64,000 bases of DNA. It comes from Escherichia coli. Its GTDB lineage: Bacteria; Pseudomonadota; Gammaproteobacteria; Enterobacterales; Enterobacteriaceae. Of this stretch, positions 1 to 64,000 are shown piece after piece. How positions within the stretch are numbered: the first letter of the stretch is position 1; each line of letters begins with the position of its first letter. The translations under genes were made by a program, and so were the position numbers. The notes beneath the pieces are model-generated. The model ran no database searches. It saw only the letters and a list, made by a program, of their open reading frames with translations, and was not told where the DNA came from. The DNA is taken from NCBI RefSeq assembly GCF_003790525.1, contig NZ_CP033635.1; one strand, 5' to 3'.

Positions 1-93
1 CTGATTATCGCTTAACGGGCGCGTCAGGTCGGCACCCGAAATTTGTGCGCCGATATACGGCCCCAGCGGGGTAATGCTCAGACGTTCACTCAT
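1..93 (-). CDS. tauD: taurine dioxygenase, N-terminal 31 codons only (gene continues beyond window start)
   Basis: Reverse complement of 1-93 translates [31 protein letters not shown]; ATGA start/stop overlap with tauC at 90-93. Confidence 0.75.
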   Translation of the reverse strand, partial: MSERLSITPLGPYIGAQISGADLTRPLSDNQ

Positions 94-917
94 TGTACTT
101 CTCCATGCCAGGGCGTCAGACGGCGCTGTAACGCGCGCAAACCCAGTTCTAAAAGAAAGGCGATAATCGCAATCACCGCGATCCCCGCCAGCACCACGTC
201 AGTCGCGAGAAATTCACCCGCTGACTGAACCATAAATCCTAAACCGCGCGTCGCGGCAATCAGCTCCGCCGCTACCAGCGTAGACCAGCCCACACCCAGA
301 CCAATGCGTAATCCGGTGAGGATTTCCGGCAGCGCGCCGGGCAAAATGACAAACCACAGCACCTGCGCACGGCTGGCACCCAGCGACTGGGCGGCACGAA
401 TGCGAACCTGCTGCGCGCTTTTCACCCCCGCCAGCGCCGACATCGCTACCGGGGCAAAAATCGCTAAATAGATCAGTAAGATCTTCGAAGTTTCACCAAT
501 ACCAAACCAGATCACCATCAGCGGCAAATAAGCCAGCGGCGGCACCGGACGATAAAGCTCGATTATCGGATCCAGAATGCCGCGCACCGTCGGGCTTAGT
601 CCCATGGCGATCCCGACCGGAATGCCGATCAACACCGCCGCGAGTAGCGCCAGCAAAATGCGCGTCAGGCTGGCTGCCAGATGCTGCCACAGCGTGGCGT
701 CCATAAATCCCTGCGGTCCGGCAATGGTGAGCAGTTTTGCCAGTACCTGTTGCGGTGGCGGCAAAAACAGCGGGCTAATCAGTTGCAGCGCCGCGACTGC
801 CCACCATACAGTGAGCAAAACCGCTAACGTACCAATGCTTAAGGTCACCTGACGCGAGAGCGGCCAGCGCCATTTCAGCCGATGCGAATGCAGTTTTTCA
901 TTAATGAGCACACTCAT
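90..917 (-). CDS. tauC: taurine ABC transporter permease
   Basis: 275-aa hydrophobic ORF; position in tauABCD order; 4-nt overlap with tauB. Confidence 0.9.
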
Positions 918-1681
918 GAGAATGCCTCCCGTTGCTCAAATACGCGGCTTAAAACATATTCGCGCATGGCGATGAATTGTGGATCGGACTTGATGCTGCG
1001 GCTCGGTTCCCCGGCAACAAAGCGGCGAGCAAAGTTGAGCGGCAGCCGCTCCAGCACGCGGCCAGGGCCGGATGAAAGCAGAACCAGTTCAGTCGCCATA
1101 AACACCGCTTCTTCTATATCGTGGGTAATCAACAGCACCTGCTTGCCCGTCTCCTGCCAGAGTTTCAGCAGCAGGGTTTGCATCTGATCGCGGGTGAAGG
1201 CGTCCAGCGCGCCAAACGGTTCGTCGAGTAATAACAGCTGGGGATTCGCCGCCAGCGCGCGGGTAATCCCCACCCGCTGACGTTGACCGCCGGAAAGCTG
1301 CCAGATGTAGCGTTTTTCCGCCCCTTCCAGGCCGACTTTTTTCAGCATCTGGTGCGCGATTTCCAGTCGCTGCATTTTCTCTACGCCTGCCAGTTGCAGG
1401 CCGAATGCCACGTTGTCCTGTACATTGCGCCACGGTAGTAGCCCTTCATTCTGAAAAACTACGCCACGCTCTGCTCCCGGTCCCTCAATACGCTTACCCG
1501 CCAGTTGAATGCTGCCATGCTGATAAGGCACAAAACCGGCAATCAGATTCAGCAAGGTGGTTTTGCCGCAGCCAGACGGTCCCAGAACCACCAGAAGCTC
1601 GCCGCTTTCCAGCGTCAGGTTGATATCTTCCAGTGCCGGTTTGCCGCCATAATCGGCGTAAAGATGAGAGATTTGCAGCAT
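914..1681 (-). CDS. tauB: taurine ABC transporter ATP-binding protein
   Basis: Walker [13 protein letters not shown] signature LSGGQRQR, Walker B LLLDEPF in 255-aa ORF. Confidence 0.92.
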
Positions 1682-1694
1682 CTGCTGCCTCCTT

Positions 1695-2657
1695 TTATTG
1701 CACGAAGCGCGAGGTCACGTACTGGCTGTAATCATTCGCCACGGCAGGGACTTTACCCTGATCTTTCAAAAACTGCGCGGTATCGATGATCGCTTTATTC
1801 ACCGGTCCGGTCAGTTCTGCCGTTTGTTGCTGCGGCGTCAGATAGGTATTCCCCTTCACCAGCCCCGGAACGTCACCTTCAGGCACGCCGCTTAACCGCG
1901 CCAGTTTGCTGATGTTTTCCGGCTGTTTCAGCCACGCGTCTGGGTTAGCAATGTACGGTTGCTGAGCATCGATGGCGCTTTTAGCGAACGCTTTCACGAC
2001 CTCAGGATGTTTCTCGGCAAAATCTTTGCGCACTACCCAGACATCCAGCGTCGGCGCACCCCACTGCCCGACCTGTTCAGAATCGGTCAGCACCTTGCCG
2101 TCTTTTTCCAGGGCGTTAACCGCCGGTGCCCAGACATAAGCACCATCAATGTCTCCCCGCTGCCATGCAGCGATAATCGCGGGCGGCTGCAGGTTCACAA
2201 TCTCCACTTGCCCGGGTTTAATACCCCAGTGTTTCAGCGCCGCCAGCAGGCTGTAGTGGGTGGTGGAGATAAACGGTACGGCGATGCGCTTGCCAATCAG
2301 ATCTTCCGGTTTGCTGATAGTTTTCTTTACCACCAGCGCTTCGGAGTTACCCAGTTTTGACGCCAGCAAGAAGACTTCAATCGGCACCTGTTGGCTGGTT
2401 GCAACCGCTAACGGGCTGGAACCGAGGTTGCCGATTTGCACGTCGCCTGAAGCCAGCGCCCGCACGATGCTGGCTCCGCTGTCAAACTTACGCCAGTCCA
2501 CGGTTGCTCCGCTTTCTTTAGCAAAGGTGTTGTCGGCCTGAGCCACTTTCGCCGGTTCGGCGGAGGTTTGATACGCCACGGTGACGTTCACCGCCTGCGC
2601 CTGAAAAGCGATGAATGCCAGTGCGGCAAGAAGTGTGTTACGCGATGAAATTGCCAT
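1695..2657 (-). CDS. tauA: taurine ABC transporter periplasmic binding protein
   Basis: ORF 1695-2714; likely start at internal ATG giving signal peptide [22 protein letters not shown] and 320 aa. Confidence 0.85.
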
Positions 2658-3272
2658 GATTGTCTGCTCCCCTGTCTTGTTATGGGAGCAGTATTCAGGA
2701 ATAAAAACATTCATTAAAAGAATTAGTCGTTATCGCACAGATGATTTTATTCTTAGCAAAAAAACGGCAAAGGAAAGATTAAATATGCAATTACTCCGTT
2801 CTAACAATTGGGAAAATTACTACACTTCATTTTAGTGATGCATAAACAACCACATTACGAGATTTATTACTTCATTATTTCTATCAATATCAATACATAT
2901 AATAAAACTATTATATTCGCATTGTATATATCACTGTATCATTCTCAATCACTCGCATATTACATTCACATAATGTATATAAACAATACTTGTTCACAGA
3001 ACATATTTTTTAAATGCAATTAATTGACAAACTAAATCACATCTAAATACAATGTATAAAACAAAATAACTATACATACCAAACATACAAACACTTAACA
3101 TATGAATTGCATAAAAACATTACCCAGTCGAACCTCCGGGTCTGAAAGCCCTTGCTTTTCAGTTATTAGCAACATTTAACATTTATAAATTAACATCTGG
3201 CTGCGCCAGAGATTACGTCTCTGAGTGCATCGTTGTGCTTGTAGTATAATAAATAAAATGGAGTGTCATTAA

Positions 3273-3944
3273 GTGGATAAGGTTTTAGATTCAGCCCTCC
3301 TTTCTTCGGCAAATAAAAGAAAGGGTATCCTTGCTATTGGCGCACATCCTGACGATATAGAATTAGGCTGTGGCGCATCGCTTGCTCGTCTTGCGCAAAA
3401 AGGAATTTATATCGCAGCCGTGGTGATGACTACCGGCAACTCTGGCACAGATGGAATAATCGATCGCCATGAAGAATCGCGCAACGCCCTAAAGATATTA
3501 GGGTGCCACCAAACTATTCATCTTAATTTTGCTGACACCCGCGCTCATTTACAGCTCAATGATATGATTTCCGCCCTGGAAGACATCATTAAAAATCAAA
3601 TTCCTTCTGATGTTGAAATCATGCGGGTATATACCATGCATGATGCTGACCGCCATCAGGATCATCTTGCAGTCTATCAAGCCTCAATGGTTGCCTGCCG
3701 AACTATTCCACAAATTCTCGGCTACGAAACCCCAAGTACCTGGCTTTCATTTATGCCTCAGGTTTTTGAATCCGTTAAAGAAGAATATTTCACAGTCAAA
3801 CTTGCTGCATTAAAAAAACATAAAAGCCAGGAACGACGCGATTATATGCGTCATGATCGCCTGCGTGCAGTTGCACAATTTCGCGGGCAACAGGTCAATA
3901 GCGATCTGGGTGAAGGCTTTGTAATTCATAAAATGATTCTTTGA
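3273..3944 (+). CDS. yaiS: LmbE/PIG-L family putative N-acetylglucosaminyl deacetylase
   Basis: GAHPDDIELG motif near N-terminus and HDADRHQDH metal-site-like motif; GGAG 9 nt upstream of GTG at 3273; start uncertain. Confidence 0.7.
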   Translation: MDKVLDSALLSSANKRKGILAIGAHPDDIELGCGASLARLAQKGIYIAAVVMTTGNSGTDGIIDRHEESRNALKILGCHQTIHLNFADTRAHLQLNDMISALEDIIKNQIPSDVEIMRVYTMHDADRHQDHLAVYQASMVACRTIPQILGYETPSTWLSFMPQVFESVKEEYFTVKLAALKKHKSQERRDYMRHDRLRAVAQFRGQQVNSDLGEGFVIHKMIL

Positions 3945-3953
3945 GCAAATTGC

Positions 3954-5150
3954 ATGAAAACCTGGATATTTATCTGTATGGCCGTAGCAATATTGCTATG
4001 GTTCCTGAGTACGTTAAGGCGTAAGCCCAGCCAAAAAAAAGGCTGTATTGACGCCATTATACCTGCTTATAACGAAGGCCCGTGTCTGGCGCAGTCACTG
4101 GATAATCTGCTGCGTAACCCTTATTTTTGCCGGGTAATTTGCGTTAACGACGGCTCCACGGACAATACCGAAGCGGTCATGGCGGAAGTCAAACGCAAAT
4201 GGGGCGACCGCTTTATTGCCGTCACGCAAAAAAATACCGGTAAAGGTGGTGCGCTGATGAATGGCCTCAATTACGCCACCTGCGACCAGGTTTTTTTAAG
4301 TGATGCCGACACCTATGTTCCGCCCGATCAAGACGGAATGGGCTATATGCTGGCAGAAATAGAGCGCGGTGCTGATGCCGTAGGCGGCATTCCCTCTACT
4401 GCGTTGAAAGGCGCGGGTCTGTTACCGCACATCCGCGCGACCGTAAAGTTGCCGATGATTGTTATGAAGCGCACGCTACAGCAGCTCCTGGGCGGCGCAC
4501 CGTTTATTATCAGCGGTGCCTGCGGGATGTTCCGTACTGATGTATTGCGTAAGTTCGGTTTCTCTGATCGTACTAAAGTCGAAGACCTTGATCTCACCTG
4601 GACATTGGTGGCAAACGGCTATCGTATTCGGCAGGCGAATCGCTGCATCGTATACCCACAGGAATGCAACAGCCCGCGTGAGGAATGGCGTCGCTGGCGG
4701 CGTTGGATTGTGGGCTACGCGGTCTGTATGCGCCTGCATAAAAGACTTTTATTTAGCCGCTTCGGTATCTTCAGTATATTTCCTATGCTGTTGGTTGTGC
4801 TTTATGGCGTTGGGATTTATCTCACTACCTGGTTTAATGAATTCATCACCACCGGGCCGCATAGTGTGGTGTTGGCAATGTTTCCGCTTATCTGGGTCGG
4901 CGTAGTTTGTGTTATTGGTGCTTTTAGCGCCTGGTTTCATCGTTGCTGGTTGTTGGTGCCTTTAGCGCCGCTTTCCGTTGTGTATGTATTATTAGCTTAT
5001 GCCATCTGGATTATTTATGGACTTATTGCCTTTTTTACTGGACGCGAACCTCAGCGCGACAAACCCACCCGCTATTCCGCACTGGTGGAAGCGTCAACCG
5101 CTTATTCCCAACCTTCTGTCACAGGAACTGAAAAACTTTCTGAAGCTTAA
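3954..5150 (+). CDS. yaiP: membrane-embedded family-2 glycosyltransferase (synthase-like)
   Basis: 398 aa; N-terminal TM helix, IPAYNE, NDGSTD, SDADT (DxD), EDLD, REEWRRW (QxxRW-like) motifs, then C-terminal TM helices. Confidence 0.8.
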   Translation: MKTWIFICMAVAILLWFLSTLRRKPSQKKGCIDAIIPAYNEGPCLAQSLDNLLRNPYFCRVICVNDGSTDNTEAVMAEVKRKWGDRFIAVTQKNTGKGGALMNGLNYATCDQVFLSDADTYVPPDQDGMGYMLAEIERGADAVGGIPSTALKGAGLLPHIRATVKLPMIVMKRTLQQLLGGAPFIISGACGMFRTDVLRKFGFSDRTKVEDLDLTWTLVANGYRIRQANRCIVYPQECNSPREEWRRWRRWIVGYAVCMRLHKRLLFSRFGIFSIFPMLLVVLYGVGIYLTTWFNEFITTGPHSVVLAMFPLIWVGVVCVIGAFSAWFHRCWLLVPLAPLSVVYVLLAYAIWIIYGLIAFFTGREPQRDKPTRYSALVEASTAYSQPSVTGTEKLSEA

Positions 5151-5709
5151 TGTTAAAGAGAAAAATATTCAGATTGCAGACCAGGTAATTATTGATGAAA
5201 CTGCAGGTGAAGTTGTTATCGGCGCGAATACCCATATTTGTCACGGTGCCGTTATTCAGGGTCCGGTAGTGATTGGCGCAAACTGCCTGATAGGTAATTA
5301 TGCGTTTATTCGTCCTGGCACAATAATCAGCAATGGCGTAAAAATTGGTTTCGCCACCGAAATTAAAAATGCGGTTATTGAAGCGGAAGCAACGATTGGT
5401 CCGCAATGTTTTATTGCCGACTCGGTAGTCGCAAACCAGGCATATTTGGGCGCACAAGTACGTACCAGTAATCATCGTCTGGATGAACAGCCCGTGTCTG
5501 TTCGAACTCCAGAGGGAATTATCGCTACCGGATGCGATAAATTAGGTTGTTATATCGGACAGCGTTCACGCCTTGGCGTACAAGTTATTATTTTGCCTGG
5601 GCGAATTATTTCCCCGAACACGCAACTTGGCCCGCGCGTGATTGTAGAACGTAATTTACCTACCGGAACTTATTCACTCCGACAAGAACTTATCCGTACA
5701 GGAGATTAA
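4999..5709 (+). CDS. yaiX: hexapeptide-repeat (left-handed beta-helix) acyltransferase; true start uncertain
   Basis: Maximal ORF overlaps yaiP by 150 nt; repeated [LIV]G-x4 hexapeptides (VIGANTHI, VIGANCLI, ISNGVKIG); first canonical start after the yaiP stop is GTG at 5269. Confidence 0.55.
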   Translation: MPSGLFMDLLPFLLDANLSATNPPAIPHWWKRQPLIPNLLSQELKNFLKLNVKEKNIQIADQVIIDETAGEVVIGANTHICHGAVIQGPVVIGANCLIGNYAFIRPGTIISNGVKIGFATEIKNAVIEAEATIGPQCFIADSVVANQAYLGAQVRTSNHRLDEQPVSVRTPEGIIATGCDKLGCYIGQRSRLGVQVIILPGRIISPNTQLGPRVIVERNLPTGTYSLRQELIRTGD

Positions 5710-5710
5710 A

Positions 5711-6484
5711 ATGATAAAACGGACGTTATTAGCGGCGGCCATTTTTAGCACATTGCCCGCTTATGCCGGGTTAACTTCCATTACCGCGGGCTACGATTTT
5801 ACCGATTATTCTGGCGATCATGGCAATCGTAATTTAGCGTATGCTGAACTGGTGGCGAAAGTTGAAAACGCAACGCTGCTTTTTAATCTTTCCCAGGGGC
5901 GTCGTGATTATGAAACTGAACATTTCAATGCCACTCGCGGTCAGGGTGCGGTCTGGTATAAATGGAATAACTGGCTGACAACCCGAACGGGTATTGCCTT
6001 TGCGGATAATACGCCGGTCTTTGCCCGCCAGGATTTTCGTCAGGATATTAACCTGGCACTGTTGCCAAAAACGCTTTTCACGACCGGTTATCGCTACACT
6101 AAATATTACGATGATGTCGAAGTCGATGCCTGGCAAGGCGGCGTATCCCTCTATACTGGCCCGGTGATCTCCAGCTACCGCTATACCCATTATGACTCCA
6201 GCGATGCAGGTGGTAGTTACAGCAATATGATTTCCGTGCGTCTGAATGACCCGCGCGGCACTGGTTATACGCAACTATGGCTAAGCCGCGGAACAGGCGC
6301 TTACACCTATGACTGGACGCCAGAAACACGCTACGGCAGCATGAAGAGCGTCAGTCTGCAACGTATTCAACCGCTGACTGAGCAACTTAATCTCGGGCTG
6401 ACGGCAGGTAAAGTGTGGTACGACACCCCAACCGATGATTATAACGGTCTGCAACTTGCAGCCCATCTGACCTGGAAATTCTGA
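5711..6484 (+). CDS. yaiO: outer-membrane beta-barrel protein
   Basis: Signal peptide MIKRTLLAAAIFSTLPAYA, alternating aromatic-rich strands, C-terminal TWKF; starts 2 nt after yaiX stop. Confidence 0.8.
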   Translation: MIKRTLLAAAIFSTLPAYAGLTSITAGYDFTDYSGDHGNRNLAYAELVAKVENATLLFNLSQGRRDYETEHFNATRGQGAVWYKWNNWLTTRTGIAFADNTPVFARQDFRQDINLALLPKTLFTTGYRYTKYYDDVEVDAWQGGVSLYTGPVISSYRYTHYDSSDAGGSYSNMISVRLNDPRGTGYTQLWLSRGTGAYTYDWTPETRYGSMKSVSLQRIQPLTEQLNLGLTAGKVWYDTPTDDYNGLQLAAHLTWKF

Positions 6485-6592
6485 TTGCTTCTGCCGCCCG
6501 CTATCCGGGGCGGCCTTCCCTGTCGATTAGGCCCCTCTTTCCTTTTTGTTATCCGACTACATTCACCGGATAAATTTTATTCTCCAGTGTTA

Positions 6593-6644
6593 TATACTAT
6601 AGGGGGGTATGCATTGACATATAGCATACCCCCCTATAGTATAT
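6593..6644 (+). promoter_or_regulatory. frmRAB promoter with large palindromic operator (FrmR/RcnR-type TACT-G6 ... C6-AGTA)
   Basis: TATACTATAGGGGGGTATGC-attgacatata-GCATACCCCCCTATAGTATA; 20-bp arms enclosing a TTGACA hexamer. Confidence 0.6.
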
Positions 6645-6668
6645 TGCGTGCAGATGATGAGGTGCGAA

Positions 6669-6944
6669 ATGCCCAGTACTCCGGAAGAGAAGAAAAAGGT
6701 CCTTACTCGAGTTCGTCGTATTCGGGGGCAAATTGATGCTCTGGAACGGTCGCTGGAGGGTGATGCCGAATGCCGTGCCATACTCCAACAGATCGCTGCC
6801 GTTCGGGGCGCGGCTAACGGGCTGATGGCAGAAGTGCTTGAAAGCCATATCCGGGAAACGTTTGACCGAAATGACTGCTACAGCCGCGAAGTCAGCCAAT
6901 CCGTTGACGACACTATTGAACTGGTTCGTGCCTATCTTAAATAG
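6669..6944 (+). CDS. frmR: formaldehyde-responsive transcriptional repressor (CsoR/RcnR family)
   Basis: 91-aa product [29 protein letters not shown]...; upstream of frmA. Confidence 0.85.
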
Positions 6945-6948
6945 CTGA

Positions 6949-8088
<1,140 letters not shown>

Positions 8089-8179
8089 TTTCCCGCAGGT
8101 TTACCCGTCCAGTTCAGACGGGGTTCTTAATACTCTCCCCGGGCAGCCGTCCGGGGGATTAACCGTGAGATAATGACTG

Positions 8180-9013
8180 ATGGAACTCATTGAAAAACAT
8201 GCCAGCTTTGGCGGCTGGCAAAATGTGTATCGGCATTATTCCCAATCACTGAAATGTGAAATGAATGTCGGCGTCTATCTCCCACCAAAAGCCGGGAATG
8301 AAAAATTACCGGTGCTGTACTGGCTTTCGGGCCTGACCTGCAACGAGCAGAATTTCATTACTAAATCGGGGATGCAGCGTTACGCGGCTGAGCACAACAT
8401 TATTGTTGTTGCGCCGGACACCAGTCCGCGAGGCAGTCATGTCGCAGATGCCGACCGTTACGATCTCGGGCAAGGTGCCGGGTTTTACCTGAACGCAACG
8501 CAAGCGCCGTGGAATGAACATTACAAAATGTATGATTATATCCACAACGAGCTGCCGGATTTAGTGATGCAACATTTTCCGGCAACGACCAGAAAGTCTA
8601 TCTCAGGTCATTCTATGGGCGGACTGGGCGCGCTGGTGCTGGCGTTACGTAATCCAGATGAATATGTCAGCGTCTCGGCATTTTCGCCCATTGTCTCCCC
8701 ATCGCAAGTACCGTGGGGACAGCAAGCCTTTGCCGCATATCTTGGTGAAAATAAAGAGGCCTGGTTGGATTACGATCCGGTGAGCCTTATTTCACAAGGT
8801 CAACGCGTTGCGGAAATCATGGTTGATCAGGGGTTGAGTGATGATTTTTACGCAGAACAGCTGCGGACTCCAAATCTTGAAAAGATCTGCCAGGAGATGA
8901 ATATCAAGACGTTAATCCGTTATCACGAGGGTTATGATCACAGCTATTATTTTGTCTCCAGTTTTATTGGCGAGCATATTGCGTACCACGCCAATAAACT
9001 GAATATGCGTTAA
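8180..9013 (+). CDS. frmB: S-formylglutathione hydrolase (esterase D family)
   Basis: 277 aa; GHSMGG nucleophile elbow. Confidence 0.9.
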   Translation: MELIEKHASFGGWQNVYRHYSQSLKCEMNVGVYLPPKAGNEKLPVLYWLSGLTCNEQNFITKSGMQRYAAEHNIIVVAPDTSPRGSHVADADRYDLGQGAGFYLNATQAPWNEHYKMYDYIHNELPDLVMQHFPATTRKSISGHSMGGLGALVLALRNPDEYVSVSAFSPIVSPSQVPWGQQAFAAYLGENKEAWLDYDPVSLISQGQRVAEIMVDQGLSDDFYAEQLRTPNLEKICQEMNIKTLIRYHEGYDHSYYFVSSFIGEHIAYHANKLNMR

Positions 9014-9021
9014 TAATAGTG

Positions 9022-9126
9022 CACGACTGCCGGATGCGGCGTGAACGCCTTATCCGCCTACATTTCGCCTGGAAACCGTAGGCATGATAAGACTCGCAAA
9101 GCGTCGCATCAGGCATCTGCACACGA
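9022..9126. repeat. REP/BIME-type palindromic unit cluster
   Basis: gccggatgcggcgtgaacgccttatccgcctac followed by gcgtcgcatcaggcatctgcacacg. Confidence 0.6.
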
Positions 9127-9137
9127 TTTATCTATGT

Positions 9138-9677
9138 TTACCACATCAAATCATCAGGCACTTTGAAGTCAGCATACGGATCGTCTTCATCCTGCTCTTC
9201 GGCGCTGAGCGCGCTGTGCAACGCAATACTGCTGGCATCACGCTGAGCAATTTTATCGGCAACGCTGGCGGGAATAATGGCGTATTCACCCTCACTATTG
9301 TTATCGACCAACAAGCGGGCAATCGCCAGACGACCATTAATCAACTGCGTTTGCGTGAGCTTATCGACAAAAATCTTCTTAATCAGATTGCCGTCAGTGA
9401 AGTTAAAACCAATATCGCCATTGGCAATGGTAATTCGGTTCATTTCAATGAGCTGCTTCACCTGGGCTTTATATTCTTTCGCCAACGCCGCTTGTTTTTG
9501 TTGTTCGCTAAGCTGTTTATCACGCTCAAGCTGTGCCTTTTTATTTTCTTCTACCGCCGCCCGAGCTTCACGCGCCTGAACGCGCGATTTTTTCGCCGTT
9601 CTCTCGACCTTCGCCGCTTTTTTGCTGGTGACTAATCCTGCTTTGAGCAACTGCTCTTGTAAGGTAAGTTTTGCCAT
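9138..9677 (-). CDS. yaiL: DUF2058-family protein
   Basis: ORF 9138-9794; internal start MAKLTLQEQLLK gives 179 aa; lysine/glutamine-rich low-complexity N-terminal half. Confidence 0.7.
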   Translation of the reverse strand: MAKLTLQEQLLKAGLVTSKKAAKVERTAKKSRVQAREARAAVEENKKAQLERDKQLSEQQKQAALAKEYKAQVKQLIEMNRITIANGDIGFNFTDGNLIKKIFVDKLTQTQLINGRLAIARLLVDNNSEGEYAIIPASVADKIAQRDASSIALHSALSAEEQDEDDPYADFKVPDDLMW

Positions 9678-9769
9678 CTTTGTTTCCAAACCCGCTGAAT
9701 AATTTTTAGCGAGTATACCTGTAAACGCCGTAGGTGTATTGGGGGGAAGTCCCTTTCGCCCCTGCTTAA

Positions 9770-9802
9770 TAAGGCGCGTCAGGCATCTGCACACGGCTGC
9801 AT
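9770..9802. repeat. REP-like palindromic unit overlapping the mhpT stop
   Basis: gcgcgtcaggcatctgcacacggctgcat, near-copy of the unit at 9101-9125; encodes the mhpT C-terminus MQPCADA on the minus strand. Confidence 0.5.
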
Positions 9803-10990
9803 TCGTGATCTCCGGCTCATCAAAATAAACACTGCCAGGCCGGCAACAAGAATACCCGGCGCAGAAGCGGCCATTACGCCAACCGTGCCAGTGCCTAATG
9901 CCAGCATTTTCCCGGCCAGTAACGGACCGCTCATAGCCCCCAGACGCCCTACCGCCACGGCTGTTCCCACACCTGTTGCGCGGATCTGCGAACTGTAAAA
10001 CAACGGTGCCAGGGCATACAAAACGCTTTGCCCACCTGTCGCAAACAACCCCGCGACGAATCCCGCCAGCAACATACCGTTAAATGACGACACCGTTCCC
10101 AGCGCCAGCAGCGAAGCTAACATGCCGCTATAAATCAGTAGCGACATGGTTACTGGACGCAGCTTATCCATCAATGCGCCCAACATTAACGTCCCGCTTG
10201 CCGCCCCCATTTGCAGTGCAAACATCACCCCTGCCGCCTGCGATGGCTGGAATCCTTGCTCCACCAAAAGCAGCGGTAGCCAGTTGATCAACATGTAGAC
10301 CACCAGCAGAGTGAAGAAATAACACAACCACAGCAGCAGCGTCGCGGTAGCCGTTTCTGGCGCAAATAACGCACGCAGTGGTGGCGCGGCCTGTTTTTCG
10401 CCAGCGAACACCGCCGACTCCGGCAGCCAGCGCATTAACAGCGGCACCAGAATCAACGGCACCACACCACCTACCCAAAACACCGTTTGCCATGCTAAGT
10501 TTGCCCCCGCGAAACCCAGTGTCGCCGCCAGCGCCGCGCCAATGGGAACACCGCAATACATCAGGCTCACTGCCGTCCCACGAAAACGTGGACCCGCGGC
10601 TTCAGACGTCAGGGCGATCAGATTCGGCAACGCCGCCCCCAGCCCGACACCGGTCATCAGCCGCGCAAAGACCAGTGAGGGGAAATCCCAGGCAATCGCC
10701 GTTGCCAGTGAGAACAAACCAAACAGCGCAACTGAGCCAATCAAAATGCGCTTGCGACCATAACGGTCCGCCAGCATCCCGCCAACCAGCGCGCCGGGTA
10801 GCAAACCGAGTATTCCGGCGCTGAATATCCAGCCCATTTGCATTTTATCGAGTGCAAAAGCCTGGGCGATGCCACCCGCCGCAATGCCAGCCGCCTGAAG
10901 ATCCAGCCCTTCCATCAGAGCGACCAAAAAACAAAGCCCGATGGTCAGCATCAGGCGGGATGAAGATGATGAAGGGGTACGAGTCGACAT
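9779..10990 (-). CDS. mhpT: 3-hydroxyphenylpropionate MFS transporter
   Basis: ORF 9779-11059 trimmed to MSTRTPSSS start (403 aa); 12-TM MFS-like hydrophobicity. Confidence 0.85.
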   Translation of the reverse strand: MSTRTPSSSSSRLMLTIGLCFLVALMEGLDLQAAGIAAGGIAQAFALDKMQMGWIFSAGILGLLPGALVGGMLADRYGRKRILIGSVALFGLFSLATAIAWDFPSLVFARLMTGVGLGAALPNLIALTSEAAGPRFRGTAVSLMYCGVPIGAALAATLGFAGANLAWQTVFWVGGVVPLILVPLLMRWLPESAVFAGEKQAAPPLRALFAPETATATLLLWLCYFFTLLVVYMLINWLPLLLVEQGFQPSQAAGVMFALQMGAASGTLMLGALMDKLRPVTMSLLIYSGMLASLLALGTVSSFNGMLLAGFVAGLFATGGQSVLYALAPLFYSSQIRATGVGTAVAVGRLGAMSGPLLAGKMLALGTGTVGVMAASAPGILVAGLAVFILMSRRSRMQPCADA

Positions 10991-11065
10991 AAGATGAACC
11001 TCGTTGCGAGTGCAGGTGAGTCGCGGCTGATACATTGCCAGCCGCGTAATCAGAACCATTTAATG

Positions 11066-11125
11066 ACTGCCTACGGGCGAAATATAGGCCGGACAAGACG
11101 TTTACGCCGCATCCGGCAGTCGTGC
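11066..11125. repeat. REP palindromic unit
   Basis: ggccggacaagacgtttacgccgcatccggcagtcgtg between mhpT and mhpE. Confidence 0.55.
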
Positions 11126-11165
11126 TGGGATGGGCATACAAAATGCACGTTCTCGGCAGTCATCA

Positions 11166-12175
11166 TTATTTGTTGTTGCGCAGATCCAGCGCCACGTCGA
11201 CGATCATATCCTCCTGGCCGCCAACCATCCGGCGTTTGCCCAACTCAACGAGAATATCCACCGCGCTTAAGCCATAACGCGCCGCCGCCGTTTCACAGTG
11301 ACGCAGGAAGCTGGAGTAAACACCGGCGTATCCCAGCGCCAGCGTTTCGCGATCGACTCGTACCGGACGATCCTGCAACGGACGCACCAGGTCGTCAGCG
11401 GCATCCATTAACGCATAGAGATCGGTCCCATGCTGCCAACCCAGTTTATCCGCGGCGGCAATAAACACTTCCAGCGGCGCGTTACCTGCGCCCGCGCCCA
11501 TTCCCGCGAGACTGGCATCGATTCGGTCGCAGCCCTCTTCCACCGCCGCGATAGAGTTCGCCACGCCAAGACTCAGGTTATGGTGAGCGTGTATGCCGGT
11601 TTGCGTTTCTGGTTTCAGCACTGCTTTCAGGGCGCGGAAACGGTCACGGATATCGCTCATGTTCATCGCACCGCCAGAATCCACCACATAAATACAGGTC
11701 GCACCGTAGCCTTCCATCAGCTTTGCCTGCTTTGCGAGATTCTCCGGCGTGGTCATATGGCTCATCATCAGAAAGCCAACGGTGTCCATTCCGAGCTCGC
11801 GGGCATACTGAATATGCTGGGCGGAAACATCAGCTTCGGTACAGTGCGTAGCCACACGAACCACCCGCGCGCCAGCCTGCCAGGCATTTTTCAGATCGTG
11901 AATAGTGCCGATTCCAGGCAGCAACAACGTCGCGATTTTGGCGTGCTTCACCACATCCGCCGCCGCTTCAATCCATTCAAGGTCGCTATGTGCGCCGAAA
12001 CCATAGTTAAAGCTGGAACCTTGCAAACCGTCGCCGTGGGCCACTTCAATCGAATCCACGCGGGCATCGTCCAGTGCTTTGGCAACCTGGCGAACGTTTT
12101 CCAATGAATACTGATGACGAATGGCGTGCATACCATCACGCAACGTGACGTCCGAGATATAAAGTTTTTTATCGT

Positions 12176-12179
<4 letters not shown>
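11166..12179 (-). CDS. mhpE: 4-hydroxy-2-oxovalerate aldolase
   Basis: 337 aa, DRE_TIM/HMGL-like N-terminus [14 protein letters not shown]; operon position. Confidence 0.9.
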
Positions 12180-13941
<1,762 letters not shown>

Positions 13942-14808
13942 TTAAGGGCGTGCGAGGAAATTCAGCACCAGTTGATTGAAAGCGTCGGCATGTTCCCACT
14001 GCGCCCAGTGACCACAGTCGCGGAAGATATGCAGTTCAGAACCGGCAATGCCGGACAGCAGACGCAGACCCGCATCCATCGGCACAAAGCGGTCGTTGCG
14101 CCCCCAGACAATCAGGGTTTGCGCTTTGATTTCCGCCAGCCGTGGGCCAAAATCCGGGAACTGTTTCGGATTGGCTTCCAGGCTCTTAACGAAGTTTTCC
14201 AGGTGATCGCGGCGCGACAGCATATTATTCAGACGCGCTTCAAACAGGGCGTCGGTCAAATCGCTGGTATCAAAAACGAAGATATCCATCATCAGCTTCA
14301 GGTTTTCGATAGTCGGCTGACGATAAAGCTGATTCAGTCGCTTAATACCTTCGGTTGGCATCGGCGTAAACAAACTCATGCCGCCCGTACCGCCGCCCAT
14401 CAGCACCAGTTTGCCGACGCGCTCCGGCCAGTTAAGGGTGAACGCCACAGAACTATGGCCACCCATCGAGTTGCCCAGCAGGTGGATTTTGGCGATATCC
14501 AGTTGATCCACCACGCTTTTCAGGATTCGTGCATTAAGATCCGATCGCGAACCACTATTAACGATCGAATCGCTCTTGCCCCAACCCGGACAATCCAGCA
14601 GGATCACCCGATAGCCCGCCTCTACCAGCGGATCGATATTGCGGCTGAAGTTCGCCCAGCCAGTAGCACCCGGGCCGGAACCATGCAGCAGGACAACAGT
14701 TTCGTCGCCTTGTCCGCAGTCATTAAAATGGATGCGCAGCGTTTTACCCGCTTCTTCTACATTCAGAAAACGGCTGGTGGCGGCTTCGGTTTGTGGCTGA
14801 TAACTCAT
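13942..14808 (-). CDS. mhpC: 2-hydroxy-6-ketonona-2,4-dienedioate hydrolase (alpha/beta hydrolase)
   Basis: ORF 13942-14871 trimmed to [14 protein letters not shown] start (288 aa); GNSMGG nucleophile motif. Confidence 0.88.
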
Positions 14809-14825
14809 CATCTTCTCCTGCATAT

Positions 14826-15770
14826 TCAGTTCTCTGTTCTGGCGCTTAACGAGCCAAATCCGGCAATCCACTCCGGGATTGGGCGGTAATAACGCCCTTC
14901 GCTACGCCAGTTGCCAAACGCAGAAATAGCGGCAAAAGCGGCGACCCAGGTTTTGATTTCATGTGTCGACTTTCCGGCAATGGCGGAAAGCTCTTCGTTA
15001 CTGACGGCATCCAGTTCCTGTATGCGTCCCTGCTCCAGCAAAGTCATGAACTGGTTATCCCAAATCGGGTTGAGCGGATGCAGCGTTCTCTGATCCTCAA
15101 CAAACTTCTCAGCGGCGCTAATCACCCGTTGCTGACGCAATTCGCGCTCACTGGCGGGTAAATCTTTCCCGCTCCCCAACAGACGGTCGCGCATATGGGC
15201 ATCGGCTTTCGCCAGTTCGGGCACCGGCGGCTGATGGGAAAGCCCACCGGACCCCAGGAACAGCACGCGTTTATTGAGAGTACTGGTGAAACGTCCAATG
15301 GCTTCCCCCAACATGCGGGTACGCTGGAAACCGGGCAGCGGCGTGGCGACACCGTTGATGAACACCGGCAGTACTGGCACCTTATCCAGCCCACCGAGCA
15401 GGAACTCCAGCGGCTGGGCGAACCCGTGGTCCACCTGCATACAGTAAGAAACGGCAAGATCGATCCCGCTCTTCATGACGGCATGCGCACAGGCCTCCGC
15501 CAGCTCCACAGGCACGGGCAGCTCTCCTGCCGCACTGCCGAAATCACCAATTGCCGTCGCTCCAACGCCTAAACAGAACGGTGGCATCACGTCATAGAAA
15601 AAGCCGTTGTAGTGATCTGGCGCAAACAGCACCACCAGTTCAGGGGAGAAAGCCGCAATACGCTCGCGGGCGCTGGCAATCACGCCATTGACCTCATCGA
15701 GTACCTCTTGCGCCGGGTCGACATATCCCACCAGCGGCGAGTGGGAAAGACAGTGAAGATAAGCGTGCAT
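14826..15770 (-). CDS. mhpB: 3-(2,3-dihydroxyphenyl)propionate extradiol dioxygenase
   Basis: 314-aa [22 protein letters not shown]; conserved operon position. Confidence 0.9.
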
Positions 15771-15771
15771 A

Positions 15772-17436
15772 TCAGGCTACCTTTTCGACAGAAACGTCGG
15801 CATCAGGGCGGGTCAGCGTCATCACCGACGCCAGTTTATTCAGGGTCTTGCCCAGGGTTTGCGGAATGGCGGTGGCGGCAACAAAGCGATCCGGGCGCAT
15901 CACCACCAGCGAAGCATTGTGTTGCGCGAACCAGCTACGCAGGCGACCTTGCGTATCGCCCACGCGTAGTACGCCGTCGTGGTTATCCTGTGCGGTATGA
16001 ATTTGCACTTCCGGCACCACCTGAATGAAGCGTGTGCCCAACGCGCGCCACTGCTGGATTTGCTCGTCGCTCATCCCCCACAGTGGATTGCATCCCCAGC
16101 CAATTACCGCGAAGTTCGCGCCGATCGCGTTATCGAGCAGCGTCACGTCGCCGTTTTCCAGCGTGACTTTCGGCTGAATAAACATCTTGCCGACCGGAGA
16201 GTGCTTCGCTTCGCCCTCACGCACCAGCGCACCGCCGTAATATTGCGGCATCGGCTTGAAGCGCATTTCGAGGAAGTAGCGTTTTACTGGCGGCAGATAA
16301 TTCAACAGCCAGGAAACGCCGTCACGTAACGTACCCTGCCAGCGTTTCGGCGGAGCCAGCACGTTGCCCGCCGTCACGGACAGGTCAATCATCGCTTTGG
16401 CGTGATCGCGACGTTCTTGTTGATAGGTATCGAGCAGCGCATCGCGGGCTTTCCCCTGGATAACCAACGCCAGTTTCCATGCGAGGTTAAAGGCGTCGCG
16501 CATACCACTGTTATAGCCCTGCCCCTGCCACACCGGCATGATGTGCGCGGCATCGCCCGCCAGCAGTACGCGATCAATACGAAAACGTTGCGCCAGTCGC
16601 GCGTTGTGGGTGTAGACACGCTGGCGAATCAATTCAACATTGTCCGGATTAGGCAGCACTTTGCTTAACAGCTTGCGCATATTTTGCGGCTCACGCAGCT
16701 GTTCTTCGGTTTCTCCCGGCATCACCATAAATTCAAAGCGACGTACCGCATGAGGCAGCGCGGCAGAAACATACGGGCGCACCGGATCACAACACAAATA
16801 GATATGCGGCGTACTTAACGGATCGTTGGCGATATCTACCACAATCCACTGATTTGGCGCAGTTTTACCTTCAAACGGCACATTCAGGGTGCGACGGACA
16901 AAACTTGCCCCACCATCACAGGCCACCAGCCACTGGGCTTTGACCGTTTCCCGCTGCCCTTCTTCCGTTTTTAGGTGCAAGGTCACTTCGTCATCTTGCT
17001 GGCTGAAGGCCTCCAGCTCGCGGGAAAACAGGCAGCGCACATTCGGAAAACGCGACAATCCTTCCAGCATCACCGCATCGACCTGAGGCTGAATAAAGGC
17101 GTTACGGCGCGGCCAGCCAAATTCATCGGTCATTGGCTGAATATCAGCAAAACAGCGACCTTTTGGGGTGAGAAAACGCATCGCGTGCCACGGCGTAGTG
17201 TGCGGCAGAACATTATCGACCAGGCCAACCGACTGCATGGTGCGCAGCGCCTCGTCATCAATACCAATCGCACGCGGGTAGTCGATCAACTTATCGAGTT
17301 TCTCCACCACCAGCACGTCAATGCCCATCTGGCCGAGATAGTTCGCCATCATCAGCCCGACCGGACCGGCACCAGCGATCGCCACCTGAACGCTATGGTT
17401 AACAGCAGGCTGGATGTCAGGGTGTTGTATTGCCAT
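15772..17436 (-). CDS. mhpA: 3-(3-hydroxyphenyl)propionate hydroxylase (FAD-dependent monooxygenase)
   Basis: 554 aa; N-terminal FAD-binding motif [15 protein letters not shown]. Confidence 0.9.
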
Positions 17437-17577
17437 TTCAGTACCTCACGACTCGGACAAAATGCCGTTGCGCGCACAGTACAGCGCAACTTGTTTTGTT
17501 AAAAACATGTAAATGATTTTTTATTGTGCGCTCAGTATAGGAAGGGTGTTTTCGGCTACAATCAAAACATGCCCGAA

Positions 17578-17594
17578 TGTGCACCAGGTGCACA
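17578..17594. promoter_or_regulatory. 17-bp perfect palindrome, candidate MhpR operator in divergent mhpR/mhpA control region
   Basis: TGTGCACC-A-GGTGCACA between mhpA and mhpR starts. Confidence 0.55.
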
Positions 17595-17626
17595 ACGTTG
17601 TTTTAACTATATAAATGTCAATTAAT

Positions 17627-18460
17627 ATGCAGAACAATGAGCAGACGGAATACAAAACCGTGCGCGGCTTAACCCGCGGTCTAATGTTATTAAATATGTT
17701 AAATAAACTTGACGGCGGTGCCAGCGTCGGGCTGCTGGCGGAACTCAGCGGCCTGCATCGCACCACTGTGCGGCGACTGCTGGAGACGCTGCAGGAAGAG
17801 GGATATGTCCGGCGTAGTCCCTCCGATGATAGTTTCCGTTTGACCATCAAAGTGCGGCAATTAAGCGAAGGATTTCGTGACGAACAGTGGATTTCTGCAC
17901 TGGCTGCCCCACTGCTGGGCGATCTGTTGCGCGAAGTGGTATGGCCGACAGATGTGTCCACGCTGGATGTTGATGCAATGGTGGTACGCGAAACCACCCA
18001 TCGTTTCAGCCGATTATCCTTTCACCGGGCAATGGTCGGGCGACGGTTACCGCTTCTGAAAACCGCCTCGGGCCTGACCTGGCTGGCCTTTTGCCCGGAA
18101 CAAGAACGCAAGGAATTAATCGAGATGTTAGCCTCCCGCCCCGGTGATGACTATCAACTGGCACGAGAACCGTTAAAGCTGGAAGCCATTCTGGCGCGCG
18201 CGCGCAAAGAGGGGTACGGACAGAACTACCGCGGCTGGGATCAGGAGGAGAAGATCGCCTCTATCGCCGTACCGCTGCGCAGTGAACAACGGGTGATTGG
18301 CTGTCTGAATCTGGTGTATATGGCGAGCGCAATGACCATCGAACAGGCAGCGGAAAAGCATCTTCCGGCGCTGCAACGGGTGGCAAAACAGATCGAAGAA
18401 GGGGTTGAATCGCAGGCTATTCTGGTAGCGGGAAGGCGAAGCGGCGTGCATTTACGCTGA
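17627..18460 (+). CDS. mhpR: IclR-family transcriptional activator of mhp operon
   Basis: ORF 17615-18460; start at MQNNEQTEYKTVRGL gives 277 aa; N-terminal wHTH and C-terminal IclR effector domain pattern. Confidence 0.88.
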   Translation: MQNNEQTEYKTVRGLTRGLMLLNMLNKLDGGASVGLLAELSGLHRTTVRRLLETLQEEGYVRRSPSDDSFRLTIKVRQLSEGFRDEQWISALAAPLLGDLLREVVWPTDVSTLDVDAMVVRETTHRFSRLSFHRAMVGRRLPLLKTASGLTWLAFCPEQERKELIEMLASRPGDDYQLAREPLKLEAILARARKEGYGQNYRGWDQEEKIASIAVPLRSEQRVIGCLNLVYMASAMTIEQAAEKHLPALQRVAKQIEEGVESQAILVAGRRSGVHLR

Positions 18461-18536
18461 CACCATCGAATGGCGCAAAACCTTTCGTGGTATGGCATGA
18501 TAGCGCCCGGAAGAGAGTCAATTCAGGGTGGTGAAT

Positions 18537-19619
18537 GTGAAACCAGTAACGCTATACGATGTCGCAGAGTATGCCGGTGTCTCTTATCAGACCGTTTCCC
18601 GCGTGGTGAACCAGGCCAGCCACGTTTCTGCGAAAACGCGGGAAAAAGTGGAAGCGGCGATGGCGGAGCTGAATTACATTCCCAACCGCGTGGCACAACA
18701 ACTGGCAGGCAAACAGTCGTTGCTGATTGGCGTTGCCACCTCCAGTCTGGCCCTGCACGCGCCGTCGCAAATTGTCGCCGCGATTAAATCTCGCGCCGAT
18801 CAACTGGGTGCCAGCGTGGTGGTGTCGATGGTAGAACGAAGCGGCGTCGAAGCCTGTAAAGCGGCGGTACACAATCTCCTCGCGCAACGCGTCAGTGGGC
18901 TGATCATTAACTATCCGCTGGATGACCAGGATGCCATTGCTGTGGAAGCTGCCTGCGCTAATGTTCCGGCTTTATTTCTTGATGTCTCTGACCAGACACC
19001 CATCAACAGTATTATTTTCTCCCATGAAGACGGTACGCGACTGGGCGTGGAGCATCTGGTCGCATTGGGTCACCAGCAAATCGCGCTGTTAGCGGGTCCA
19101 TTAAGTTCTGTCTCGGCACGTCTGCGTCTGGCGGGCTGGCATAAATATCTCACTCGCAATCAAATTCAGCCGATAGCGGAACGGGAAGGCGACTGGAGTG
19201 CCATGTCCGGTTTTCAACAAACCATGCAAATGCTGAATGAGGACATCGTTCCTACTGCGATGCTGGTTGCCAACGATCAGATGGCGCTGGGCGCAATGCG
19301 CGCCATTACCGAGTCCGGGCTGCGCGTTGGTGCGGATGTCTCGGTAGTGGGATACGACGATACCGAAGACAGCTCGTGTTATATCCCGCCGTTAACCACC
19401 ATCAAACAGGATTTTCGCCTGCTGGGGCAAACCAGCGTGGACCGCTTGCTGCAACTCTCTCAGGGCCAGGCGGTGAAGGGCAATCAGCTGTTGCCCGTCT
19501 CACTGGTGAAAAGAAAAACCACCCTTCCGCCCAATACGCAAACCGCCTCTCCCCGCGCGTTGGCAGATTCTTTAATGCAGCTGGCACGACAAGTTTCCCG
19601 ACTGGAAAGCGGGCAGTGA
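18537..19619 (+). CDS. lacI: lactose operon repressor
   Basis: GTG start giving VKPVTLYDVAEYAGVSYQTVSRVVNQ...LESGQ, 360 aa; classic lacI promoter sequence upstream. Confidence 0.95.
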   Translation: MKPVTLYDVAEYAGVSYQTVSRVVNQASHVSAKTREKVEAAMAELNYIPNRVAQQLAGKQSLLIGVATSSLALHAPSQIVAAIKSRADQLGASVVVSMVERSGVEACKAAVHNLLAQRVSGLIINYPLDDQDAIAVEAACANVPALFLDVSDQTPINSIIFSHEDGTRLGVEHLVALGHQQIALLAGPLSSVSARLRLAGWHKYLTRNQIQPIAEREGDWSAMSGFQQTMQMLNEDIVPTAMLVANDQMALGAMRAITESGLRVGADVSVVGYDDTEDSSCYIPPLTTIKQDFRLLGQTSVDRLLQLSQGQAVKGNQLLPVSLVKRKTTLPPNTQTASPRALADSLMQLARQVSRLESGQ

Positions 19620-19632
19620 GCGCAACGCAATT
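19612..19632 (+). promoter_or_regulatory. lac auxiliary operator O3
   Basis: ggcagtgagcgcaacgcaatt at 3' end of lacI. Confidence 0.8.
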
Positions 19633-19634
19633 AA

Positions 19635-19650
19635 TGTGAGTCAGCTCACT
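19635..19650 (+). promoter_or_regulatory. CRP (CAP) binding site of lac promoter, variant half-site
   Basis: tgtgagtcagctcact (the K-12 form I recall has tgtgagttagctcact). Confidence 0.8.
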
Positions 19651-19667
19651 CATTAGGCACCCCAGGC

Positions 19668-19697
19668 TTTACACTCTATGCGTCCGGCTCGTATGTT
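19668..19697 (+). promoter_or_regulatory. lacZYA promoter -35 (TTTACA) and -10 (TATGTT), 18-bp spacer
   Basis: tttacactctatgcgtccggctcgtatgtt. Confidence 0.85.
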
Positions 19698-19703
19698 GTG
19701 TGA

Positions 19704-22816
<3,113 letters not shown>

Positions 22817-22822
22817 TAATAA

Positions 22823-24121
<1,299 letters not shown>

Positions 24122-24127
24122 GCAATC

Positions 24128-24162
24128 AATGTCGGATGCGGCGCGAGCGCCTTATCCGACCA
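24128..24162. repeat. REP palindromic unit in lacY-lacA spacer
   Basis: aatgtcggatgcggcgcgagcgccttatccgacc. Confidence 0.55.
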
Positions 24163-24186
24163 ACATATCAGGACGGAATGATCGCA

Positions 24187-24798
24187 ATGAACATGCCAAT
24201 GACCGAAAGAATAAAAGCAGGCAAGCTATTTACCGATATGTGCGAAGGCTTACCGGAAAAAAGACTTCGTGGGAAAACGTTAATGTATGAGTTTAATCAC
24301 TCGCATCCATCAGAAGTTGAAAAAAGAGAAAGCCTGATTAAAGAAATGTTTGCCACGGTAGGGGAAAACGCCTGGATAGAACCACCCGTCTATTTCTCTT
24401 ACGGTTCCAACATCCATATAGGCCGCAATTTTTATGCAAATTTCAATTTAACCATTGTAGACGACTACACGGTAACGATCGGTGATAACGTATTGATTGC
24501 ACCCAATGTTACTCTTTCCGTTACGGGACACCCTGTACACCATGAATTGAGAAAAAACGGTGAGATGTACTCTTTTCCGATAACGATTGGCAATAACGTC
24601 TGGATCGGAAGTCATGTGGTCATTAATCCAGGCGTCACCATCGGGGATAATTCTGTTATTGGCGCGGGTAGTGTCGTCATAAAAGACATTCCACCAAACG
24701 TCGTGGCTGCTGGCGTTCCTTGCCGGGTTATTCGCGAAATAAACGAGCGGGATAAGCACTATTATTACAAAGATTATAAAGTTGAACCTTCAGTTTAA
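24187..24798 (+). CDS. lacA: galactoside O-acetyltransferase (hexapeptide repeat)
   Basis: ORF 24136-24798 trimmed to MNMPMTERI start (203 aa). Confidence 0.9.
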   Translation: MNMPMTERIKAGKLFTDMCEGLPEKRLRGKTLMYEFNHSHPSEVEKRESLIKEMFATVGENAWIEPPVYFSYGSNIHIGRNFYANFNLTIVDDYTVTIGDNVLIAPNVTLSVTGHPVHHELRKNGEMYSFPITIGNNVWIGSHVVINPGVTIGDNSVIGAGSVVIKDIPPNVVAAGVPCRVIREINERDKHYYYKDYKVEPSV

Positions 24799-24815
24799 AT
24801 AAGCACTGAAATAAA

Positions 24816-24848
24816 TGTCGGATGCGCCATTGGGCACATCCGACAATA
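24816..24848. terminator. hairpin between convergent lacA and cynX, likely bidirectional terminator / REP-like
   Basis: tgtcggatgcgcc-attgg-gcacatccgaca inverted repeat. Confidence 0.4.
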
Positions 24849-24885
24849 ATTCACTCTTCCATTATCTGGCGAAACAAGCATCGCA

Positions 24886-26040
24886 TCATGCCTCTTTGAC
24901 CCACAGCTGCGGAAAACGTGCTGGTGCAAAACGCAGGGTTATGATCATCAGCCCAACGACGCACAGCACATGAAACGCCCAGTCCATCAGGTAATTGCCG
25001 CTGATACTACGCAGCACACCAGAAAACCACGGGGCAAGCCCGGCGATGATAAAACCGATCCCCTGCATAAACGCCACCAGTTTGCCAGCAATAGCGGGTT
25101 GCGCAGAGTGATCGAGCGCCAGCAGCAAACAGAGCGGAAATGCGCCGCCCAGACCTAAACCACACACCATCGCCCAGAAGACCGGCAATTGCAGCGGCAG
25201 CCAGATAAAGCCGCAGAAACCCACCAGTTGTAACGCCAGCGCCAGCATCAAAAGTTTGCGCCGATCCTGATGGCGAGCCATAGCAGGCATCAGCAATGCC
25301 CCCGCAGCTTGCCCAAGCGTCATCAACGCCAGCAAGGAACCGCTGTACTGCGCGCTGGCACCAATCTCAATATAGAAAGCGGGTAACCAGGCAATCAGGC
25401 TGGCGTAACCACCGTTAATCAGACCGAAGTAAACACCCAGCGTCCACGCGCGGGGAGTGAATACCACGCGAACCGGAGTGGTTGTTGTCTTGTGAGAAGA
25501 GGCGACCTCGCGGGCGCTTTGCCACCACCAGGCAAAGAGCGCAACAACGGCAGGCAGCGCCCACCAGGCGAGTGTTTGATACCAGGTTTCGCTATGTTGA
25601 ACTAACCAGGGCGTAATGGCGGCACCAAGTCCACCGCCGCCCATCAGAGCCGCGGACCACAGCCCCATCACCAGTGGCGTACGGTGCTGAAACCGCCGCT
25701 TAATTACCGAAGGCATCACTGCCTGAATGATGCCGATCCCCACTCCACCAAGCAGTGCGCTGCTAAGCAACAGCGCACTTTGGGGGTAAAGCTCACGCAT
25801 CAATGCACCGACGGCAATCAGTAACAAACTGATGGCGACGCTGCGACGTTCGCTGACATGCTGATGAAGCCAGCTTCCGGCCAGCGCCAGCCCGCCCATG
25901 GTAACCACCGGCAGAGCGGTCAACAGGGCAGCCACGCTAAAGCTCATTCCGCTTGCCTGGCGCAATTGCGGTAGCAGTGGCCCGACGGAGGTGAGCAGTG
26001 GTCGCATATTAAGACCAATCAGCACCAGAACCAGCAGCAT
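24886..26040 (-). CDS. cynX: cyanate MFS transporter
   Basis: ORF 24886-26067 trimmed to MLLVLVLIGLNMRP start (384 aa). Confidence 0.85.
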   Translation of the reverse strand: MLLVLVLIGLNMRPLLTSVGPLLPQLRQASGMSFSVAALLTALPVVTMGGLALAGSWLHQHVSERRSVAISLLLIAVGALMRELYPQSALLLSSALLGGVGIGIIQAVMPSVIKRRFQHRTPLVMGLWSAALMGGGGLGAAITPWLVQHSETWYQTLAWWALPAVVALFAWWWQSAREVASSHKTTTTPVRVVFTPRAWTLGVYFGLINGGYASLIAWLPAFYIEIGASAQYSGSLLALMTLGQAAGALLMPAMARHQDRRKLLMLALALQLVGFCGFIWLPLQLPVFWAMVCGLGLGGAFPLCLLLALDHSAQPAIAGKLVAFMQGIGFIIAGLAPWFSGVLRSISGNYLMDWAFHVLCVVGLMIITLRFAPARFPQLWVKEA

Positions 26041-26072
26041 CGTGAACGTCTTTTGATGGTTACGCATGGCTG

Positions 26073-26561
<489 letters not shown>

Positions 26562-26573
26562 TTAAAAATAAGG

Positions 26574-27233
26574 TTACGCTGCGGTCGGTTGGCGTAGCGG
26601 TATGGCACAAACGCGAGGATTAGCGGCCAGTGGCACAAACTGGCGGGTTGCGCCGTCAAAAGCTGCGATGCTGCCGCTTGCAATGTCGTAGACCCAGCCG
26701 TGCAGGGCGATCCGCCCCTCTTCGAGCGCCAGGCGCACCGATGGATGAGTTTGCAAATTAGCCAACTGAGCAATGACGTTTTCACGTACCATCGCCGCAG
26801 CTTTTGACGGTAAATCGGGATGCGGGCGCGCCTCATTAACGACGCGGGCTGAATCGGCATAACGCAGCCAGTGGGAGACGGCAGGCATATGGTCCATGCA
26901 CTGACAGCTGGCAATGGCGGTCATCGCGCCACAGTTGGAATGACCGCAAATCACAATGTCAGATACCCGAAGCGCAGCGACGGCGTACTCCACCGAAGCA
27001 GAAACGCCACCGGGTTCCGGCCCGTAGGAAGGGACGATATTGCCCGCGTTGCGAATAACGAACAGATCGCCAGGCTCACGTTGCGTCACCAGCTCAGGGA
27101 CCAGACGGCTGTCGGAGCAGGAGATAAAAAGTGTGCGCGGGCTTTGCTGTGTCGCCAGCTGTTTAAACAAGGCTTCCCGCTTCGGAAATGCCTCGCGCTG
27201 GAATTTAAGGAATCCATCAATAATCTCTTTCAC
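26574..27233 (-). CDS. cynT: beta-class carbonic anhydrase
   Basis: 219 aa; CSDSR and HSNCGA zinc-ligand motifs. Confidence 0.92.
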
Positions 27234-27342
27234 CGTTAACCTCTGTCTGTCTCTGGAATGAGAGGCAGACTACTCGCCGATTGTCATAAGGTAAAAGTCT
27301 CATTTATGATGAGTTCTATTGGATTTACTTATAGGTTGGCGA

Positions 27343-28242
27343 ATGCTCTCTCGACATATCAATTATTTTCTTGCCGTGGCTGAACATGGCAGCTTTACCC
27401 GTGCCGCCAGTGCGTTGCACGTCTCCCAGCCTGCGCTTTCCCAGCAGATTCGCCAGTTAGAGGAGAGTTTAGGCGTGCCGCTGTTTGACCGTAGCGGGCG
27501 AACGATTCGTCTCACTGATGCGGGAGAAGTCTGGCGACAGTACGCCAGCCGGGCGTTACAGGAACTGGGGGCGGGTAAACGGGCGATTCATGATGTTGCC
27601 GATCTGACGCGAGGATCGCTGCGTATCGCCGTCACTCCCACCTTTACAAGCTACTTTATCGGCCCTTTAATGGCGGATTTCTATGCGCGCTACCCCGGCA
27701 TCACGCTCCAGCTACAGGAAATGTCGCAGGAGAAAATCGAAGATCTGCTTTGTCGCGACGAGCTGGACGTTGGGATTGCCTTCGCGCCTGCGCATTCGCC
27801 GGAGCTGGAGGCAATTCCTTTACTGACAGAAAGTTTAGCGTTAGTCGTGGCGCAACATCATCCGCTGGCTGCCTGTGAACAGGTGGCGTTGAGTCGCTTG
27901 CATGATGAAAAACTGGTCCTGCTCAGCGCGGAATTTGCCACCAGAGAGCAAATTGACCACTACTGCGAGAAAGCGGGGCTACATCCACAGGTGGTCATTG
28001 AGGCGAACTCAATTAGCGCGGTTCTGGAGCTGATTCGCCGCACTTCCCTTTCCACATTGTTGCCAGCAGCGATTGCCACACAACATGACGGGCTTAAAGC
28101 GATTTCTCTTGCCCCACCGTTACTGGAGAGAACGGCGGTTTTGTTGCGGCGGAAAAATAGCTGGCAGACAGCCGCCGCGAAGGCATTTTTACACATGGCG
28201 TTGGATAAATGCGCGGTTGTTGGCGGAAATGAATCGCGGTAA
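27343..28242 (+). CDS. cynR: LysR-family regulator of cyn operon
   Basis: ORF 27319-28242 trimmed to [40 protein letters not shown] (299 aa); divergent from cynT. Confidence 0.88.
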
Positions 28243-28249
28243 CCACTGA

Positions 28250-28342
28250 CACAATTGCCTGATGCGCTACGCTTATCAGGCCTACGAGTTCAGTGCTCTA
28301 CGTAGGCCGGATAAGGCGTTCACGCCGCATCCGGCATAAACT
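28250..28342. repeat. REP/BIME cluster between convergent cynR and codA
   Basis: gcctgatgcgctacgcttatcaggcctac ... gtaggccggataaggcgttcacgccgcatccggc. Confidence 0.6.
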
Positions 28343-28374
28343 ACGCTCGCTTTGTCAACACACAGCCCAGCCGA

Positions 28375-29658
28375 TCACCGTTTGTAATCGATGGCTTCCG
28401 GCTGCTCCAGATACACGGTGGTTTGTGCCGGTTTCGTGCTGGCAATCACCTTACCACCACGTACCGAATAGCGTACCGGAACCTGACGGCGCAGCGCGTC
28501 AAACCCATTTTCAGCCGGTAGGATAATCAGGTTAGCGCTTTTTCCGGCGGCAATGCCGTAATCCTGCAAATTCAACGTCCTGGCACTGTGGTGGGTGATT
28601 AAATTCAGGCCATCGTTAATCTGCCCGTAGCCCATCAGCTGGCAAACATGCAGCCCCATATGCAGCACTTGCAGCATATTCGCCGTTCCCAGCGGATACC
28701 ACGGATCGAAGACATCATCGTGACCAAAGCAGACGTTAATGCCGGACTCCAGCATCTCTTTAACGCGCGTGATGCCGCGACGTTTTGGATACGTATCGAA
28801 ACGCCCTTGCAGATGAATATTGACCAGCGGGTTGGCGACAAAGTTAATACCGGACATTTTCAGCAAGCGGAACAGGCGCGAGGTATACGCCCCGTTATAG
28901 GAGTGCATTGCCGTAGTGTGGCTGGCGGTGACTCGCGCGCCCATGCCTTCACGGTGCGCCAGGGCGGCAACGGTTTCAACAAAGCGCGACTGTTCGTCAT
29001 CAATCTCATCACAGTGAACATCGATGAGACGGTCGTATTTTTGCGCCAGGGCGAAGGTTTTATGCAGCGACTCCACGCCATATTCACGGGTAAATTCAAA
29101 ATGCGGAATCGCCCCCACTACGTCTGCCCCTAAGCGTAACGCCTCTTCCAGCAACGCTTCACCGTTGGGATACGACAAAATCCCTTCCTGCGGGAAGGCG
29201 ACGATTTGCAGATCAATCCACGGCGCAACTTCCTGTTTCACTTCCAGCATCGCTTTCAACGCAGTCAGCGTTGCGTCGGAGACATCGACATGGGTACGCA
29301 CATGCTGAATGCCGTTGGCAATCTGCCATTTCAGCGTTTGCCAGGCGCGTTGTTTCACATCGTCATGGGTTAATAACGCTTTGCGCTCGGCCCAGCGTTC
29401 AATGCCTTCAAACAGCGTGCCGGACTGATTCCAGTTCGGTTGTCCGGCGGTTTGCGTGGTGTCCAGGTGAATATGCGGCTCCACAAACGGCGGTATAACT
29501 AAACCTTGTTCGGCATCCAGGCTGTTTTCAGTTATGGGCATCACGCCGGATTGCGCATCAATGGCGCTGATTTTTCCGTCCTGCAGATAAATCTGCCACA
29601 GCCCCTCTTTGCCAGGTAACCGGGCGTTAATAATTGTTTGTAAAGCGTTATTCGACAC
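28375..29658 (-). CDS. codA: cytosine deaminase (amidohydrolase superfamily)
   Basis: ORF trimmed to GTG start [16 protein letters not shown] (427 aa); HIHLDTTQT metal-binding motif. Confidence 0.92.
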
Positions 29659-30907
29659 TGTTAGCCTCCACATGCGTCATTGCTGCTGTCGTTTTACGAT
29701 TCAAAATCGGGTTAAGGATCAGATAGCTCAGCGCGCCACCTAATACCGCGTTGACCGGAACAATTCCCGGTAACCAGTGGCCTGCGGCAATCCCCAAGGC
29801 GACCGCCAGAATCGCCACCCAATTGACACTCATCATACGCGTGGTCGCAAAGTGCTCATAGCGGCGACGGTTCATCAGATAGTCAGCGATGATCACGCCC
29901 CCTACCGGAGGAATAGCTGCCGAAAGGAAGGTCAGCCAGCCGACAAAATTGTTATACAGCCATAATGCGCAGACCGTACCGATAATACCGTTGATTACCG
30001 AAAGGGTTTTGCTCGACATCCCGGTAATGTTGGCGAAACCTAAGCCCGACGCATAGAGCGCGTTATCGTTGGTGGTCCAGATATTCAGCCCCAGCACCAC
30101 AATCGCAGGCAGCAGCAGACCCTGAGCAATCATCACATCAGAGATATCCGCCATCCCCAGTGCCGCCGCGCCCGCTGCACCGAAAATAAACATCAACGAG
30201 TTGCCGAGGAAAAAGGCCACCATCGCCACCAGCACCGCCAGTTTGGCATTACGACCAAACCGGACAAAGTCAGCGGTGAGCGTGCCCGCACTGATAAATG
30301 ACCCCACAACCAGCGCCAGCGCGACATTGAAATCTAACGGTTGTGCGGGAACGACCGCTTTTAATGCGTCCAGGCCGCCCATGCCGTTAACGGCCAACCA
30401 CACGGAATAACCGCCAAGACAGGCGATAGCCGGAACTGCAATCACCGAAAGAACCGTCAGCGCCGAAATGCCAAAGAAGACGGTTACGGTCATCAGTAAA
30501 CCGGAAACGGCAATCAGCAAATTAATATCCAGCCCAGTTGCCTTGCCCACCGGAATAGCAAACATCGCCACGCCAACGCCAAACCAGCCAACCTGAGTTC
30601 CGCCCAGTAGCAGTGAAGGCAGCCATGAGCCTTTAACACCAAAAGAGAAGCGAGCAAGAAGATGAGTGGTCAGGCCGGTTTTTGCGCCAATGTAACCAAG
30701 AAATGAAGTGTAAATACCGAGGAGAAGATTACCGATGAGGACTGCGAGGAAGAAATCATGATAGCTAAGACCGGTTCCGAGAGTGCCGCCGGTCCACATA
30801 CTGGCGGAAAAGAAGGTTAATCCCAGCATGACGAACGTCAATGCCAATACCCCTTTCCGCGCCGACTGCGGGACTGGCCCCTGGCTAAAGTTGTTATCTT
30901 GCGACAC
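29648..30907 (-). CDS. codB: cytosine permease (NCS1 family)
   Basis: 419 aa [33 protein letters not shown]; overlaps codA start by 11 nt. Confidence 0.92.
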
Positions 30908-31059
30908 GAAATTCCCCCTTTTTGCTGTTTGAAACCCAAAAAATCCGCCGCATTCTATTCATCTGAAGATAAAAAGCAATCGTTTTCGTAGGGGAATATA
31001 TTTTTTATATGAATGAGTGCAAAAAGGTGGGGGAAAAATTATCGGTGTAAAAACAGTGG

Positions 31060-31142
31060 GTAGGCATAATAAGACGCGGTAAGCGTCGCATCAGGCATCG
31101 GCGCATGGTGTCGGATGCGCCAGGCGACGCATCCGACAATAA
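31060..31142. repeat. REP/BIME cluster between prpE stop and codB promoter
   Basis: gtaggcataataagacgcggtaagcgtcgcatcaggcatcggcgcatggtgtcggatgcgccaggcgacgcatccgaca; related to units at 9079-9125 and 24816-24848. Confidence 0.6.
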
Positions 31143-31143
31143 C

Positions 31144-33030
31144 CTACTCTTCCATCGCCTGGCGGATCTGATCCAACGACGCAGGATCATCAATGGTCGT
31201 CAGATCCCCAGGATCGCGTCCTTCGCAAATCGCCTGGATCGTGCGGCGCAGCATTTTTCCGGATCGCGTTTTCGGCAATTGCGAGACAAACCAGACGTGC
31301 GCCGGGCGGCCAAAGTTGCCAATCTGGCTGTCCACCAGCGCCATAATCGCCTTCTCTTGCGAATGCGCCACCTCACGATCTTCCAGACTGTCGCTCTCTT
31401 TCGGAATGACAAACGCCACCGCCACCTGCCCTTTCAGCGCATCTTTCACCCCAACCACCGCCACTTCGGCAACGCCCGGATGACTGGAGATACTCTCTTC
31501 AATCTCGCGCGTCCCCAGCCGATGCCCGGCAACGTTAATCACATCATCAGTACGCCCCAGGATAAAGTGATAGCCGTCAGCATCGCGGATGCCCCAGTCA
31601 AAAGTGGCGTACACCGGACGGGAAAACAGCGACCAGTACGTCTTCACAAAGCGGTCGTCGTCGCCCCAGATGGTCTGAATACAGCCTGGCGGCAATGGCC
31701 CCTCCACCACCAGCATCCCTTTCTCATTGACGCCACACGGTTCGCCGGTGACTTCATTAAGCAACTGCACGTTATAGCCATACATCGGCACGCCGGGGCT
31801 TCCCAGACGCGTCGGCCTGTCGTCCAGACCGCGAGCAATCGCCATAATCGGCCAGCCGGATTCGGTCTGCCAGTAGTTGTCGATGACCGGCACATCCAGC
31901 GTATTGCTCACCCAACTGGCGGTCGGCTCGTCCAGCGGTTCTCCAGCCAGATAGAGCACTTCCAGCGACGAGAGATCGTGTTTGCGAATTTCAGCGGTAG
32001 GGAATTTTTTCAGCACGCGAATGGCGGTCGGCGCTGAGAACATCCGACTAACCTGATATTTCTCGACGATTTTCCACCACACGCCGCAGTCCGGCCAGGT
32101 CGGTAATCCTTCGTAAACGATAGTCGCCATCCCCGCCAGCAGCGGCGCGTAGACGATATACGAATGCCCCACCACCCAGCCGATATCCGACGCACAGAAG
32201 AACACACCGCCCGCTTTGCCGCCAAAAATGGTGTCCATCGAGGTCGCCAGCGCCACCGCATATCCGCCAACGTCACGTTGCACGCCTTTAGGTTTGCCGG
32301 TCGTGCCGGAGGTGTAGAGAATGCAGGAGGTTTCGTTGGATTCCAGCCACGCCACCGGTACCCGCGCGCCGATGTGTTGATGGCGCAATGACGCGAAATC
32401 GACATCCCGTCCGGTAACGCGCGCCATTTTCGCCAGCCCGCGATCCACCAGTAAAACGTGGCGCGGCTGATGATGCGCCTGGCTTATCGCATCGTCGAGC
32501 AATTTTTTATACGGAATAATTTTGCCACCGCGCGCTCCGGCATCAGCCGAGACAATCAGCACCGGTTTAGCATCATCAATTCGCGCCGCCACGCTGTGCG
32601 AGGCAAATCCACCAAACACCACCGAGTGAATAGCGCCAATGCGCGCGCAGGCCAGCAGAGTAATATGCGCTTCGGCAATCATCGGCATATACACCAGCAC
32701 CCGATCGCCACGCCGTACGCCCAGTGAGCGCAGCATTGACGCCACTGCGTTCACTTCGTCATGCAGCTGACGAAAGGTAAAGGTGCGCTCTTCTTCTGTT
32801 TCCGAAGAGACGGCAATCAGCGCCAGCGCCTCTGGCTGTTTCTCCAGCCAGCGGTCGATAGCGTTGTGACACAAGTTGGTTCGGCCTTCACAAAACCAAC
32901 GGGCAAACGGCGGATTGCTGTGATCAAGCGTTTGCGTAAAGGGCGTCTGCCAGTCAATACGCCGGGCCTGCTCGGCCCAGAACTTCTCCGGTTCGTTAAT
33001 CGAACGCTGATAAAATTCGCTAAAAGACAT
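31144..33030 (-). CDS. prpE: propionyl-CoA synthetase
   Basis: 628 aa; AMP-binding signature YTSGTTGKPKG. Confidence 0.92.
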   Translation of the reverse strand: MSFSEFYQRSINEPEKFWAEQARRIDWQTPFTQTLDHSNPPFARWFCEGRTNLCHNAIDRWLEKQPEALALIAVSSETEEERTFTFRQLHDEVNAVASMLRSLGVRRGDRVLVYMPMIAEAHITLLACARIGAIHSVVFGGFASHSVAARIDDAKPVLIVSADAGARGGKIIPYKKLLDDAISQAHHQPRHVLLVDRGLAKMARVTGRDVDFASLRHQHIGARVPVAWLESNETSCILYTSGTTGKPKGVQRDVGGYAVALATSMDTIFGGKAGGVFFCASDIGWVVGHSYIVYAPLLAGMATIVYEGLPTWPDCGVWWKIVEKYQVSRMFSAPTAIRVLKKFPTAEIRKHDLSSLEVLYLAGEPLDEPTASWVSNTLDVPVIDNYWQTESGWPIMAIARGLDDRPTRLGSPGVPMYGYNVQLLNEVTGEPCGVNEKGMLVVEGPLPPGCIQTIWGDDDRFVKTYWSLFSRPVYATFDWGIRDADGYHFILGRTDDVINVAGHRLGTREIEESISSHPGVAEVAVVGVKDALKGQVAVAFVIPKESDSLEDREVAHSQEKAIMALVDSQIGNFGRPAHVWFVSQLPKTRSGKMLRRTIQAICEGRDPGDLTTIDDPASLDQIRQAMEE

Positions 33031-33069
33031 AATGCTCTCCTGTTGAACTTACGCCTTACCGCTGTTTGC

Positions 33070-34521
33070 TTAAATGACGTACAGGTCGAGATACTCATTG
33101 ACCGGCATCTGTTCCAGGCGAGCTCTGTCGAGAGAAACCTCCAGAATGCGCTGCTGTTGGCGAGTCGGGAACTGGCGCGCGAGATTGATTTTGAATTTAT
33201 CGACCAGCTTCGGAATTCCATCCTGACGGCGGCGAGCATGACCAATTGGGTACTCCACCACCTCTTCTTCAAAGCGCGTGCCGTCGGTGAACTCAAGGGT
33301 TATGGCATTGGCGATGGCGCGTTTTTCCGGGTCGTGGTAGTCAGCGGTAAACGCCGGATCTTCAAAGCAATTGATCTTCTCGCGCAGGGCGTCGATGCGT
33401 TTATCTTGCGCAACGTTGTCCTCGTAATCTGCCGCCGTTAAGCGCCCGAACAGCAGCGGGATCGCCACCATGTACTGAATGCAGTGGTCGCGGTCAGCCG
33501 GGTTATTGAGCGGCCCTTTTTTGTCGATGATGCGAATACAGGCTTCGTGGGTGCGAATGGTCACTTTTTCGATATCCGCCGCCGTTTTGCCTGCTGCCTG
33601 CATCTGTTCATAGAGCGTCATCGCCGCTTCAACTGCCGTCTGGGAGTGGAACTCCGCCGGGAAGGAGATTTTGAACAGCACATTCTCCATGACGTAAGAA
33701 CCGTACGGGCGCTGGAAGCGGAACGATTCACCTTTAAAGGAGACGTCGTAGAAACCCCACACAGGCGCAGTCAGGGCTGACGGGTAGCCCATTTCGCCCG
33801 TTTTCGCCATCAGTGCCAGACGTACCGCGCGGGACGTGGCATCGCCCGCCGCCCAGGATTTACGCGTGCCGGTGTTCGGCGCATGGCGATAGGTGCGCAG
33901 CGACTGACCGTCCACCCACGCCAGCGAAACAGCGTTGAGGATTTCATCACGGGTCAGGCCAAGCATTTCGGCGACCACGGCGGTGGAAGCCACTTTCACT
34001 AACAGAACGTGGTCAAGGCCGACGCGATTAAAGGAGTTTTCCAGCGCGATGCAGCCCTGAATTTCATGGGCTTTAATCATTGCGGTCAGCACCTGTTTCA
34101 TGGTCAACGGCGCTTTGCCGCTGGCGACCGCGTTGCGCGAAAGCCAGTCCGCCGTTGCCAGAATGCCGCCGAGGTTGTCGGAAGGATGGCCCCACTCCGC
34201 CGCCAGCCAGGTATCGTTGAAATCGAGCCAACGGATCATCGCGCCGATGTTAAATGCCGCCTGGACGGGGTCGAGCTGGAACTGAGTTCCGGGGACGCGC
34301 ACGCCGTTAGGTACGACGGTGCCGGGGACAATTGGCCCCAGCAGTTTTTTACAGGCTGGGTATTCGAGAGCTTCAAGACCGCAGCCGAGCGTGTCGAGCA
34401 GGCAGTAATGTGCAGTGTCGTAGGCTACTCTGGAGCTGATTTCGTAGTTCATCACGTAATCGACGATATCAACGATTTCACGATCAAATTCCGGGCGGAT
34501 GTTGTTGATTTGAGCTGACAT
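33070..34521 (-). CDS. prpD: 2-methylcitrate dehydratase
   Basis: 483-aa MmgE/PrpD-family ORF in prpBCDE order. Confidence 0.92.
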
Positions 34522-34554
34522 TGGGTACGTTTCCTTATTGTTATTCGTAGAGGT

Positions 34555-35724
34555 TTACTGGCGCTTATCCAGCGCGACAAACTGGCGGTCTTCCGGTCCA
34601 ACATAATTGGCGGAAGGACGGATAATTTTGTTGTCCTGACGTTGTTCGATAATGTGCGCCGCCCAGCCGGTGACGCGGGCGATAACAAACAGTGGTGTGA
34701 ACATCTCGGTGGGAACGCCCATCATTTTGTAGGAAACAGCGGAGAACCAGTCGAGATTGGGGAACATCTTTTTGCTCTCCCACATCACCGTTTCCAGGCG
34801 ATCGGCGATGTTGTACATCTTCAGCGAGCCGCCTTCCTGCGAGAGCTGCTTCGCCACGCGTTTGATCACCTGATGACGCGGGTCAGCGATGGTATAAACC
34901 GGATGTCCAAAACCAATCACCACTTCTTTGTTTTCCACGCGCTTGCGGATATCGGCTTCGGCTTCGTCCGGCGTTTCGTAACGTTGCTGGATCTCCAGCG
35001 ACACTTCATTCGCCCCGCCGTGTTTCGGCCCGCGCAGTGCGCCAATCGCGCCGATAATCGCTGAATACATGTCAGAGCCGGTGCCCGCAATCACCCGGCT
35101 GGTAAAGGTGGAGGCGTTAAACTCGTGTTCGGCGTACAGCACCAGCGAAATATGCATCGCCTTTTCCCAGCTTTGCGACGGCTTTTCACCATGCAGCAGA
35201 TGCAGGAAATGACCGCCTATAGAATCGTCATCGGTTTCCGGCTGGATGCGTTCGCCGTTGTGGCTGTAGTGATACCAGTAGAGAAGAATCGAGCTCAGCG
35301 ACGCCAACAGTTTGTCGGCAATATCACGCGCGCCGGAGACGGTATGCCCCTCTTTTTCTGGCAGCGTGCAGCCGAGCGCGGAAACGCCGGTGCGCATAAC
35401 ATCCATCGGGTGTGACGCCGCCGGTAAGGCTTCCAGCACGGTACGCACGTTAGCCGGTAAACCGCGCAGGGCTTTCAGTTTCGTTTTGTAGGCGGCGAGT
35501 TCGTCACGGGTCGGCAGTTTGCCGTGGATCAGCAGATGCGCTACTTCTTCAAATTCGCAATGTTCCGCCAGATCAAGAATGTCGTAGCCGCGGTAATGCA
35601 AATCATTGCCGCTTTTACCCACGGTGCAGAGCGCTGTATTGCCCGCCGGAACGCCAGAAAGCGCCACCGATTTTTTCGGTTTAATGACATGGGTACTGTT
35701 TTGCAGGATCGTTGTGTCGCTCAT
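34555..35724 (-). CDS. prpC: 2-methylcitrate synthase
   Basis: 389 aa citrate-synthase-like. Confidence 0.92.
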
Positions 35725-35768
35725 GTTGTCCTCGTCATTTGTAGGGTCGAGATATTTTTCGTTGTGTT

Positions 35769-36659
35769 TTATTTCGCCTGGTTACGGGCAAACAGGTCGT
35801 CGAGCTTCTCTTCGTACTGGTAGTAGTTGATGCTTTCGTACAGCTCGTTGCGGGTCTGCATGGTGTCGATGACGCTTTTCTGCGTGCCTTCCTGACGCAG
35901 GACGTTGTAGACATGTTCGGCGGCGCGGTTCATGGCACGGAACGCTGAAAGTGGGTACAGCGCCATTGCGACATGGGCGCTGCGTAATTCGTCGGTGGTA
36001 AACAGCGGTGTTGCGCCAAATTCGGTAATGTTGGCGAGGATTGGCACCTGCACCGCATCAGCAAACTGGCGGTACATGGCGAGTTCGGTAATCGCCTCCG
36101 GGAACAACATCTCGGCACCCGCTTCAACATAGGCCTGCGCGCGCTCGATCGCGGCGTCCAGCCCCTCTACCGCCAGCGCATCGGTGCGCGCCATGATCAC
36201 AAAATCAGGATCGGTTTTCGCATCCACCGCCGCGCGGATCCGATCCACCATCTCCTCTTTCGAGACGATCGCTTTGTTCGGACGATGACCGCAGCGTTTC
36301 GCACCAACCTGATCTTCAATATGCAATCCTGCCGCACCGGCTTTAATCATCGATTTCACGGTGCGCGCCACGTTAAAGGCCGAAGAACCAAAACCGATAT
36401 CCGCATCCACCAGCAGCGGCAGCGAACAAACGTCGGTAATACGGCGAATGTCAGTCAGCACATCATCAAGAGTAGAAATACCGAGATCGGGCAGCCCCAG
36501 CGATCCTGCCGCCACGCCACCGCCGGAGAGATAAATCGCCTGATATCCGGCACGCTGCGCCAGCAGCGCATGGTTAGCGTTGATGGTGCCAACAATTTGC
36601 AACGGGGTTTCTTTGCTAAGTGCAGCGCGAAACGCTTTACCTGGAGAGTGTAGAGACAT
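35769..36659 (-). CDS. prpB: 2-methylisocitrate lyase
   Basis: 296 aa; isocitrate lyase/PEP mutase family. Confidence 0.92.
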
Positions 36660-36706
36660 AGCCCATCCTTTGTTATCAACTTGTTATTTGCGTTGATAAA
36701 GACAAA

Positions 36707-36723
36707 GCAATGAGTGTGCCACA
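36707..36723 (-). promoter_or_regulatory. sigma-54 (-24/-12) promoter of prpBCDE
   Basis: minus strand reads TGTGGCACactcaTTGC (GG-N10-GC), about 50 bp upstream of prpB start. Confidence 0.7.
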
Positions 36724-36831
36724 ATTGCCTTAATAAAATTAAACATTTAATTTCAATGAGTTAAAGATAAAGTCATGAAGTAATCCGCAAATATGCGTTT
36801 CAGTTAACGTTTCAGGCAATGTTTCACCGCG

Positions 36832-36855
36832 TTTCATTGCAACAATTATGAAACA
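36832..36855. promoter_or_regulatory. candidate PrpR enhancer palindrome
   Basis: GTTTCAT-tgcaacaatt-ATGAAAC, preceded by additional gtttca repeats at 36795-36830. Confidence 0.45.
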
Positions 36856-36897
36856 AGACTAAACCCAATATTCGGTTTCTTAACTTTGCGGTGCGCT

Positions 36898-38484
36898 ATG
36901 GCACATCCACCACGGCTGAATGACGACAAACCGGTTATCTGGACAGTATCGGTGACGCGCCTGTTCGAGCTGTTTCGCGATATCAGCCTCGAGTTTGATC
37001 ACCTGGCGAATATCACCCCTATTCAGCTTGGCTTTGAAAAAGCGGTGACCTACATCCGCAAGAAACTGGCAAACGAACGCTGCGATGCCATCATCGCTGC
37101 TGGCTCTAACGGCGCGTACCTGAAAAGCCGCCTGTCAGTGCCAGTTATTTTGATTAAACCGAGCGGCTACGATGTATTACAGGCACTGGCAAAAGCCGGA
37201 AAACTCACCTCTTCTATCGGCGTTGTCACTTATCAGGAAACTATTCCGGCACTGGTGGCGTTTCAAAAAACCTTTAATTTGCGCCTCGACCAACGTAGCT
37301 ACATTACCGAAGAAGACGCGCGCGGGCAGATTAACGAGCTGAAAGCTAACGGCACCGAAGCGGTGGTCGGCGCGGGGCTGATTACCGATCTGGCAGAAGA
37401 AGCCGGAATGACCGGAATTTTTATCTATTCCGCCGCCACCGTACGCCAGGCATTCAGCGATGCGCTGGATATGACGCGCATGTCGTTACGCCATAACACT
37501 CACGATGCCACCCGCAACGCCCTGCGTACTCGTTACGTGCTGGGCGATATGCTCGGTCAATCACCACAGATGGAACAGGTACGGCAGACTATTTTGCTGT
37601 ATGCCCGCTCCAGTGCGGCGGTGTTGATTGAGGGGGAAACGGGGACGGGCAAAGAGCTGGCGGCCCAGGCGATTCATCGGGAATATTTTGCCCGCCACGA
37701 TGCGCGACAGGGCAAAAAGTCGCATCCGTTTGTTGCCGTCAACTGCGGGGCGATTGCTGAATCTCTGCTGGAAGCGGAGCTGTTTGGCTATGAGGAAGGA
37801 GCGTTTACCGGCTCGCGACGTGGAGGTCGCGCCGGGCTGTTCGAAATTGCCCACGGCGGTACGCTGTTTCTGGATGAGATTGGCGAAATGCCGCTACCTT
37901 TGCAGACTCGCCTGTTACGGGTGCTGGAAGAAAAAGAGGTCACCCGCGTCGGCGGGCATCAGCCTGTTCCGGTGGATGTGCGAGTCATTAGCGCCACTCA
38001 CTGCAATCTGGAAGAAGATATGCGGCAAGGGGAGTTTCGCCGTGATCTGTTTTATCGGCTGAGTATTTTGCGTCTGCAATTGCCACCACTGCGCGAGCGG
38101 GTGACGGATATTCTGCCGCTGGCGGAAAGCTTTTTGAAAGTGTCTCTGGCGGCGCTCTCCGCCCCGTTTTCTGCCGCATTACGCCAGGGGTTACAGGCAA
38201 GCGAAACCGTGCTGGTGCACTACGACTGGCCGGGCAATATTCGTGAACTGCGCAATATGATGGAGCGACTGGCGCTGTTTTTAAGTGTGGAACCGACGCC
38301 GGATTTAACGCCGCAATTTTTGCAGCTGCTACTGCCGGAACTGGCGCGCGAGTCGGCGAAAACTCCCGCTCCACGCTTACTGACACCACAACAGGCACTG
38401 GAGAAATTTAATGGCGATAAAACAGCAGCGGCGAATTATTTAGGTATCAGCCGGACGACGTTCTGGCGGCGGCTGAAAAGCTGA
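36898..38484 (+). CDS. prpR: sigma-54-dependent transcriptional activator of prp operon
   Basis: ORF 36886-38484 trimmed to [15 protein letters not shown] (528 aa); AAA+ motifs [24 protein letters not shown]-terminal HTH. Confidence 0.9.
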
Positions 38485-38522
38485 ACTGCCGAATGCAGCG
38501 CGAACGCTTTATCCGGCATAAA
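38485..38522. repeat. REP palindromic unit
   Basis: ctgccgaatgcagcgcgaacgctttatccggcat. Confidence 0.5.
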
Positions 38523-38584
38523 TTTCAATAGATGATGATCACCGATAAACTTACGCATCGGGGATGTTTACATAGGATTCAGAA

Positions 38585-38860
38585 TTACTTCTTCTTATAA
38601 ATATTTGCCGTGCCGTGGATCTTATTGTCAGTTTGACCGGAGGTCAGTACCAACACATCAGCCCCTTTTTCATCGGCTTTTTTGATCAAATCTTCTTTCG
38701 CATCTGCGGTCGACATTTCATTACTGGTTGAAATATCACCTATTTTTTCATATTGCGATGCAACCTTTTCAAATTCCGCTTTGGTCATTAATTCTGCGGC
38801 ATAGACATTGGTAACGGCAAACGCTAACGCACCGACTAACATTTTAGAGATTATTTTCAT
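38585..38860 (-). CDS. yahO: small periplasmic DUF1471 (YdgH/BhsA/McbA-like) protein
   Basis: 91 aa with signal peptide [21 protein letters not shown]. Confidence 0.8.
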
Positions 38861-39006
38861 ATTACGGCTCCAGAGTTGTTATCACACTATCACCCACCCA
38901 CATTATTGGGTTGATTAATAATTAGTTCAGTCAGGGCATAAACGCCAGTAACCGGAAATAAGACACTTTGTGATCTCTCTCGCACCCGATTATTTTTGGT
39001 AGAAAT

Positions 39007-39678
39007 ATGATGAAGTTACTTCACTTATTTATGGATGAAATCACTATGGATCCTTTGCACGCCGTTTACCTGACCGTAGGACTGTTCGTGATTACTTTTT
39101 TTAATCCGGGAGCCAATCTCTTTGTGGTAGTACAAACCAGCCTGGCTTCCGGTCGACGCGCAGGGGTGCTGACCGGGCTGGGCGTGGCGCTGGGCGATGC
39201 ATTTTATTCCGGGTTGGGTTTGTTTGGTCTTGCAACGCTAATTACGCAGTGTGAGGAGATTTTTTCGCTTATCAGAATCGTCGGCGGCGCTTATCTCTTA
39301 TGGTTTGCGTGGTGCAGCATGCGCCGCCAGTCAACACCGCAAATGAGCACACTACAACAACCGATTAACGCCCCCTGGTATGTCTTTTTTCGCCGCGGAT
39401 TAATTACCGATCTCTCTAACCCGCAAACCGTGTTATTTTTTATCAGTATTTTCTCAGTAACATTAAATGCCGAAACACCAACATGGGCACGTTTAATGGC
39501 CTGGGCGGGGATTGTGCTCGCATCAATTATCTGGCGAGTCTTTCTTAGTCAGGCGTTTTCTTTGCCCGCAGTGCGTCGTGCTTATGGGCGTATGCAACGC
39601 GTTGCCAGTCGGATTATTGGTGCAATTATTGGTGTATTCGCGCTACGCCTGATTTACGAAGGGGTGACGCAGCGGTGA
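39007..39678 (+). CDS. yahN: LysE/RhtB-family amino-acid exporter
   Basis: 223 aa, 6-TM hydrophobic profile. Confidence 0.8.
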   Translation: MMKLLHLFMDEITMDPLHAVYLTVGLFVITFFNPGANLFVVVQTSLASGRRAGVLTGLGVALGDAFYSGLGLFGLATLITQCEEIFSLIRIVGGAYLLWFAWCSMRRQSTPQMSTLQQPINAPWYVFFRRGLITDLSNPQTVLFFISIFSVTLNAETPTWARLMAWAGIVLASIIWRVFLSQAFSLPAVRRAYGRMQRVASRIIGAIIGVFALRLIYEGVTQR

Positions 39679-39694
39679 GCAGATAATTTACTCT

Positions 39695-39940
39695 CTACGT
39701 AATCAACCTGATTTGCCGGATCCCGACCATCGGCGATGATAGCCCCCGTAATGCGTGGTCCTTATTTCCGATAAGTTTACTTGAGTCTTTAGCTTCCCAT
39801 TTCAGCCCACTCTCCCCTGTGTGGGCTTTTTTCATTGCTCTGACCCGTCCTGAATAGCCAAACAATGGCAATGTTTCACTTTGCAGGGATGATAATAAGG
39901 GGATCTGATTCAGAAGAGTTATGAAAAGTTGGACCGCCAT
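39695..39940 (-). CDS. yahM: small uncharacterized protein (81 aa)
   Basis: ORF 39695-39970; internal start MAVQLFITLLNQ gives the 81-aa length I recall for yahM; weak evidence. Confidence 0.35.
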   Translation of the reverse strand: MAVQLFITLLNQIPLLSSLQSETLPLFGYSGRVRAMKKAHTGESGLKWEAKDSSKLIGNKDHALRGLSSPMVGIRQIRLIT

Positions 39941-40353
39941 CGAGGCCTCGAACCCCGTACCATACAACAATCCTGGTTGTCGTCTGCTCTTCCTGATGAG
40001 CTAATGGCGGTTTTTGATATGAGCCTTACAGCATATTTTCTGTCAGGCTTGAGTGCGATGCGTAAGATACAGAAAAGCCCCCACACAAACATGATGGAAT
40101 TATGATTTTTTTCATATGAATGTCAACCCACACATTCACAAAACATCTGCATGAGATCATTTTTTTATACACCGTATAGCTGCGAAACCACTGCTGATGC
40201 TTTTTTAAGCGAAGCGTCGCCGATCACAACAAAATATCGGCGAAAAAGGCGGTGGAATGCCATTTGGCATACGGATATACAGATGAAATGATCACCTGCT
40301 TTGCGATTCACTCTCTGGTGGAATAACAACTCGCAGGTGGAACCCTTTCTGAA

Positions 40354-41169
40354 CTAAAGAGTGTAGCGGATTTTAACGTGCTTATTTACAGGATAATATC
40401 TGTCACCTAACTCCTGCACTCTATTAGATATCCATTCATTTAATCGCGCATCATCTCTGTATGTTTTTACGTCCAGAACAGAGAGCAATAACCTCACCAG
40501 TGATTCAGGAAAAACAGGGTAGATATTTTTTAAGTGTAATAATAATCCATGCGCAAGCGCCTGCTTAATGGGCGCGTCGGTCTCCGGGATAGACGACATT
40601 TCGCGAAGCCATTTTTCCACATGCATACACTCTTTCCCTTTAGGGAAAAGTCTCAGCAAAGGCATATGGTGTTCAAGAAGAATACATTTGCAATCTGTTC
40701 GCACTGAATCGATAAACTGCTCTAATTTCTTAAGCCCGGTAAAGCGTCCAGCCTGCACATTTGCTTTAATATCAAGAAACGCATCATCCTGGTCATATAC
40801 CCAAACTGTCCCTTTTTGATTTTCAAGTATGCGAAAAACAAACTTAACCGGGTGATCAGGGTAATCCATCCAGTCATAAAACCCAGGGAAATCATTAAAC
40901 TGCACATTTATGGTGAGTGCGTTATCGTCTGACCACTCACAGTCTCGTACGGCAGCCATGAGATGAATGAGTTTGTCGTCATCGACTAAATCATCACGAC
41001 AATCATAAGGATAATCATAATATTGTTTAATCAAAACCTTGAATATATCGACACAGGAGACCAGGGAGCTTTTGATATCCTCTGATAACTGATTGTTTTT
41101 AACAGTATTAAGTATGCTTTGTTGCGTATATGGCATCAAATTATTGTGCGGAGCTTTTAATGATATCAT
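40354..41169 (-). CDS. yahL: uncharacterized 271-aa protein in AT-rich segment
   Basis: Long ORF with no recognisable motifs; low GC relative to neighbours. Confidence 0.7.
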   Translation of the reverse strand: MISLKAPHNNLMPYTQQSILNTVKNNQLSEDIKSSLVSCVDIFKVLIKQYYDYPYDCRDDLVDDDKLIHLMAAVRDCEWSDDNALTINVQFNDFPGFYDWMDYPDHPVKFVFRILENQKGTVWVYDQDDAFLDIKANVQAGRFTGLKKLEQFIDSVRTDCKCILLEHHMPLLRLFPKGKECMHVEKWLREMSSIPETDAPIKQALAHGLLLHLKNIYPVFPESLVRLLLSVLDVKTYRDDARLNEWISNRVQELGDRYYPVNKHVKIRYTL

Positions 41170-41411
41170 CGCGATCTCTCTTAAATAAAAATAAACGTCG
41201 CAGATAATAAAGCCCTGATTAAACCAGGCACTATCAGAAATCGCTCATAACTAACGTGTGAAGTATTGTGTACTGGAGGGAGTTAATTTAACAATTTGAA
41301 TTTACGTTATAGGTTTTACTGCTACTTTGATATTATTTCGCTCTCCTTAACTAAAAAGTTAAGTGGAGAGCGAAGTTAATATGTTAAACCACAGGATATT
41401 TATTAATTGTT

Positions 41412-42461
41412 TCAGTCTGTTAGTGTGCGATTATCGATAACAAAACGATATTTCACATCACCTCGCAGCATTCGCTCATAGGCTTCATTAATTTGATCGG
41501 CCCGAATCATCTCTATATCAGCCACGATGTCATGTTCGGCGCAAAAATCGAGCATCTCCTGTGTTTCTGGAATGCCGCCAATCATAGAGCCGGCTATCGC
41601 ACGGCGTTTCATGATCAGGTTGAAAACTTCCGGTGATTTATGCGGTGTCGCAGGCGCACCAACCAGCGTCATGGTGCCATCACGCTTCAGCAAGGTGGTA
41701 AAATCGTCGAGATTATGTGGCGCAGCTACTGTATTCAAAATGAAATCGAAACTCTTGAGATGAGCCGCCATCTCATCGGCATTGCGTGAGTTAACAACTT
41801 CATCGGCCCCCAGGGCTTTTGCCGCTTCGCGTTTTGCCTCAGAAGTGGTAAATGCCACCACATGCGCCCCCATCGCGTGGGCCAGCTTAATCCCCATATG
41901 TCCCAGACCGCCGATGCCGACCACGCCCACTTTTTTTCCCGGCCCGGCCTGCCAGTGACGTAGCGGCGAATACGTGGTGATCCCTGCACACAACAAAGGT
42001 GCCACCGCCGCCAGCTGCTCTTGCGGGTGACGAATACGCAGAACATATCGCTCATGAACGACGATCTGTTGTGAGTAGCCGCCCAGAGTATGGCCCGGTT
42101 CGTCCGGCGTCGGCGAGTTATAGGTGCCGGTCATGTGATCACAGTAGTTTTCCAGCCCGTCTTCACACTCTTCGCAATGTTTACAACTGTCGACAATGCA
42201 GCCGACACCGACCAGATCGCCCGGCGCATGTTTTTCTACCTGATCACCAACGGCTACCACACGCCCCACAATTTCATGACCCGGCACACAGGGGTAAACC
42301 GTCCCCGCCCACTCGGAACGGACCTGGTGGATATCGGAATGGCAGACGCCACAGTAAGCGATTTCGATTTTGACATCATGCGGTCCCGGTTCACGCCGGG
42401 TGATATCCATCGGTTCCAGCGGTTGTTTAGCGGAATATGCACCAACAGCTTTGATCTTCAT
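41412..42461 (-). CDS. yahK: Zn-dependent NADPH aldehyde reductase (MDR/cinnamyl-ADH family)
   Basis: 349 aa; GHEIVG, CxxCxxCxxxxxxxC structural-Zn motif (CKHCEECEDGLENYC), GIGGLG Rossmann motif. Confidence 0.9.
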   Translation of the reverse strand: MKIKAVGAYSAKQPLEPMDITRREPGPHDVKIEIAYCGVCHSDIHQVRSEWAGTVYPCVPGHEIVGRVVAVGDQVEKHAPGDLVGVGCIVDSCKHCEECEDGLENYCDHMTGTYNSPTPDEPGHTLGGYSQQIVVHERYVLRIRHPQEQLAAVAPLLCAGITTYSPLRHWQAGPGKKVGVVGIGGLGHMGIKLAHAMGAHVVAFTTSEAKREAAKALGADEVVNSRNADEMAAHLKSFDFILNTVAAPHNLDDFTTLLKRDGTMTLVGAPATPHKSPEVFNLIMKRRAIAGSMIGGIPETQEMLDFCAEHDIVADIEMIRADQINEAYERMLRGDVKYRFVIDNRTLTD

Positions 42462-42731
42462 TGTGTTTACTCCTGATTAGCTATGTGTATTTGGCGATGC
42501 CTGATATGTCATCGCGGCAAAACGCGTCCATTGAATATAGCCAATATTTAAACCACCCGATCCAGCCCCAACATGCCGCGAGCCTGAATGAAACAGAGCA
42601 GCAACGTTCCCCATAAGGCGAGCGCCTATAAGTGTGATATTTGCTATCCGTAAAAGACAAAAATCGGCAAAACTGATGATATTTTCACGTAGACAAATAG
42701 TTATCTACACAACGTTGGTAATGACTCCAAC

Positions 42732-43235
42732 TTATTGATAGTGTTTTATGTTCAGATAATGCCCGATGACTTTGTCATGCAGCTCCACCGATTTTGAGAA
42801 CGACAGCGACTTCCGTCCCAGCCGTGCCAGGTGCTGCCTCAGATTCAGGTTATGCCGCTCAATTCGCTGCGTATATCGCTTGCTGATTACGTGCAGCTTT
42901 CCCTTCAGGCGGGATTCATACAGCGGCCAGCCATCCGTCATCCATATCACCACGTCAAAGGGTGACAGCAGGCTCATAAGACGCCCCAGCGTCGCCATCG
43001 TGCGTTCACCGAATACGTGCGCAACAACCGTCTTCCGGAGCCTGTCATACGCGTAAAACAGCCAGCGCTGGCGCGATTTAGCCCCGACATAGCCCCACTG
43101 TTCGTCCATTTCCGCACAGACGATGACGTCACTGCCCGGCTGTATGCGCGAGGTTACCGACTGCGGCCTGAGTTTTTTAAGTGACGTAAAATCGTGTTGA
43201 GGCCAACGCCCATAATGCGGGCTGTTGCCCGGCAT
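42732..43235 (-). CDS. insB: IS1 transposase InsB
   Basis: 167 aa [26 protein letters not shown]... Confidence 0.9.
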
Positions 43236-43429
43236 CCAACGCCATTCATGGCCATATCAATGATTTTCTGGTGCGTACCGGGTTGAGAAGCGGTGTAAGT
43301 GAACTGCAGTTGCCATGTTTTACGGCAGTGAGAGCAGAGATAGCGCTGATGTCCGGCGGTGCTTTTGCCGTTACGCACCACCCCGTCAGTAGCTGAACAG
43401 GAGGGACAGCTGATAGAAACAGAAGCCAC
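43154..43429 (-). CDS. insA: IS1 InsA
   Basis: 91 aa [43 protein letters not shown]; overlaps insB in the -1 frame. Confidence 0.9.
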
Positions 43430-43614
43430 TGGAGCACCTCAAAAACACCATCATACACTAAATCAGTAAGTTGGCAGCATCACCCACAACGTCAATAAGG
43501 GCATATTCTTCAAAGATAATGTCCATTTCTGCCGACACACTCATACTCAGGCCGCCCCACTCCCTGGGGCTTAAATCTCTTACTGTTCACCGTTGCAGAT
43601 ATATCAAGTTCGTA

Positions 43615-44997
43615 TCAACCTGCCACACTCCCCCACACCAGTTGCCCTTTATGGAACGTTGCGGTTCTCGGCGAGATACGCGCCACCGCCTCGGCGGAAC
43701 AGGAGGCGTCCACCAGCACAAAGCTGGCGTCATCCTGCGCTTTGGGCCACACGCGCTCGCCTTTTTCGTTGAGCGGCAATACATCGCCAGTGGCTAAAAA
43801 CAGCGAACGGGACAAATTCTGTTCGTTAGGACGAATATAGAGCTGCGCGTAGAGATTGGCTTTTTCCAGCATGTCGCCCAGGCCGTAGGGAGACCAGTGG
43901 TCGATAACGCTGTCGGTGCCGGTCATGACTTTTACGCCTTTGTCGTGCAACTGTTTGAGCGGCATATGCAGCGTGTCAATCGGCACCGTCGAGGCGATAG
44001 AAATTTGCTGCGCCGCCATCCGGTGCGCCAGTTCATCTACCTGTTGTTCGTTGAGCGTTGCCAACGCAAAGGCGTGACTGATGGTCAGCTTGCCCTTCAG
44101 CTGTGGCGTTTTCTCTACCGTTTCAACCATATAATTGATGGCTGCCACGCCCGACGGAGTGGTTTCGTGCAGGTGAATATCGACGCCTTTGTCGTAGTCC
44201 AGCGCAATCTGGAACATGGTGTCGAGGGATTTTTCCATCGCGCCATCAACACTGGTCGGGTCCAGCCCGCCGACGTAATGCGCCCCCGCCTGCATCGCTT
44301 CGCGCATTAAGGCTTCCGATTTCGACAGCAGCAAACCGTGCTGCGGGAAGGCGACAATTTCACACTCGAAGCCCGCCTGACGTCGCGCCAGCACCGCCTG
44401 CAAATTTTGCAGATTTTTCAGGCCGGAAACCGGTTCGATATTGCAATGGCTGCGGGCAATGGTGGTGCCTTTCGACTGCAATAAATCGATCAGTTTTTCC
44501 ACCCGTTCCTGCGTGTACGGTTGCAGTTCCGGCAGCATTTTCTGCTCGAGTTTGATCATGTCCTGGATAGTGGTGCCTGCCGGACGATTGAGCGAGCGCC
44601 ACGGCCCGCCGTAGAAGGTTTTGTCGAGATGAATATGCATGTCGCGGGTGGTGGGCAGCATCAGCTTACCGCCAGCGTCATAGTGCGGTAGCGTGGCGTC
44701 CGGATGCTGCTTGTTCTCGCGCAGGGCAACAATTTTACCGTCCTGAATCTCCACGGTCTGGCGCGCCGTGCGGGTCTGTACCGCCACGCCATTTTCGTAG
44801 TCAAAACCGGTTTCCAGCAGCACGTTATCGAGATAGTAATGCGGGTCAGTGATTTTCATGGTGTTGTTCGCTTCGCAGTTTAGGGTGCCAGCTACCCCCG
44901 CATGGGCGAGCGGCACTGAGGTACCAAACAGCGCGGCGGCGGTAACCATCTTACCGCTCTGGCTCAGAAATTCACGGCGGCTATTGTTTTCTTTCAT
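43615..44997 (-). CDS. yahJ: Tat-exported amidohydrolase, cytosine-deaminase-like
   Basis: 460 aa; twin-arginine signal SRREFLSQSGKMVTAAALFGTSVPLAHA; HIHLDK metal-binding motif paralleling CodA HIHLDT. Confidence 0.85.
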   Translation of the reverse strand: MKENNSRREFLSQSGKMVTAAALFGTSVPLAHAGVAGTLNCEANNTMKITDPHYYLDNVLLETGFDYENGVAVQTRTARQTVEIQDGKIVALRENKQHPDATLPHYDAGGKLMLPTTRDMHIHLDKTFYGGPWRSLNRPAGTTIQDMIKLEQKMLPELQPYTQERVEKLIDLLQSKGTTIARSHCNIEPVSGLKNLQNLQAVLARRQAGFECEIVAFPQHGLLLSKSEALMREAMQAGAHYVGGLDPTSVDGAMEKSLDTMFQIALDYDKGVDIHLHETTPSGVAAINYMVETVEKTPQLKGKLTISHAFALATLNEQQVDELAHRMAAQQISIASTVPIDTLHMPLKQLHDKGVKVMTGTDSVIDHWSPYGLGDMLEKANLYAQLYIRPNEQNLSRSLFLATGDVLPLNEKGERVWPKAQDDASFVLVDASCSAEAVARISPRTATFHKGQLVWGSVAG

Positions 44998-45006
44998 CTT
45001 ACGTCC

Positions 45007-45957
45007 TTAGGTTTTAATAATATGGGTGCCCGTTTCGCCGCGTAGCGCCGCAGGCAGGCATTCCGGCGTGGTGATAATCACTTCTTTACCGCCCTGCTCC
45101 AGGAACGTCAGGCTGGCGATGATTTTTGGCAACATGCTGCCGGGTGGGAAATGCCCTTCCTGCATATAGCGGGTCATGGTGGCAATATCCACCCGATCCA
45201 GCACCTGCTGCTGCGGTTTGCCAAAGTGAATACACACTTTTTCCACGCCAGTGGTGATCACCAGAATGTCGGCGTGAATTTCACGGGCCAATAGCGCGGT
45301 AGAGAGATCTTTGTCGATAACCGCGTCCACGCTTTGGTAATCCCCCGCTTCAGTACGCACTACCGGAATTCCACCGCCGCCCGCGCCAATCACCACAAAA
45401 CCTTGTTGGATCAGCGCCTTAATGGCAGGTGCTTCGACAATACGTTTCGGTTCCGGCGAGGCGACCACGCGGCGATAGCCCCGTCCGGCATCTTCAACAA
45501 AACGCCAGTCAGGGTTTGCCTTTTGTAGTTCGTCACGCTGGCTTTCACTAAAGAATGCGCCGATGGGCTTGGTGGGATGGGCAAACCCCGGATCGTTTTT
45601 ATCCACTTCCACCTGAGTCACCACGGTGACGGCTTTTTTCTCGCCGTGACGCGCCAGCCGGTTATTCAGCGCCTGCTGGATCAGATAGCCAATGCCGCCT
45701 TGCGTATCCGCCACACAGTTCGCCAGCGGCGTTAAGGGCAGCCCTTCGCGCTCGTGGGCAATCTCCGCGCGGCGTAAATCTAAACCGACCTGCGGTCCGT
45801 TGCCGTGGGTCAGCACAATGTCGTAATCGGAAGCCAGCATTTCCAGCACCGTATCGGCGACGGCCTTCACCGCCTCCGCCTGATGCTCAATCGACTGGCT
45901 GGCGTTATCTTTGATAATGCTGTTGCCACCAATGGCAACGACCACAAGTTCTTTCAT
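45007..45957 (-). CDS. yahI: carbamate kinase-like protein
   Basis: ORF 45007-46131 trimmed to MKELVVVAIGGNSI start (316 aa), amino-acid-kinase fold N-terminus. Confidence 0.85.
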   Translation of the reverse strand: MKELVVVAIGGNSIIKDNASQSIEHQAEAVKAVADTVLEMLASDYDIVLTHGNGPQVGLDLRRAEIAHEREGLPLTPLANCVADTQGGIGYLIQQALNNRLARHGEKKAVTVVTQVEVDKNDPGFAHPTKPIGAFFSESQRDELQKANPDWRFVEDAGRGYRRVVASPEPKRIVEAPAIKALIQQGFVVIGAGGGGIPVVRTEAGDYQSVDAVIDKDLSTALLAREIHADILVITTGVEKVCIHFGKPQQQVLDRVDIATMTRYMQEGHFPPGSMLPKIIASLTFLEQGGKEVIITTPECLPAALRGETGTHIIKT

Positions 45958-46051
45958 GTTGTTATGTCCGCTACAGAGGGTGATGGGGTTATGAGAGTGA
46001 GGTTGCCCTTCTCCCCAAAAGGGAGAAGGTATCGTAAGGTGCGTTTGCAGG

Positions 46052-47470
46052 TCAGACGCCGTAACGTTCGCACCAGCCAAGAATGGCTTTTTCGAAGCAG
46101 GCGAATGGTGGATGCACAATGCCCGCGCCAATCATGCCGACGCCCGCATCTTTATGGGCAATGGCGGTGTTGATCACCGGCAGAATGCCGCTGCTACCCA
46201 CGCGGGTGATGTCGATTGCCGACGGCACGCCCATAAAACCGAGCAGCGGAATGGTGACGTTGGGGTTTTCGCCGAGAGTGATTTCGCGCATCTGACGGGA
46301 GAAATCGATAGCCTCTTCCACCGTACCGCCCACCAGCGCGACGATTGCAGGCGCGGTCGCCATAGCAAATCCGCCAATGCCGTAGGTTTCGGTGATGGCG
46401 CTGTCGCCGATATCCAGCCCCGAATCTTCCGGCTTATAACCGGCAAACATCGGGCCGATCACCTGCTGCGCCGGACCGGTAAACCATTGCCCCGGTAATC
46501 CGCTGACCCGCAGACCGAACTCGACGCCGTTACGCGCCATGGTGGTCACCACAGTGCTGTATTCGATGCCGTGCGCCGCATCCATCGCCGCTTTACACAT
46601 CGCCATCCACGTCGGGCCGGAGAAGTAGTCACTGCTGGCGACAAACTCAAACACTTCGCGCTGTTGCTCGACGGAGTAGCCCGCCTGAATAATCCCCGGC
46701 GTCAGCGCCTGAATCAGCAGCGTCGTCCCGGCGTTATTGCGGTTATGGCACTCATCGCCCATATGCAGCGCCTGCGCCAGCATTAAGCGCAGATCGATTT
46801 CGCCGATAATTTTCATCGCGTCGCGCAGCATGGGTCCCTGCACATCGCGCATCCAGTTGAGGCGGTCGATCACGCTCTGGTCGTTAGCGCCCATACGCAA
46901 AATCTTCGCCATCTGCTCGCTCATGTTGGTATAAGCGATGTTGCCATAGGTTTTGTTTTTCACGATGTGCATAAACATCGAGGCCGAGGTAACACCCGCC
47001 ATCGATCCCACACAGTCATGTTCGTGGCACGGCGAGAAAGTGATCTCACCGGAAGCCGCCAGTTCAGCCGCCTCGTCGAGATCTTTCGCCAGTCCTTCAA
47101 ACACCAGCGCTCCGGTGACCGCGCCTTTCATCGCGCCGCACATTTTTTCCCAGGTGACCGGCGGCCCGGCGTGAAGAATGGTTTTCGGCGTCATGCCCGG
47201 CACCACGTTAATCGCCTGATCAAAACCAATCAGCACCGGATGTGACTGAATAATGCGCTCCGGCGCCTGCTGATTCGCGGCGGCGATTTTGTCTGCCAGC
47301 GGCGAATCAGCAATGTTATCCAGCGCCTGCACCACCTGCATATTGCCCTGCCCCGGCGGCGTCCAGTCGAGTTGAGTCACTTCTACATGCTGCTTTTTCA
47401 GGTCATCGCTAAACATGGCGATGCCGACGTTAATAACGTTCAATGGTTGGCTAAACAGTGACTGGCTCAT
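46052..47470 (-). CDS. yahG: DUF1116-family protein (YlbE paralogue)
   Basis: 472-aa ORF immediately downstream of yahF. Confidence 0.8.
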   Translation of the reverse strand: MSQSLFSQPLNVINVGIAMFSDDLKKQHVEVTQLDWTPPGQGNMQVVQALDNIADSPLADKIAAANQQAPERIIQSHPVLIGFDQAINVVPGMTPKTILHAGPPVTWEKMCGAMKGAVTGALVFEGLAKDLDEAAELAASGEITFSPCHEHDCVGSMAGVTSASMFMHIVKNKTYGNIAYTNMSEQMAKILRMGANDQSVIDRLNWMRDVQGPMLRDAMKIIGEIDLRLMLAQALHMGDECHNRNNAGTTLLIQALTPGIIQAGYSVEQQREVFEFVASSDYFSGPTWMAMCKAAMDAAHGIEYSTVVTTMARNGVEFGLRVSGLPGQWFTGPAQQVIGPMFAGYKPEDSGLDIGDSAITETYGIGGFAMATAPAIVALVGGTVEEAIDFSRQMREITLGENPNVTIPLLGFMGVPSAIDITRVGSSGILPVINTAIAHKDAGVGMIGAGIVHPPFACFEKAILGWCERYGV

Positions 47471-49017
47471 CAGGCTTCCTCCCCTTTGCAGATAAATTCA
47501 CGCGCCAGCAATCCGGTATTGGTGCTGCTGCTCGCCAGAATCACTCCGGCATCAAGCAGCATCTGGCTTTGTTGTTCTAATGATGGCGTATCAAGATCGG
47601 TACCCAGCACATAGGCGAGAATGATCAACTCACGTCCTTCGGCAGCGGCGATCGCTTTCGCCTCTTTGATCGCCTCGATGGTGGAACCGACCGGATCTTC
47701 ATGCGATCCAAACCCGAGCACAAAATCCATCACGATCAACGCCACTTCTGGATCGCGCGCCTCTTCGATCAAGCGGCTGATACGGTTGGTGGGGTCAATC
47801 ATTGGATGCGGCTTGCCGTTGGTAAAATCGTCATCGCCAAAGTCGAGGAAGGTATGTTTGACGCTGCGGTTGATATCTTTCAGGCGGAATTCAGGATCGG
47901 GCTGGATGTTGCTGTAGACATCGCCGTGTTTTTCCATCACCGCGAACATGGTTTCGTCACACAGCGTACCTCCGCAGAACAGGCCACGAATGTATTTCTG
48001 TTGCGGCTTCAGGCGAGCGCGCACGTCAGCAATCAATGGCTGGTTCAGGGTATGCAGATCGAGATGTTCCTGTTTCACGCCGGAGAGCATTACCGCTTTC
48101 AGCGCCGCCTCTTTGCTGCCGCGAGCAAACTGTAGCCCTTGCTCATCCACTGGCGTTTCGCCACGACCGAGGAAGCAGACCACCACCGGCTTGCGGCAGG
48201 CACGTGCGCGTTCCAGCACTTTGCGGGCCACCGCAGGCGCAGGCGGTTTGGAGATAAGCACAATGATTTCAGTTTGCGGATCGTTTTCCAGCATCCCGAT
48301 GGCGTCGAACATCATCAGGCCGCCGATTTTCTCGCTCAGGTCGCGCCCACCGGTGCCAATCAGTTGCGAAACGCCGCCGCCAAATTCATGGATACGGACG
48401 CTCAGTTCCTGGCTACCGGTGCCGGATGCGCCAACAATACCGATGTTGCCGCGACGCACGGCGTTACCAAAGCAGAGCGCCGCGCCGTTGATAATCGCCG
48501 TGCCGCAGTCTGGCCCCATCAGCAGCAGCCCTTTTTCATGGGCCAACTGTTTGAGCGCCAGTTCATCTTCAACCGAGACGTTATCGGAAAACAGCATCAC
48601 GTTAAGATCATTTTGCAGCGCCTGACGCGCTTCGCGAGCGGCAAACAGACCGTTGACCGAAATCACTGCCAGGTTACTTTCCGGGATATGCTTTTTGGCG
48701 CTGGCAATAGTGGCGTAACGCGCCTCGTGCGAGCCGCTTTGCGCTTTGGTGTTGAACAGTTCTTCAATCTCCACCAGCAACTGCTCGTTGTCTGCGCCCG
48801 CTTTGCCGTTGATGACAATCATCAGGTCGCCGTTTTTCGCCTGCTCCAGCTCCGGCGTCAGCAGCCCTAAATTCTTCAGCACGCCTTTGTTCATTTCGGT
48901 CGCCATCGCCACAAATGCCTGCTCGACGCCGTCGAGTTTATTTGCACGTGTGGAGATAGACATCAGCGAGACAGAATCAAAATAGGTATTCGGTTTAATG
49001 ACTATTTTAACTGACAT
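47470..49017 (-). CDS. yahF: FdrA-like protein with succinyl-CoA-synthetase-alpha-like CoA-binding domains
   Basis: 515 aa MSVKIVIKPNTYFDSVSLMSIS; glycine-rich IGIVGASGTGSQE segment. Confidence 0.8.
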   Translation of the reverse strand: MSVKIVIKPNTYFDSVSLMSISTRANKLDGVEQAFVAMATEMNKGVLKNLGLLTPELEQAKNGDLMIVINGKAGADNEQLLVEIEELFNTKAQSGSHEARYATIASAKKHIPESNLAVISVNGLFAAREARQALQNDLNVMLFSDNVSVEDELALKQLAHEKGLLLMGPDCGTAIINGAALCFGNAVRRGNIGIVGASGTGSQELSVRIHEFGGGVSQLIGTGGRDLSEKIGGLMMFDAIGMLENDPQTEIIVLISKPPAPAVARKVLERARACRKPVVVCFLGRGETPVDEQGLQFARGSKEAALKAVMLSGVKQEHLDLHTLNQPLIADVRARLKPQQKYIRGLFCGGTLCDETMFAVMEKHGDVYSNIQPDPEFRLKDINRSVKHTFLDFGDDDFTNGKPHPMIDPTNRISRLIEEARDPEVALIVMDFVLGFGSHEDPVGSTIEAIKEAKAIAAAEGRELIILAYVLGTDLDTPSLEQQSQMLLDAGVILASSSTNTGLLAREFICKGEEA

Positions 49018-49870
49018 AATTCCCTCCGTAGGTTTGGCTCAGCGCACAACCATCGGCCATGCCATACAGCATGTCGCAGCCGGAACTGGAGCCAATATGT
49101 TTAATTTTTTCTATTGCCTGAGTTGCGTTCCCAGGGATGTCATAAATAATGTTATGAATAAAACGATGAATATTTTCCCGGCAGCGTTGTTGTAATGCGG
49201 CTTCCAGCGTTATGGCACTTAATAACGTGGTATTATTTCTGCCGCGTTGCAGACCGAGATAAAATTCCTCTTTGTATTTTTCCGCCGGATGTCCGGAAAT
49301 AAATAAAACAAGCGCCAGACCTGTTAAATAATCGTCGGCTGATGGCGTAAGGCCAATCCCTAAGCCCATCATACTGGCGACTGCTGAGGCGATATTTTGT
49401 TTATCGTTTACGGCCTGAATAACTGCCCGTCGTTTAATATGTAATTCTTTATTTAACGCCTGATAAAACGGACTATCGCCGCGATAATTAAACAGGGTTT
49501 CATTTTCCCCCAGGTGCTGATGAATTATGTCGTGCCACTGTTGCCAGGCGATAAAGTGAAAATTCACAGCGGTCATTTGCAAGGTTGGGGACAGCCAAAG
49601 CCGACAACGACTCATCTCTATATGAAGATGTTGACCAACCGTAATGCCTTGATCGTCAAACTGAACCTTATCACCATGCCGGAACAGACCATCAAAGTGA
49701 GTGAGTGCCAACCGACAACTGTTTGGCGCATTGTCGTACTCTTCACAAAGCAGCGTTAGCAACTGCTGGCGAGCCGGGAGTGCGATATTTACCGCTCTGG
49801 CAAAGAGCTGTTCAACCTGTCCTTGCCCCCGCTGCGCCAGAAAATCCGCATCCGCAGTTAGCGCCCACAC
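49007..49870 (-). CDS. yahE: DUF2877-family protein (YlbF paralogue)
   Basis: 287-aa ORF overlapping yahF start by 11 nt. Confidence 0.75.
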   Translation of the reverse strand: MWALTADADFLAQRGQGQVEQLFARAVNIALPARQQLLTLLCEEYDNAPNSCRLALTHFDGLFRHGDKVQFDDQGITVGQHLHIEMSRCRLWLSPTLQMTAVNFHFIAWQQWHDIIHQHLGENETLFNYRGDSPFYQALNKELHIKRRAVIQAVNDKQNIASAVASMMGLGIGLTPSADDYLTGLALVLFISGHPAEKYKEEFYLGLQRGRNNTTLLSAITLEAALQQRCRENIHRFIHNIIYDIPGNATQAIEKIKHIGSSSGCDMLYGMADGCALSQTYGGNYVS

Positions 49871-49909
49871 ACACCGTCTTTCTGGTGTGTTGATAGCAAG
49901 CCTCCCGGT

Positions 49910-50515
49910 TTATGCGCCTGCGGCAATCAGTAACTGCGCAATCTCTTCAAAGCCTCGTTCCCGCGCCAGTTCCAGCGGCGTTTTGCCATATTTATCCGTC
50001 ATGTGCGGGCTGGCACCGTGTTCCAGCAATAACTGGACAATCGCCTGCTGTTTAATCCCGCCATCATTAAGCACAATTGCTTCCAGTAGCGGCGTCCAGC
50101 CAACATGGTTGGTCTGGTTAACGTTAATCTCCGTATGCGCCAAAAGCTCTTTTACAATACTTAAATGGCCTTTTTCACAGGCAGGCGTCAGGCCGACACC
50201 GCCAAAACGGGTTACGCAATTAAGATCGGGTTTAGCCGGTAAAATAATCCGTAACAGGGTTAAATCGCCGGTCAGGCAGCTAATTAAAAAAGGATTTGAA
50301 CATATCTGATCTTGCTTATTAATATCCGCTCCGGCGTCAATTAATGCCTGAACGCAAGCATATTGCTGATATAAACTTGCCAGCGTAATTGCCGTTTTCC
50401 CCTGACGATCGCAGGTATTAATATCGACACCCAGCGCAAGGCAGGTTTTTACTTTATCGATATCACCCTGTTGCGCAGCCAATAAATAGTCGGCAGGTAG
50501 ATTTTTTATAGTCAT
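49910..50515 (-). CDS. yahD: ankyrin-repeat protein
   Basis: 201 aa; repeated ankyrin-like units GxTPLxxAxxxGHxxxVxxLLxxGA (e.g. GKTAITLASLYQQYACVQALIDAGADIN). Confidence 0.8.
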   Translation of the reverse strand: MTIKNLPADYLLAAQQGDIDKVKTCLALGVDINTCDRQGKTAITLASLYQQYACVQALIDAGADINKQDQICSNPFLISCLTGDLTLLRIILPAKPDLNCVTRFGGVGLTPACEKGHLSIVKELLAHTEINVNQTNHVGWTPLLEAIVLNDGGIKQQAIVQLLLEHGASPHMTDKYGKTPLELARERGFEEIAQLLIAAGA

Positions 50516-50772
50516 TCACATTCCCCTGGTTTTTGTGGCTGTTTTCGATGAATTGAGAATAGCAACGATAATCTGATAAAAGAACCCGCTTAAATTTAAT
50601 TCGCCGTATTTCGCCTTTTTGTTGAATGATGTTCAACAATCTTTTCGCAGTGTGCGGTAATGCAATATTTGTTTCTTTGACCCGATACCCTTTCACTCAA
50701 TCAGGTTTTATTTCTCTATAGTCTGCACATGTAAGAGTAGCTTTCGTCCATGTCTAACCAGAGGGGAACAAG

Positions 50773-51270
50773 ATGAACGGACTCACGGCAACGGGTGTCA
50801 CCGTCGGTATTTGTGCAGGGCTTTGGCAGTTAGTGTCTTCACATGTCGGGCTCTCTCAGGGATGGGAATTATTAGGAACCATTGGCTTCGTCGCCTTTTG
50901 CAGTTTTTATGCCGCAGGCGGCGGTAAATCGGGGTTTATCAGAAGCCTGGCGGTTAATTATTCCGGGATGGTGTGGGCGTTTTTCGCCGCGCTGGCTGCC
51001 GGTTGGCTGGCCTCGGTGAGTGGATTGTCCACGTTCTGGGCGAGCGTGATTATGACTGTACCCTTCTCGGCGGTGGTGGTCTGGCAAGGACGTTTCGGTT
51101 TATTGTCTTTTATTCCCGGAGGCTTTCTCGGCATGACGCTATTTTTTGCCAGCGGGATGAACTGGACGGTGACGTTACTGGGTTTTCTGGCGGGTAACTG
51201 CGTGGGGATAATTTCAGAATATGGCGGACAAAAATTAAGCGAAGCGACGACTAAACGCGACGGGTATTAA
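50773..51270 (+). CDS. yahC: small inner-membrane protein
   Basis: 165 aa, four hydrophobic segments. Confidence 0.7.
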   Translation: MNGLTATGVTVGICAGLWQLVSSHVGLSQGWELLGTIGFVAFCSFYAAGGGKSGFIRSLAVNYSGMVWAFFAALAAGWLASVSGLSTFWASVIMTVPFSAVVVWQGRFGLLSFIPGGFLGMTLFFASGMNWTVTLLGFLAGNCVGIISEYGGQKLSEATTKRDGY

Positions 51271-51361
51271 AAGTTATTCAAAAATGATTATCTATCTTTA
51301 ACCGATACCTCTACAGTCATGGCTGGAGAAATTCATATTCGATAATGGCGGGAATGGTTTA

Positions 51362-52294
51362 ATGAACTCAATTTTTACCGAAGAGAATCTGTTGGCATTT
51401 ACTACCGCTGCGCGTTTTGGCAGTTTCAGTAAAGCAGCAGAAGAGTTGGGTTTAACCACTTCCGCCATTAGCTACACCATCAAGCGAATGGAAACAGGGC
51501 TGGATGTGGTGCTGTTCACTCGCAGTACCCGAAGCATTGAGTTAACGGAGTCCGGGCGTTATTTTTTCCGCAAAGCTACCGACCTGCTGAATGATTTTCA
51601 CGCCATCAAACGCAGCATCGATACTATTTCGCAGGGTATAGAAGCACGGGTGCGCATTTGTATTAACCAACTGCTTTATACGCCCAAACACACCGCACGC
51701 TTATTACAGGTACTGAAAAAGCAGTTTCCAACCTGCCAGATTACCGTGACGACCGAAGTGTATAACGGCGTCTGGGATGCGATTATTAATAATCAGGCGA
51801 ATATTGCTATCGGCGCGCCCGACACACTGCTGGACGGCGGCGGCATTGATTACACGGAGATTGGCGCGATTCGCTGGGCTTTTGCTATCGCCCCGGATCA
51901 CCCGTTAGCCTTTGTGCCGGAACCCATCGCCGAAAGCCAGCTGCGTCTCTATCCTAATATCATGGTGGAAGACACCGCGCATACGATTAATAAAAAAGTG
52001 GGCTGGTTGCTGCATGGGCAGGAGTCGATTCTGGTGCCAGATTTCAACACCAAATGTCAGTGCCAGATTTTAGGTGAAGGAATTGGTTTTTTGCCGGATT
52101 ACATGGTCCGTGAGGCGATGGCGCAATCCCTGCTGGTTACCCGACAAATCCATAATCCGCGCCAGGATTCACGCATGTTACTCGCAACTCAGCATTCTGC
52201 TACGGGTCAGGTGACGCAGTGGATTAAAAAGCAATTTGCGCCAAATGGCATATTAACGGGGATCTATCAGGATTTACTGCATCGGGAGAATTAA
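51362..52294 (+). CDS. yahB: LysR-family transcriptional regulator
   Basis: 310 aa; N-terminal HTH LLAFTTAARFGSFSKAAEELGLTTSAISYTIKRME. Confidence 0.85.
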   Translation: MNSIFTEENLLAFTTAARFGSFSKAAEELGLTTSAISYTIKRMETGLDVVLFTRSTRSIELTESGRYFFRKATDLLNDFHAIKRSIDTISQGIEARVRICINQLLYTPKHTARLLQVLKKQFPTCQITVTTEVYNGVWDAIINNQANIAIGAPDTLLDGGGIDYTEIGAIRWAFAIAPDHPLAFVPEPIAESQLRLYPNIMVEDTAHTINKKVGWLLHGQESILVPDFNTKCQCQILGEGIGFLPDYMVREAMAQSLLVTRQIHNPRQDSRMLLATQHSATGQVTQWIKKQFAPNGILTGIYQDLLHREN

Positions 52295-52335
52295 TCGCTG
52301 CCAACCTCCCGATGCGCTGTGAATAGCGGTTTACA

Positions 52336-53424
52336 TCAACCACCTGCTTTCATTACCCATTCAGAGATAAATTTATTACCCGGTACTGGCGGAGAGTACA
52401 AATAGCCCTGCAAAAAGTGAACTCCTTTGCCGATCATTAAATCCGCCTGCTCCTGGGTTTCTACCCCTTCCGCCACGATACTCAGACCAGGCTTACGCGC
52501 CAGTTCGACAATATTGTCCACAATATGACCGGATATTTCGTCCACGCTCGCCATTTGCACAAATGACTTATCGATCTTAATAAAATCGACCGGGAACGCC
52601 TGCAAGTAACGATAGGTCGCATAACCCGTACCAAAGTCATCCAGCGCAAAGGTAATGTTGTGCTGATGAAGGCTGTCAAATATCGCTCTGGCTTCTGGCG
52701 TTACCGGAATAGGGTTACGTTCCGTCAGCTCAAGAACCAGTTTGATTTTATCGTTACCTAATTTCTTAACCAGGTTCAGACACTCTTTTTCAAATCCTGC
52801 GGCCAAAAAACAACCCGCCGAGACGTTGATGCCAATATGGAAATTGTCCGGCAGCAAATGTTTTACCGGCATCAGAATATCCGCAGTCTGTTTCATCAAC
52901 TGGCGAGTCATTATGACGATAAGACCAGATGACTCCGCCAGAGGAATAAACTGATCCGGTGGGATAATTCCCGTTTGTGGATGTTCCCAGCGGACAAGCA
53001 CCTCACAGCCCGTCAGTACCCCAGTCTGCGCGCAGAAAACCGGTTGGATCCACGGTTTAAATTCATGGTTTTCCAACGCCAGACTGATGGCTTCAGGCGT
53101 GACGATATGGTGATAGTGATTATCATTAATATATTTGTGACTATTATTACCCGTGGCGGATATGATCTCCGGATTGTACTGAAAGAAAATATCCCGCCAG
53201 AAAGTAATATCGCTCTGAATCCCCAGTTTCTCAAAGAGCTGTTTCTTTTGATGTGAAATGGTCTTTGCACTGCGATTTCTGTACTGTGATATTTCTGTTA
53301 CAGACATTCCCTGCATCAGCAGCTTGAGTAGCAGTCGTTCTTTCTCGGATACGCTACCAGGCAATGACAAATGAACCGTTGTACCGAACTCTTGCAGAAA
53401 AACACGAAAATCACATGAATTCAT
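52336..53424 (-). CDS. pdeL: c-di-GMP phosphodiesterase with LuxR-type HTH and EAL domain
   Basis: ORF 52336-53430; LuxR HTH LSEKERLLLKLLMQGMSVTEISQYRNRSAKTISHQKK; EAL-domain motifs ELTE and DDFGTG. Confidence 0.85.
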   Translation of the reverse strand: MNSCDFRVFLQEFGTTVHLSLPGSVSEKERLLLKLLMQGMSVTEISQYRNRSAKTISHQKKQLFEKLGIQSDITFWRDIFFQYNPEIISATGNNSHKYINDNHYHHIVTPEAISLALENHEFKPWIQPVFCAQTGVLTGCEVLVRWEHPQTGIIPPDQFIPLAESSGLIVIMTRQLMKQTADILMPVKHLLPDNFHIGINVSAGCFLAAGFEKECLNLVKKLGNDKIKLVLELTERNPIPVTPEARAIFDSLHQHNITFALDDFGTGYATYRYLQAFPVDFIKIDKSFVQMASVDEISGHIVDNIVELARKPGLSIVAEGVETQEQADLMIGKGVHFLQGYLYSPPVPGNKFISEWVMKAGG

Positions 53425-54299
53425 GAACACACCTTTTATCTTTTATCGCTGTTCAGTATGAGTGATTACCTGTGGATTCCTGAGCACACATAAGGGGTAA
53501 CCATAAACATTAGCGATGCCATACGTATAACATCCCACATCACTATCAAGAAGATTATCTTTACCTCTGATGCTCGCTCAAAAACAGTTACGCTAAATAC
53601 CTTAAAAAGGTAATCACAAGTCAAACTCAGGAGATAATCACGCAAGAATGCAATATTAAAATTCAGATACTCATTTTTGGTAATAAAGAAGTAGTTGGAC
53701 TATTTCGATATTTATAATTTCCCACTACGTATTGACGCCCATTCATGAGTAAAGGCGCATTATATGAATTTAACAATCCAGATCAACTGAAAATACCTCA
53801 ACCTCATAAACACATAGCGTCAACATTCAATGACATAATGAGTAAAGATGTTGGTTATGCATACACGTCATTACTCTATGCCTATCCCTTAACAACCTGC
53901 TTTTTAAGACTGAATCCATTCAGCAATAGATAGCCAACATTATAACAATGACAATAAAAACAATATTTAAAACAATCAATAAAATATCAGACACAGACAA
54001 TTAAACCTTAAACAACAAACGGTTACATTGATTTTAGTTGATTTGCGCTACGCGTTCCCCATGAATAAAGCGTCATTTCAAATTAGCACCAATATTTACA
54101 TTAAATAAGACTAAGCTTATTGAACATTCACAACAGTCCAAACGTAGGTTTTGGGCTTCAATAGTTCTTTTCTTTTTTATTATCTGTTGCCTGGCAATCA
54201 TCAATCGATACTAAGGGCTTAACTGTACAGATATAACGTATCAAGAGGTAAGAGAAACCGCGCCATATGCAGACATGGCGCGGTTTTATGCAAAAACAA

Positions 54300-56333
54300 T
54301 CACGCGTCCGGGAACATCACGCTATGGCCCGGCGCTTCACGATGGAGATGGATAAAGTTAAGATGCCGCTCGTACTGGTCAAGAATATCGGTGATCACCT
54401 GCTCTTTGCTGTAGTCCATCAGGTCGTTGCCCTGGCTGCCTTCTAACAGGAAGGTTTCCAGCCGGTAGTAGGTCGATTTACCGCTACGTGCGCGGTAGGT
54501 AAAGCCCGGCACCGAATATTGCTGCGGCCAAATCTGATAGACAAAGTTTTGCTCTTCGCCCATATGCACCAACAAATCCAGATGCCCCAACTGTTGTCCC
54601 TCTTCCGGCGGCAGGCTTTTTAGCTCCACGTACGCGCCGCGCAACCGCAACTCCTGCGCCACTTCTTCCATTGCCGGGTAACAGACCGTCTCCATCATCT
54701 GTTTAGTGTAACGCGTGCCCGGATAATTCATCAGGCGCGAGAGACGTTTTTTCCAGCTCAGGCGATCCTGAAGCCCCAGCGGTCGCGGTGCGGTATCGCG
54801 GTTGGCACTTTCACGGCGGTAATCTTCTACCTTCAGAGATTTATACAACCCCGCCATCACGAAGAAGATCACAAAGCTGAACGGCAGGCCCATAATCACC
54901 GTGGTGTTTTGCAGCGCGGATATCCCGTTGGTCATCAGCATGCCGAGCGTCAGCAGGCCAATCGCCACCGACCAGAAGACGCGCAGCCAGCCGGGGGCGT
55001 CGCTGTTGATATCTTTAAGCTGCGAGGTGAAATTCCCCAGCACCAGCGCCCCGGAGTCCGCCGAGGTCACATAAAACAGCAGGCCAGTAATGGTGGCGAC
55101 GGAGGCGCTAAAGGTAAACGCCGGATACTGCGCCAGCAGGCTGTAGAAGCCGCGCTCCGGATGGACCATCGCTTCCTCGGCAAATGCCGCGCCGCCGTGG
55201 ATGATTTCATACAGCGCGCTATTGCCGAACACCGAGAGCCATAACAGCGTGAAGGTAAACGGAATAATCAACGTGCCCAGCACGAACTGGCGAATGGTAC
55301 GCCCACGCGAGATACGCGCCAGGAACAAGCCAACAAACGGCGACCATGCCACCCACCATGCCCAGAAGAAGAGCGTCCAGTTATTCATCCACTCAACCGG
55401 ACGGTCGAAGGCAAAACTGTTGAGCGTCATGCCCATAAAGCGATTCATATAGTCGCCAACGTTCAGCACCAGCGCATTAAGCAGGAACGAGGTGTCGCCC
55501 ATAAACAGCACGAAAAGGATCAATCCCAGCGCCAGCGCAACGTTAAGTTCCGATAACACACGAATCCCCTTATCGACACCGGAGGTGACAGAGATCGTGG
55601 CGATGATCACCGACAAGGCGATCAGTGCCGCTTTCGCCGCCATTGAATCGGGAATATCAAACAGTACGCTCAAGCCATAGTTAAGCTGCACCACACCGAT
55701 ACCGAGCGTAGTGGCAATACCGAAGATGGTGCCGATCACCGCTGCAATATCCACTGAGTGACCTATCGGCCCGTTAATCCGTTTACCGAAGATCGGGTAC
55801 AGCGCCGAGCGGATGGTGAGCGGCAAATTATAACGATAACTAAAGTATCCGAGCGCCATGCCCATCAGCGCATACATCGACCAGCCGGTTAAGCCGTAGT
55901 GAAACAGCGTCCAGACCATCGCCTGACGCGCGGCCTCAATCGTCTGACCCGCGCCTTCCGGCGGCTGCATATACTGCGTTACCGGTTCGGCTACGGAGAA
56001 GAACATCAGGTCGATACCGATCCCGGCAGCAAACAGCATCGCCGCCCAACTCAGCAGACTGAATTCCGGTTTTGATTGTTCTGGCCCGAGCTTCACCGAA
56101 CCAAAACGCGAACAAGCGATGCAGACCACAAAGACAATATAGAGCGTTGCCGCCAGCAGATAGTACCAACCGAAGGTTTTAGAGACCCAGTCCAGCGTGC
56201 GTCCAATCCACAGGGCCGAGAAGTCGCGAAACAGGATCGTTGTCAGGGAAAACAACAAAATCAGTCCGGCGGAAGTGTAAAACACCACCGGATTGATTTT
56301 GTCCTTTTCCCTGCTGTGTGAAAGGTCTGTCAT
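54300..56333 (-). CDS. betT: choline transporter (BCCT family)
   Basis: 677 aa, 12-TM core plus cytoplasmic C-terminal extension. Confidence 0.92.
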   Translation of the reverse strand: MTDLSHSREKDKINPVVFYTSAGLILLFSLTTILFRDFSALWIGRTLDWVSKTFGWYYLLAATLYIVFVVCIACSRFGSVKLGPEQSKPEFSLLSWAAMLFAAGIGIDLMFFSVAEPVTQYMQPPEGAGQTIEAARQAMVWTLFHYGLTGWSMYALMGMALGYFSYRYNLPLTIRSALYPIFGKRINGPIGHSVDIAAVIGTIFGIATTLGIGVVQLNYGLSVLFDIPDSMAAKAALIALSVIIATISVTSGVDKGIRVLSELNVALALGLILFVLFMGDTSFLLNALVLNVGDYMNRFMGMTLNSFAFDRPVEWMNNWTLFFWAWWVAWSPFVGLFLARISRGRTIRQFVLGTLIIPFTFTLLWLSVFGNSALYEIIHGGAAFAEEAMVHPERGFYSLLAQYPAFTFSASVATITGLLFYVTSADSGALVLGNFTSQLKDINSDAPGWLRVFWSVAIGLLTLGMLMTNGISALQNTTVIMGLPFSFVIFFVMAGLYKSLKVEDYRRESANRDTAPRPLGLQDRLSWKKRLSRLMNYPGTRYTKQMMETVCYPAMEEVAQELRLRGAYVELKSLPPEEGQQLGHLDLLVHMGEEQNFVYQIWPQQYSVPGFTYRARSGKSTYYRLETFLLEGSQGNDLMDYSKEQVITDILDQYERHLNFIHLHREAPGHSVMFPDA

Positions 56334-56397
56334 CCAGTATCCCCACTGTTATTGTTACCATTTAAAATCAAATTCGTAACAATTAAGACACATTTTA

Positions 56398-56417
56398 TAT
56401 TGAACGTCCAATCAATA
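56398..56417. promoter_or_regulatory. candidate BetI operator in divergent betT/betI promoter region
   Basis: TATTGA-acgtccaa-TCAATA inverted repeat. Confidence 0.4.
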
Positions 56418-56461
56418 ACCGCTTTAATAGATAAACAACGCTGATGAATGGAGTGGCGAAA

Positions 56462-57049
56462 ATGCCCAAATTGGGGATGCAGTCGATCCGGCGCAGACAA
56501 CTGATCGACGCCACGCTGGAAGCAATAAATGAAGTGGGCATGCACGATGCAACGATCGCGCAGATCGCCCGCCGTGCAGGCGTTTCTACGGGGATCATCA
56601 GCCACTATTTCAGGGACAAAAATGGTCTGCTGGAAGCAACCATGCGCGATATCACCAGTCAGCTGCGTGACGCGGTTTTGAATCGATTACATGCACTTCC
56701 GCAGGGCAGTGCAGAGCAGCGATTACAGGCGATTGTTGGCGGAAACTTCGACGAAACGCAGGTGAGCAGTGCGGCGATGAAAGCCTGGCTGGCGTTCTGG
56801 GCCAGCAGTATGCATCAGCCGATGCTCTATCGCTTGCAGCAGGTCAGTAGCCGCCGCTTATTGTCGAATCTGGTGAGCGAATTTCACCGCGAGTTACCGC
56901 GCCAACAGGCGCAGGAAGCGGGCTACGGACTTGCCGCGCTGATTGACGGATTATGGCTGCGCGCGGCACTGAGCGGCAAACCGCTGGATAAACCTCTCGC
57001 ACACTCGCTGACCCGTCACTTTATTACTCAGCATTTACCCACCGATTAA
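56462..57049 (+). CDS. betI: TetR-family repressor of bet genes
   Basis: ORF trimmed to [50 protein letters not shown] (195 aa). Confidence 0.9.
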
Positions 57050-57062
57050 CCGAGGAGACGTG

Positions 57063-58535
57063 ATGTCCCGAATGGCAGAACAGCAGCTTTATATACATGG
57101 TGGTTATACATCCGCCACCAGCGGTCGCACCTTCGAGACCATTAACCCGGCCAACGGTAACGTGCTGGCGACCGTGCAGGCCGCCGGGCGCGAGGATGTC
57201 GATCGCGCCGTGAAGAGTGCCCAACAGGGGCAAAAAATCTGGGCGGCGATGACCGCTATGGAACGCTCGCGTATTCTGCGTCGGGCCGTTGATATTCTAC
57301 GTGAACGCAATGACGAACTCGCAAAACTGGAAACCCTCGACACCGGAAAAGCATATTCGGAAACCTCAACCGTCGATATCGTTACCGGTGCGGACGTGCT
57401 GGAGTACTACGCCGGGCTGATCCCGGCGCTGGAAGGCAGCCAGATCCCGTTGCGTGAGACGTCATTTGTTTATACCCGCCGCGAACCGCTGGGCGTAGTG
57501 GCAGGGATTGGCGCATGGAACTACCCGATTCAGATTGCCCTGTGGAAATCCGCCCCAGCGCTGGCGGCAGGCAATGCAATGATTTTCAAACCGAGCGAAG
57601 TCACCCCGCTTACCGCGTTAAAGCTGGCCGAAATTTACAGCGAAGCGGGCCTGCCGGACGGCGTATTTAACGTGTTGCCGGGCGTGGGCGCGGAGACCGG
57701 GCAGTATCTGACCGAGCATCCGGGCATTGCCAAAGTGTCATTTACCGGCGGTGTCGCCAGCGGCAAAAAAGTGATGGCTAACTCGGCGGCTTCCTCCCTG
57801 AAAGAAGTGACCATGGAGCTGGGCGGTAAATCACCGCTGATCGTTTTTGACGATGCGGATCTCGATCTCGCCGCCGATATCGCCATGATGGCGAATTTCT
57901 TCAGCTCCGGTCAGGTGTGTACCAACGGCACCCGCGTCTTCGTTCCGGCGAAATGCAAAGCCGCATTTGAACAAAAGATTCTGGCGCGCGTTGAGCGCAT
58001 TCGCGCGGGCGACGTTTTCGATCCGCAAACTAACTTTGGCCCGCTGGTCAGCTTCCCGCATCGCGATAACGTGCTGCGTTACATCGCCAAAGGCAAAGAG
58101 GAAGGCGCGCGCGTACTGTGCGGCGGCGATGTACTGAAAGGCGATGGCTTCGATAACGGCGCATGGGTTGCACCGACCGTGTTCACCGATTGCCGCGACG
58201 AAATGACCATCGTGCGCGAAGAGATCTTCGGTCCGGTGATGTCGCTTCTCACTTATGAATCTGAGGACGAAGTGATTCGCCGCGCTAACGATACCGACTA
58301 CGGTCTGGCGGCGGGTATCGTGACGGCGGACCTGAACCTCGCGCATCGCGTCATTCATCAGCTGGAAGCGGGTATTTGCTGGATCAACACCTGGGGCGAA
58401 TCCCCGGCAGAGATGCCCGTTGGCGGCTACAAACACTCCGGCATTGGTCGCGAGAACGGCGTGATGACGCTCCAGAGTTACACCCAGGTGAAGTCCATCC
58501 AGGTTGAGATGGCTAAATTCCAGTCCATATTCTAA
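57063..58535 (+). CDS. betB: betaine-aldehyde dehydrogenase
   Basis: 490 aa; aldehyde dehydrogenase motifs ELGGKSP and [13 protein letters not shown]. Confidence 0.92.
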
Positions 58536-58548
58536 CCAGGAGGTTTAT

Positions 58549-60237
58549 TTGCAATTTGACTACATCATTATTGGTGCCGGCTCAGCCGGCAACGTCCTCG
58601 CTACCCGTCTGACTGAAGATCCGAACACAACCGTGCTGCTGCTTGAAGCAGGCGGCCCGGACTATCGCTTTGACTTCCGCACCCAGATGCCCGCCGCGCT
58701 GGCGTTCCCGCTACAGGGCAAACGCTACAACTGGGCCTATGAGACGGAACCCGAACCGTTTATGAACAACCGCCGCATGGAGTGCGGACGCGGCAAAGGT
58801 CTGGGCGGTTCATCGCTGATCAACGGCATGTGTTACATCCGTGGTAACGCGCTGGATCTCGATAACTGGGCGCAAGAACCCGGTCTGGAGAACTGGAGCT
58901 ACCTCGACTGTCTGCCCTACTACCGCAAGGCCGAGACTCGCGACGTGGGCGAGAACGACTACCACGGCGGCGACGGCCCGGTGAGCGTCACCACCTCCAA
59001 ACCCGGCGTCAATCCGCTGTTTGAAGCGATGATTGAAGCGGGCGTGCAGGCGGGCTACCCGCGCACGGACGATCTCAACGGCTATCAGCAAGAAGGTTTT
59101 GGCCCGATGGATCGCACCGTCACGCCGCATGGCCGTCGCGCCAGCACCGCGCGTGGCTATCTCGATCAGGCCAAATCGCGCTCTAACCTGACCATTCGTA
59201 CTCACGCCATGACCGATCACATCATTTTTGACGGCAAACGCGCGGTGGGCGTCGAGTGGCTGGAAGGCGACAGCACCATTCCGACCCGCGCGGCGGCGAA
59301 TAAAGAAGTGCTGTTATGTGCAGGCGCGATTGCTTCACCGCAGATCCTGCAACGCTCCGGCGTCGGCAACGCTGGACTGCTGGCGGAGTTTGATATTCCG
59401 CTGGTGCATGAATTACCTGGCGTCGGCGAAAATCTTCAGGATCACCTGGAGATGTATCTGCAATATGAGTGCAAAGAACCGGTTTCCCTCTACCCTGCCC
59501 TGCAGTGGTGGAATCAGCCGAAAATCGGTGCGGAGTGGCTGTTTGGCGGCACCGGCATTGGTGCCAGCAACCACTTTGAAGCAGGCGGATTTATTCGCAG
59601 CCGTGAGGAATTTGCGTGGCCGAATATTCAGTACCATTTCCTGCCAGTGGCGATTAACTATAACGGCTCGAACGCAGTGAAAGAGCACGGCTTCCAGTGC
59701 CACGTCGGATCGATGCGCTCGCCAAGCCGTGGGCATGTGCGGATTAAATCCCGCGCCCCGCACCAGCATCCAGCGATTCTGTTTAACTACATGTCGCACG
59801 AGCAGGACTGGCAGGAGTTCCGCGACGCAATTCGCATCACCCGGGAGATCATGCATCAACCGGCGCTGGATCAGTATCGTGGCCGCGAAATCAGCCCCGG
59901 TGTCGAATGCCAGACGGATGAGCAGCTCGATGAGTTTGTGCGTAATCACGCCGAAACCGCCTTCCACCCATGCGGTACGTGCAAAATGGGGTACGACGAG
60001 ATGTCCGTTGTGGATGGCGAAGGCCGCGTGCACGGGCTGGAAGGATTACGCGTAGTCGATGCGTCAATTATGCCGCAGATTATCACCGGCAATCTGAACG
60101 CCACGACGATTATGATTGGCGAGAAAATGGCGGATATGATTCGCGGGAAGGATGCGTTGCCGAGGAGCACGGCGGGATATTATGTGGCAAATGGGATGCC
60201 GGTGAGAGCGAAAAAAATGAGTCGTGATGTGAACTGA
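58549..60237 (+). CDS. betA: choline dehydrogenase (GMC oxidoreductase)
   Basis: Apparent TTG start giving (M)[20 protein letters not shown]; FAD-binding GxGxxG; GGAGG Shine-Dalgarno 7 nt upstream; C-terminal residues may differ from K-12. Confidence 0.85.
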
Positions 60238-60768
60238 CTCAGGAACCTATCAGATTGAGAGTTACCGTTCTACTATGAGGACCGAATCCTTATATAAAAC
60301 ACTGAGGTAACTCTCATGCTTCATATCCAGTATTCATGATGCTGGCTTTTTGCTGATATTTAACCCGAACATTCCTGATACAGACTATTAATTCATTTAT
60401 CTGCGGCAGATTTTATTTTCTGGATATATTATGAGTGAACAAATCAAACAGGATATCGATCTGATTGAGATTTTATTTTATCTGAAGAAAAAGGTAGATG
60501 AATACCAACAAAACTCTGGGCAGTAATAAACAGCATTCTGATAGAGAGTGCCTGTATAAAGCTGAAGTGACAATGACCGGGAAGGGAACCCGTTTTCAGG
60601 AATGGATGCCTGTCTTTTTCAATTTAAATATCCTGGCATTAGTAATGCCAGGATATTTACAGAAGAGCAGCATAACCATGACGGAACGGGGTTAAGTCAG
60701 GTTGTCCTAAACGCTATTTTCAACCTCGTATGCCTTCTTCAGGTTTATGTCCAGACTTCATATCTCTC

Positions 60769-61464
60769 TCAACAATCCTCAATAATCAGATACACCGCTT
60801 TCACCGGGCCATGAACTCCGACGACTTTGATAAGCTCAATATCCGCCGTTGAACTGGGGCCGCTAATGATGTTAATGCAGGAAGGCATTCGTTCACCGGC
60901 CTGCGCTTTCTGATGCAATTTTTCTGCGAGTTGCGCTACACGCGGCAGGATAGTGCTTTTACGCAGGATAAAAAGAGAAGATTCCGGGAGCAGGCTCAAT
61001 GAACGCCCGCGCCCGGCGGCGGAAAAAAGAACCACGCCTCCCGATTCGGTTAAACCATATTCAGCATATACGACGCCCACTTTAGCCTGCTCTGCTTGTG
61101 ATATGTTCTCAATACCTTTCGCCGGATCCCAAACAACGGCATTGCATTCCTGCTGCAAACGTTCGCTAATCCCCAATTCCTCCAGCCTCGTGTCACCGCT
61201 AATCACGATCGACTGATCTCCCAGCTCTTTACACAGACGTATTGCAGCTTCTGCGGCCTGCGCCTCGCTGGTCAGTTCACAGCGCGTCAACATAACATCG
61301 CTGGCAAACTGGATAAACGCGTCACAGCGCTGCTGTTGGTTAAGTTCGGTAAGCCGCTCGTTAGCATAGTTGTTAAGCGGCGCATCTTCTGCTTGCGGTT
61401 CAAGTCGCTGCGGGCGACCCAGTGCCTGAGCAACGTTATTCAAAAATTCGCTCCGATTATCCAT
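60769..61464 (-). CDS. ykgG: LutC-like (DUF162) protein
   Basis: ORF 60769-61611 trimmed to MDNRSEFLNNVAQALG (231 aa); 8-nt overlap with ykgF. Confidence 0.8.
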   Translation of the reverse strand: MDNRSEFLNNVAQALGRPQRLEPQAEDAPLNNYANERLTELNQQQRCDAFIQFASDVMLTRCELTSEAQAAEAAIRLCKELGDQSIVISGDTRLEELGISERLQQECNAVVWDPAKGIENISQAEQAKVGVVYAEYGLTESGGVVLFSAAGRGRSLSLLPESSLFILRKSTILPRVAQLAEKLHQKAQAGERMPSCINIISGPSSTADIELIKVVGVHGPVKAVYLIIEDC

Positions 61465-62884
61465 TCTTTTTCTCCTGCGCCTGATGTTTCTTAAACCAAC
61501 TACGGAAACTCTCTCCGTCAGCTTCAGGAAGATCGCGTGCTTCCATCCAGTCGCTAATCGCGCCAAATTTGAGTGGTGTTTTGCCGCCATTGATAAACCA
61601 GCTTGCCGCATGAGCGCCGGCCATCATCCCGACTTTCCACAATCCTGGATGACTATTGGCATAAGCGAACATTTTTATCGCCCGTTGCTCTGCTTTTGCG
61701 GTGATCCCTTTTTCAGCCATCACCCGACGATGACGCAAAATCAGTTTTGACAGCGGAATACGCACCGGACACACGCTGTCACAAGCGGTGCATAAAGAGC
61801 AGGCGTAGGGTAAATCTTTAAAATCTTTATAGCCGCCAAGTAGCGGAGAAATCACCGCACCAATTGGCCCTGGATAAATAGAGCCATATCCATGACCGCC
61901 AATATGGCGATATGCCGGACAAGTATTCATACAAGCCCCGCAGCGAATACAGCGCAGCACATCCCGAAATTCAGAGGCCAGCACCTCAGAACGCCCGTTA
62001 TCGACAATAACCAGATGAAACTCTTCAGGACCATCAACGTGCCCCGCTTCGCGCGGTCCTGTCAGCCAGGTGTTGTATCCCGTCAAACGTGCACCAACGG
62101 CACTGCGCGCCAGCATGGTGATCAATACATCTACCTCGGCAAACGTGGGGGCAATACGCTCCATTCCCATCACTGCAATATGCGTTTTAGGCAGCGTGGT
62201 ACACATTCGCGCATTACCTTCATTGGTCACCAGGCATACCGAACCGGTCTCTGCCACCGCGAAATTACAGCCGGTAATACCTATTTCAGCACTGAGGAAA
62301 TCTTCGCGGATTTTTTGCCGGATGAATAAGGTCATTGCTTCAGGCGTTTCCGACCCCTCATAGCCCAGACGTTCGTGTAGCACCCGACGGATCTGATGGC
62401 GATCTTTATGAATTGCCGGGACCACAACATGAGAGGGCGGATCTTGATCCAGCTGGAGAATGTATTCACCCAGATCGGTTTCAATCACCTGAATGCCAGC
62501 ATCCTGCAACACATGATTGACACCAATCTCTTCGGTCACCATCGATTTAGATTTCACCACCTTCCGGGCATTTTTGCGTTGGGCAACCTGTAAAATGTAG
62601 CGGGTAGCGTCTTCTTTGGTTTTTGCAAAATAGACGTGACCGCCGTTTTGCGTCACTTTTTCTGAGAGCTGGTACAGATAAGCGTCGAGATTACTCAGAA
62701 CATGATCACGTATCTGGGCGGCCCGATCGCGCCACTCCTCCCAGTGCCCCAATTCATCGACCATTTTTTGCCGATTTGCCCCGATACGCTGCTGCGCGTT
62801 TGCCACCGCTTTGCGCATGATCGGATCTTCAATTTGCTGACGGATGCGTGTCTTAAAATCTGTATTACTGGTTTTGATCGACAT
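61457..62884 (-). CDS. ykgF: LutB-like iron-sulfur protein
   Basis: 475 aa; two 4Fe-4S ferredoxin motifs CIRCGACMNTCP and CSLCTACDSVCP. Confidence 0.85.
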   Translation of the reverse strand: MSIKTSNTDFKTRIRQQIEDPIMRKAVANAQQRIGANRQKMVDELGHWEEWRDRAAQIRDHVLSNLDAYLYQLSEKVTQNGGHVYFAKTKEDATRYILQVAQRKNARKVVKSKSMVTEEIGVNHVLQDAGIQVIETDLGEYILQLDQDPPSHVVVPAIHKDRHQIRRVLHERLGYEGSETPEAMTLFIRQKIREDFLSAEIGITGCNFAVAETGSVCLVTNEGNARMCTTLPKTHIAVMGMERIAPTFAEVDVLITMLARSAVGARLTGYNTWLTGPREAGHVDGPEEFHLVIVDNGRSEVLASEFRDVLRCIRCGACMNTCPAYRHIGGHGYGSIYPGPIGAVISPLLGGYKDFKDLPYACSLCTACDSVCPVRIPLSKLILRHRRVMAEKGITAKAEQRAIKMFAYANSHPGLWKVGMMAGAHAASWFINGGKTPLKFGAISDWMEARDLPEADGESFRSWFKKHQAQEKKNG

Positions 62885-62894
62885 CTTTATATCC

Positions 62895-63614
62895 TCAGCG
62901 GCTCATCAACACTTCAGCAATATGCATCACTTTGACTTTCTGCCCTTCCCGTTGTAATCGCCCACTGATGTTCAGCAGGCAACTCACGTCAGCACCTATT
63001 AAATACTCAGGGCGGACTTCCATCAGGTGCGCAACCTTTTCTTGCACCATCTCGCCGGATATTTCGGCCATTTTAACCGAGAACGTGCCGCCAAATCCGC
63101 AGCAGGTATCCTGTTCAGCAAAGGTCAACAGCTCCAGTCCACGCACATTTTTCAGCAGCGTAAGTGGTTCGTCCTTCACCCCCAGCTTACGGGCCAGGCT
63201 ACAAGATGGGTGATACACCGCTCTCCCTTGCAAACTGGCACCTACATCGACTACCCCTAATGTATTAACAATAAAAGAGGTGAGATCCTGCATACGCGCG
63301 GCAACCTTTTCGGCACGTGATGCCCATTCAGGTTCATCCGCCAGATACGTCGGGTAACTTTTTACGGCATAGGTGCAAGAGCCAGCCGGTGAAATAATGG
63401 GATCGTCGTTATCCTCCAGTGCGGCGATCAGATTTTTCATCCCTGGAATCGCTTCTTTGATATAACCACTATTGATCGCAGGCTGACCGCAGCATCCCTG
63501 TTTCTCCGGGAAATTTACGCGACAGCCGAGTTTTTCCAGTAGCAGCACGGAGTCTCGTGCCATTCTTGATTTCAGGGCGTCACCAATACAGGTGACAAAG
63601 AAATTGACATTCAC
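62895..63614 (-). CDS. ykgE: LutA-like Fe-S oxidoreductase (cysteine-rich CCG domains)
   Basis: 239 aa; CCGQP and CCGFGG motifs. Confidence 0.85.
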   Translation of the reverse strand: MNVNFFVTCIGDALKSRMARDSVLLLEKLGCRVNFPEKQGCCGQPAINSGYIKEAIPGMKNLIAALEDNDDPIISPAGSCTYAVKSYPTYLADEPEWASRAEKVAARMQDLTSFIVNTLGVVDVGASLQGRAVYHPSCSLARKLGVKDEPLTLLKNVRGLELLTFAEQDTCCGFGGTFSVKMAEISGEMVQEKVAHLMEVRPEYLIGADVSCLLNISGRLQREGQKVKVMHIAEVLMSR

Positions 63615-64000
63615 AACTAATACTCCATTACTTCATACCCATTTATGCCCGATGGTTCCCCCCTTCCGGGGGATCAATCATCAATAAATATGGCGTTCTT
63701 TTTTAATTGGCTAGCAACATACCACCCCTCATTTGTATGACAAATGATAATCTTTCATCTAAACTTCAAATGCAATAACTAATTTTATTTCTTTCGGCAT
63801 CGCTCACATTTTATAGGGAAATCGACGATCATTTTTGGCATAAGAAATCCATTTAAAAAGGCTACATCCCTTATACCTATTCAGAGCTACTTATTCAGGG
63901 GTTATTGAGATATACACTGATGGTGTACAAAAAAATCACCGACAATAATCACGTATCAAGTAATAGTCGGGATTTTAGTTAATTGAAGCAATTTAGTTTG

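Follow-up and report, generated by a model that had tools for sequence, protein, structure and literature searches.

The tauA–yaiS intergenic spacer of Escherichia coli SMS-3-5: a catalogued H-NS-bound promoter island beside the tauABCD promoter

Promoter islands, as described by Shavkunov, Panyukov and Ozoline and exemplified by the appY island, are regions of 300 bp or more in which promoter-like sites are exceptionally dense; they are AT-rich, crowded with −10- and −35-like hexamers, associated with genes of predicted foreign origin and with H-NS, and give rise to little productive transcription. That H-NS alone is the cause of their silence is disputed in published work (PMC11661796). The paradigm of xenogeneic silencing by H-NS (Navarre, Lucchini, Oshima; bgl and proU; PMC8894471) describes foreign DNA of lower GC content that is occupied and repressed by this protein. 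The tauABCD promoter, in turn, is activated by Cbl and CysB, two regulators of the LysR type (van der Ploeg et al. 1996/1997). Features of each of these systems are found in the 615-bp spacer that is the subject of the present analysis.

The stretch of DNA analysed, a window of 64,000 nucleotides, matches the chromosome of E. coli SMS-3-5 (NC_010498.1) at 100%, in the orientation opposite to that of K-12. Positions 2658-3272 of this window form the intergenic spacer between the divergent genes tauA and yaiS; its K-12 counterpart (384617-385231) has the same length of 615 bp and differs at 5 of 615 positions (99.2% identity). The best overall explanation, in which we place considerable confidence, is that the native tauA promoter is joined here to the H-NS-silenced control DNA of an acquired yaiSPXO cassette, the spacer being composed of two unrelated control regions that meet at about position 2795. 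What supports this explanation is the base composition, the binding of H-NS, the repression that depends on hns, the mapped tauA transcription start site (TSS), the polymorphism of the cassette and promoter conservation; the choice of promoter for yaiS and an occlusion mechanism are the parts that we infer.

An earlier note, made from the DNA letters, had described the spacer as a very AT-rich divergent control region, and in this respect it was accurate to the base: the GC content is 0.301 as compared with 0.525 for the whole window, decreasing to 0.243 in an AT-rich core at about 2811-3119. Both the 300-bp and the 615-bp windows of lowest GC content in the 64 kb fall within the spacer, and only 0.09% of all 615-bp windows are equally AT-rich. 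The two short ORFs that had been named, of 74 and 71 codons, are present at 2611-2835 and 2808-3023, respectively. With regard to the repetitive character that had been claimed, the A/T tracts are real (29 of at least 4 nt, which lack helical phasing), while the short AT-rich repeats dissolve into two-copy matches of 10-14 nt, which is the chance level for low-complexity DNA. DNA that is AT-rich and contains many TpA steps is the sequence type favoured by xenogeneic silencers. In the core, TA steps occur at a frequency of 0.143 versus 0.043 in the window (3.3-fold), CA steps are also enriched, and AA/TT steps are depleted relative to composition.

The core is itself an entry in the promoter-island catalogue, where it is listed as 383994_309 (U00096.2 383994-384302, corresponding to positions 2811-3119; PMC3661553, Table 1 and supplement). 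According to the same source, each of the three ChIP studies considered found H-NS on this island (mark 'A'), and the adjoining genes are predicted to be foreign by three methods. The density of promoter-like sites that defines an island was found again in our own scan, with 9.7 σ70-like two-hexamer matches per kb in the core versus 0.72 per kb in the window (13-fold) and 38.8 versus 5.2 −10-like hexamers per kb (7.5-fold). As many two-hexamer matches are obtained when the core is shuffled with its mononucleotide composition preserved (12 observed, 13.5 ± 4.1 expected), and the crowding is therefore regarded as a consequence of composition. Compared with other promoter islands there is no difference in kind; what is added here is that base composition accounts for the crowding and that conservation across species is confined to a single promoter. 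In genomic SELEX, the spacer is marked as an H-NS target, and an RpoD-holoenzyme peak in the same spacer indicates binding of RNA polymerase in vitro (PMC3946193). The hexamer pairs reported there, TTGACA-18-TACAAT for yaiS and TTGAGA-16-TACAAT for tauA, are identical to those recovered by our promoter scan. On the tauA-direction strand, Cappable-seq detects no capped 5′ ends within the AT-rich core, neither in the wild type nor in Δhns.

All evidence on occupancy and expression stems from K-12 rather than from SMS-3-5, and the K-12 cassette differs in that yaiS is interrupted by a nonsense codon and yaiX by an IS2 element. A further list places H-NS-bound intervals at 383841-384686 (PMC8894471, Supplementary Data 3), the coordinate version of which is ambiguous: read as U00096.2, the intervals cover the whole spacer, and read as U00096.3, they cover yaiP-yaiS and no more than the final 70 bp of the spacer, the yaiS-proximal promoter being included under either reading. 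In the RNA-seq comparison of Δhns with the wild type (Forrest et al. 2022, PMC8894471), yaiS rises by 3.85 log2 units (5.9e-20), yaiP by 2.84 and yaiO by 1.06; tauA rises by 1.46 (2.8-fold), and the adjacent frmRAB genes are unchanged. These K-12 data support an approximately 14-fold repression of yaiSPXO by H-NS with a small effect on tauA, and part of the derepression of the cassette in Δhns could be indirect. The binding of H-NS and the xenogeneic silencing of yaiSPXO that had been proposed in the earlier note are thereby borne out by the ChIP and SELEX maps and the interval list, by the rise of the three transcripts, and by the cassette being polymorphic and found at another locus in a Citrobacter strain; an H-NS-free spacer with constitutive transcription of yaiS is contradicted by the published occupancy and Δhns data. 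In its foreign cassette of lower GC content, its occupancy by H-NS and the 14-fold increase in Δhns, the locus resembles the established cases of H-NS silencing, from which it departs in having neither predicted curvature nor a strong match to the high-affinity motif. For this motif, TCGATAAATT, no match with one mismatch or less was found in the spacer, which holds two two-mismatch hits only. To our knowledge, there is no described counter-silencer or inducing condition for yaiSPXO. All supported elements of an H-NS-bound, silenced spacer are already in the literature for the K-12 sequence and, in this sense, the finding is already known; the spacer is essentially ordinary, being one of the H-NS-bound promoter islands on record and keeping a cassette switched off.

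The yaiS-yaiP-yaiX-yaiO cassette (3273-6484, plus strand) is tightly packed, with gaps of 9, −23, and 1 nt, and according to Pfam it encodes a PIG-L deacetylase (yaiS), a GT2 glycosyltransferase (yaiP), a hexapeptide acyltransferase (yaiX), and the outer-membrane barrel YaiO, so that it looks like a surface-glycan modification module. The GC content over yaiS and the start of yaiP is 0.41-0.47. Among 5426 complete E. coli genomes, 4254 contain yaiSPXO together with the full spacer, and 451 E. coli genomes, including O157:H7, carry a cassette of response-regulator, MASE1-kinase, uhpC, and afuABC genes behind a 302-bp spacer. In strain A21 the site is empty, and the promoters of tauA and frmR are linked through a spacer of 305 bp; IS1-mediated deletions of the tauA-frmR interval are found in BL21, where the sequence upstream of tauA breaks off at −84, and in 19SZHZ886Rt, which retains 34 bp of it. 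As two-component, uhpC, and afu genes also flank tauA in Citrobacter and Enterobacter cloacae, this arrangement is taken to be ancestral and yaiSPXO to be its replacement. In E. fergusonii, yaiS lies beside tauA with a 676-bp spacer, the core of which has 18-24% GC. Citrobacter sp. FP75 possesses the same four-gene cassette at an unrelated locus, between treF/yhjA-like and fimbrial genes, with a YaiS that is 81% identical; the region upstream of that cassette cannot be aligned with the E. coli core and lacks any σ70-like match. No arrangement that lacks yaiS possesses the AT-rich core. A blastn comparison of the core with plasmids and phages returned no phage match and five 'plasmid' hits to megabase-sized E. 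coli records that are apparently chromosomal, and with no relative among phages or true plasmids, the core is not considered a mobile-element remnant. Horizontal acquisition of yaiSPXO is supported by these comparisons of gene content and sequence.

For an analysis of evolution within the spacer, eight versions were aligned: those of SMS-3-5, K-12, 550, and SCU-306, of two further E. coli-type contigs (L094 and L096), of a third lineage (L095), and of E. fergusonii. Invariant positions amount to 82% in the tauA untranslated region and −10 hexamer (2658-2695) and to 63% in the tauA upstream region (2696-2795), and they fall to 29% in the left core (2796-2994), where large indels occur. This left half of the core is AT-rich and hypervariable and includes the TTGAGA-16-TACAAT match in tauA direction (2948-2921), which is not conserved, its −10 being TGCAAT in the second E. 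coli allele. At the yaiS side of this segment, a conserved A/T block, ATATTTTTTAAATGCAATTAA (2995-3023, plus strand; 55% invariant versus 29% in the flanking core), resembles an UP element and may act as such. It lies directly upstream of a predicted σ70 promoter in yaiS direction, with the −35 hexamer TTGACA at 3024-3029, an 18-nt spacing, and the −10 hexamer TACAAT at 3048-3053, which agrees with the consensus at 11 of 12 positions and has a predicted TSS at about 3060. TTGACA-N18-TACAAT is exact in 8/8 spacers, including E. fergusonii and L095, and 24 of the 30 positions from −35 to −10 (3024-3053) are invariant (80%). The sequence downstream is 28% invariant (3076-3225) and the region next to yaiS 45% (3226-3272). 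That last region contains the alternative candidate, a TATAAT with a weak −35 (3245-3250, plus strand), 22 nt before the GTG start. The six aligned spacers of E. coli type share it without change, while it reads CATAAT in L095 and CATAAC in E. fergusonii. The yaiS start region itself (3260-3275) consists of the Shine-Dalgarno sequence GGAG (3260-3263) and the GTG codon (3273-3275), in agreement with the K-12 protein NP_414898.4. The distal promoter would, with middling confidence, be the likelier yaiSPXO promoter of the two, a preference that follows from its exact conservation in all eight spacers, the UP-like block, and the degenerate proximal −10 outside the E. coli type. In a RegulonDB-derived list yaiS is placed in a set of σ54 promoters (PMC3118216). 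The spacer, however, offers only three-mismatch hits to TGGCAC-N5-TTGCW and no good GG-N10-GC, and the sole match with a single mismatch, TGGCGCATCGCTTGCT (3371-3386), falls within the coding sequence of the present annotation.

The alternative that survives best would regard the core as functionless, decaying junction DNA which is bound by H-NS for its AT-richness only, with yaiS driven solely by the TATAAT at 3245. Several observations are in line with such a view: 29% of core positions are invariant and indels are many; the E. coli allele classes are 64-84% identical in the core (16-36% divergent), as opposed to 94-99% for most flanking genes (1-6% divergent) and 92% for yaiS of SCU-306 (8% divergent); IS1 insertions and IS1-mediated deletions affect the site; the promoter-like sites are no commoner than in shuffles; and a published RpoS-holoenzyme SELEX peak (383868 in U00096.2) maps to about 3245 of the window. 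Against this view stands an 80-bp block around TTGACA-N18-TACAAT, which is conserved as well as the tauA −10 and untranslated region over three deep lineages. In addition, it is the proximal −10 that is degenerate in E. fergusonii, and the AT-rich core is retained in this species (GC 0.18-0.24). We therefore consider the junction-DNA view unlikely and adhere to control DNA that belongs to the cassette.

If the distal promoter is used, a putative leader of about 213 nt (3061-3272, plus strand; 28% invariant) would precede yaiS, and this raises the question whether the conserved promoter gives rise to a small RNA or small protein that has escaped annotation, or to a leader that attenuates transcription. 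In 7/8 spacers the promoter is 219 nt away from the start codon. The first 80 nt of the putative leader are C-rich and G-poor (C/G 3.3, ranging from 2.0 to 7.3 across all 8 lineages), resembling a Rho-loading site; a hairpin is present at 3141-3162, and in E. fergusonii the corresponding position holds a hairpin resembling a terminator; and a 25-codon ORF starts at 3101. Against this stand the distance of 277 nt in L095, by which a fixed leader length of 219 nt was rejected as a constraint, and the lack of a T-tail behind the E. coli hairpin. The ORF was likewise dismissed, as no Shine-Dalgarno sequence precedes it and frameshifts disrupt it between alleles as well as in E. fergusonii. A permissive Rfam scan of 2300-3700 yielded nothing below E = 7, which means chance hits only; single-sequence folding of the leader (plus strand) and of 3100-3245 (minus strand) gave z = −1.3 each; alifold of five leaders returned a covariation term of +0.2 and hence no covariation support; and the K-12 annotation has no feature at this place. 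An independent transcript or regulatory leader of this kind is accordingly rated as quite improbable. Two other candidate structures were also rejected, namely a long-range pairing between CACTTAA (3093-3099) and TTAAGTG (3269-3275), which is poorly kept in E. fergusonii, and terminator-like hairpins on the minus strand (3210-3196 and 3141-3122), which are not conserved and do not coincide with a known transcript end.

At the opposite end of the spacer, the tauA promoter that had been assumed there is precisely located. From the ATG start codon (2657-2655, minus strand), a 26-nt untranslated region with the Shine-Dalgarno sequence GGAG (2670-2667) leads to the TSS, an A at 2683 (untranslated region 2658-2683, minus strand). 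This site (U00096.2 384430 = U00096.3 385206) was mapped in two independent Cappable-seq studies; it is present in the wild type, in Δhns, and in Δhns pRok, and is the single tauA-direction TSS in the spacer. The −10 hexamer AATACT (2690-2695, minus strand) is situated 7 nt upstream of the TSS within a 38-bp block common to all tauA upstream alleles, including those of the O157 and A21 types. Upstream of this hexamer, two homeologous versions exist in E. coli, one accompanying yaiSPXO and the other the ancestral afu cassette or the empty site. The adjoining region, 2696-2795, comprises an A7 tract and the inverted repeat GAATAAAAACAT / ATGATTTTATTC (2699-2710 / 2741-2752) and is 96-100% identical between two E. 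coli allele classes; it would be the region where the activators act. The conservation of the tauA side ends abruptly at about 2795, beyond which the two allele classes show 64% identity over the next 85 bp and a 9-bp indel, and it is for this reason that the junction is placed there. The Cbl footprint is reported to extend from −112 to −68 of tauA, which presumably corresponds to positions 2751-2795, where the conserved block ends, and CysB is said to bind multiple sites upstream of the gene. The TSS, the −10 hexamer, and the conserved upstream block fit the architecture described for the tauABCD promoter, yet the tauA-proximal portion of about 140 bp makes up less than a quarter of the spacer.

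It could be argued that the whole 615 bp represent an extended tauA regulatory region, with the AT-rich DNA serving control by sulfur starvation and not yaiS. The reported multiplicity of CysB sites, the 2.8-fold increase of tauA in Δhns, and a local curvature peak of 0.34 at about 2764, in the A7 tract, would be compatible with this. Yet the spacers of functional tauA operons in Citrobacter, Enterobacter, O157:H7, and A21, at 241-305 bp, do without the AT-rich core, allele conservation ceases at about 2795, and transcription towards tauA has its one mapped start 26 nt ahead of the ATG, which makes such an extension very unlikely.

One claim of the earlier note, that the spacer consists of intrinsically curved DNA, did not withstand the curvature prediction. 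Both a Bolshoy-Trifonov and an AA-wedge model were applied, next to a test for AA/TT periodicity; phased A6 tracts, used as a control, gave a curvature of 0.63 and unphased tracts 0.14. The mean predicted curvature of the spacer, 0.13 and 0.11 for the two models, respectively, equals the window means, 194-198 of 200 shuffles were at least as curved, and the power of AA/TT at 10-11 bp (z between −1 and 0.2) reveals no periodicity. As both wedge models and the periodicity test are negative, the claim is not supported. That a statically curved spacer nucleates H-NS by means of its shape is thus scarcely credible, for the A/T tracts and the one local peak near 2764 are outweighed by curvature at the window mean, far below that of the phased control, and by a core depleted of AA/TT and rich in TA steps that carries no 10-11-bp signal.

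Summarizing, the preferred reading of a native promoter joined to cassette-borne control DNA would translate into the following scenario. The tauA-proximal ~140 bp (2658-2795) would constitute the Cbl/CysB-dependent promoter by which tauABCD responds to sulfate starvation, and the remaining ~470 bp would belong to the acquired yaiSPXO cassette. The TpA-rich core of 24% GC is coated by H-NS, as the K-12 data show, and this would keep the cassette nearly silent in wild-type cells. By oligomerizing over the AT-rich DNA, H-NS may occlude or trap RNA polymerase at the promoter at 3024-3053 and at the weaker TATAAT at 3245. The other promoter-like hexamers would be a by-product of base composition which, as judged from the tauA-direction data, does not lead to detectable capped transcripts. 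More tentatively, and with distinctly less confidence than is attached to this reading as a whole, the island may be regarded as a self-silencing module travelling with yaiSPXO, in which 2995-3053 would be the true operon promoter, followed by the ~213-nt leader, with Rho-dependent attenuation through the C-rich 80 nt in addition to occlusion by H-NS, and in which the surrounding AT-rich DNA, quick to diverge, would persist solely as a landing pad for H-NS.

What is added to the known picture is of modest value and concerns the history of yaiSPXO as a replacement cassette, the tie between this cassette and a fast-evolving core, and the existence of one conserved σ70 promoter. The spacer shows, in textbook form, how H-NS silences an acquired cassette from its margin, and as such it serves as a positive control for the reading of a locus from its sequence. 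A named promoter island with exactly one evolutionarily constrained promoter bears on the debate over why such islands are silent. Finally, the tauA-frmR hotspot provides a natural series, from the ancestral cassette through the empty site and the replacement to the IS1 deletions, that is usable for studying the gain and decay of silencing DNA.

The interval between tauA and frmR (window 2658-6668) is a replacement hotspot, for which four states emerge from the comparison of loci L003/L087, L088, L004, L089, L092 and L093. It is occupied either by yaiSPXO, or by the arrangement RR-MASE1 HK-uhpC-afuABC, found in 451 genomes, O157:H7 among them, or it is an empty site, as in strain A21, or it carries IS1-mediated deletions, as in BL21 and 19SZHZ886Rt. 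The RR-MASE1 HK-uhpC-afuABC arrangement is likewise present in Citrobacter and Enterobacter and is, therefore, ancestral. The tauA promoter itself occurs in E. coli in two homeologous versions, which share about 55% identity in the sequence preceding the -10 hexamer; when these are compared (L003 6001-6140; L088 5001-5138), the homology break coincides exactly with the upstream edge of that hexamer (window 2695/2696). The K-12-type version is linked with yaiSPXO, also in E. fergusonii, while the non-K-12-type version is linked either with the afu cassette or with the empty site.

On the yaiS side of the spacer, the distal -10 element and the yaiS start codon are separated by exactly 219 nt (window 3054-3272) in every E. 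coli allele as well as in E. fergusonii, a distance kept despite an identity of approximately 50% and several indels in the alignment of eight tauA-yaiS spacers; in the third spacer lineage, L095, it amounts to 277 nt. A capped 5' end in tauA direction, reported at K-12 position 384653 (+), corresponds to window 3236 on the minus strand and diverges from the proximal yaiS TATAAT region. It is found only in a Δhns strain expressing Rok of B. subtilis, being absent from both the wild type and plain Δhns (PMC8894471).

The yaiS gene (window 3273-3944) is an intact PIG-L reading frame of 223 amino acids in SMS-3-5; in K-12, Gln186 is replaced by a stop codon, resulting in a product of 185 amino acids. 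The PGAP label of partial pseudogene for yaiS in SMS-3-5, strain 550 and SCU-306 looks like an annotation artefact. Antisense across the yaiS 3' end lies a 39-codon reading frame (window 3810-3929, minus strand) annotated in K-12 as ykiC, which is a validated small protein (PMC6001520) and may fall in a region coverable by H-NS. RegulonDB-derived lists of σ54 promoters include yaiS (PMC3118216). This listing may be explained by TGGCGCATCGCTTGCT, a -24/-12 match with one mismatch on the plus strand inside the yaiS coding sequence (window 3371-3386), which is probably fortuitous because it overlaps a conserved protein motif. Upstream of prpB, at a distance of 47-62 nt, the minus strand carries a perfect σ54 consensus, TGGCACACTCATTGCT (window 36706-36721), which represents the σ54/PrpR-dependent promoter expected for prpBCDE.

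Within the window, the stretch that ranks second in AT content (53574-54200; GC 0.30-0.32) lies at the betT 3' end and adjoins the betT-pdeL spacer, for which the SELEX tables likewise give an HNS mark (PMC3946193).

Further genomes carry an IS1 insertion inside the tauA-yaiS spacer. In BL21 (BL21-AI, L004 6001-6110), an IS1-associated deletion leaves tauA only 110 bp of upstream sequence and ends at about -84, a position that would lie within the Cbl footprint. In 19SZHZ886Rt (L089 5001-5034), only 34 bp remain upstream of tauA; the -10 element is truncated and all sequence farther upstream is gone. Taurine utilisation may be impaired in both strains.

Follow-up and report, generated by a model that had tools for sequence, protein, structure and literature searches.

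The four genes yaiS, yaiP, yaiX and yaiO, which lie on the plus strand at positions 3273–6484 of the window (the whole 64,000-nucleotide stretch of Escherichia coli DNA analysed here), constitute one co-inherited functional module, in support of the operon claim of an earlier note, and their linkage and order are kept across genera. We propose, with about even confidence, that this module is horizontally mobile and self-contained and that its product is an exported surface glycan, derived from GlcNAc, whose N-substituent would be remodelled in the cytoplasm. The literature that we searched held no functional study of the cassette and no product, phenotype or expression data.

The PIG-L/GT2/LbH/YaiO set was found in identical order and with unrelated flanks in Acinetobacter, Stenotrophomonas, a third genome and Citrobacter, and, again with the order kept, in Salmonella and soil metagenomes. 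Because the same order recurs in unrelated contexts across genera, the four-gene arrangement is far beyond chance. Partner genes were counted in 74 metagenome loci (18 YaiP clusters at 80% identity), using only loci with room for the gene in question: the yaiS partner was present in 57 of 58, the yaiX partner in all 63 and the yaiO partner in 52 of 53. No fifth structural gene recurred in the cassette across the metagenome loci. In one locus (L012), the gene order differed but the YaiO linkage was kept, and a distant low-GC version (L009), probably from a Gram-positive bacterium, has in place of YaiO a CE4 polysaccharide deacetylase with a membrane anchor.

In the window's copy, that of E. coli SMS-3-5, read directly from the sequence, all four genes are intact and as tightly packed as had been described, with a 9-nt gap between yaiS and yaiP (GCAAATTGC), a yaiX reading frame that overlaps the 3′ end of yaiP and stops at 5709, and a 1-nt gap before yaiO. 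The 558-bp leader (2715–3272, plus strand), situated between tauA (minus strand) and yaiS, is AT-rich and ORF-poor, its GC content being 0.27–0.32 versus 0.55–0.58 in the flanks. It contains a predicted near-consensus sigma-70-like site at 3024–3053 (TTGACA-18-TACAAT; 11 of 12 positions match). An Rfam search of the leader gave no match, and its cross-genus comparison revealed no conserved sequence. The K-12 equivalent is a listed promoter island that was H-NS-bound in all ChIP studies compared and is tied to horizontally acquired genes (PMC3661553), in agreement with the suggestion that the AT-rich leader would fit silencing. In E. coli, the cassette, intact in SMS-3-5, would normally be silent behind an H-NS-bound leader.

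YaiS (3273–3944, plus strand; 223 aa, intact here) starts with GTG, preceded by GGAG 9 nt upstream, and is predicted from its sequence to be a cytoplasmic zinc N-deacetylase of the PIG-L/LmbE (CE14) type. The deacetylase assignment made earlier from the AHPDD motif was confirmed by a PF02585 (PIG-L) match at 6e-25; the motif occupies residues 24–28 and is accompanied by a second metal-binding motif, HQDH, which is conserved as DRHQDH across orthologues. The best NCBIfam match, BshB1, scored 80 bits, below its cut-off of 182.5, and the MshB model scored 19.8 bits, below its cut-off of 224. The nearest solved structures were archaeal diacetylchitobiose deacetylases (8bgn/3wl4, E ~3e-12), enzymes whose target in chitobiose is the non-reducing GlcNAc. 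PGAP flags this yaiS as partial, yet the ORF aligns at full length with its orthologues. A sequence scan detected no signal peptide, TM or hydrophobic segment in YaiS.

YaiP (3954–5150, plus strand; 398 aa) is an inner-membrane family-2 glycosyltransferase. Its N-terminal TM helix (residues 1–23) is followed by a GT-A domain on the cytoplasmic side, by an interface helix that bears RWRRW and by three C-terminal TM helices, and its tail, TG-x-EP-x-RDKPTRY, is conserved. It matched the Pfam GT2 models PF00535, PF13641 and PF13632, and D66, D117-A-D119, E210-D211 and R250-W251 were invariant across 43 homologues. The earlier note had listed the same D, DxD, ED and RW motif set followed by C-terminal TM helices; these features stood, but the note had missed the N-terminal helix, and the first RW (247–248) of its REEWRRW is not the conserved pair, which is the second one, R247-W-R-R-W251 aligning with QRLRW of PgaC. 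The best NCBIfam match was PgaC_IcaA (TIGR03937; 100.7 bits, below the cut-off of 422.3). Alignment with E. coli PgaC (28% identity over 241 aa, E 3e-19; hhalign probability 99.5) covered all motifs, pairing VEDLDLTW with TEDIDISW as well as RWRRW with QRLRW. Sequence profiles did not detect HAS or BcsA. The best PDB folds for the AF2 model (pLDDT 87) were hyaluronan synthases (TMq 0.62–0.67) and BcsA (0.58), with GtrB, ArnC and DPMS at 0.36–0.38; the full-length superposition on HAS/BcsA included the membrane helices, of which YaiP has just four, and over its full length the fold did not match the Und-P glycosyltransferases. Together, the motif set, the PgaC match and the fold support the assignment of YaiP as a membrane GT2 enzyme of the PgaC/HAS/BcsA type; of the comparisons suggested earlier, that with PgaC gave a match in sequence and that with BcsA a match in fold.

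YaiX (5017–5709, plus strand, with a putative start) is a cytoplasmic left-handed beta-helix protein. Candidate starts are ATG 4999, ATG 5017 or a non-canonical codon near 5128; the frame has no ATG, GTG or TTG between 5026 and ~5200, and PGAP picks a CTG at 5128. The ancestral "MWW" start reads His-Trp-Trp in E. coli, so that the canonical start is lost. Sequence comparison relates YaiX, a Hexapep/LbH protein, to the GlcN-1-P N-acetyltransferase domain of archaeal GlmU (NCBIfam Arch_glmU, 130 bits; ST0452, 5z09/2ggo, E 8e-23). When 10 YaiX sequences were aligned with GlmU and ST0452, R105, E121, K123, N158 and K181 were invariant and corresponded to the acceptor-binding residues R333, E349, K351, N386 and K392 of GlmU (E. 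coli numbering). Conversely, the catalytic His (GlmU H363/ST0452 H308) is replaced by an invariant Pro135, with further changes at Y366 (F/Y), N377 (Y/F) and S405 (V/I). Since this His is absent and the family has no invariant His at any position, it is possible that YaiX is no acyltransferase. Accordingly, of the hexapeptide-repeat acyltransferase named earlier, the beta-helix was retained but the catalytic assignment was called into question, and O-acylation was not supported, as the nearest relatives are amino-sugar-1-phosphate N-acetyltransferases (the ST0452/GlmU C-terminal domains) and the catalytic His is missing. No TM segment or signal sequence was found in YaiX.

YaiO (5711–6484, plus strand; 257 aa) begins with a signal-peptide-like stretch, MIKRTLLAAAIFSTLPAYA|G, and ends in LTWKF, and its model is a good 14-stranded, plug-less outer-membrane beta-barrel with short loops, in line with the signal-peptide-bearing barrel with an aromatic end read from the DNA before. 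It matched TIGR04390 at 183.9 bits (cut-off 32) and PF19413 at 1.5e-25, and no solved chain showed detectable similarity to it in sequence. The top fold matches were the oligosaccharide channel CymA and the hydrophobic-solute channels FadL/TodX, and the barrel is of the CymA/OmpG/FadL type. YaiO has no TPR repeats, its relatives found are all ~260 aa and stand-alone, and no periplasmic TPR scaffold is encoded in the cassette. A PgaA/BcsC/PelB-type TPR-porin secretin, considered as a candidate identity for YaiO, was ruled out by this TPR-less, stand-alone 14-stranded architecture.

These properties suggest the following route. At its cytoplasmic GT-A site, YaiP would use a UDP-amino-sugar, and it would itself thread the nascent chain across the membrane between its helices. 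YaiS and YaiX, which we place in the cytoplasm because they lack export signals, would work before or at polymerisation, together stripping a GlcNAc-1-O-R species of its N-acetyl group and re-substituting, or simply binding, the amine set free. Their substrate would most likely be UDP-GlcNAc or GlcNAc-1-P and less likely the cytoplasmic end of the chain; we know of no PIG-L enzyme that acts on a nucleotide sugar. As the N-acetyl group would be removed, with or without re-substitution, in the cytoplasm, the exported product would carry GlcN or a non-acetyl N-acyl group. The YaiO barrel, judging from its fold and genetic linkage, would provide outer-membrane passage. GlcNAc chemistry is favoured by the PIG-L relatives of YaiS, which all act on GlcNAc-O-R substrates, by the GlcN-1-P-binding residues of GlmU kept in YaiX and by the CE4 polysaccharide deacetylase of the low-GC variant. 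Speaking against the route are the four TM helices of YaiP and a fold it has in common with labelled monoglucosyl-diacylglycerol synthases, the similarity of YaiO to oligosaccharide and hydrophobic-solute channels and not to polysaccharide secretins, and, for YaiX, the missing catalytic His and the putative start in E. coli. A more specific version, which we advance tentatively and consider less probable than the general proposal, is that the product is a beta-linked glucosamine chain whose N-acetyls are swapped for another substituent, or the amines left free, in the cytoplasm by a CE14 deacetylase and a His-less beta-helix protein of GlmU descent, a glycan or oligosaccharide class undescribed in Enterobacteria, and that it crosses both membranes via a four-helix synthase and a 14-stranded barrel with no periplasmic scaffold; this version includes a Nod-factor-like acylated chito-oligosaccharide signal of E. 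coli, Acinetobacter and Stenotrophomonas.

The best of the alternatives, though an unlikely one, is a pathway in which YaiP makes short chito-oligomers that are released cytoplasmically as by NodC, YaiS deacetylates the non-reducing GlcNAc as a NodB analogue, YaiX N-acylates the resulting amine as a NodA analogue and the acylated oligosaccharide leaves through the outer membrane via YaiO. Diacetylchitobiose deacetylases as the nearest solved relatives of YaiS, two cytoplasmic tailoring enzymes, the 1+3 hydrophobic-helix layout of YaiP, which is also the one reported for NodC, and the CymA and FadL/TodX folds of YaiO are all consistent with it. However, the NodC model (TIGR04242) scored YaiP at 29.5 bits (cut-off 550) versus 100.7 for PgaC/IcaA, the cassette has no NodIJ-type inner-membrane exporter, the conserved YaiX pocket binds in GlmU the phosphate of GlcN-1-P, which a chito-oligomer end does not have, and the low-GC version carries an extracellular CE4 enzyme typical of polymer tailoring.

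A glycolipid pathway, in which YaiP places one or a few GlcNAc residues on a membrane lipid, YaiS de-N-acetylates the product (cf. the GPI pathway with PIG-L and the hopanoid pathway with HpnI/HpnK), YaiX N-acylates it to an N-acyl-glucosaminyl lipid and YaiO aids display, seems quite improbable. In its favour, the typical substrates of PIG-L members are small GlcNAc conjugates, the fold of YaiO recalls the FadL/TodX channels for lipids and hydrophobic solutes, and AFDB neighbours of YaiP include proteins labelled beta-monoglucosyl-diacylglycerol synthase (TMq 0.72–0.77); the modelled fold equally matches polymer synthases and labelled glycolipid synthases. Glyco_transf_21 (ceramide-glucosyltransferase type) also matched YaiP, at 31.9 bits, but this was the weakest of the significant GT2-type Pfam matches, and no HpnI-type family was among the NCBIfam matches. 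In addition, the PDB fold ranking favours polymer synthases, the CE4 polysaccharide deacetylase of the low-GC variant speaks for a glycan chain, and the sugar-phosphate pocket of YaiX would be left unexplained.

The model of the earlier note, a Pga/Ica analogue in which YaiP makes a PNAG-like polymer that is then partially de-N-acetylated by YaiS, O-acylated by YaiX and exported, is in our estimate very unlikely. Its membrane GT2 enzyme and barrel remain, as do the four functional categories in common with Pga/Ica, PgaC/IcaA being the best curated match of YaiP, but its order of events does not. Synthase-dependent polymers are translocated during synthesis, as established for BcsA and HAS, and YaiS and YaiX, having neither a signal peptide nor a membrane segment, therefore cannot reach an already translocated polymer; the tailoring enzymes of Pga/Ica, CE4 or membrane proteins, act outside the cytoplasm. 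Furthermore, YaiX is nearest to N-acetyltransferases, not O-acetyltransferases, and YaiO has no TPR-porin architecture.

The K-12 copy of the cassette is inactivated by a stop at codon 186 of yaiS (Q186stop) and an IS2 insertion in yaiX. These lesions, the H-NS-bound leader, IS1 insertions and complete deletions of the region in other strains, the many truncated YaiP and YaiO clusters on record and the loss of the canonical yaiX start could suggest that the cluster in E. coli is a xenogeneic relic, inert, in decay and now without function, but this is highly improbable given that at least 80% of the region is retained in 4250 of 5426 complete genomes, that intact yaiS alleles outnumber nonsense alleles by 2212 to 355 and that dN/dS is 0.06–0.22 for all four genes, with the second E. 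coli copy included among the comparisons.

If our proposal of a glycan module with cytoplasmic N-substituent editing is true, E. coli would possess a further synthase-type system besides those for its known exopolysaccharides (cellulose, PNAG, colanic acid, ECA and capsules); that most natural isolates have it intact whereas K-12 has a broken copy would explain why it has been overlooked so far. No smaller synthase-dependent route across the envelope would have been proposed before, and none in which the N-substituent is edited in the cytoplasm alongside a PgaC-like synthase. The product could touch biofilm, phage adsorption, immune recognition or signalling, and, as the cassette is shared among Acinetobacter, Stenotrophomonas, Salmonella and Citrobacter, such effects would have clinical reach. 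The K-12 alleles (yaiS Q186stop and yaiX::IS2) are unsuitable for functional tests.

Among known systems, PgaABCD/IcaADBC resemble the yai cassette in having a GT2 synthase with the D, DxD, (T)ED...SW and Q/RxxRW motifs, a dedicated outer-membrane barrel and, encoded in the same operon, a deacetylase together with an acyl-modifying component. They differ in their PgaD/IcaD partner, for which the yai cassette has no counterpart, in a periplasmic/extracytoplasmic CE4 deacetylase (PgaB/IcaB) instead of the cytoplasmic CE14/PIG-L protein YaiS, in IcaC, a membrane O-succinyl/acetyltransferase, whereas YaiX is a cytoplasmic beta-helix protein of the N-acetyltransferase type, and in PgaA, a 16-stranded TPR-porin, YaiO having 14 strands and no TPR domain. 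Class I HAS and BcsA gave the best full-length matches to the YaiP model, sharing a GT-A domain and an xxRW interface helix followed by TM helices, but have six to eight TM helices where YaiP has four, and YaiP has no PilZ domain.

The order of chemistry has a parallel in lipo-chitooligosaccharide synthesis by NodC-NodB-NodA, where a GT2 enzyme builds a GlcNAc chain, one amine of which is freed by a cytoplasmic de-N-acetylase and re-N-acylated by an acyltransferase, and the reported 1+3 layout of hydrophobic helices in NodC resembles that of YaiP. All three Nod enzymes belong to families other than those of the yai enzymes, NodB being a CE4 protein and NodA having its own fold; the cassette has no CE4, NodA-like or NodIJ-type exporter gene and, unlike nodABC, carries an outer-membrane barrel. 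A metallo-deacetylase that frees the amine of an installed or available GlcNAc unit and an acyltransferase that re-substitutes it are also found in LpxC/LpxD, HpnI/HpnK, teicoplanin Orf2*/Orf11* and MshB/MshD; the Hpn, teicoplanin and Msh pathways use a PIG-L-type deacetylase, and the acyltransferase LpxD is a beta-helix protein. However, the nearest relatives of YaiX are the GlmU/ST0452 domains, whose catalytic His it lacks, and none of these pairs is known to work with a PgaC-like membrane synthase and a barrel in the outer membrane. Finally, CymA, OmpG and FadL are 14-stranded outer-membrane channels like YaiO, which differs in having no N-terminal plug or hatch; these channels serve uptake, whereas the genetic linkage of YaiO is to a biosynthetic operon.

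The strongest new result is that yaiS, yaiP, yaiX and yaiO form one module. YaiP homologues with 62–69% identity in Acinetobacter, Stenotrophomonas and a third genome were encoded in the same PIG-L/GT2/LbH/YaiO order (LbH, hexapeptide beta-helix) among entirely unrelated neighbours, including rpoBC, TonB receptors and MFS transporters, and the gene order of the Citrobacter cassette was identical. Scanning genome contigs with peptide patterns picked automatically from the YaiP alignment retrieved generic GT2 motifs, with true family members at two of 80 loci. When metagenome contigs were scanned with a family-specific back-translated DNA pattern (RWIxGYx[VI]CM), 74 of the 80 loci obtained carried a YaiP-family gene. 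Among the metagenome loci with room for the partner in question, 57 of 58 had yaiS, 63 of 63 had yaiX and 52 of 53 had yaiO, and the order S-P-X-O never varied. These loci represented 18 YaiP clusters at 80% identity and spanned GC contents of 0.49–0.68, and no fifth structural gene recurred among the cassette loci. Purifying selection acts on all four genes, with dN/dS values of 0.06–0.22 in comparisons with Citrobacter and with a diverged second copy from E. coli. The YaiP family itself is narrow, comprising 46 clusters (50% identity) at E<1e-30 among 1.84 billion representatives, beyond which generic GT2s appeared. One protein candidate, P0209 (locus L011), was rejected as a family member because of its aberrant sequence, which translation of the locus does not reproduce.

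The PIG-L/GT2/LbH trio was still together at 38–41% identity. In a low-GC version of the cassette (L009, 5242–9561; L010), the gene after the trio encoded, in place of YaiO, a CE4 polysaccharide deacetylase anchored in the membrane, and a secreted GH16 adjoined the cassette, divergently transcribed upstream. Since a 39%-identical family member of 377 aa is on record from the Firmicute Anaerosolibacter, this version is probably from bacteria that lack an outer membrane, likely a Firmicute. At another locus (L012, 1790–3493), yaiO was located upstream of yaiS rather than last, and the YaiP homologue (567 aa, 54% identity) carried an extra C-terminal domain of ~190 aa without a Pfam match.

In the window, the anatomy described in the earlier note was borne out by the ORF listing and by direct reading of the sequence. 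The region was 100% identical to NC_010498.1 of E. coli SMS-3-5 (403565–407665, minus strand), and the cassette was flanked on the left by tauA (1695–2714, minus strand) and on the right by frmR-frmA-frmB (from 6648, plus strand). All four genes lay on the plus strand: yaiS (3273–3944) had a GTG start preceded by GGAG, yaiP (3954–5150) followed after a 9-nt gap, the yaiX frame overlapped the yaiP end and stopped at 5709, and yaiO (5711–6484) began after a 1-nt gap. The assigned families also hold, as YaiS matched PIG-L (AHPDD at residues 24–28), YaiP matched GT2, YaiX matched the hexapeptide beta-helix family and YaiO scored 184 bits against the YaiO family model (cut-off 32). All four genes had already been annotated, and the outer-membrane location of YaiO is accepted. 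Full-text searches of the literature gave no functional study of yaiP, yaiS, yaiX or yaiO (product, phenotype or mechanism); yaiO was mentioned there chiefly as an E. coli PCR marker. An antisense small ORF at the yaiS 3' end (3810–3929, minus strand) is annotated as a 'hypothetical protein' here and as YkiC in K-12; YkiC (39 aa) is included in a table of small-ORF annotations (PMC6001520), and a separate antisense RNA inside yaiP has been used as a reporter control (PMC4666370).

At least 80% of the region was kept in 4250 of 5426 complete E. coli genomes. From some genomes the cassette was cleanly absent, leaving matches to the tauA and frmR flanks alone (H23); O157:H7 records matched at the frmR end only (H24 and H25), and insertions of IS1 (H7) or IS2 (H10) were found in the region corresponding to 2600–6700; many protein clusters consisted of shortened YaiP (294–358 aa) or YaiO (147–236 aa). 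The K-12 lineage carries two lesions, an IS2 in yaiX and a stop codon in place of Gln186 of yaiS (185 aa; 3828–3830 in the window, 1729–1731 in L014), which leaves the operon of K-12 inactivated twice over. Exact 61-mers around yaiS codon 186 matched the nonsense allele in 355 records and the intact allele in 2212; SMS-3-5 and most isolates have Gln. A Keio screen found the yaiS knockout to be sensitive at critical high temperature (PMC5828445), but this phenotype carries little weight because K-12 yaiS is truncated. All four reading frames are open in SMS-3-5. In the PGAP annotation, its yaiS appears as a partial pseudogene ('missing C-terminus', end at 3683; 2174–2584 in L013), which is probably an annotation artefact, since the ORF is open (223 aa) and can be aligned over its whole length with orthologues and solved Dac structures. 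Other genomes with the intact yaiS allele matched under the annotation 'hypothetical protein' only.

The start of yaiX has also changed. In other genera, such as Acinetobacter and Stenotrophomonas, the ancestral yaiX start reads ATG-TGG-TGG ('MWW') and overlaps the yaiP end by 14 nt, and this ATG is replaced in E. coli (CAC; His-Trp-Trp) and in Citrobacter (Pro-Trp-Trp). Because the yaiX frame contains no ATG, GTG or TTG from 5026 to ~5200, its translation starts either at the sole canonical codons, 134–152 nt inside yaiP (from 4999), or at a non-canonical codon; PGAP places it at a CTG at 5128. Some E. coli carry a second, diverged cassette copy (5965–9171 in L015, CUVET17-1136; H20–H22) with ~89% nucleotide identity, which lies in an island next to IbrB-like/PAPS-reductase genes, a gene for a TonB-dependent receptor and remnants of IS66/ISL3. 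This copy is a mosaic relative to the window copy, with a dS of 2.2 for yaiS and of 0.1–0.24 for yaiP, yaiX and yaiO.

The 558-bp leader between tauA and yaiS (2715–3272) had a GC content of 27–32%, compared with 55–58% in the flanks and 41–56% inside the four genes, and contained a single near-consensus sigma-70-like site (3024–3053). In K-12, the stretch between yaiS and tauA belongs to a set of 78 'promoter islands'. It was occupied by H-NS in every ChIP study compared and is linked to genes of predicted foreign origin (PMC3661553), which supports the previously proposed silencing by this leader. Long ORF-free stretches (350–1100 nt) preceded yaiS in most genera (1–1133 in L008, 4927–5964 in L015 and 6568–7332 in L005), and the one whose composition was measured was AT-rich (L008, GC 0.34). 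A conserved RNA leader or riboswitch was rejected, since these stretches gave no Rfam match at E≤1 and shared no alignable sequence across six genera. On high-GC soil and rhizosphere contigs (GC 0.61–0.65; L102, L134, L158, L127, L118, L145 and L152), regulators recurred beside the cassette: PAS histidine kinases of the FixL type immediately upstream, response regulators resembling FixJ, hybrid kinases carrying sCache/HAMP domains and MarR-like genes in divergent orientation. This arrangement suggests that the cassette outside E. coli is under dedicated signal-dependent control.

We give about an even chance to the reading of the cassette as a mobile unit of four genes for a surface glycan derived from GlcNAc, in which YaiP would polymerise and translocate the chain, YaiS and YaiX would edit the amino-sugar N-substituent on the cytoplasmic side and YaiO would act as the outer-membrane conduit. 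In YaiP, D66, D117-x-D119, E210-D211 and R250-W251 were invariant among 43 homologues. Its best curated family was PgaC/IcaA, whose 100.7 bits greatly exceeded the score of NodC (29.5 bits) and of every other match but fell well short of the equivalog cut-off of 422, and it was 28% identical to E. coli PgaC over 241 residues (E 3e-19; hhalign probability 99.5). The alignment paired VEDLDLTW with TEDIDISW and R247-WRR-W251 with QRLRW; the RW-type motif reported in the earlier note is thus present, but the conserved RW is the second one and not the one implied by 'REEWRRW'. An AlphaFold model built from the 43-sequence alignment (pLDDT 87; pTM 0.85) comprised an N-terminal TM helix, a GT-A domain, an interface helix with RWRRW and then three more TM helices. 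Against the PDB, the full-length model matched hyaluronan synthases (HAS) best (TMq 0.62–0.67), followed by PcManGT and BcsA (0.58). GtrB, ArnC and DPMS matched the soluble GT domain only (TMq 0.36–0.38), and a role as an Und-P glycosyltransferase of the Gtr/Arn type was rejected. When the family profile was searched against PDB sequences, HAS and BcsA went undetected and the N-terminal nucleotide-binding half alone matched generic GT2s, so the link to HAS and BcsA is one of fold. The model supports placing YaiP in the membrane-integrated synthase class, although the fold is no proof of processivity because its AFDB neighbours, mostly unnamed PgaC-like proteins with some NodB-domain fusions, include proteins labelled glycolipid synthases. 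Across the family, a conserved charged tail, TG-x-EP-x-RDKPTRY (residues 363–375; 5040–5078), follows the last TM helix, and a variable extension of 20–25 aa lies beyond it in E. coli and relatives.

YaiO is counted among the K-12 outer-membrane proteins in a curated review, with no solved structure (PMC7383365), and we found no solved chain similar to it in sequence. The model predicted a plug-less, short-looped barrel of 14 strands (pLDDT 89.9), in which conserved Arg, Gln, Tyr and Trp would face the lumen according to a crude strand alternation, a suggestive feature that is too weak to use. The relatives found were all stand-alone proteins of ~260 aa, and neither single-sequence nor profile searches, both word-index-limited and giving absence of evidence only, returned TPR–YaiO fusions as in PgaA/BcsC-type secretins. 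A CymA/FadL-like barrel and the absence of a periplasmic scaffold would also suit an oligomer or a lipid as the product. We consider a Nod-factor-like acylated oligosaccharide rather unlikely and an N-acyl-glucosaminyl lipid more doubtful still; the CE4 of the low-GC variant and the affinities to PgaC and HAS point to a chain rather than a lipid.

Returning to the surface-glycan reading, YaiS and YaiX act in the cytoplasm, judging from the lack of any hydrophobic segment or signal sequence in the E. coli proteins and their orthologues. YaiS carries the metal motifs AHPDD and HQDH, and its nearest relatives were BshB1 (80 bits, below its cut-off), archaeal diacetylchitobiose deacetylases and a Bacillus LmbE-related protein, which catalyse cytoplasmic deacetylation of GlcNAc-O-R compounds. 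YaiX was closest to the C-terminal GlcN-1-P/GalN-1-P N-acetyltransferase domain of archaeal GlmU-type enzymes (Arch_glmU, 130 bits; ST0452, E 8e-23), that is, to N- and not O-acetyltransferases, contrary to the O-acylation proposed before. When aligned without gaps to ST0452 and E. coli GlmU, the YaiX family retained equivalents of GlmU R333, E349, K351, N386 and K392, which we take to be the residues holding GlcN-1-P. The general-base position (GlmU H363; ST0452 H308) was an invariant proline, and no histidine was invariant in the family. Beta-helix N-acetyltransferases without a general base exist, namely QdtC and WlbB, both of which were among the YaiX matches; catalysis by the His-less YaiX is therefore possible by analogy, and YaiX could instead be a binding subunit.

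Synthase-dependent systems translocate the chain during synthesis, as established for BcsA and HAS, so the precursor and the chain end on the cytoplasmic side are all that cytoplasmic enzymes can reach. The Pga-like scheme of the earlier note, in which the glycan is polymerised, then partially deacetylated and then O-acylated, is thus not supported and seems very improbable. For the editing step of the surface-glycan reading, the activated precursor would be the most economical substrate, because YaiX has a sugar-phosphate pocket. By its predicted architecture, the cassette would be synthase-dependent, with an apparently unprecedented accessory set consisting of a CE14 deacetylase in the cytoplasm, a His-less beta-helix protein derived from GlmU and a TPR-less 14-stranded barrel. 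A cytoplasmic step that removes the acetyl group and re-substitutes the amine fits better than post-polymerisation editing, and its logic is that of LpxC/LpxD, NodB/NodA, HpnI/HpnK and teicoplanin tailoring.

Follow-up and report, generated by a model that had tools for sequence, protein, structure and literature searches.

In the genome studied here, yaiX is an intact Escherichia coli gene under selection, whose translation most likely begins at the ATG at position 5017 to yield a 230 amino acid product, with the first 134 nucleotides also coding for the end of the upstream gene yaiP. Positions refer to the window, meaning the whole 64,000-nucleotide stretch of DNA that was analysed, and all genes and sites named lie on its plus strand. 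The best-supported coding sequence spans 5017-5709, with a start that we infer, and its predicted product is a left-handed beta-helix (LbH) acetyltransferase. The dual-coding overlap covers 5017-5150, where yaiX is read in the +1 frame relative to yaiP.

The existence of an overlap is already contained in the curated annotation of the K-12 gene (b4579) and in the literature (PMC13058169, PMC3531124). What is added here is comparative evidence that argues for a real overlap, indications that its start is 5017 and not 4999, and a proposed reconstruction of its growth from 14 to 134 nucleotides.

Gene context and the K-12 alleles

The window is 100% identical to E. coli SMS-3-5 (NC_010498.1). Four tightly packed genes of the same orientation occupy positions 3273-6484. 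The first gene of this cassette, yaiS (3273-3944), is present in the open reading frame list as an intact frame for a 223 amino acid PIG-L family deacetylase, residues 19-221 of which are covered by a BshB1-like NCBIfam match. It is followed by yaiP (3954-5150), which encodes a 398 amino acid GT2 glycosyltransferase that resembles PgaC/IcaA and scores below the family cut-off. The yaiX frame comes next, and the last member is yaiO (5711-6484), which encodes an outer-membrane beta-barrel protein and starts 1 nucleotide past the yaiX stop codon with a good SD. The order deacetylase, GT2, acetyltransferase and barrel is kept across enteric loci. This conserved order, together with the report of clumping described below, suggests that a surface glycan is most likely produced and modified by the cassette, from a substrate that we can only infer.

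The first-pass annotation of this sequence stated that yaiX is split by an IS element in K-12 and proposed an alignment with that strain, which bears out the statement. In both MG1655 and DH1, a 1331-bp IS2A is placed after window position 5298. The target site GTAAT (5294-5298), which forms a 5-bp duplication in K-12, is unoccupied in the window, so the frame is continuous here and does not have the IS2-interrupted yaiX' form. Otherwise the two are the same gene, with 8 nucleotide differences over the 300 nucleotides before the insertion and the 430 nucleotides after it, and the curated annotation of yaiX' (b4579) starts at the ATG equivalent to 5017, which is 134 nucleotides inside yaiP. The yaiS gene also differs, being full length here and interrupted by an amber codon in K-12, where a TAG at window position 3828 leaves 185 amino acids; the long form is kept in all enteric relatives. 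These two K-12 lesions, IS2 in yaiX and the amber codon in yaiS, bear on any effort to restore the pathway in that strain.

This isolate does retain the intact form of yaiX, as the first-pass annotation suggested, but the trait is not special to it. Among 5426 complete E. coli genomes, 4921 contain a match and 4446 carry the 1.2-kb stretch in one piece. An intact yaiX is what most E. coli genomes carry, and it is neither rare nor new. B2 strains that diverge by 3.5% over this stretch show a single change within the 134-nucleotide overlap.

Repair of the yaiX' pseudogene in K-12 causes clumping that requires YaiP (EcoGene 3.0, PMC3531124), and a 2026 paper contrasts the 71 amino acid K-12 fragment with the 236 amino acid variant of other strains (PMC13058169). 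Beyond the EcoGene mention of a meeting abstract and the 2026 overexpression paper, we found no ribosome-profiling or N-terminal evidence in the literature on yaiX and yaiP.

The yaiX reading frame and its annotated starts

An in-frame TAG at 4993 precedes the yaiX frame, which stays open from 4996 until it ends in the TAA at 5707-5709. The first-pass annotation had correctly described a frame that is open from 4999, well inside yaiP (whose stop is at 5150), with in-frame ATG codons only at 4999 and 5017 and none after the yaiP stop. The translation contains no further Met, and the sole TTG of the frame is at 5026. Between the yaiP stop and the GTG at 5269, which is the first canonical start beyond that stop, the only possible starts are ATT and ATC codons. 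The overlap is indeed long, although its size is not the 150 nucleotides originally given: it measures 152 nucleotides from 4999 and 134 nucleotides from 5017.

Openness of the frame is by itself weak evidence, because an open stretch of 146 codons occurs elsewhere in yaiP in the same frame as yaiX. When yaiP codons are shuffled among synonyms, only 3.8% of the shuffles leave the yaiX frame free of stops over the 44 or more codons that end at the yaiP stop. It is the comparative data that carry the case.

The same gene is present in public protein sets with at least six N-termini, which correspond to products of 236, 230, 197, 193, 174 and 146 amino acids. In this genome, RefSeq/PGAP places the start at a CTG (5128-5130) that gives 193 amino acids and is probably truncating, and in ST131 genomes with identical DNA it is placed at a CTG at 5116 (197 amino acids). 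The upstream in-frame ATG (4999-5001) gives the 236 amino acid reading and is probably not the start. The practical value of the present analysis lies in the annotation of the yaiX start. For expression or repair of yaiX, the gene would best be cloned from ATG 5017 or with the 3' end of yaiP included, and such a clone could serve studies of the clumping or exopolysaccharide phenotype and of the drug-tolerance effect reported for the K-12 fragment.

Predicted structure and N-terminus of YaiX

Hexapeptide repeats are detectable in YaiX with Pfam (Hexapep PF00132, 5.7e-9; LbH_EIF2B PF25084, 3.1e-10). An AlphaFold model built from a 74-sequence alignment has a mean pLDDT of 88 and a pTM of 0.85, and depicts a left-handed beta-helix with regular short strands, as expected for the LbH superfamily. 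In the PDB it matches ST0452, GlmU and LpxD best, followed by QdtC. YaiX is predicted to be a stand-alone LbH acetyltransferase. Residues 1-18 are modelled as disordered (pLDDT <50), and the chain is modelled confidently from approximately residue 21, in the segment that carries a WW motif, onward (pLDDT 82-98, with 82-90 also quoted from WW onward).

These features bear on the proposal that translation starts at GTG 5269, as chosen by some gene callers (P0028), to produce 146 amino acids. Such a product would lose the family-invariant residues D66, G70, G75, T78, C81, G88 and P89, together with the conserved helix turns that come first in the fold; the first-pass annotation also foresaw a loss of the first turns. 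Moreover, the site is structured (-13.4 kcal/mol). We regard this start as extremely improbable.

The WW motif, encoded by TGG TGG at 5083-5088, is conserved and marks what was probably the ancestral N-terminus. An MWW N-terminus is present in 44 of 74 homologues and aligns with H28-W29-W30 of the 236 amino acid frame (5080-5088). Residues 22-43 read HWWKRQPLIPNLLSQE.

Comparison of yaiP-yaiX junctions

Distant loci from Pseudomonas, Acinetobacter, sphingomonads and other Pseudomonadota (L011-13 and L017-19) reveal a compact version of the junction. In each, the yaiX homologue lies downstream of a homologous GT2 gene and has an ATG or GTG three nucleotides before the WW codons (WW-3). An SD is located about 8 nucleotides before this start, with the sequence GAGGT, AAGGT or AGAGGT in five loci and a weaker AGAGA in L018. 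This SD is made of the Arg codon of a '..PTRY..' segment of the GT2 protein, which is AGG or, in the Acinetobacter locus, AGA. The GT2 stop codon lies at WW+10, which creates an overlap of 14 nucleotides.

The 16 enteric-type loci, which derive from E. coli, E. whittamii, Citrobacter, Superficieibacter, Salmonella, Enterobacter and related contigs, are arranged differently. The codon before WW specifies H, Y, P, R, A or a similar residue, and there is no start at WW-3. The SD is lost as well, since the Arg codon is CGN instead of AGG. The YaiP stop lies at WW+16 to WW+82, and the YaiP tail is 2-24 residues longer (19 in E. coli).

An ATG at WW-66, which corresponds to 5017, is found in 16/16 of these loci (at -63 or -69 in two that have a one-codon indel), although this count does not represent 16 independent trials because the enteric loci are phylogenetically related. 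The ATG is built from the YaiP Tyr/His-Gly codons TAT/CAT GGA. Both frames are open across the relatives, and in 16/16 loci the open stretch of the yaiX frame begins at WW-66 or before it. Gene callers had picked a start other than the WW-66 ATG in at least nine of the 16, and its conservation is therefore not an ascertainment effect.

Additional ATG codons are present near WW in some enteric lineages, either 6-12 nucleotides before it (L009, L021, L022) or just after it (L008, L026, L027, L030), and so the yaiX start may differ between lineages. One possibility is that E. coli initiates at a non-canonical codon just before WW, for example the ATT at 5074, where some relatives have an ATG and where the PGAP fragment of the K-12 pseudogene begins. 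However, the sequence there is rich in GC, forms structure (-16.8 kcal/mol, 19th percentile) and has no SD, and such a start leaves the conserved ATG at 5017 and the invariant sequence block that follows it unexplained. A start at 5074 is therefore very unlikely.

Selection within the overlap

The yaiP codons of nine enteric loci were aligned, and synonymous constraint was measured as the fraction of pairs with the same amino acid that also share the same codon. This fraction is 0.65 over 5016-5087 versus a mean of approximately 0.40, and the maximum among 328 upstream segments of equal size is 0.516. The constraint sets in exactly at codon 5016, where the series reads TAT/CAT, GGA in all nine, ATT, GCC, TTT, TTT, ACT and GGA. 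Just before it, at 4998-5015, synonymous variation is at background level. The extra constraint begins at ATG 5017.

This boundary is relevant to a start at the first in-frame ATG, 4999, which KEGG-type annotations use and which would give 236 amino acids and a 152-nucleotide overlap. That ATG immediately follows the TAG at 4993, its surroundings are unstructured (-6.0 kcal/mol), and it is conserved in E. whittamii. Overexpression of the 236 amino acid construct also conferred weak ampicillin resistance (PMC13058169). However, ATG 4999 is found only in Escherichia. The yaiP Tyr codon at this position can be TAT or TAC and is followed by a variable codon. The ATG is missing from every non-Escherichia locus (Citrobacter, Superficieibacter, Salmonella, Enterobacter), where Tyr is encoded by TAC or a different codon comes next. 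There is also no SD (duplex +0.9). We consider this start quite unlikely, and the best reading of the comparison is that the conserved yaiX start is 5017. Because 4999 is restricted to Escherichia and falls upstream of the segment in which synonymous change is suppressed, the overlap would measure 134 nucleotides.

Mean pairwise nucleotide differences at yaiX codon positions 1/2/3, which are yaiP positions 2/3/1, divide the region into distinct parts. Where only yaiP is encoded (4867-5016), the values of 0.05/0.56/0.25 follow the yaiP-frame pattern. The ATG and the first eight yaiX codons (5017-5043, MDLLPFLLD) are nearly frozen at 0.03/0.03/0.14. The segment at 5044-5082 returns to a yaiP-only pattern (0.11/0.51/0.17), which identifies a yaiX linker that lacks yaiX-frame constraint. 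After WW, the yaiX-frame pattern takes over (5089-5127, 0.37/0.34/0.63); in 9 codons variation at the yaiX third position exceeds that at the second, and in 2 the reverse holds. Codon-position values are confined to sequence upstream of approximately 5160, beyond which indels in some loci disturb the ungapped offsets.

Other measures agree with a switch in frame. Amino acid identity over 5089-5148 is 0.51 in the yaiX frame versus 0.33 in the yaiP frame. The WW codons also require a final G in the yaiP Leu/Val/Met and Val codons that they overlie in the enteric alignment. Synonymous suppression and the change of periodicity after WW reveal selection on the yaiX frame beyond that on yaiP, as dual coding would produce. 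The freezing at WW and the yaiX-frame periodicity indicate that coding selection on yaiX extends upstream of the RefSeq CTG starts.

Those CTG codons represent another possible architecture, in which a non-canonical start near the end of yaiP, at 5128 (193 amino acids) or 5116 (197 amino acids), is used, possibly by re-initiation around the yaiP stop. They have the RefSeq annotation in their favour, Citrobacter loci carry GTG in the place of CTG 5128, and the region is unstructured (-4.4 kcal/mol) with an AGGA just upstream. However, WW and the 13 codons after it, all upstream of 5128, are under yaiX-frame selection, and residues 21-37 are modelled confidently as part of the fold. In addition, the AGGA is only 1 nucleotide from CTG 5128, and PGAP selects two different CTG codons for identical DNA. 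Initiation at CTG is very rare in E. coli. This arrangement is therefore unlikely, and the RefSeq starts at 5128 and 5116 probably truncate a conserved, structured segment of YaiX.

The nearly frozen block at 5017-5043 also includes a run of six T residues (5031-5036, within CCT TTT TTA at 5030-5038). Perhaps a +1 slip on this run, after which tRNA-Phe would re-pair perfectly, generates a YaiP-YaiX fusion. However, the run is broken in L005, L020, L021, L022 and L029, where yaiX is intact, and slippage would account neither for the conserved ATG nor for the constraint seen in the codons that precede the T residues. In distant relatives the start is clearly independent, and no natural GT2-LbH fusions occur among the 120 matches listed. 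Programmed frameshifting was rejected on the grounds that the slippery site is not conserved and is broken in five loci with an intact gene, and we judge a fusion of this kind to be highly improbable.

Probable initiation at ATG 5017 and proposed origin of the overlap

The preferred start at 5017 lies 134 nucleotides upstream of the yaiP stop and not within a few nucleotides of it. A termination-reinitiation junction is excluded by this distance, and initiation at 5017 would be internal and independent. The first-pass annotation was thus on firm ground in placing the start inside yaiP, whereas translational coupling of the classical kind does not fit. Also rejected as a coupling start was the TAATG at the yaiP stop (5148-5152), which is in the third frame, opens a 12 amino acid frame and is not conserved.

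The 60 nucleotides around 5017 are AU-rich and have a folding energy of -3.9 kcal/mol versus a mean of -12.8 kcal/mol, which places them in the least structured 2% of the region. The start of yaiP itself is similar (-2.5 kcal/mol). Counting against 5017 is its SD, which is only GGA (duplex -3.1 kcal/mol). RNA folding and anti-SD pairing fail to separate 5017 from 5128, as both sites are unstructured and have a weak SD.

Two other features of the 5017 site also count against it as the start. The site is run over by ribosomes that translate yaiP, and the invariant block at 5017-5043 could instead reflect an element that acts at the RNA level.

The arrangement of the loci suggests a path by which the overlap may have grown. 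The ancestral gene would have begun with M/V-WW, used an SD supplied by the AGG Arg codon of YaiP, and overlapped yaiP by 14 nucleotides. In the enteric lineage, the ancestral start codon and SD were presumably lost, and YaiP would have been read through into a longer tail. An ATG formed by the YaiP Tyr/His-Gly codons, 22 codons upstream, may then have taken over as the yaiX start, which would have added a disordered leader of approximately 20 residues to YaiX. Initiation would now occur within yaiP at an unstructured, AU-rich and SD-poor site, where ribosomes translating yaiP presumably modulate it.

A more specific form of this scenario can be offered only tentatively and may well prove incorrect. 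The 134-nucleotide dual-coding region might have been born in the Enterobacteriaceae, its SD-poor and traversed start might keep the YaiX:YaiP ratio low and dependent on yaiP, and the overprinted sequence might constitute a 21-residue leader tipped by MDLLPFLLD.

Relationship to known systems

The nearest solved structure to YaiX is the C-terminal LbH domain of Sulfolobus tokodaii ST0452, an archaeal-type GlmU (2ggo, 5z09). The profile match has an E value of 2e-34 over chain residues 241-399, with 34% identity and a TM-score of 0.71. This C-terminal domain is an amino-sugar-1-phosphate N-acetyltransferase and is the closest relative of YaiX. The best NCBIfam match of YaiX is correspondingly TIGR03992, yet it scores 130 bits versus a cut-off of 292. 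In contrast to archaeal-type GlmU, YaiX has no nucleotidyltransferase domain, carries the WW-containing segment at its N-terminus instead, and is encoded in a cassette with a deacetylase, a GT2 enzyme and a porin. Assignment as a bifunctional GlmU (TIGR03992, TIGR01173) was rejected, given the score of 130 versus 292 bits and the restriction of matched profile positions to 233-393.

The cassette has content analogous to that of pgaABCD-type loci, namely a GT2 synthase, a deacetylase and an outer-membrane barrel, and the YaiP-dependent clumping that follows yaiX repair (PMC3531124) is a further likeness. The best NCBIfam match of YaiP is PgaC/IcaA (E 8e-29), although its 101 bits are below the PgaC cut-off of 422. 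However, the deacetylase is of the PIG-L type and not of the PgaB type, YaiO is unrelated to PgaA, and the yai cassette includes an extra acetyltransferase.

Most annotated bacterial overlaps of more than 60 nucleotides are start-codon mispredictions. The yaiP/yaiX overlap differs from these in that a comparative signal, known here from sequence, supports a real one. It resembles overprinting overlaps, in which both frames are open and both are under purifying selection, and it shares with them a probable mode of growth by stop-codon loss and upstream start-codon migration. The locus may also serve as a clean and datable case of the growth of a long overlap by these two steps.

Truncation of yaiS in K-12

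The yaiS gene of SMS-3-5 is a full-length ORF of 223 amino acids (3273-3944). Comparison with K-12 reveals that the base corresponding to position 3828 is changed there from C to T, which converts a CAG codon to TAG and shortens YaiS to 185 amino acids. The C-terminal segment that is consequently missing from the K-12 form (..RDYM..RLRAVAQFRGQQ..EGFVIHKMIL) is retained in all the enteric relatives compared. Thus, because yaiS is truncated as well, the K-12 cassette carries two lesions. Despite the intact 223 amino acid ORF, RefSeq describes yaiS of SMS-3-5 as a partial pseudogene (3273-3683).

RefSeq also annotates a hypothetical protein of 39 amino acids on the minus strand (3810-3929), corresponding to the small protein YkiC of K-12. 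This ORF of SMS-3-5 lies antisense within the coding 3′ end of intact yaiS. YkiC appears to be intergenic in K-12 only because yaiS is truncated in that strain.

Annotated start sites of yaiX

The identical yaiX DNA is assigned different start sites in different E. coli genomes by the RefSeq pipeline PGAP, which places a noncanonical CTG start either at 5116 (197 amino acids) or at 5128 (193 amino acids). A third PGAP boundary, equivalent to 5074, is used for the N-terminal yaiX fragment of K-12. The yaiP stop codon forms the sequence TAATG (5148-5152), but its ATG belongs to the third frame and begins an ORF of only 12 codons. This TAATG is not present at the yaiP stop in the E. whittamii or Citrobacter loci compared.

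Related cassettes

There is also a diverged second copy of the entire yaiS-yaiP-yaiX-yaiO cassette, whose YaiX proteins exhibit about 60-64% identity. Both copies are found in the single genome of Citrobacter braakii ATCC 51113 (loci L006 and L008), and the second is also carried by some E. coli contigs and plasmids (locus L028 and YaiX homologues P0050 and P0051, some of them plasmid-borne). The matches of the initial BLAST search included 30 plasmid places. Approximately the same cassette type as L028 occurs on a contig (L010) of a MAG labelled Candidatus Ignatzschineria merdigallinarum, and the assignment of this contig to the MAG may be due to mis-binning of enterobacterial or plasmid DNA.

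In Enterobacter sp. PGRG2 (L022), YaiX has a C-terminal extension of approximately 30 residues, and the gene calls for yaiX and yaiO overlap by 86 nucleotides (L022:3641-3726). The yaiX-yaiO overlap would be the second long one in the same cassette.

Follow-up and report, generated by a model that had tools for sequence, protein, structure and literature searches.

FrmR is the formaldehyde-responsive repressor of Escherichia coli, and its operon, frmRAB, is driven by the promoter Pfrm. Denby et al. (2016; PMC5146963, Sci Rep 6:38879, Fig. 6a) described in K-12 Pfrm a large inverted repeat, centred near -29/-31, which they interpreted as tandem type I FrmR sites, that is, ATAC/GTAT repeats around 9-bp G/C-rich tracts. 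In their hands E. coli FrmR bound a PCR fragment of Pfrm with a Kd of ~220 nM, compared with 3,600 nM for control promoter DNA; formaldehyde speeded the dissociation of the protein from Pfrm, a reporter was induced 28-fold, and a stop mutation in frmR led to constitutive expression. Their model has two FrmR tetramers on the promoter, one on each unit. A study from 2024 (PMC11127321) equipped the constitutive promoter J23100 with a pair of ATACN9GTAT sites, the first upstream of -35 and the second overlapping -10; the resulting promoter was repressed in an FrmR-dependent way and could be induced 40-fold. The literature therefore shows that FrmR binds specifically, is released by formaldehyde and represses in vivo, and that its sites can be transferred. 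The same study also found that a truncated PfrmR that kept both sites and was deprived of its upstream DNA lost repression; the two units alone may be insufficient, with the flanking DNA contributing in a manner reminiscent of the wrapping reported for RcnR.

E. coli controls its detoxification of formaldehyde through this element, which is in practical use, both as a formaldehyde and methylglyoxal biosensor and in the engineering of E. coli for growth on methanol. Pfrm has reportedly been mapped at single-base resolution by Sort-Seq, in work by Rohlhill in 2017, the abstract of which is said to give two 19-bp repressor sites, one upstream of -35 and one overlapping -10. Such a layout would agree with the anatomy described below, and we exclude it from the evidence. 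That Sort-Seq mapping aside, the sources consulted contain no footprint and no operator point mutagenesis of the E. coli site.

One point of comparison with a characterised operator is the frmRA system of Salmonella Typhimurium (Osman et al., 2015, 2016), which likewise has a C6 tract within a T/A-rich inverted repeat. Here two FrmR tetramers bind per frmRA probe with a KDNA of ~1e-7 M, formaldehyde weakens binding, and the flanking repeat is needed, as mutation of one T/A repeat abolishes binding altogether; the E. coli and Salmonella frm promoters are aligned, with tracts and repeats marked, in Fig. 2D of that work. The Salmonella operator differs in possessing a single tract, although two tetramers bind to a probe of 33 bp, and its operon lacks frmB. 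Salmonella FrmR is ~52% identical to the E. coli protein, and the loci are polyphyletic. A second point of comparison is the DUF156 paralog RcnR, whose operator in the rcnR-rcnA intergenic region has the motif TACT-G6-N-AGTA (Iwig & Chivers, 2009, as cited by Denby et al., 2016) and also comprises two type I sites, with a G6-7 tract between short AT-rich inverted repeats.

We analysed a 64-kb stretch of E. coli DNA, hereafter the window, in which a reading made from the sequence alone had drawn attention to a palindrome upstream of frmR. This element is the published FrmR operator-promoter of frmRAB and is thus already known; its confirmation adds nothing new in principle. What the analysis does allow is a separation of those properties of the element that travel with frmR across the Proteobacteria from those that belong to certain lineages.

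Anatomy of the operator-promoter

The inverted repeat spans 53 bp (6592-6644), with arms of 21 nt that are 100% complementary and an 11-nt spacer between them (Table 1). The sequence-only reading had reported two perfect 20-bp arms in an element of 52 bp; it was right about the perfection and slightly short on both lengths. With loops of up to 20 nt allowed, no other perfect inverted repeat in the window is as long. When the window was simulated 40 times with a first-order Markov model, the maximum arm length came to 9-16 nt, and the analytic expectation for arms of at least 21 nt is ~3e-7 per window: perfect arms of 21 nt are far beyond chance. For comparison, the perfect arms in the lac operator O1 region (19697-19731, TGTGTGAAATTGTGAGCGGATAACAATTTCACACA) extend over 13 nt.

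Next in length among the perfect palindromes of the window is one at 60625-60659, with arms of 17 nt and a loop of 1 nt (TAAATATCCTGGCATTAGTAATGCCAGGATATTTA). It is intergenic, between a plus-strand open reading frame ending at 60237 and a minus-strand one at 60769-61611, with ykgG adjoining according to RefSeq, and may be a bidirectional terminator or an operator.

Table 1. Features of the frmRAB operator-promoter region and the operon genes, in window coordinates.
Feature	Position	Strand	Sequence or length	Basis or remark
Whole inverted repeat, frmRAB operator-promoter core	6592..6644	.	53 bp	arm complementarity, chance test
Left arm	6592-6612		ATATACTATAGGGGGGTATGC	
Right arm	6624-6644		GCATACCCCCCTATAGTATAT	
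Spacer between arms		 	11 nt, ATTGACATATA	
G6 tract	6602-6607			
C6 tract	6629-6634			
Distal FrmR unit site, ATAC-N9-GTAT, G6 tract	6594..6610	+	ATACTATAGGGGGGTAT	exact motif match
Proximal FrmR unit site, ATAC-N9-GTAT, C6 tract	6626..6642	+	ATACCCCCCTATAGTAT	exact motif match
-35 hexamer, in asymmetric spacer between units	6614..6619	+	TTGACA	perfect consensus; promoter scan; TTGAY kept in L001-L018
-10 hexamer, inside proximal unit/right arm	6637..6642	+	TAGTAT	promoter scan, 17 nt after -35
Shine-Dalgarno	6659..6663	+	GAGGT	read from sequence; 5 nt (6664-6668) before frmR ATG
frmR, formaldehyde-responsive repressor, CsoR/RcnR (DUF156) family	6669..6944	+	91 aa	Pfam, NCBIfam, PDB match, RefSeq
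frmA, glutathione-dependent formaldehyde dehydrogenase (class III alcohol dehydrogenase), second gene	6979..8088	+		ADH_N, ADH_zinc_N
frmB, S-formylglutathione hydrolase (esterase family), third gene	8180..9013	+		PF00756, E-value 5e-79

Each arm carries one six-base tract, G6 on the left and C6 on the right, and the arms surround a TTGACA hexamer that lies in the spacer, both as had been read from the sequence. The accompanying claim that TACT/AGTA flank the tracts applies to the outer side of each tract only, where TACT (6595-6598) and AGTA (6638-6641) stand 3 bp away; the inner flank is GTAT/ATAC. A description that fits both arms is ATAC-N9-GTAT, which has exactly two exact matches in the 64-kb window, one per arm, and no further site beyond them. 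The two units are in mirror orientation with their centres 32 bp apart, or about three helical turns of B-form DNA. A type I operator as defined by Denby et al. (2016) has a G/C tract of 3-8 bp between flanking repeats; it is expected in the promoter of an operon encoding, or controlled by, a DUF156 repressor. At this locus the tracts are G6 and C6, ATAC and GTAT enclose each of them, and 25 nt separate the palindrome from the start of frmR, after which come frmA and frmB.

A scan of both strands from 6350 to 7050 gave a sole sigma-70-like match, TTGACA-17 nt-TAGTAT, which agrees with the consensus at 10 of 12 positions and thereby combines near-consensus hexamers with a spacer in the 16-18 nt range. 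Its -35 hexamer falls in the spacer of the palindrome and its -10 hexamer in the right arm, upstream of frmR and then frmA and frmB, in agreement with the proposal that the palindrome embeds the frmRAB promoter. The transcription start is predicted at ~6647 when taken from the "centred at -29" of Denby et al., and at ~6649 from the usual -10 spacing; those authors, too, write of a "predicted transcriptional start site" (PMC5146963). With a start near 6649, the distal unit would occupy about -55 to -39, ending 3 bp before the -35 hexamer, and the proximal unit about -23 to -7, covering the promoter spacer and the -10 hexamer.

The protein encoded by frmR matches Pfam PF02583 with an E-value of 3e-23 and the NCBIfam FrmR equivalog NF008464 with 189.2 bits (cut-off 133), whereas it scores 68 bits against the RcnR model, below the cut-off of 138; among PDB structures it matches best to 5LBM, "Transcriptional repressor FrmR", in an alignment that covers residues 1-91. 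Its translation (N-terminus MPSTP...) shows both sensory residues, Pro2 and Cys35, together with His60. Moreover, of 5,426 complete E. coli genomes, 5,415 contain a match to the 221 bp surrounding the element, and their annotation names the flanking genes yaiO and frmR, the latter as "formaldehyde-responsive transcriptional repressor FrmR".

Taken with the published work on the same repeat, its formaldehyde-released binding (Denby et al., 2016), the transplantation of the sites (PMC11127321) and the position of frmR, this anatomy supports the earlier proposal of an FrmR operator. The 53-bp palindrome is very probably the E. coli frmRAB operator, formed by two mirror 17-bp FrmR units around a sigma-70 promoter. 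According to the published model an FrmR tetramer may sit on each unit in E. coli, whereas a 2:1 tetramer:DNA ratio was measured for Salmonella FrmR on a single-tract probe. Bound FrmR would keep RNA polymerase off the -35 and -10 hexamers, a steric occlusion that we infer from the position of the units. As FrmR represses frmR along with frmA and frmB, the system is autoregulated. Formaldehyde cross-links Pro2 of one FrmR subunit to Cys35 of another, and the cross-link reshapes the DNA-binding face, upon which FrmR comes off the DNA and transcription of the operon begins.

The likeness to RcnR operators is one of type and not of exact motif. The sequence-only reading had matched the element to a TACT-G6-N-AGTA logic shared by RcnR/FrmR-family operators, and the geometry of a G/C tract between flanking repeats indeed holds. 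In the K-12 rcnR-rcnA intergenic region, the sites TACTGGGGGGTAGTA and TACTGGGGGGGAGTA are direct repeats 20 bp apart on the same strand (1209-1223 and 1229-1243 of locus L086), and the G tract directly abuts TACT, as in TACTGGGGGG(T/G)AGTA. The frm units TACTATAGGGGGGTA and TACCCCCCTATAGTA, on the other hand, agree with TACT-N7-AGTA with one mismatch each (TACT...GGTA and TACC...AGTA), their tract is offset inward (TACT-ATA-G6-GTA), and they stand as inverted copies at a distance of 32 bp with the -35 hexamer between them. Neither an exact TACT-N7-AGTA with abutting G6 nor a direct repeat at ~20 bp is thus found in the frm units, and an operator of the exact RcnR motif is ruled out by the mismatch in each unit and the inverted arrangement; ATAC-N9-GTAT fits better. 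The operator works like an RcnR-type type I operator without being an instance of the exact RcnR motif. The window does hold one exact TACT-N7-AGTA match, at 52384-52398 (TACTGGCGGAGAGTA), inside a 364-aa minus-strand open reading frame, which is most likely a chance occurrence.

Conservation of the units across frmR loci

For comparison across species, a scan with the FrmR protein, keeping one genome per species, gave 80 loci that range from Escherichia (100% identity) to alpha- and beta-proteobacteria (about 52-65%); in 76 of them a frmA homolog lies ~300 nt past the frmR start. Units were counted as ATAC-N9-GTAT containing a G or C run, with one mismatch allowed. By this count 79 units lie in the 13.6 kb upstream of frmR and 8 in the 393 kb of remaining locus DNA, an enrichment of ~285-fold.

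The proximal unit stands 43-45 nt before the ATG from Escherichia through to Brucella and Ochrobactrum. The operators of the latter and of other Proteobacteria contain the same 17-bp unit, for instance ATACTCCCCCATAGTAT, 45 nt before the ATG and directly after TTGACA, with frmA downstream. They differ from the E. coli operator in that the unit is single and sits between -35 and -10, so that no large palindrome arises; as sites of FrmR binding they are putative. These single-unit operators come from the present analysis and not from the literature.

In 15 of the 18 loci L001-L018 there is a distal unit with TTGAY 3 nt downstream of it; these loci belong to Escherichia, Pantoea, Edwardsiella, Enterobacter, Providencia, Aeromonas, Erwinia, Serratia and Morganella. 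In L006, L009 and L011 an ATAC-N10-GTAT variant was read by eye at the distal position. Deefgea has a distal unit as well, and TTGAY was not detected there. Across the two-unit loci the spacing of the units is 32 to 35 bp. The two-unit layout around -35 is accordingly a feature of Enterobacterales and Aeromonas, with a similar layout of two units in Deefgea.

The symmetry of the two units varies far more than their presence. Mirrored units show no mismatch in Escherichia other than E. albertii, and none in a cassette form common to an Edwardsiella plasmid, an Enterobacter sp. and Morganella; there is one mismatch in E. albertii and in Aeromonas, two to three in Providencia and four in Serratia, and in Erwinia endophytica (L016) the units are direct and not inverted. 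Since the units stay while the symmetry varies across lineages, what is conserved is the unit and its placement relative to the promoter hexamers, and not the perfection of the palindrome. Hence the size and perfection that had seemed so striking in the sequence-only reading are real as a length beyond chance in this window, whereas they are not the conserved property: perfect 21-nt symmetry belongs to certain lineages, namely Escherichia and one common frmRAB cassette form, and is no functional requirement. The 17-bp unit ATAC-N9-GTAT is the part that is conserved with frmR across the Proteobacteria.

The tract within the unit may consist of G or C on the same strand and at the same place, as in ATACT-GGGG-TATAGTAT of Deefgea (L022/L023) and of Actinobacillus metagenome-assembled genomes (L027/L029) compared with ATAC-CCCCCC-TATAGTAT of E. 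coli. This interchange hints that the protein may read the shape of the tract rather than the identity of its bases, and such tolerance is in line with shape readout as proposed in the literature (Denby et al., 2016; PMC5146963).

The wide occurrence of single units raises the question whether in E. coli, too, only the proximal unit works, the distal unit and with it the palindrome being a lineage-specific duplicate that adds little, for example slightly tighter repression or cooperativity. In alpha- and beta-proteobacterial, Xanthomonadales and Pasteurellaceae frmR loci the ATG is preceded at this same distance by one unit only, and the Salmonella operator manages with a single C6 tract. Yet the 3-nt offset of the distal unit from -35 is fixed in most of the two-unit loci of the Enterobacterales genera and Aeromonas given above, both units are rarely variant in sampled E. 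coli alleles, the published model has a tetramer on each unit (Denby et al., 2016), and the synthetic promoter that worked had both sites (PMC11127321). We consider it improbable that the distal unit adds little, although the notion retains a small probability in view of the many lineages in which one unit suffices. An operator of two working units is the reading that we carry forward.

Three of the loci have near-identical frmR upstream regions although they come from unrelated genera, once on a plasmid: Edwardsiella anguillarum plasmid 1, Enterobacter sp. and Morganella psychrotolerans (L008, L010 and L018). Their arms are 18-21 nt, the spacer is 17 nt and the tract is GTGGAG. The likeness suggests a mobile frmRAB cassette.

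Alleles within E. coli and a flipped spacer

A 65-bp query around the element was found in 5,364 of 5,426 E. coli genomes, 3,281 of them identical to the window, at about one occurrence per genome (median 1, maximum 2) and always at frmR. In five E. coli alleles and four other Escherichia loci the differences fall at 6612, 6618, 6620, 6625 and 6648, all outside the units. One of them is a natural -35 variant in strain 1EC187, where a change at 6618 turns TTGACA into TTGAAA. The K-12 allele (RP437) is the same element at the same locus and has A in place of the C at 6625 and of the G at 6648 of the window, so that its perfect arms are 19 nt and its spacer 15 nt, with no functional difference in the units. 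Metagenome contigs agree with this picture. A few variants do fall inside the distal unit; among them a shortened distal tract, G5 in ATAC-N8-GTAT, occurs in three of 101 alleles, namely in the O145 strain RM12275-C1 and in two contigs.

One genome stands apart. In E. coli FJ_Ec_21 (NZ_CP143627.1, assembly GCF_036362825.1) the segment between the tracts (window 6608-6628) is the exact reverse complement of the K-12 allele. Both arms carry TAGTAT, and so the flip would give a TTGACA-17-TAGTAT promoter that faces away from frmR; with identical arms, each having its own TAGTAT, nothing but the 11-15 nt of asymmetric spacer decides which way the promoter points. One could imagine from this a promoter switch that needs no recombinase, in which hairpin-templated inversion of the spacer silences formaldehyde detoxification: if flips reached a useful frequency, Pfrm would fire away from frmRAB and detoxification would be off. 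Such a switch is very unlikely. The flipped spacer was seen in 1 of 5,426 E. coli genomes and in none of the metagenome contigs, against 93 normal ones, and these counts rule out the flip as a recurrent switch. The FJ_Ec_21 allele probably reflects either a hairpin-templated inversion, as a rare event, or an artefact of assembly, and not a switch.

Hairpin, terminator and mobile-element readings

Any inverted repeat of this length invites an explanation by secondary structure, either as a supercoiling-sensitive DNA cruciform or as an RNA hairpin serving to halt read-through from yaiO or to insulate against it, with no protein site involved. A single strand of the element does fold into a 21-bp stem of -21.5 kcal/mol, with a z-score of -7.4 against shuffles. 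Neither arm, however, is followed by a T-run (TGCGTGC on the plus strand, AACACTG on the minus strand), and the predicted transcription start is downstream of the palindrome, which places the palindrome outside the frm mRNA. Nor is the pairing conserved: the arms have up to four mismatches in Serratia, and the units are direct in Erwinia, while the units themselves are intact. A structural role in place of a protein site is highly doubtful on these grounds, and the FrmR operator remains the preferred reading.

An intrinsic (Rho-independent) terminator in particular is ruled out by the missing T-run and by a scan of both strands from 6350 to 7050 that gave no terminator-like site. A known RNA family is likewise ruled out, for no Rfam family came near its threshold and the only matches were generic-hairpin microRNA models at 20-27 bits, where the cut-offs are 73-139.

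The palindrome might instead be left over from a mobile element (terminal inverted repeats, or REP-like) or be the site of some other regulator, next to frmR by coincidence; the mosaic DNA upstream of ~6566-6577 among E. coli strains and related frmRAB cassettes on plasmids speak for this. Even so, it is extremely improbable, as the element occurs about once per E. coli genome and always at frmR, the motif accompanies frmR in different classes of Proteobacteria regardless of the genes nearby, and the window has no other copies.

The mosaic itself concerns the yaiO-proximal part of the intergenic region (6480-6577). About 1,100 genomes align only from 6566 or from 6577 onwards, and the O145 strain has fbpC, instead of yaiO, as the next gene upstream. 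The conserved block begins 15-25 bp upstream of the palindrome, and its start may be related to the loss of repression in the truncated promoter without upstream DNA (PMC11127321).

Follow-up and report, generated by a model that had tools for sequence, protein, structure and literature searches.

A decayed BIME-2 fragment as the likely source of the last codons and stop codon of mhpT in Escherichia coli

The REP sequences (PU) of E. coli are organized in BIMEs, of which BIME-2 consists of y and z2 motifs joined by a short S linker and arranged in tandem, with a copy number that varies between strains (Gilson, Bachellier and Hofnung; Ton-Hoang et al., 2012, PMC3333891). Pairs of inverted REPs are considered the likely mobile unit of REPIN/RAYT systems (Bertels and Rainey, 2011, PMC3116915; Nunvar et al., 2010, PMC2817692). 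Other repeats contribute to proteins. Intergenic repeats that end chromosomal genes, by providing their final codons and stop, are reviewed in PMC3184786, namely enterobacterial small mobile sequences (Delihas, 2007) and the pneumococcal BOX, RUP and SPRITE elements. The same review cites the Rickettsia palindromic elements (RPE; Ogata et al., 2000), in which palindromic repeat DNA is translated. At the locus described here, a fragment of the first of these families lies at the 3' end of mhpT. With a probability of roughly 0.78, the last five to six codons of the gene and its stop derive from a decayed REP/BIME-2 fragment, an ordinary by-product of a known repeat family.

The window, i.e., the whole stretch of DNA analysed (64,000 nucleotides of contig NZ_CP033635.1), is 100% identical to E. 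coli SMS-3-5 (NC_010498.1). Its gene order is frmA, frmB and then, on the minus strand, yaiL, mhpT and mhpE (Table 1). The putative -10 element of yaiL aligns with a TATAAT upstream of E. fergusonii yaiL, at the point where nucleotide homology starts; a promoter scan called no promoter, this candidate included. The small stem-loop past the mhpT stop codon was seen in both RNA folds covering the site and is conserved across Escherichia apart from minor changes.

Table 1. Features around mhpT and yaiL (window coordinates)
Feature	Position	Strand	Basis
frmB/fghA	8180-9013	+	annotation
Y-type REP, 11 nt past the frmB stop codon, head GCCGGATGCGGCGT	9024-9062	+	head pattern, K-12 BIME alignment
Tail-to-tail linker between Y and Z2 REPs	9063-9077	.	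aligns with K-12 yaiL-frmB BIME
Z2-type REP downstream of yaiL, head GCCTGATGCGACGC, tail CTTATCATGCCTAC	9078-9114	-	pattern matches, K-12 alignment
BIME-2 short head-to-head S linker CGTGTGCAGAT, 11 nt, in copy B of the direct repeat	9115-9125	-	
yaiL, DUF2058 protein, 179 aa	9138-9677	-	RefSeq annotation, ORF list, Pfam PF09831 on homologues
Probable yaiL promoter (inferred): -35 AATACA, 17-nt spacer, -10 TATACT	9712-9740	-	
Small G+C stem-loop GGGGCGAAAGGGACTTCCCC, 17 nt past the mhpT stop codon, without U tract	9743-9762	-	
BIME-derived relic (copy A), 26 nt, GCAGCCGTGTGCAGATGCCTGACGCG	9775-9800	-	23/26 vs K-12 BIME-2 unit
mhpT, 3-(3-hydroxyphenyl)propionate transporter, MFS protein, 403 aa	9779-10990	-	RefSeq annotation, 40 related loci
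REP tail fragment CTGCCTAC and tail-to-tail linker, remnant of a collapsed BIME array	11066-11089	-	
Y-type REP, mhpE-mhpT spacer	11090-11125	-	inverted repeat, head pattern, K-12 alignment
mhpE	11166-12179	-	annotation

The spacers that border mhpT and yaiL, three in all, carry ordinary members of the REP/BIME-2 family, comprising Y and Z2 units with short linkers. Downstream of yaiL, the Y and Z2 REPs pair as one BIME unit, and the stretch that contains it (9010-9137) collapses into a single long hairpin when folded (-50.5 kcal/mol, z = -4.2). The S linker beside it is an orphan, with no Y REP on its other side. The two Y REPs of the region, which are extragenic in that they lie within intergenic spacers, constitute a 36-nt inverted repeat (I1) with 92% complementarity. 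Both match the Y head consensus GCCGGATGCGGCG exactly (9029-9042 and 11104-11117), and their tails (CTTATCCGCCTAC and CTTGTCCGGCCTAT) carry one or two changes each relative to ...CTTATCCGGCCTAC, with its GTAG/CTAC tetranucleotide. Both also qualify as imperfect palindromes of 30-40 nt, as their stem is recovered when 11060-11165 and 9010-9137 are folded. The earlier note on this DNA had listed 9024-9062 and the whole of 11066-11125 as REPs; the former is genuine, but in the latter only 11090-11125 is a REP. The remainder can be aligned with the final unit of the array found in K-12 and forms an inverted repeat (I7) with 9056-9069.

In K-12, the mhpE-mhpT spacer holds a 4.5-unit tandem BIME-2 array with five Y and four Z2 copies, compared with the single Y REP seen here; within that array, the S linker joins Y and Z2 heads four times, with the head-to-head junction GGCAGTCGTGCGCAGATGCCTGATGCGACGC. 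Among the E. coli strains compared, this spacer contains from one to five Y heads and the yaiL-frmB spacer one or two units. The element at 9024-9125, like the arrays that K-12 has at these loci, therefore belongs to BIME-2 as it is defined, by inverse Y and Z2 REPs, short linkers and variable tandem copies. REPs occur at six loci within the 64-kb window, and the REPs contained in a 2.4-kb query from this region brought its matches to a median of 13 places per genome. When 8800-11400 was searched against Rfam, both Y REPs gave sub-threshold matches to the naRNA4/REP325 covariance model, and no other RNA family was found.

The relic at the mhpT end belongs to the same family. Three pieces make it up: a Y-head flank of 4 nt (GCAG), the S linker CCGTGTGCAGAT and a 10-nt portion of Z-REP head, GCCTGACGCG. 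Compared with the unit repeated in tandem in the mhpE-mhpT BIME-2 array of K-12, it matches at 23 of 26 positions, a score reached by none of 2000 shuffles. Its head agrees with the Z head consensus GCCTGATGCG at 9/10 positions, and in the divergent Escherichia 'SCPM' it is GCCTGATGCG itself (10/10). On the minus strand, the relic encodes MhpT residues Q398-A403 and the stop, with the MQPCADA codons at 9782-9802 and the TGA at 9779-9781. The earlier proposal that a repeat supplies the last MhpT residues and the TGA is thus supported, the family being a dispersed one. K-12 and SMS-3-5 differ at five positions over about 37 nt of the relic, against about 3% overall.

What the mhpT end lacks is the remainder of a REP. 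Comparison of the post-stop sequence with a REP 3' arm was not significant, 479-523 of 5000 shuffles scoring equally (p about 0.1), and the relic folds no better than shuffled sequence (z = -0.11 over 63 nt, -1.5 over 111 nt). The CTAC/GTAG that marks the foot of the palindrome is absent as well; AGGGG follows CTTATTAAGC, and the nearest CCTAC is ~45 nt further. By position, too, the relic is not extragenic, as 22 of its 26 matching nucleotides lie inside the mhpT CDS, stop codon counted. A complete, degenerate REP at this site was considered on the basis of Z2-like and Z1-like alignments and rejected, since the post-stop part alone was not significant. As read from its sequence, the site is a fossil linker plus REP head and not a palindromic unit, and a complete REP may never have existed there. 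The two strings that the earlier note took for palindromic units have to be redefined accordingly. The first, gcgtcgcatcaggcatctgcacacg, lies exactly where it was placed, at 9101-9125, but comprises one arm, the head, of the Z2 REP (9078-9114) and the 11-nt linker. The second, gcgcgtcaggcatctgcacacgg, is present at 9774-9796, 4-5 nt from the 9778-9801 originally given, and comprises linker and 10 nt of REP head, without a significant 3' arm.

The four Escherichia species that the scan recovered all keep the relic, and their MhpT ends ...SR[RK]SR[MI]QPC[AT]DA*; the scan result does not include E. albertii, E. fergusonii, E. marmotae or E. ruysiae. Outside the genus, tblastn homology to MhpT stops at residue 396-397 of 403 in most loci (40 mhpT loci), and the tail beyond that point is unlike between genera, i.e., Citrobacter, Klebsiella and about ten others. 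Citrobacter proteins end ...SRKSQ[MI]x[VI]x[AT][SN][GD]x*, and the tails of Klebsiella, Raoultella, Kluyvera, Enterobacter, Pluralibacter and Pseudocitrobacter all differ. This is the comparison across enterobacteria that had been suggested as a check, and it revealed no mhpT 3' end conserved in species that lack the REP. Citrobacter tails (e.g., IQVQASDS*) can be aligned loosely to IQPC-ADA*, while nucleotide identity to Citrobacter in the QPCADA codons is near random. The boundary between native and element-derived sequence, placed at codon 397/398, is approximate, and the element-derived part may bear some resemblance to the native tail. Within Escherichia, changes in the relic codons fall mostly on the third base (tgt/tgc; gca/gcc/gct), the pattern that translation would produce.

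We propose that, in an ancestor of those Escherichia with the order mhpT-yaiL-frmB, a BIME-2 fragment comprising Y-head flank, S linker and Z-REP head joined the mhpT 3' end. It would have replaced the last native codons, such that codons 398-403 (QPCADA) and the stop would now be element-derived, the new stop being the TGA within the REP head consensus. The REP 3' arm would have decayed afterwards, leaving a site that no longer forms a hairpin, and the coding part of the relic would drift like other weakly constrained codons. The replacement was probably neutral, because MhpT, an MFS transporter, has a cytoplasmic C-terminal tail that changes from genus to genus. No "empty", pre-capture mhpT end was found inside the Escherichia genomes compared, so the direction of capture is deduced from outgroups only. 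Sequence identity, the family of the intact REPs, the point where homology between genera breaks and the absence of folding are direct observations, whereas the capture's direction, timing and neutrality are deductions.

The relic (copy A) is linked to the BIME downstream of yaiL (copy B) by an exact minus-strand 17-mer, CGTGTGCAGATGCCTGA, which occurs at 9109-9125 and 9779-9795. The copies lie 670 nt apart in direct orientation with yaiL between them, as the earlier note had observed, and agree over 21 nt except at one position (9105-9125 and 9775-9795). Matches to the 17-mer with up to three mismatches are expected 0.22 times in 64 kb, and three such matches were reached in none of 100 shuffles; a third linker-plus-Z2 copy is found in the window at 31083-31107. 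Identity over 17/17 positions is confined to SMS-3-5 among 11 mhp-carrying E. coli/Escherichia genomes, the others having 15-16/17 or a different linker. Concerted evolution of the flanking copies was considered in the same 11 genomes and gave no clear signal, position 5 being concordant in six and discordant in four. Some weak hints of exchange can be listed: in SMS-3-5 copy A equals copy B, whereas most strains differ at one or two positions; the relic diverges between K-12 and SMS-3-5; and the consensus breaks off 3 nt 3' of a TnpA(REP) cleavage site.

If the fossil reading is true, CGTGYGCAGATGCCTGA should also be present at unrelated BIMEs, beyond the surroundings of mhpT and yaiL, and the S-linker/Z-head junction (CGTGYGCMGATGCCTGA) at many of them. 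The junction was found at a median of four separate places per genome and at up to 19 (5181 genomes), with 7-11 among the records listed. Given that the best match of this search was the mhpE-mhpT array itself, the evidence for copies elsewhere consists of the place counts and the copy at 31083-31107. The 17-21-nt repeat around yaiL is thus likely to reflect the presence, in both spacers, of pieces of one dispersed element, and not a scar of yaiL insertion.

The strongest alternative, though an unlikely one, is that yaiL arrived on a segment inserted into a BIME behind mhpT, through REP-REP homologous recombination or a TnpA(REP) reaction, and that the S-linker/Z-head piece was thereby duplicated on both sides. 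The direct orientation of the copies fits such an event. So does the position of yaiL beside mhpT and frmB, which is specific to Escherichia; in E. fergusonii the gene follows yjbB (78.8% nucleotide identity) and in Serratia it adjoins an rluF-like gene, and at these places it retains only 79-81% identity. Its G+C content is about 46-47%, below the 56-62% of mhpT. Furthermore, TnpA(REP) cleaves z-type iREPs in vitro between TGCC and TGAT and can recombine BIME pieces (PMC3333891), and the mhpT end departs from the REP consensus 3 nt 3' of this cleavage site (with C for T as the fourth base, TGAC vs TGAT). However, repeats duplicated by an insertion should abut the insert and be present in all carriers. 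One copy lies 101 nt upstream of the yaiL start codon and the other 12 nt past its stop, and the segment homologous between E. coli and E. fergusonii (9140-9718) is separated from them by unrelated sequence, 56 nt on one side and 12-15 nt on the other. In E. whittamii and 'SCPM', the left flank of the post-yaiL REP differs (tgcactgat; tcactgatgaatt), although the order mhpT-yaiL-frmB is unchanged. The full match is strain-specific, and a junction that occurs at several unrelated places per genome requires no special event to be found at two neighbouring ones. Since REPs occupy six loci of the window, their presence on both sides of a gene does not mark an insertion, and the earlier suggestion that they identify yaiL as inserted is not upheld.

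Synteny and base composition, as evidence separate from the repeats, do show that this is a mosaic region. These data would be compatible with either yaiL or the mhp cluster as the moved-in segment, and do not say which. Outside Escherichia, mhpT was never found beside frm in the 40 mhpT loci, and none of these loci represented an empty site (mhpT-BIME-frmB without yaiL). Strains that lack mhp (M16807, Nissle 1917; 487 of 5426 genomes) were considered as the ancestral empty site, with the relic as part of an inserted mhp module, and this was rejected. In strain 95-3192, the MBL-hydrolase and GlxA-regulator genes that lie between mhpR and lacI are intact, from which it follows that the mhp-less state derives from a ~10 kb deletion, extending from inside the GlxA gene to window position 9742, and is therefore uninformative on the order of events. 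The deletion leaves the putative yaiL promoter in place.

Still less probable is continuing exchange between the BIME pieces that flank yaiL, by gene conversion or TnpA(REP), which would rewrite the MhpT end at times and would have placed yaiL by the same reaction.

That a REP still regulates mhpT from its stop codon, by a hairpin that would stall ribosomes or protect the 3' end of the mRNA and so tune the level of MhpT, is improbable to a slightly greater degree. REPs near stop codons reportedly lower translation (Liang, Rudd and Deutscher, 2015), which would suit this proposal. REPs are in addition known 3'-UTR regulators (bioRxiv 10.64898/2026.03.23.713779), and conservation across Escherichia extends to both the relic and the neighbouring G+C stem-loop. 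Against this, the relic folds no better than shuffled sequence (z = -0.11), has neither a demonstrable 3' arm nor a CTAC tail, and was not called by the terminator scan at 9775-9800; conservation over 22 of 26 nt is already explained by the mhpT frame (given as 21 coding bases and one stop-codon base). A full-text literature search on REPs at stop codons returned nothing useful. Finally, coincidence, with QPCADA a native, vertically inherited end that merely resembles a BIME, is very improbable despite the loose Citrobacter alignment (IQVQASDS vs IQPC-ADA), given a 23/26 match to a dispersed repeat that no shuffle equalled, an exact 17-mer 670 nt away where 0.22 matches are expected even with three mismatches, and near-random Citrobacter identity in the same codons.

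Origin of the mhpT end from a decayed BIME-2 fragment would make the locus a clean, dated case in which a protein's dispensable C-terminal tail took up a piece of non-coding repeat and received its stop codon from it. The fragment is common to the four scan-recovered Escherichia species and is lacking in Citrobacter and in genera farther removed. The TGA inside GCCTGATGCG can evidently act as a ready-made terminator. For annotation, the case warns that REP/BIME fragments can sit within annotated CDSs, and that a gene located between REPs provides no evidence of insertion. The capture itself matters little and has no bearing on the open questions of REP function or mobility.

Compared with described systems, the elements at 9024-9125 and 11066-11125 show no difference from E. 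coli BIME-2. They share its inverse Y and Z2 REPs with short linkers, its placement at gene 3' ends and between convergent genes, its strain-variable tandem number (here 1 vs 4.5 units in the mhpE-mhpT spacer and 1 vs 2 in the yaiL-frmB spacer) and the insertion of IS621 into a REP in some strains (PMC3333891). The stretch 9775-9800 does differ, as it is a linker plus head, intragenic and non-palindromic. The BIME after yaiL is like a REPIN in forming one long hairpin, with no sign of recent mobility, and the sole link of RAYT/TnpA(REP) to the mhpT end is the motif at its stop codon, TGAC in place of the TGAT of the in vitro site (PMC3333891). As in the 3'-fused repeats reviewed in PMC3184786, an intergenic repeat gives the last codons and the stop; however, mhpT gains five to six codons only, from a fossil fragment that replaced the tail at similar length without extending it. 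RPEs, as cited there, are likewise translated palindromic repeat DNA, but are whole internal in-frame insertions of 100-150 bp, whereas in mhpT a short fragment replaces the terminal tail.

The 3' end of mhpT is best read as a BIME-2 fragment that was passively captured by the gene (probability about 0.78). The earlier note had proposed such a capture from sequence shared across yaiL; the shared sequence is real and the coding capture is supported with refinements, while the claim that the repeats mark yaiL as inserted finds no support in them. The window is 100% identical to E. coli SMS-3-5 (NC_010498.1), in reversed orientation relative to the K-12 map, and the RefSeq annotation and ORF list agree on its gene calls. 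The yaiL frame stays open 5'-ward to a GTG at 9794 (9677-9794, minus strand); the resulting ORF of 218 aa, which runs over the putatively captured piece and the final mhpT codons, is probably an artefact of annotation. In E. fergusonii, the yaiL annotation (197 aa) has a similar 18-aa N-terminal extension.

Genes and repeat parts around yaiL and mhpT (window coordinates)
Feature	Coordinates	Strand	Basis or remark
frmA	6979-8088	+	RefSeq + ORF list
frmB/fghA	8180-9013	+	RefSeq + ORF list
Z2 REP, whole unit	9078-9114		9101-9114 part is its head arm
S linker, 11 nt	9115-9125		K-12 comparison
yaiL, DUF2058, 179 aa	9138-9677	-	RefSeq + ORF list
mhpT, 403 aa	9779-10990	-	RefSeq + ORF list
mhpE	11166-12179	-	RefSeq + ORF list

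The REPs at 9024-9062 and 11090-11125 are genuine and Y-type: both have exact heads (GCCGGATGCGGCGT), together they form a 36-nt inverted repeat, and both weakly match the REP325-derived Rfam family naRNA4. The mhpE-mhpT spacer is ~400 bp longer in K-12 than in SMS-3-5 (alignment gap of 404 nt), the extra DNA belonging to a tandem array of 4.5 units of ~100 bp in the order Y REP, tail-to-tail linker, inverted Z2 REP and short head-to-head linker (...GCATCAGGCATCTGCGCACGACTGCCGGATGCGG...). This is the textbook layout of BIME-2, in which y and z2 units with a short S linker form tandem copies of strain-variable number (PMC3333891). The stretch at 9101-9125, described earlier as a palindromic unit, is therefore a Z2 head arm plus S linker. 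With the Y REP at 9024-9062 they make up the one BIME unit of the yaiL-frmB spacer (K-12 has two), which folds into a long hairpin (-50.5 kcal/mol; z = -4.2, RNA fold against shuffles). The elements at 9024-9125 and 11066-11125 show every defining feature of REP/BIME-2. Around the sole Y REP of the mhpE-mhpT spacer lies an 11-bp inverted repeat (UGAUGACUGCC ... GGCAGUCAUUA; 11060-11165, minus strand; -39.5 kcal/mol, z = -3.55), which looks like a collapsed remnant of the K-12 array. In the E. whittamii representative, frmB is truncated (locus record L006 5853-6140, only residues 4-67 matching), and the truncation point is also where the Y REP of the yaiL-frmB BIME is cut.

The S-linker/Z-head junction is dispersed. 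A 32-nt probe across it, applied to 5181 E. coli genomes, matches at separate places numbering 4 per genome at the median and 19 at most. A third linker-plus-Z2 copy lies in the window at an unrelated locus (31083-31107), within a BIME-like unit (31060-31140, minus strand) made up in turn of a Y-like palindrome (GTCGGATGCGTCGCCTGGCGCATCCGAC), the linker (CATGCGCCGAT) and a Z2 REP; this is an independent instance of the junction. REPs occur at six loci in the 64-kb window, so two close pieces of one family are unremarkable. REPs are also hot spots for IS621 insertion (PMC1525189), and E. coli PEC122 provides an instance of this target preference: IS621 (IS110 family; L051 480-1760) sits inside the Z2 REP tail of the yaiL-frmB BIME (…TATCAGGCCT | IS621 | …CTACGG; window equivalent near 9078-9082), an insertion shared by MSHS 472.

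Across yaiL, a repeat finder detects a direct repeat of 21 nt whose copies (9105-9125 and 9775-9795) differ at one position, within which CGTGTGCAGATGCCTGA occurs twice exactly on the minus strand (9109-9125 and 9779-9795); 0.22 matches with up to three mismatches are expected in the window. Of the two strings quoted earlier, the first lies at 9101-9125 as given, the second at 9774-9796, 4-5 nt from its former coordinates. That these copies are an insertion joint made when yaiL arrived is unlikely, since the repeats do not abut the homologous segment, the flank of the frmB-side copy varies, and exact identity is confined to SMS-3-5 among the genomes compared. The yaiL genes of E. coli and E. 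fergusonii are homologous in nucleotides over 9718-9140, from a -10-like TATACT/TATAAT through the stop codon, a segment separated by 56 nt from the mhpT-side copy and by 12-15 nt from the other. The Z REP 3' of yaiL is preceded not by the S linker but by tgcactgat in E. whittamii and tcactgatgaatt in the divergent strain SCPM-O-B-8794, with gene order unchanged. Among 11 mhp-carrying genomes the copies are 17-nt identical only in SMS-3-5, the others differing at one or two positions, and no clear co-variation of their variable sites was found.

Evidence separate from the repeats indicates that the region is a mosaic, though it does not give the order in which segments arrived. Only in Escherichia does yaiL adjoin mhpT. 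In E. fergusonii it follows yjbB near metH (L044 4001-4594), in Serratia it lies beside an rluF-like gene (L048 4001-4540), and the K-12 yjbB-pepE-rluF locus has no yaiL. The G+C content is ~46-47% in yaiL, 56-62% in mhpT and ~50% in frm. Because E. coli yaiL is no closer by nucleotides to E. fergusonii (78.8%; metH 95.7%, yjbB 84.5%) than to Serratia (81%), sequence comparison suggests horizontal replacement or relocation of yaiL within Escherichia.

The mhpT TGA (9779-9781) and M-Q-P-C-A-D-A codons (9782-9802) are placed as the earlier note said. The captured piece, encoding Q398-A403 and the stop, consists of the S linker with 4 nt of Y-head flank on one side and 10 nt of Z-REP head on the other; the TGA of the REP-head consensus is the stop codon. 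The post-stop sequence (CGCGCCTTATTAAGCAGG...) resembles a shortened REP 3' arm (CGCG.CTTAT.A.GC); taken alone this similarity is not significant, ~10% of shuffles equalling its score. The CTAC foot is absent, and the RNA fold is no better than that of shuffled sequence (z = -0.11). The piece is thus a BIME fragment or fossil and falls short of the definition of a REP; as it matches the head consensus and is neither palindromic, CTAC-bearing nor extragenic, 'BIME-derived' is the proper name for it. That a regulatory hairpin still works at the stop codon is improbable. A small G+C stem-loop (GGGGCGAAAGGGACTTCCCC; 9743-9762, minus strand), 17 nt 3' of the stop and without a U tract, is conserved, apart from small differences, throughout the Escherichia examined and might stabilise the 3' end. 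Coincidental likeness to BIME is the least probable reading: in a local alignment, GCAGCCGTGTGCAGATGCCTGACGCG at the mhpT end and GCAGTCGTGCGCAGATGCCTGATGCG of the K-12 BIME-2 unit agree at 23 of 26 positions (9775-9800), a score reached by 0 of 2000 shuffles.

One scan of species-representative genomes yielded 40 mhpT loci. The Escherichia species among them, four in number (E. coli, Escherichia sp. E1V33, E. whittamii and the divergent 'E. coli' SCPM-O-B-8794), all keep the piece, MhpT ending in ...SR[RK]SR[MI]QPC[AT]DA*. The Citrobacter freundii group ends in ...SRKSQ[MI]x[VI]x[AT][SN][GD]x*, and C. sedlakii, Klebsiella, Raoultella, Kluyvera, Enterobacter, Pluralibacter, Pseudocitrobacter, Pseudomonas and Azomonas each have a further distinct tail. 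Tblastn homology to E. coli MhpT stops at residue 396-397 of 403 in most non-Escherichia loci; no conserved mhpT 3' end, which would have told against capture, is seen in species that lack the element. Several other genera have palindromic repeats of their own lying a few bases 3' of the stop; only in Escherichia does the repeat reach into the reading frame. Within Escherichia, the codons of the piece vary mainly at third positions (tgt/tgc; gca/gcc/gct), and two residues change (one Ala-to-Thr, one Met/Ile), as would be expected of a translated, weakly constrained tail. A contig labelled 'MAG: Clostridiales bacterium' (SFGO01000113.1, L004), with mhpE and mhpT 99-100% identical to E. coli, is almost certainly mis-binned Escherichia. 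Frameshifts in mhpT and mhpE of Kluyvera genomosp. 3 (L039 2876-5198) and an mhpT divided between two ORFs in a single Escherichia assembly (GCA_041363725.1, L046 2689-3899) point to occasional pseudogenisation of the pathway.

Of the complete E. coli genomes, numbering 5426, some 9% (487, Nissle 1917 among them) lack the whole mhp cluster; in these, yaiL abuts a GlxA-family regulator fragment beside lacI (junction at 9742). The missing segment runs from inside that regulator gene to 37 nt 3' of the mhpT stop (9742 to ~18467; M16807, L050 4381-4512) and leaves the putative yaiL promoter. Genes for an MBL-fold hydrolase and the GlxA regulator, present in some strains, are missing from SMS-3-5 and K-12 (~18400-18470). 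Both are intact between mhpR and lacI in 95-3192 (L052 4350-6099), which rules out an ancestral empty site; the mhp-less state is hence a derived deletion, uninformative on the origin of the captured piece.

Under passive capture, an ancestor of those Escherichia species that carry mhp would have had a BIME-2 fragment joined to the 3' end of mhpT. About six native codons would have given way to five or six from the element together with the REP-head TGA, and the palindrome of the fragment would have been lost later. Small repeats fused to the 3' ends of genes have been described before (review PMC3184786), and the mhpT end is a new instance of this known type of event, found in the best-studied bacterium and in its best-studied repeat family.

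Follow-up and report, generated by a model that had tools for sequence, protein, structure and literature searches.

Does the palindrome in the 190-bp spacer between the divergent genes mhpR and mhpA of E. coli serve as a regulatory site, and which of the two promoters does it serve? The whole stretch of DNA analysed (the window, 64 kb) was the tau-frm-mhp-lac-cyn-cod-prp region of E. coli. The spacer was exactly 17437–17626, between the ATG of mhpA (15772–17436, minus strand, ATG at 17436) and that of mhpR (17627–18460, plus strand, ATG at 17627), and mhpR was followed downstream by lacI and then lacZ. Both flanking genes were identified by annotation and by family models. mhpA, which heads the catabolic operon under regulation, encoded a product that passed the MhpA equivalog model of NCBIfam (NF004827, 1288 bits). 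The product of mhpR, the IclR-family activator predicted to act on the palindrome, scored 345 bits against the NCBIfam equivalog NF007341 (cut-off 269) and contained an N-terminal HTH_IclR domain (PF09339, 53.5 bits) and a C-terminal IclR_C effector domain (PF01614, 48.2 bits). The mhpR ATG at 17627 was invariant across the enterobacterial alignment and is the annotated start in K-12; a second in-frame ATG at 17615 was not conserved. The spacer was found in 4896 of 5426 complete E. coli genomes. An Rfam scan of the window gave zero matches, and a PDB sequence search returned distant IclR-family members only, a structure of MhpR itself being absent.

The initial annotation had reported a 17-bp perfect palindrome, TGTGCACC-A-GGTGCACA, in the mhpR/mhpA divergent region, 33 bp from mhpR and ~140 bp from mhpA. 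It was present at 17578–17594 as TGTGCACCAGGTGCACA, an 8+1+8 perfect inverted repeat centred on 17586 with the core GTGCAC-N3-GTGCAC, and the distances were right: 33 bp were measured from its end to the mhpR ATG and 142 bp from its start to the mhpA ATG, with 41 bp from its centre to the mhpR ATG. TGTGCACCAGGTGCACA was the sole match in the 64-kb window even when three mismatches were allowed. Four perfect palindromes (arms of at least 8 bp, gap of 0–1) were seen in the window against 2.7 ± 1.7 expected from first-order Markov simulations, so the window-wide count was not significant; the chance expectation for such a palindrome inside the 190-bp spacer was about 0.008. A bare palindrome being unremarkable by chance, the case for function rests on other evidence, namely conservation. 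The three further perfect 8+8 palindromes of the window lay at 19841–19856 (TTCGCCAGCTGGCGAA, inside lacZ), 58575–58591 (TGCCGGCTCAGCCGGCA) and 60634–60650 (TGGCATTAGTAATGCCA).

In Table 1 of a review of IclR-family motifs (PMC8222616), the E. coli MhpR operator is given as GGTGCACCTGGTGCACA and credited to Torres et al. 2003 (J Biol Chem 278:27575); this review was the single source of the operator sequence found in the literature search. The reverse complement of the palindrome in the window strain, TGTGCACCTGGTGCACA, was identical to this experimentally defined operator at 16 of 17 bases, one outermost base being different. At the orthologous position (368,453–368,469) K-12 MG1655 carried TGTGCACCAGGTGCACC (on the plus strand of the window), whose reverse complement was the published motif exactly. 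The site of the window strain thus resembled the K-12 operator of the mhpA promoter (Pa) in its locus, its flanking genes and its placement with respect to the start codons of mhpA and mhpR, and differed from it at 17594, the outermost base on the mhpR side, which was A in the window strain and C in K-12. The A made the repeat fully symmetric, and it agreed with the cross-species consensus described below (A in 57/78 sites). The spacers of the two strains differed at three more positions. At 17613 the window strain had T and K-12 had G, a change from TAGAAA to TATAAA that improved a −10-like hexamer a short way before the mhpR ATG.

Two 57-bp queries differing solely at 17594 were used to compare the alleles. 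The query with the symmetric allele was at least 99% identical to sequences in 2833 records, and the version with the K-12 allele in 1347 records. The symmetric operator thus appears to be the commoner form in E. coli and the "imperfect palindrome" of K-12 a minority allele. The MhpR operator at this locus was already known, its biology having been established in K-12 two decades ago; what is new is limited to the fully symmetric allele, a natural variant matching the cross-species consensus.

For the comparison across species, one genome per species was sampled, which gave 80 loci with MhpR orthologues of 55–99% identity. A site was scored when GTGCAC-N3-GTGCAC occurred with no more than one mismatch in 12, at most 300 bp upstream of mhpR. 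The core was found upstream of mhpR, and so together with an MhpR orthologue, in 78 of the 80 species (69 of them exact), and the genera concerned included Escherichia, Citrobacter, Kluyvera, Pluralibacter, Pseudomonas, Azotobacter, Marinobacterium, Zobellella, Nitrincola and Xanthobacter. These 78 matches fell within 24 kb of DNA upstream of mhpR, against 5 matches in the 499 kb of remaining locus DNA. The only two loci without the site were those of Vibrio cincinnatiensis and V. furnissii (L022 and L030), whose mhpR-like genes (69–74% identity) had no GTGCAC-N3-GTGCAC within 600 bp upstream and no adjoining mhpA. Where gene order was altered, the palindrome still stood ahead of mhp catabolic genes: in Azotobacter, Azomonas and Marinobacterium it preceded mhpD-F-E, and in the P. 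sagittaria / S. stutzeri / Xanthobacter group an mhpB-like gene.

Over the 78 sites, each of the 12 core positions carried 1.8–2.0 bits. The outer ±8 positions were T in 53/78 and A in 57/78, and the centre base was A in 52/78. The inner ±1 positions were mainly T/A or C/G and were non-complementary in 26/78 sites. Specific bases were conserved rather than pairing, which argues for a protein site over an RNA stem. On the mhpR side, 12–19 bp from the palindrome centre, a further conserved flank, TTGTTTTA (17598–17605), was visible: positions +12 to +14 were T, T and G in 68, 75 and 69 of the 78 sequences, and the flank was invariant in enterobacteria and read TTG(A/T)TTTA in Pseudomonas. The significance of the palindrome derives from this cross-species conservation. 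Given the conserved core and the match to the published operator, we estimate a probability of about 0.93 that the palindrome serves as operator for MhpR, the member of the IclR family that activates mhpABCDFE, the operon for breakdown of 3-(3-hydroxyphenyl)propionate.

Pa was located by phylogenetic footprinting anchored on the palindrome centre. Toward the catabolic genes, a TTG began exactly 25 bp from this centre in 73/78 species; the mirror-image position toward mhpR had it in 0/78. The −35-like hexamers included TTGTAG among the enterobacteria and, in many Pseudomonas, TTGTCC or TTGTCG. A −10-like hexamer of the pattern [TC]ATAC[TC], such as TATACT or CATACT, started 47–49 bp away, again toward the catabolic genes, in 69/78. 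In the window, the predicted −35-like hexamer of Pa was TTGTAG (17556–17561, minus strand), inside the invariant block CTACAATCAAAAC of the enterobacterial alignment, and the predicted −10-like hexamer was TATACT (17534–17539, minus strand), 47 bp from the centre, its complement AGTATA being invariant in 17 enterobacterial sequences. Transcription would then start at 17527–17528 on the minus strand (near K-12 368,519–520), 6–7 nt downstream of the −10 hexamer. A consensus sigma-70 promoter scan of 17300–17750 found none at threshold, as expected for a weak, activator-dependent promoter.

The operator centre (17586) would accordingly lie at about −58/−59 of Pa. This agrees with the −58 reportedly given for it in the Torres 2003 abstract. 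Lying in the divergent spacer upstream of the catabolic core promoter, the palindrome is, to judge from this arrangement, the upstream activator site of the catabolic promoters. The spacing from operator to promoter was shared by Escherichia, Pseudomonas and Xanthobacter, on the catabolic side only, and the operator seems to lie close to the mhpR start simply as a consequence of the two genes being divergent. Second exact copies of the core were found 3′ of mhpR at four loci from Marinobacterium species and one Pseudomonas (L041, 2671–2685; L046, 3801–3815; L055, 3823–3837; L080, 3843–3857). In all four, the downstream side carried a TTG 25 bp from the centre. In L041, L046 and L055 the extra copy separated mhpR from an mhpB-like gene further downstream, implying two putative MhpR-controlled promoters at each of these three loci.

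A weak candidate for the upstream CRP site of Pa, TGTCA-N6-ATGCA, was detected by motif scan at 17616–17631 (6/10 core positions; near K-12 368,416–431). With a Pa start at 17528 its centre, 17623.5, would be at −95.5, the position reportedly given in Torres 2003 for the Pa CRP site. A figure of −40.5 is also reportedly given in the Torres 2003 and Manso 2009 and 2011 papers. Conservation of the TGTCA arm of this candidate was limited to Escherichia, Citrobacter and some Kluyvera.

In the proposed mechanism, MhpR would bind the two GTGCAC-containing half-sites centred ~58–59 bp upstream of the mhpA transcription start, just upstream of the weak −35 (TTGTAG) and the TATACT −10. The inducers 3HPP and DHPP would strengthen this binding, with PP acting synergistically, as described in the literature. 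Bound MhpR would let cAMP-CRP occupy a weak site further upstream (the CRP dependence is likewise taken from the literature), and MhpR and cAMP-CRP would jointly recruit RNA polymerase to Pa. MhpR has been described as a 3HPP-dependent activator of Pa that is essential for CRP binding there (PMC8753852), and binding of MhpR to the K-12 allele, enhanced by 3HPP/DHPP, is reported in secondary sources. The two 7–8-bp half-sites, about one helical turn apart, would fit a dimer of helix-turn-helix domains.

MhpR is placed by the review PMC8222616 in the PcaU/PobR/PcaR/HmgR motif group of aromatic-catabolism regulators (group consensus GTNCG-N5-6-CGNAC). Like the operators of that group, the MhpR site was a ~17-bp palindrome in a divergent spacer between a regulator and catabolic genes, with an effector-responsive IclR-type protein. 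Unlike them, it had GTGCAC as its half-site, and MhpR scored 127 bits against TIGR02431 (pcaR_pcaU), under the cut-off of that model. The PcaU, PobR and HmgR operators also have an extra external direct repeat of the half-site (PMC8222616), whereas the MhpR site had no such GTGCAC repeat, just the unrelated conserved flank TTGTTTTA.

On the mhpR side, no Shine-Dalgarno sequence was recognisable before the ATG at 17627 in E. coli (17606–17629); the Kluyvera and Pseudomonas orthologues had AGGA-type sites. It is possible that the mhpR leader is very short or absent. With the operator centre only 41 bp from the ATG and no Shine-Dalgarno sequence for E. coli mhpR, the mhpR promoter (Pr) is likely to share DNA with the operator or with the flank to its right, which leaves a small chance of a secondary effect of MhpR on Pr. 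Two assignments of Pr elements, AGTATA as the −10 on the plus strand and TTGTTTTA as a −35 or extended −10, were tried and rejected, since the spacing to the start codon did not fit or the essential −11 A was missing.

Such an overlap raises the question of whether the MhpR site also governs Pr. Autoregulation is common in the IclR family, which was counted in favour, and the operator centre lay 29–57 bp from the mhpR ATG in most species, so a Pr between operator and ATG must overlap the operator. Pr is said to have been found MhpR-independent in the work of Torres in 2003 and of Manso in 2011, which was counted against autoregulation. The mirrored distance on the mhpR side held no conserved promoter element (0/78), the extra operator copies lay away from any mhpR promoter, and expression from a PmhpR::lux fusion was constitutive, with no response to 3HPP or PP, a result that its authors find consistent with Torres 2003 (PMC11237407). 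Autoregulation of Pr through this site is thus improbable. The initial annotation had proposed a dimeric IclR-type activator site controlling both promoters: the IclR-type activator operator was upheld by the match to the published operator and by the family models of MhpR, but control of both promoters was not supported, the fusion being constitutive and the promoter geometry being found on the catabolic side only. A division of labour is conceivable instead, in which the palindrome doubles as a class II CRP site of Pr, with CRP acting on Pr and MhpR on Pa. According to what is reported of Manso 2011, Pr is class II CRP-dependent. AATGTGC at 17576–17582 matched one arm of the CRP consensus. 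In the Reg-Seq preprint, a CRP activator site annotated after Manso 2011 is placed at −38 to −59 of mhpRp2, with an ArcA-like signal near −10/−20 and ArcA enrichment on the mhpRp2 promoter fragment. The geometry would fit if the ArcA-like GTCAATTAAT (17617–26) lay near the −10, which would put the CRP 22-mer at about 17575–17596, and the lack of a Shine-Dalgarno sequence in E. coli mhpR would suit transcription that starts beside the ATG. However, the palindrome (TGTGC-ACCAGG-TGCAC) matched TGTGA-N6-TCACA at 5/10 core positions (4+1, the second arm being poor), below the scan cut-off of 6 and the usual norm for CRP sites of at least 6–7 of 10, and the site was equally conserved in taxa whose flanks looked nothing like a CRP site. 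We regard a CRP site of Pr within the palindrome as unlikely, with a small chance of being right. Doubtful, and somewhat more so, is a broader scheme in which the palindrome would be a shared docking point: MhpR would activate Pa from about −58, cAMP-CRP (and possibly NtrC, with its strong in vitro SELEX peak in the spacer) would use the overlapping TGTGC/TGCACC half-sites on a near-leaderless mhpR promoter, each would affect occupancy by the other, and A or C at 17594 would tune the balance between E. coli lineages.

NtrC, the nitrogen regulator, could also be considered as the protein that binds the palindrome. A genomic SELEX peak of NtrC (88% intensity) fell in the mhpR/mhpA spacer (PMC8743547); at the resolution of the array it was ~30–40 bp away from the palindrome, whose old K-12 coordinate is about 367,650. 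Both half-sites of the NtrC box TGCACCAnnnTGGTGCA, the identical hexamers TGCACC and GGTGCA, were present in the palindrome, the only adjoining pair in the spacer. These half-sites were 1 bp apart, though, against 5 in the NtrC box (TGCACCA-N3-TGGTGCA), and the best match to that box in the region had 4–5 mismatches in 14. No sigma-54 −24/−12 motif with fewer than three mismatches was found in the region, the site travelled across species with mhpR and not with nitrogen genes, and the SELEX data are in vitro only (PMC8743547). A second NtrC peak (71%) was reported at mhpC/mhpD (about 13,935 of the window; PMC8743547), and a canonical NtrC box was absent at both peak places. An NtrC site is therefore very unlikely, and the peak in the mhpR/mhpA spacer looks like in vitro cross-recognition. 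An RNA hairpin, acting as terminator or attenuator in a transcript crossing the palindrome, was flagged by a terminator pattern scan of the plus strand, which picked out the stem and the downstream ACGTTGTTTT, and the T-rich flank was conserved. Yet the hairpin was only 7 bp (−9 kcal/mol; z = −0.75 and −0.63 against shuffles), the T-run was interrupted and began 3 nt after the stem, and the stem bases were invariant, with no compensatory changes and with the non-complementary inner positions already described; this leaves the hairpin scarcely credible. A chance palindrome without function would agree with the four repeats seen and ~2.7 expected per 64 kb, but it was refuted by the cross-species conservation, besides the identity to the published operator, and its probability is negligible.

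With the palindrome read as the MhpR operator, the accepted model of MhpR and Pa is unchanged by the points added here: the symmetric operator is both the consensus and the commoner E. coli allele, its spacing is conserved one-sidedly, and the unexplained NtrC peak obtained in vitro falls on the site. The result also confirmed that a reader of the sequence alone can pick out a real operator.

Two further repeats were noted in the mhpA-proximal part of the spacer. A direct repeat, TGTTA-N6-TGTAA, with 11-bp phasing was found at 17497–17512 in the AT-rich block of the predicted mhpA leader and was invariant in 17 enterobacterial sequences; it resembles an ArcA direct-repeat site. This AT-rich block was bracketed by an imperfect inverted repeat, TGCGCGCACAGTA (17469–17481) and TATTGTGCGCTCA (17522–17534), 85% complementary and 40 nt apart, whose arms resembled MhpR half-sites (GCGCACA, TGTGCGC) and whose left arm was not conserved in Citrobacter.
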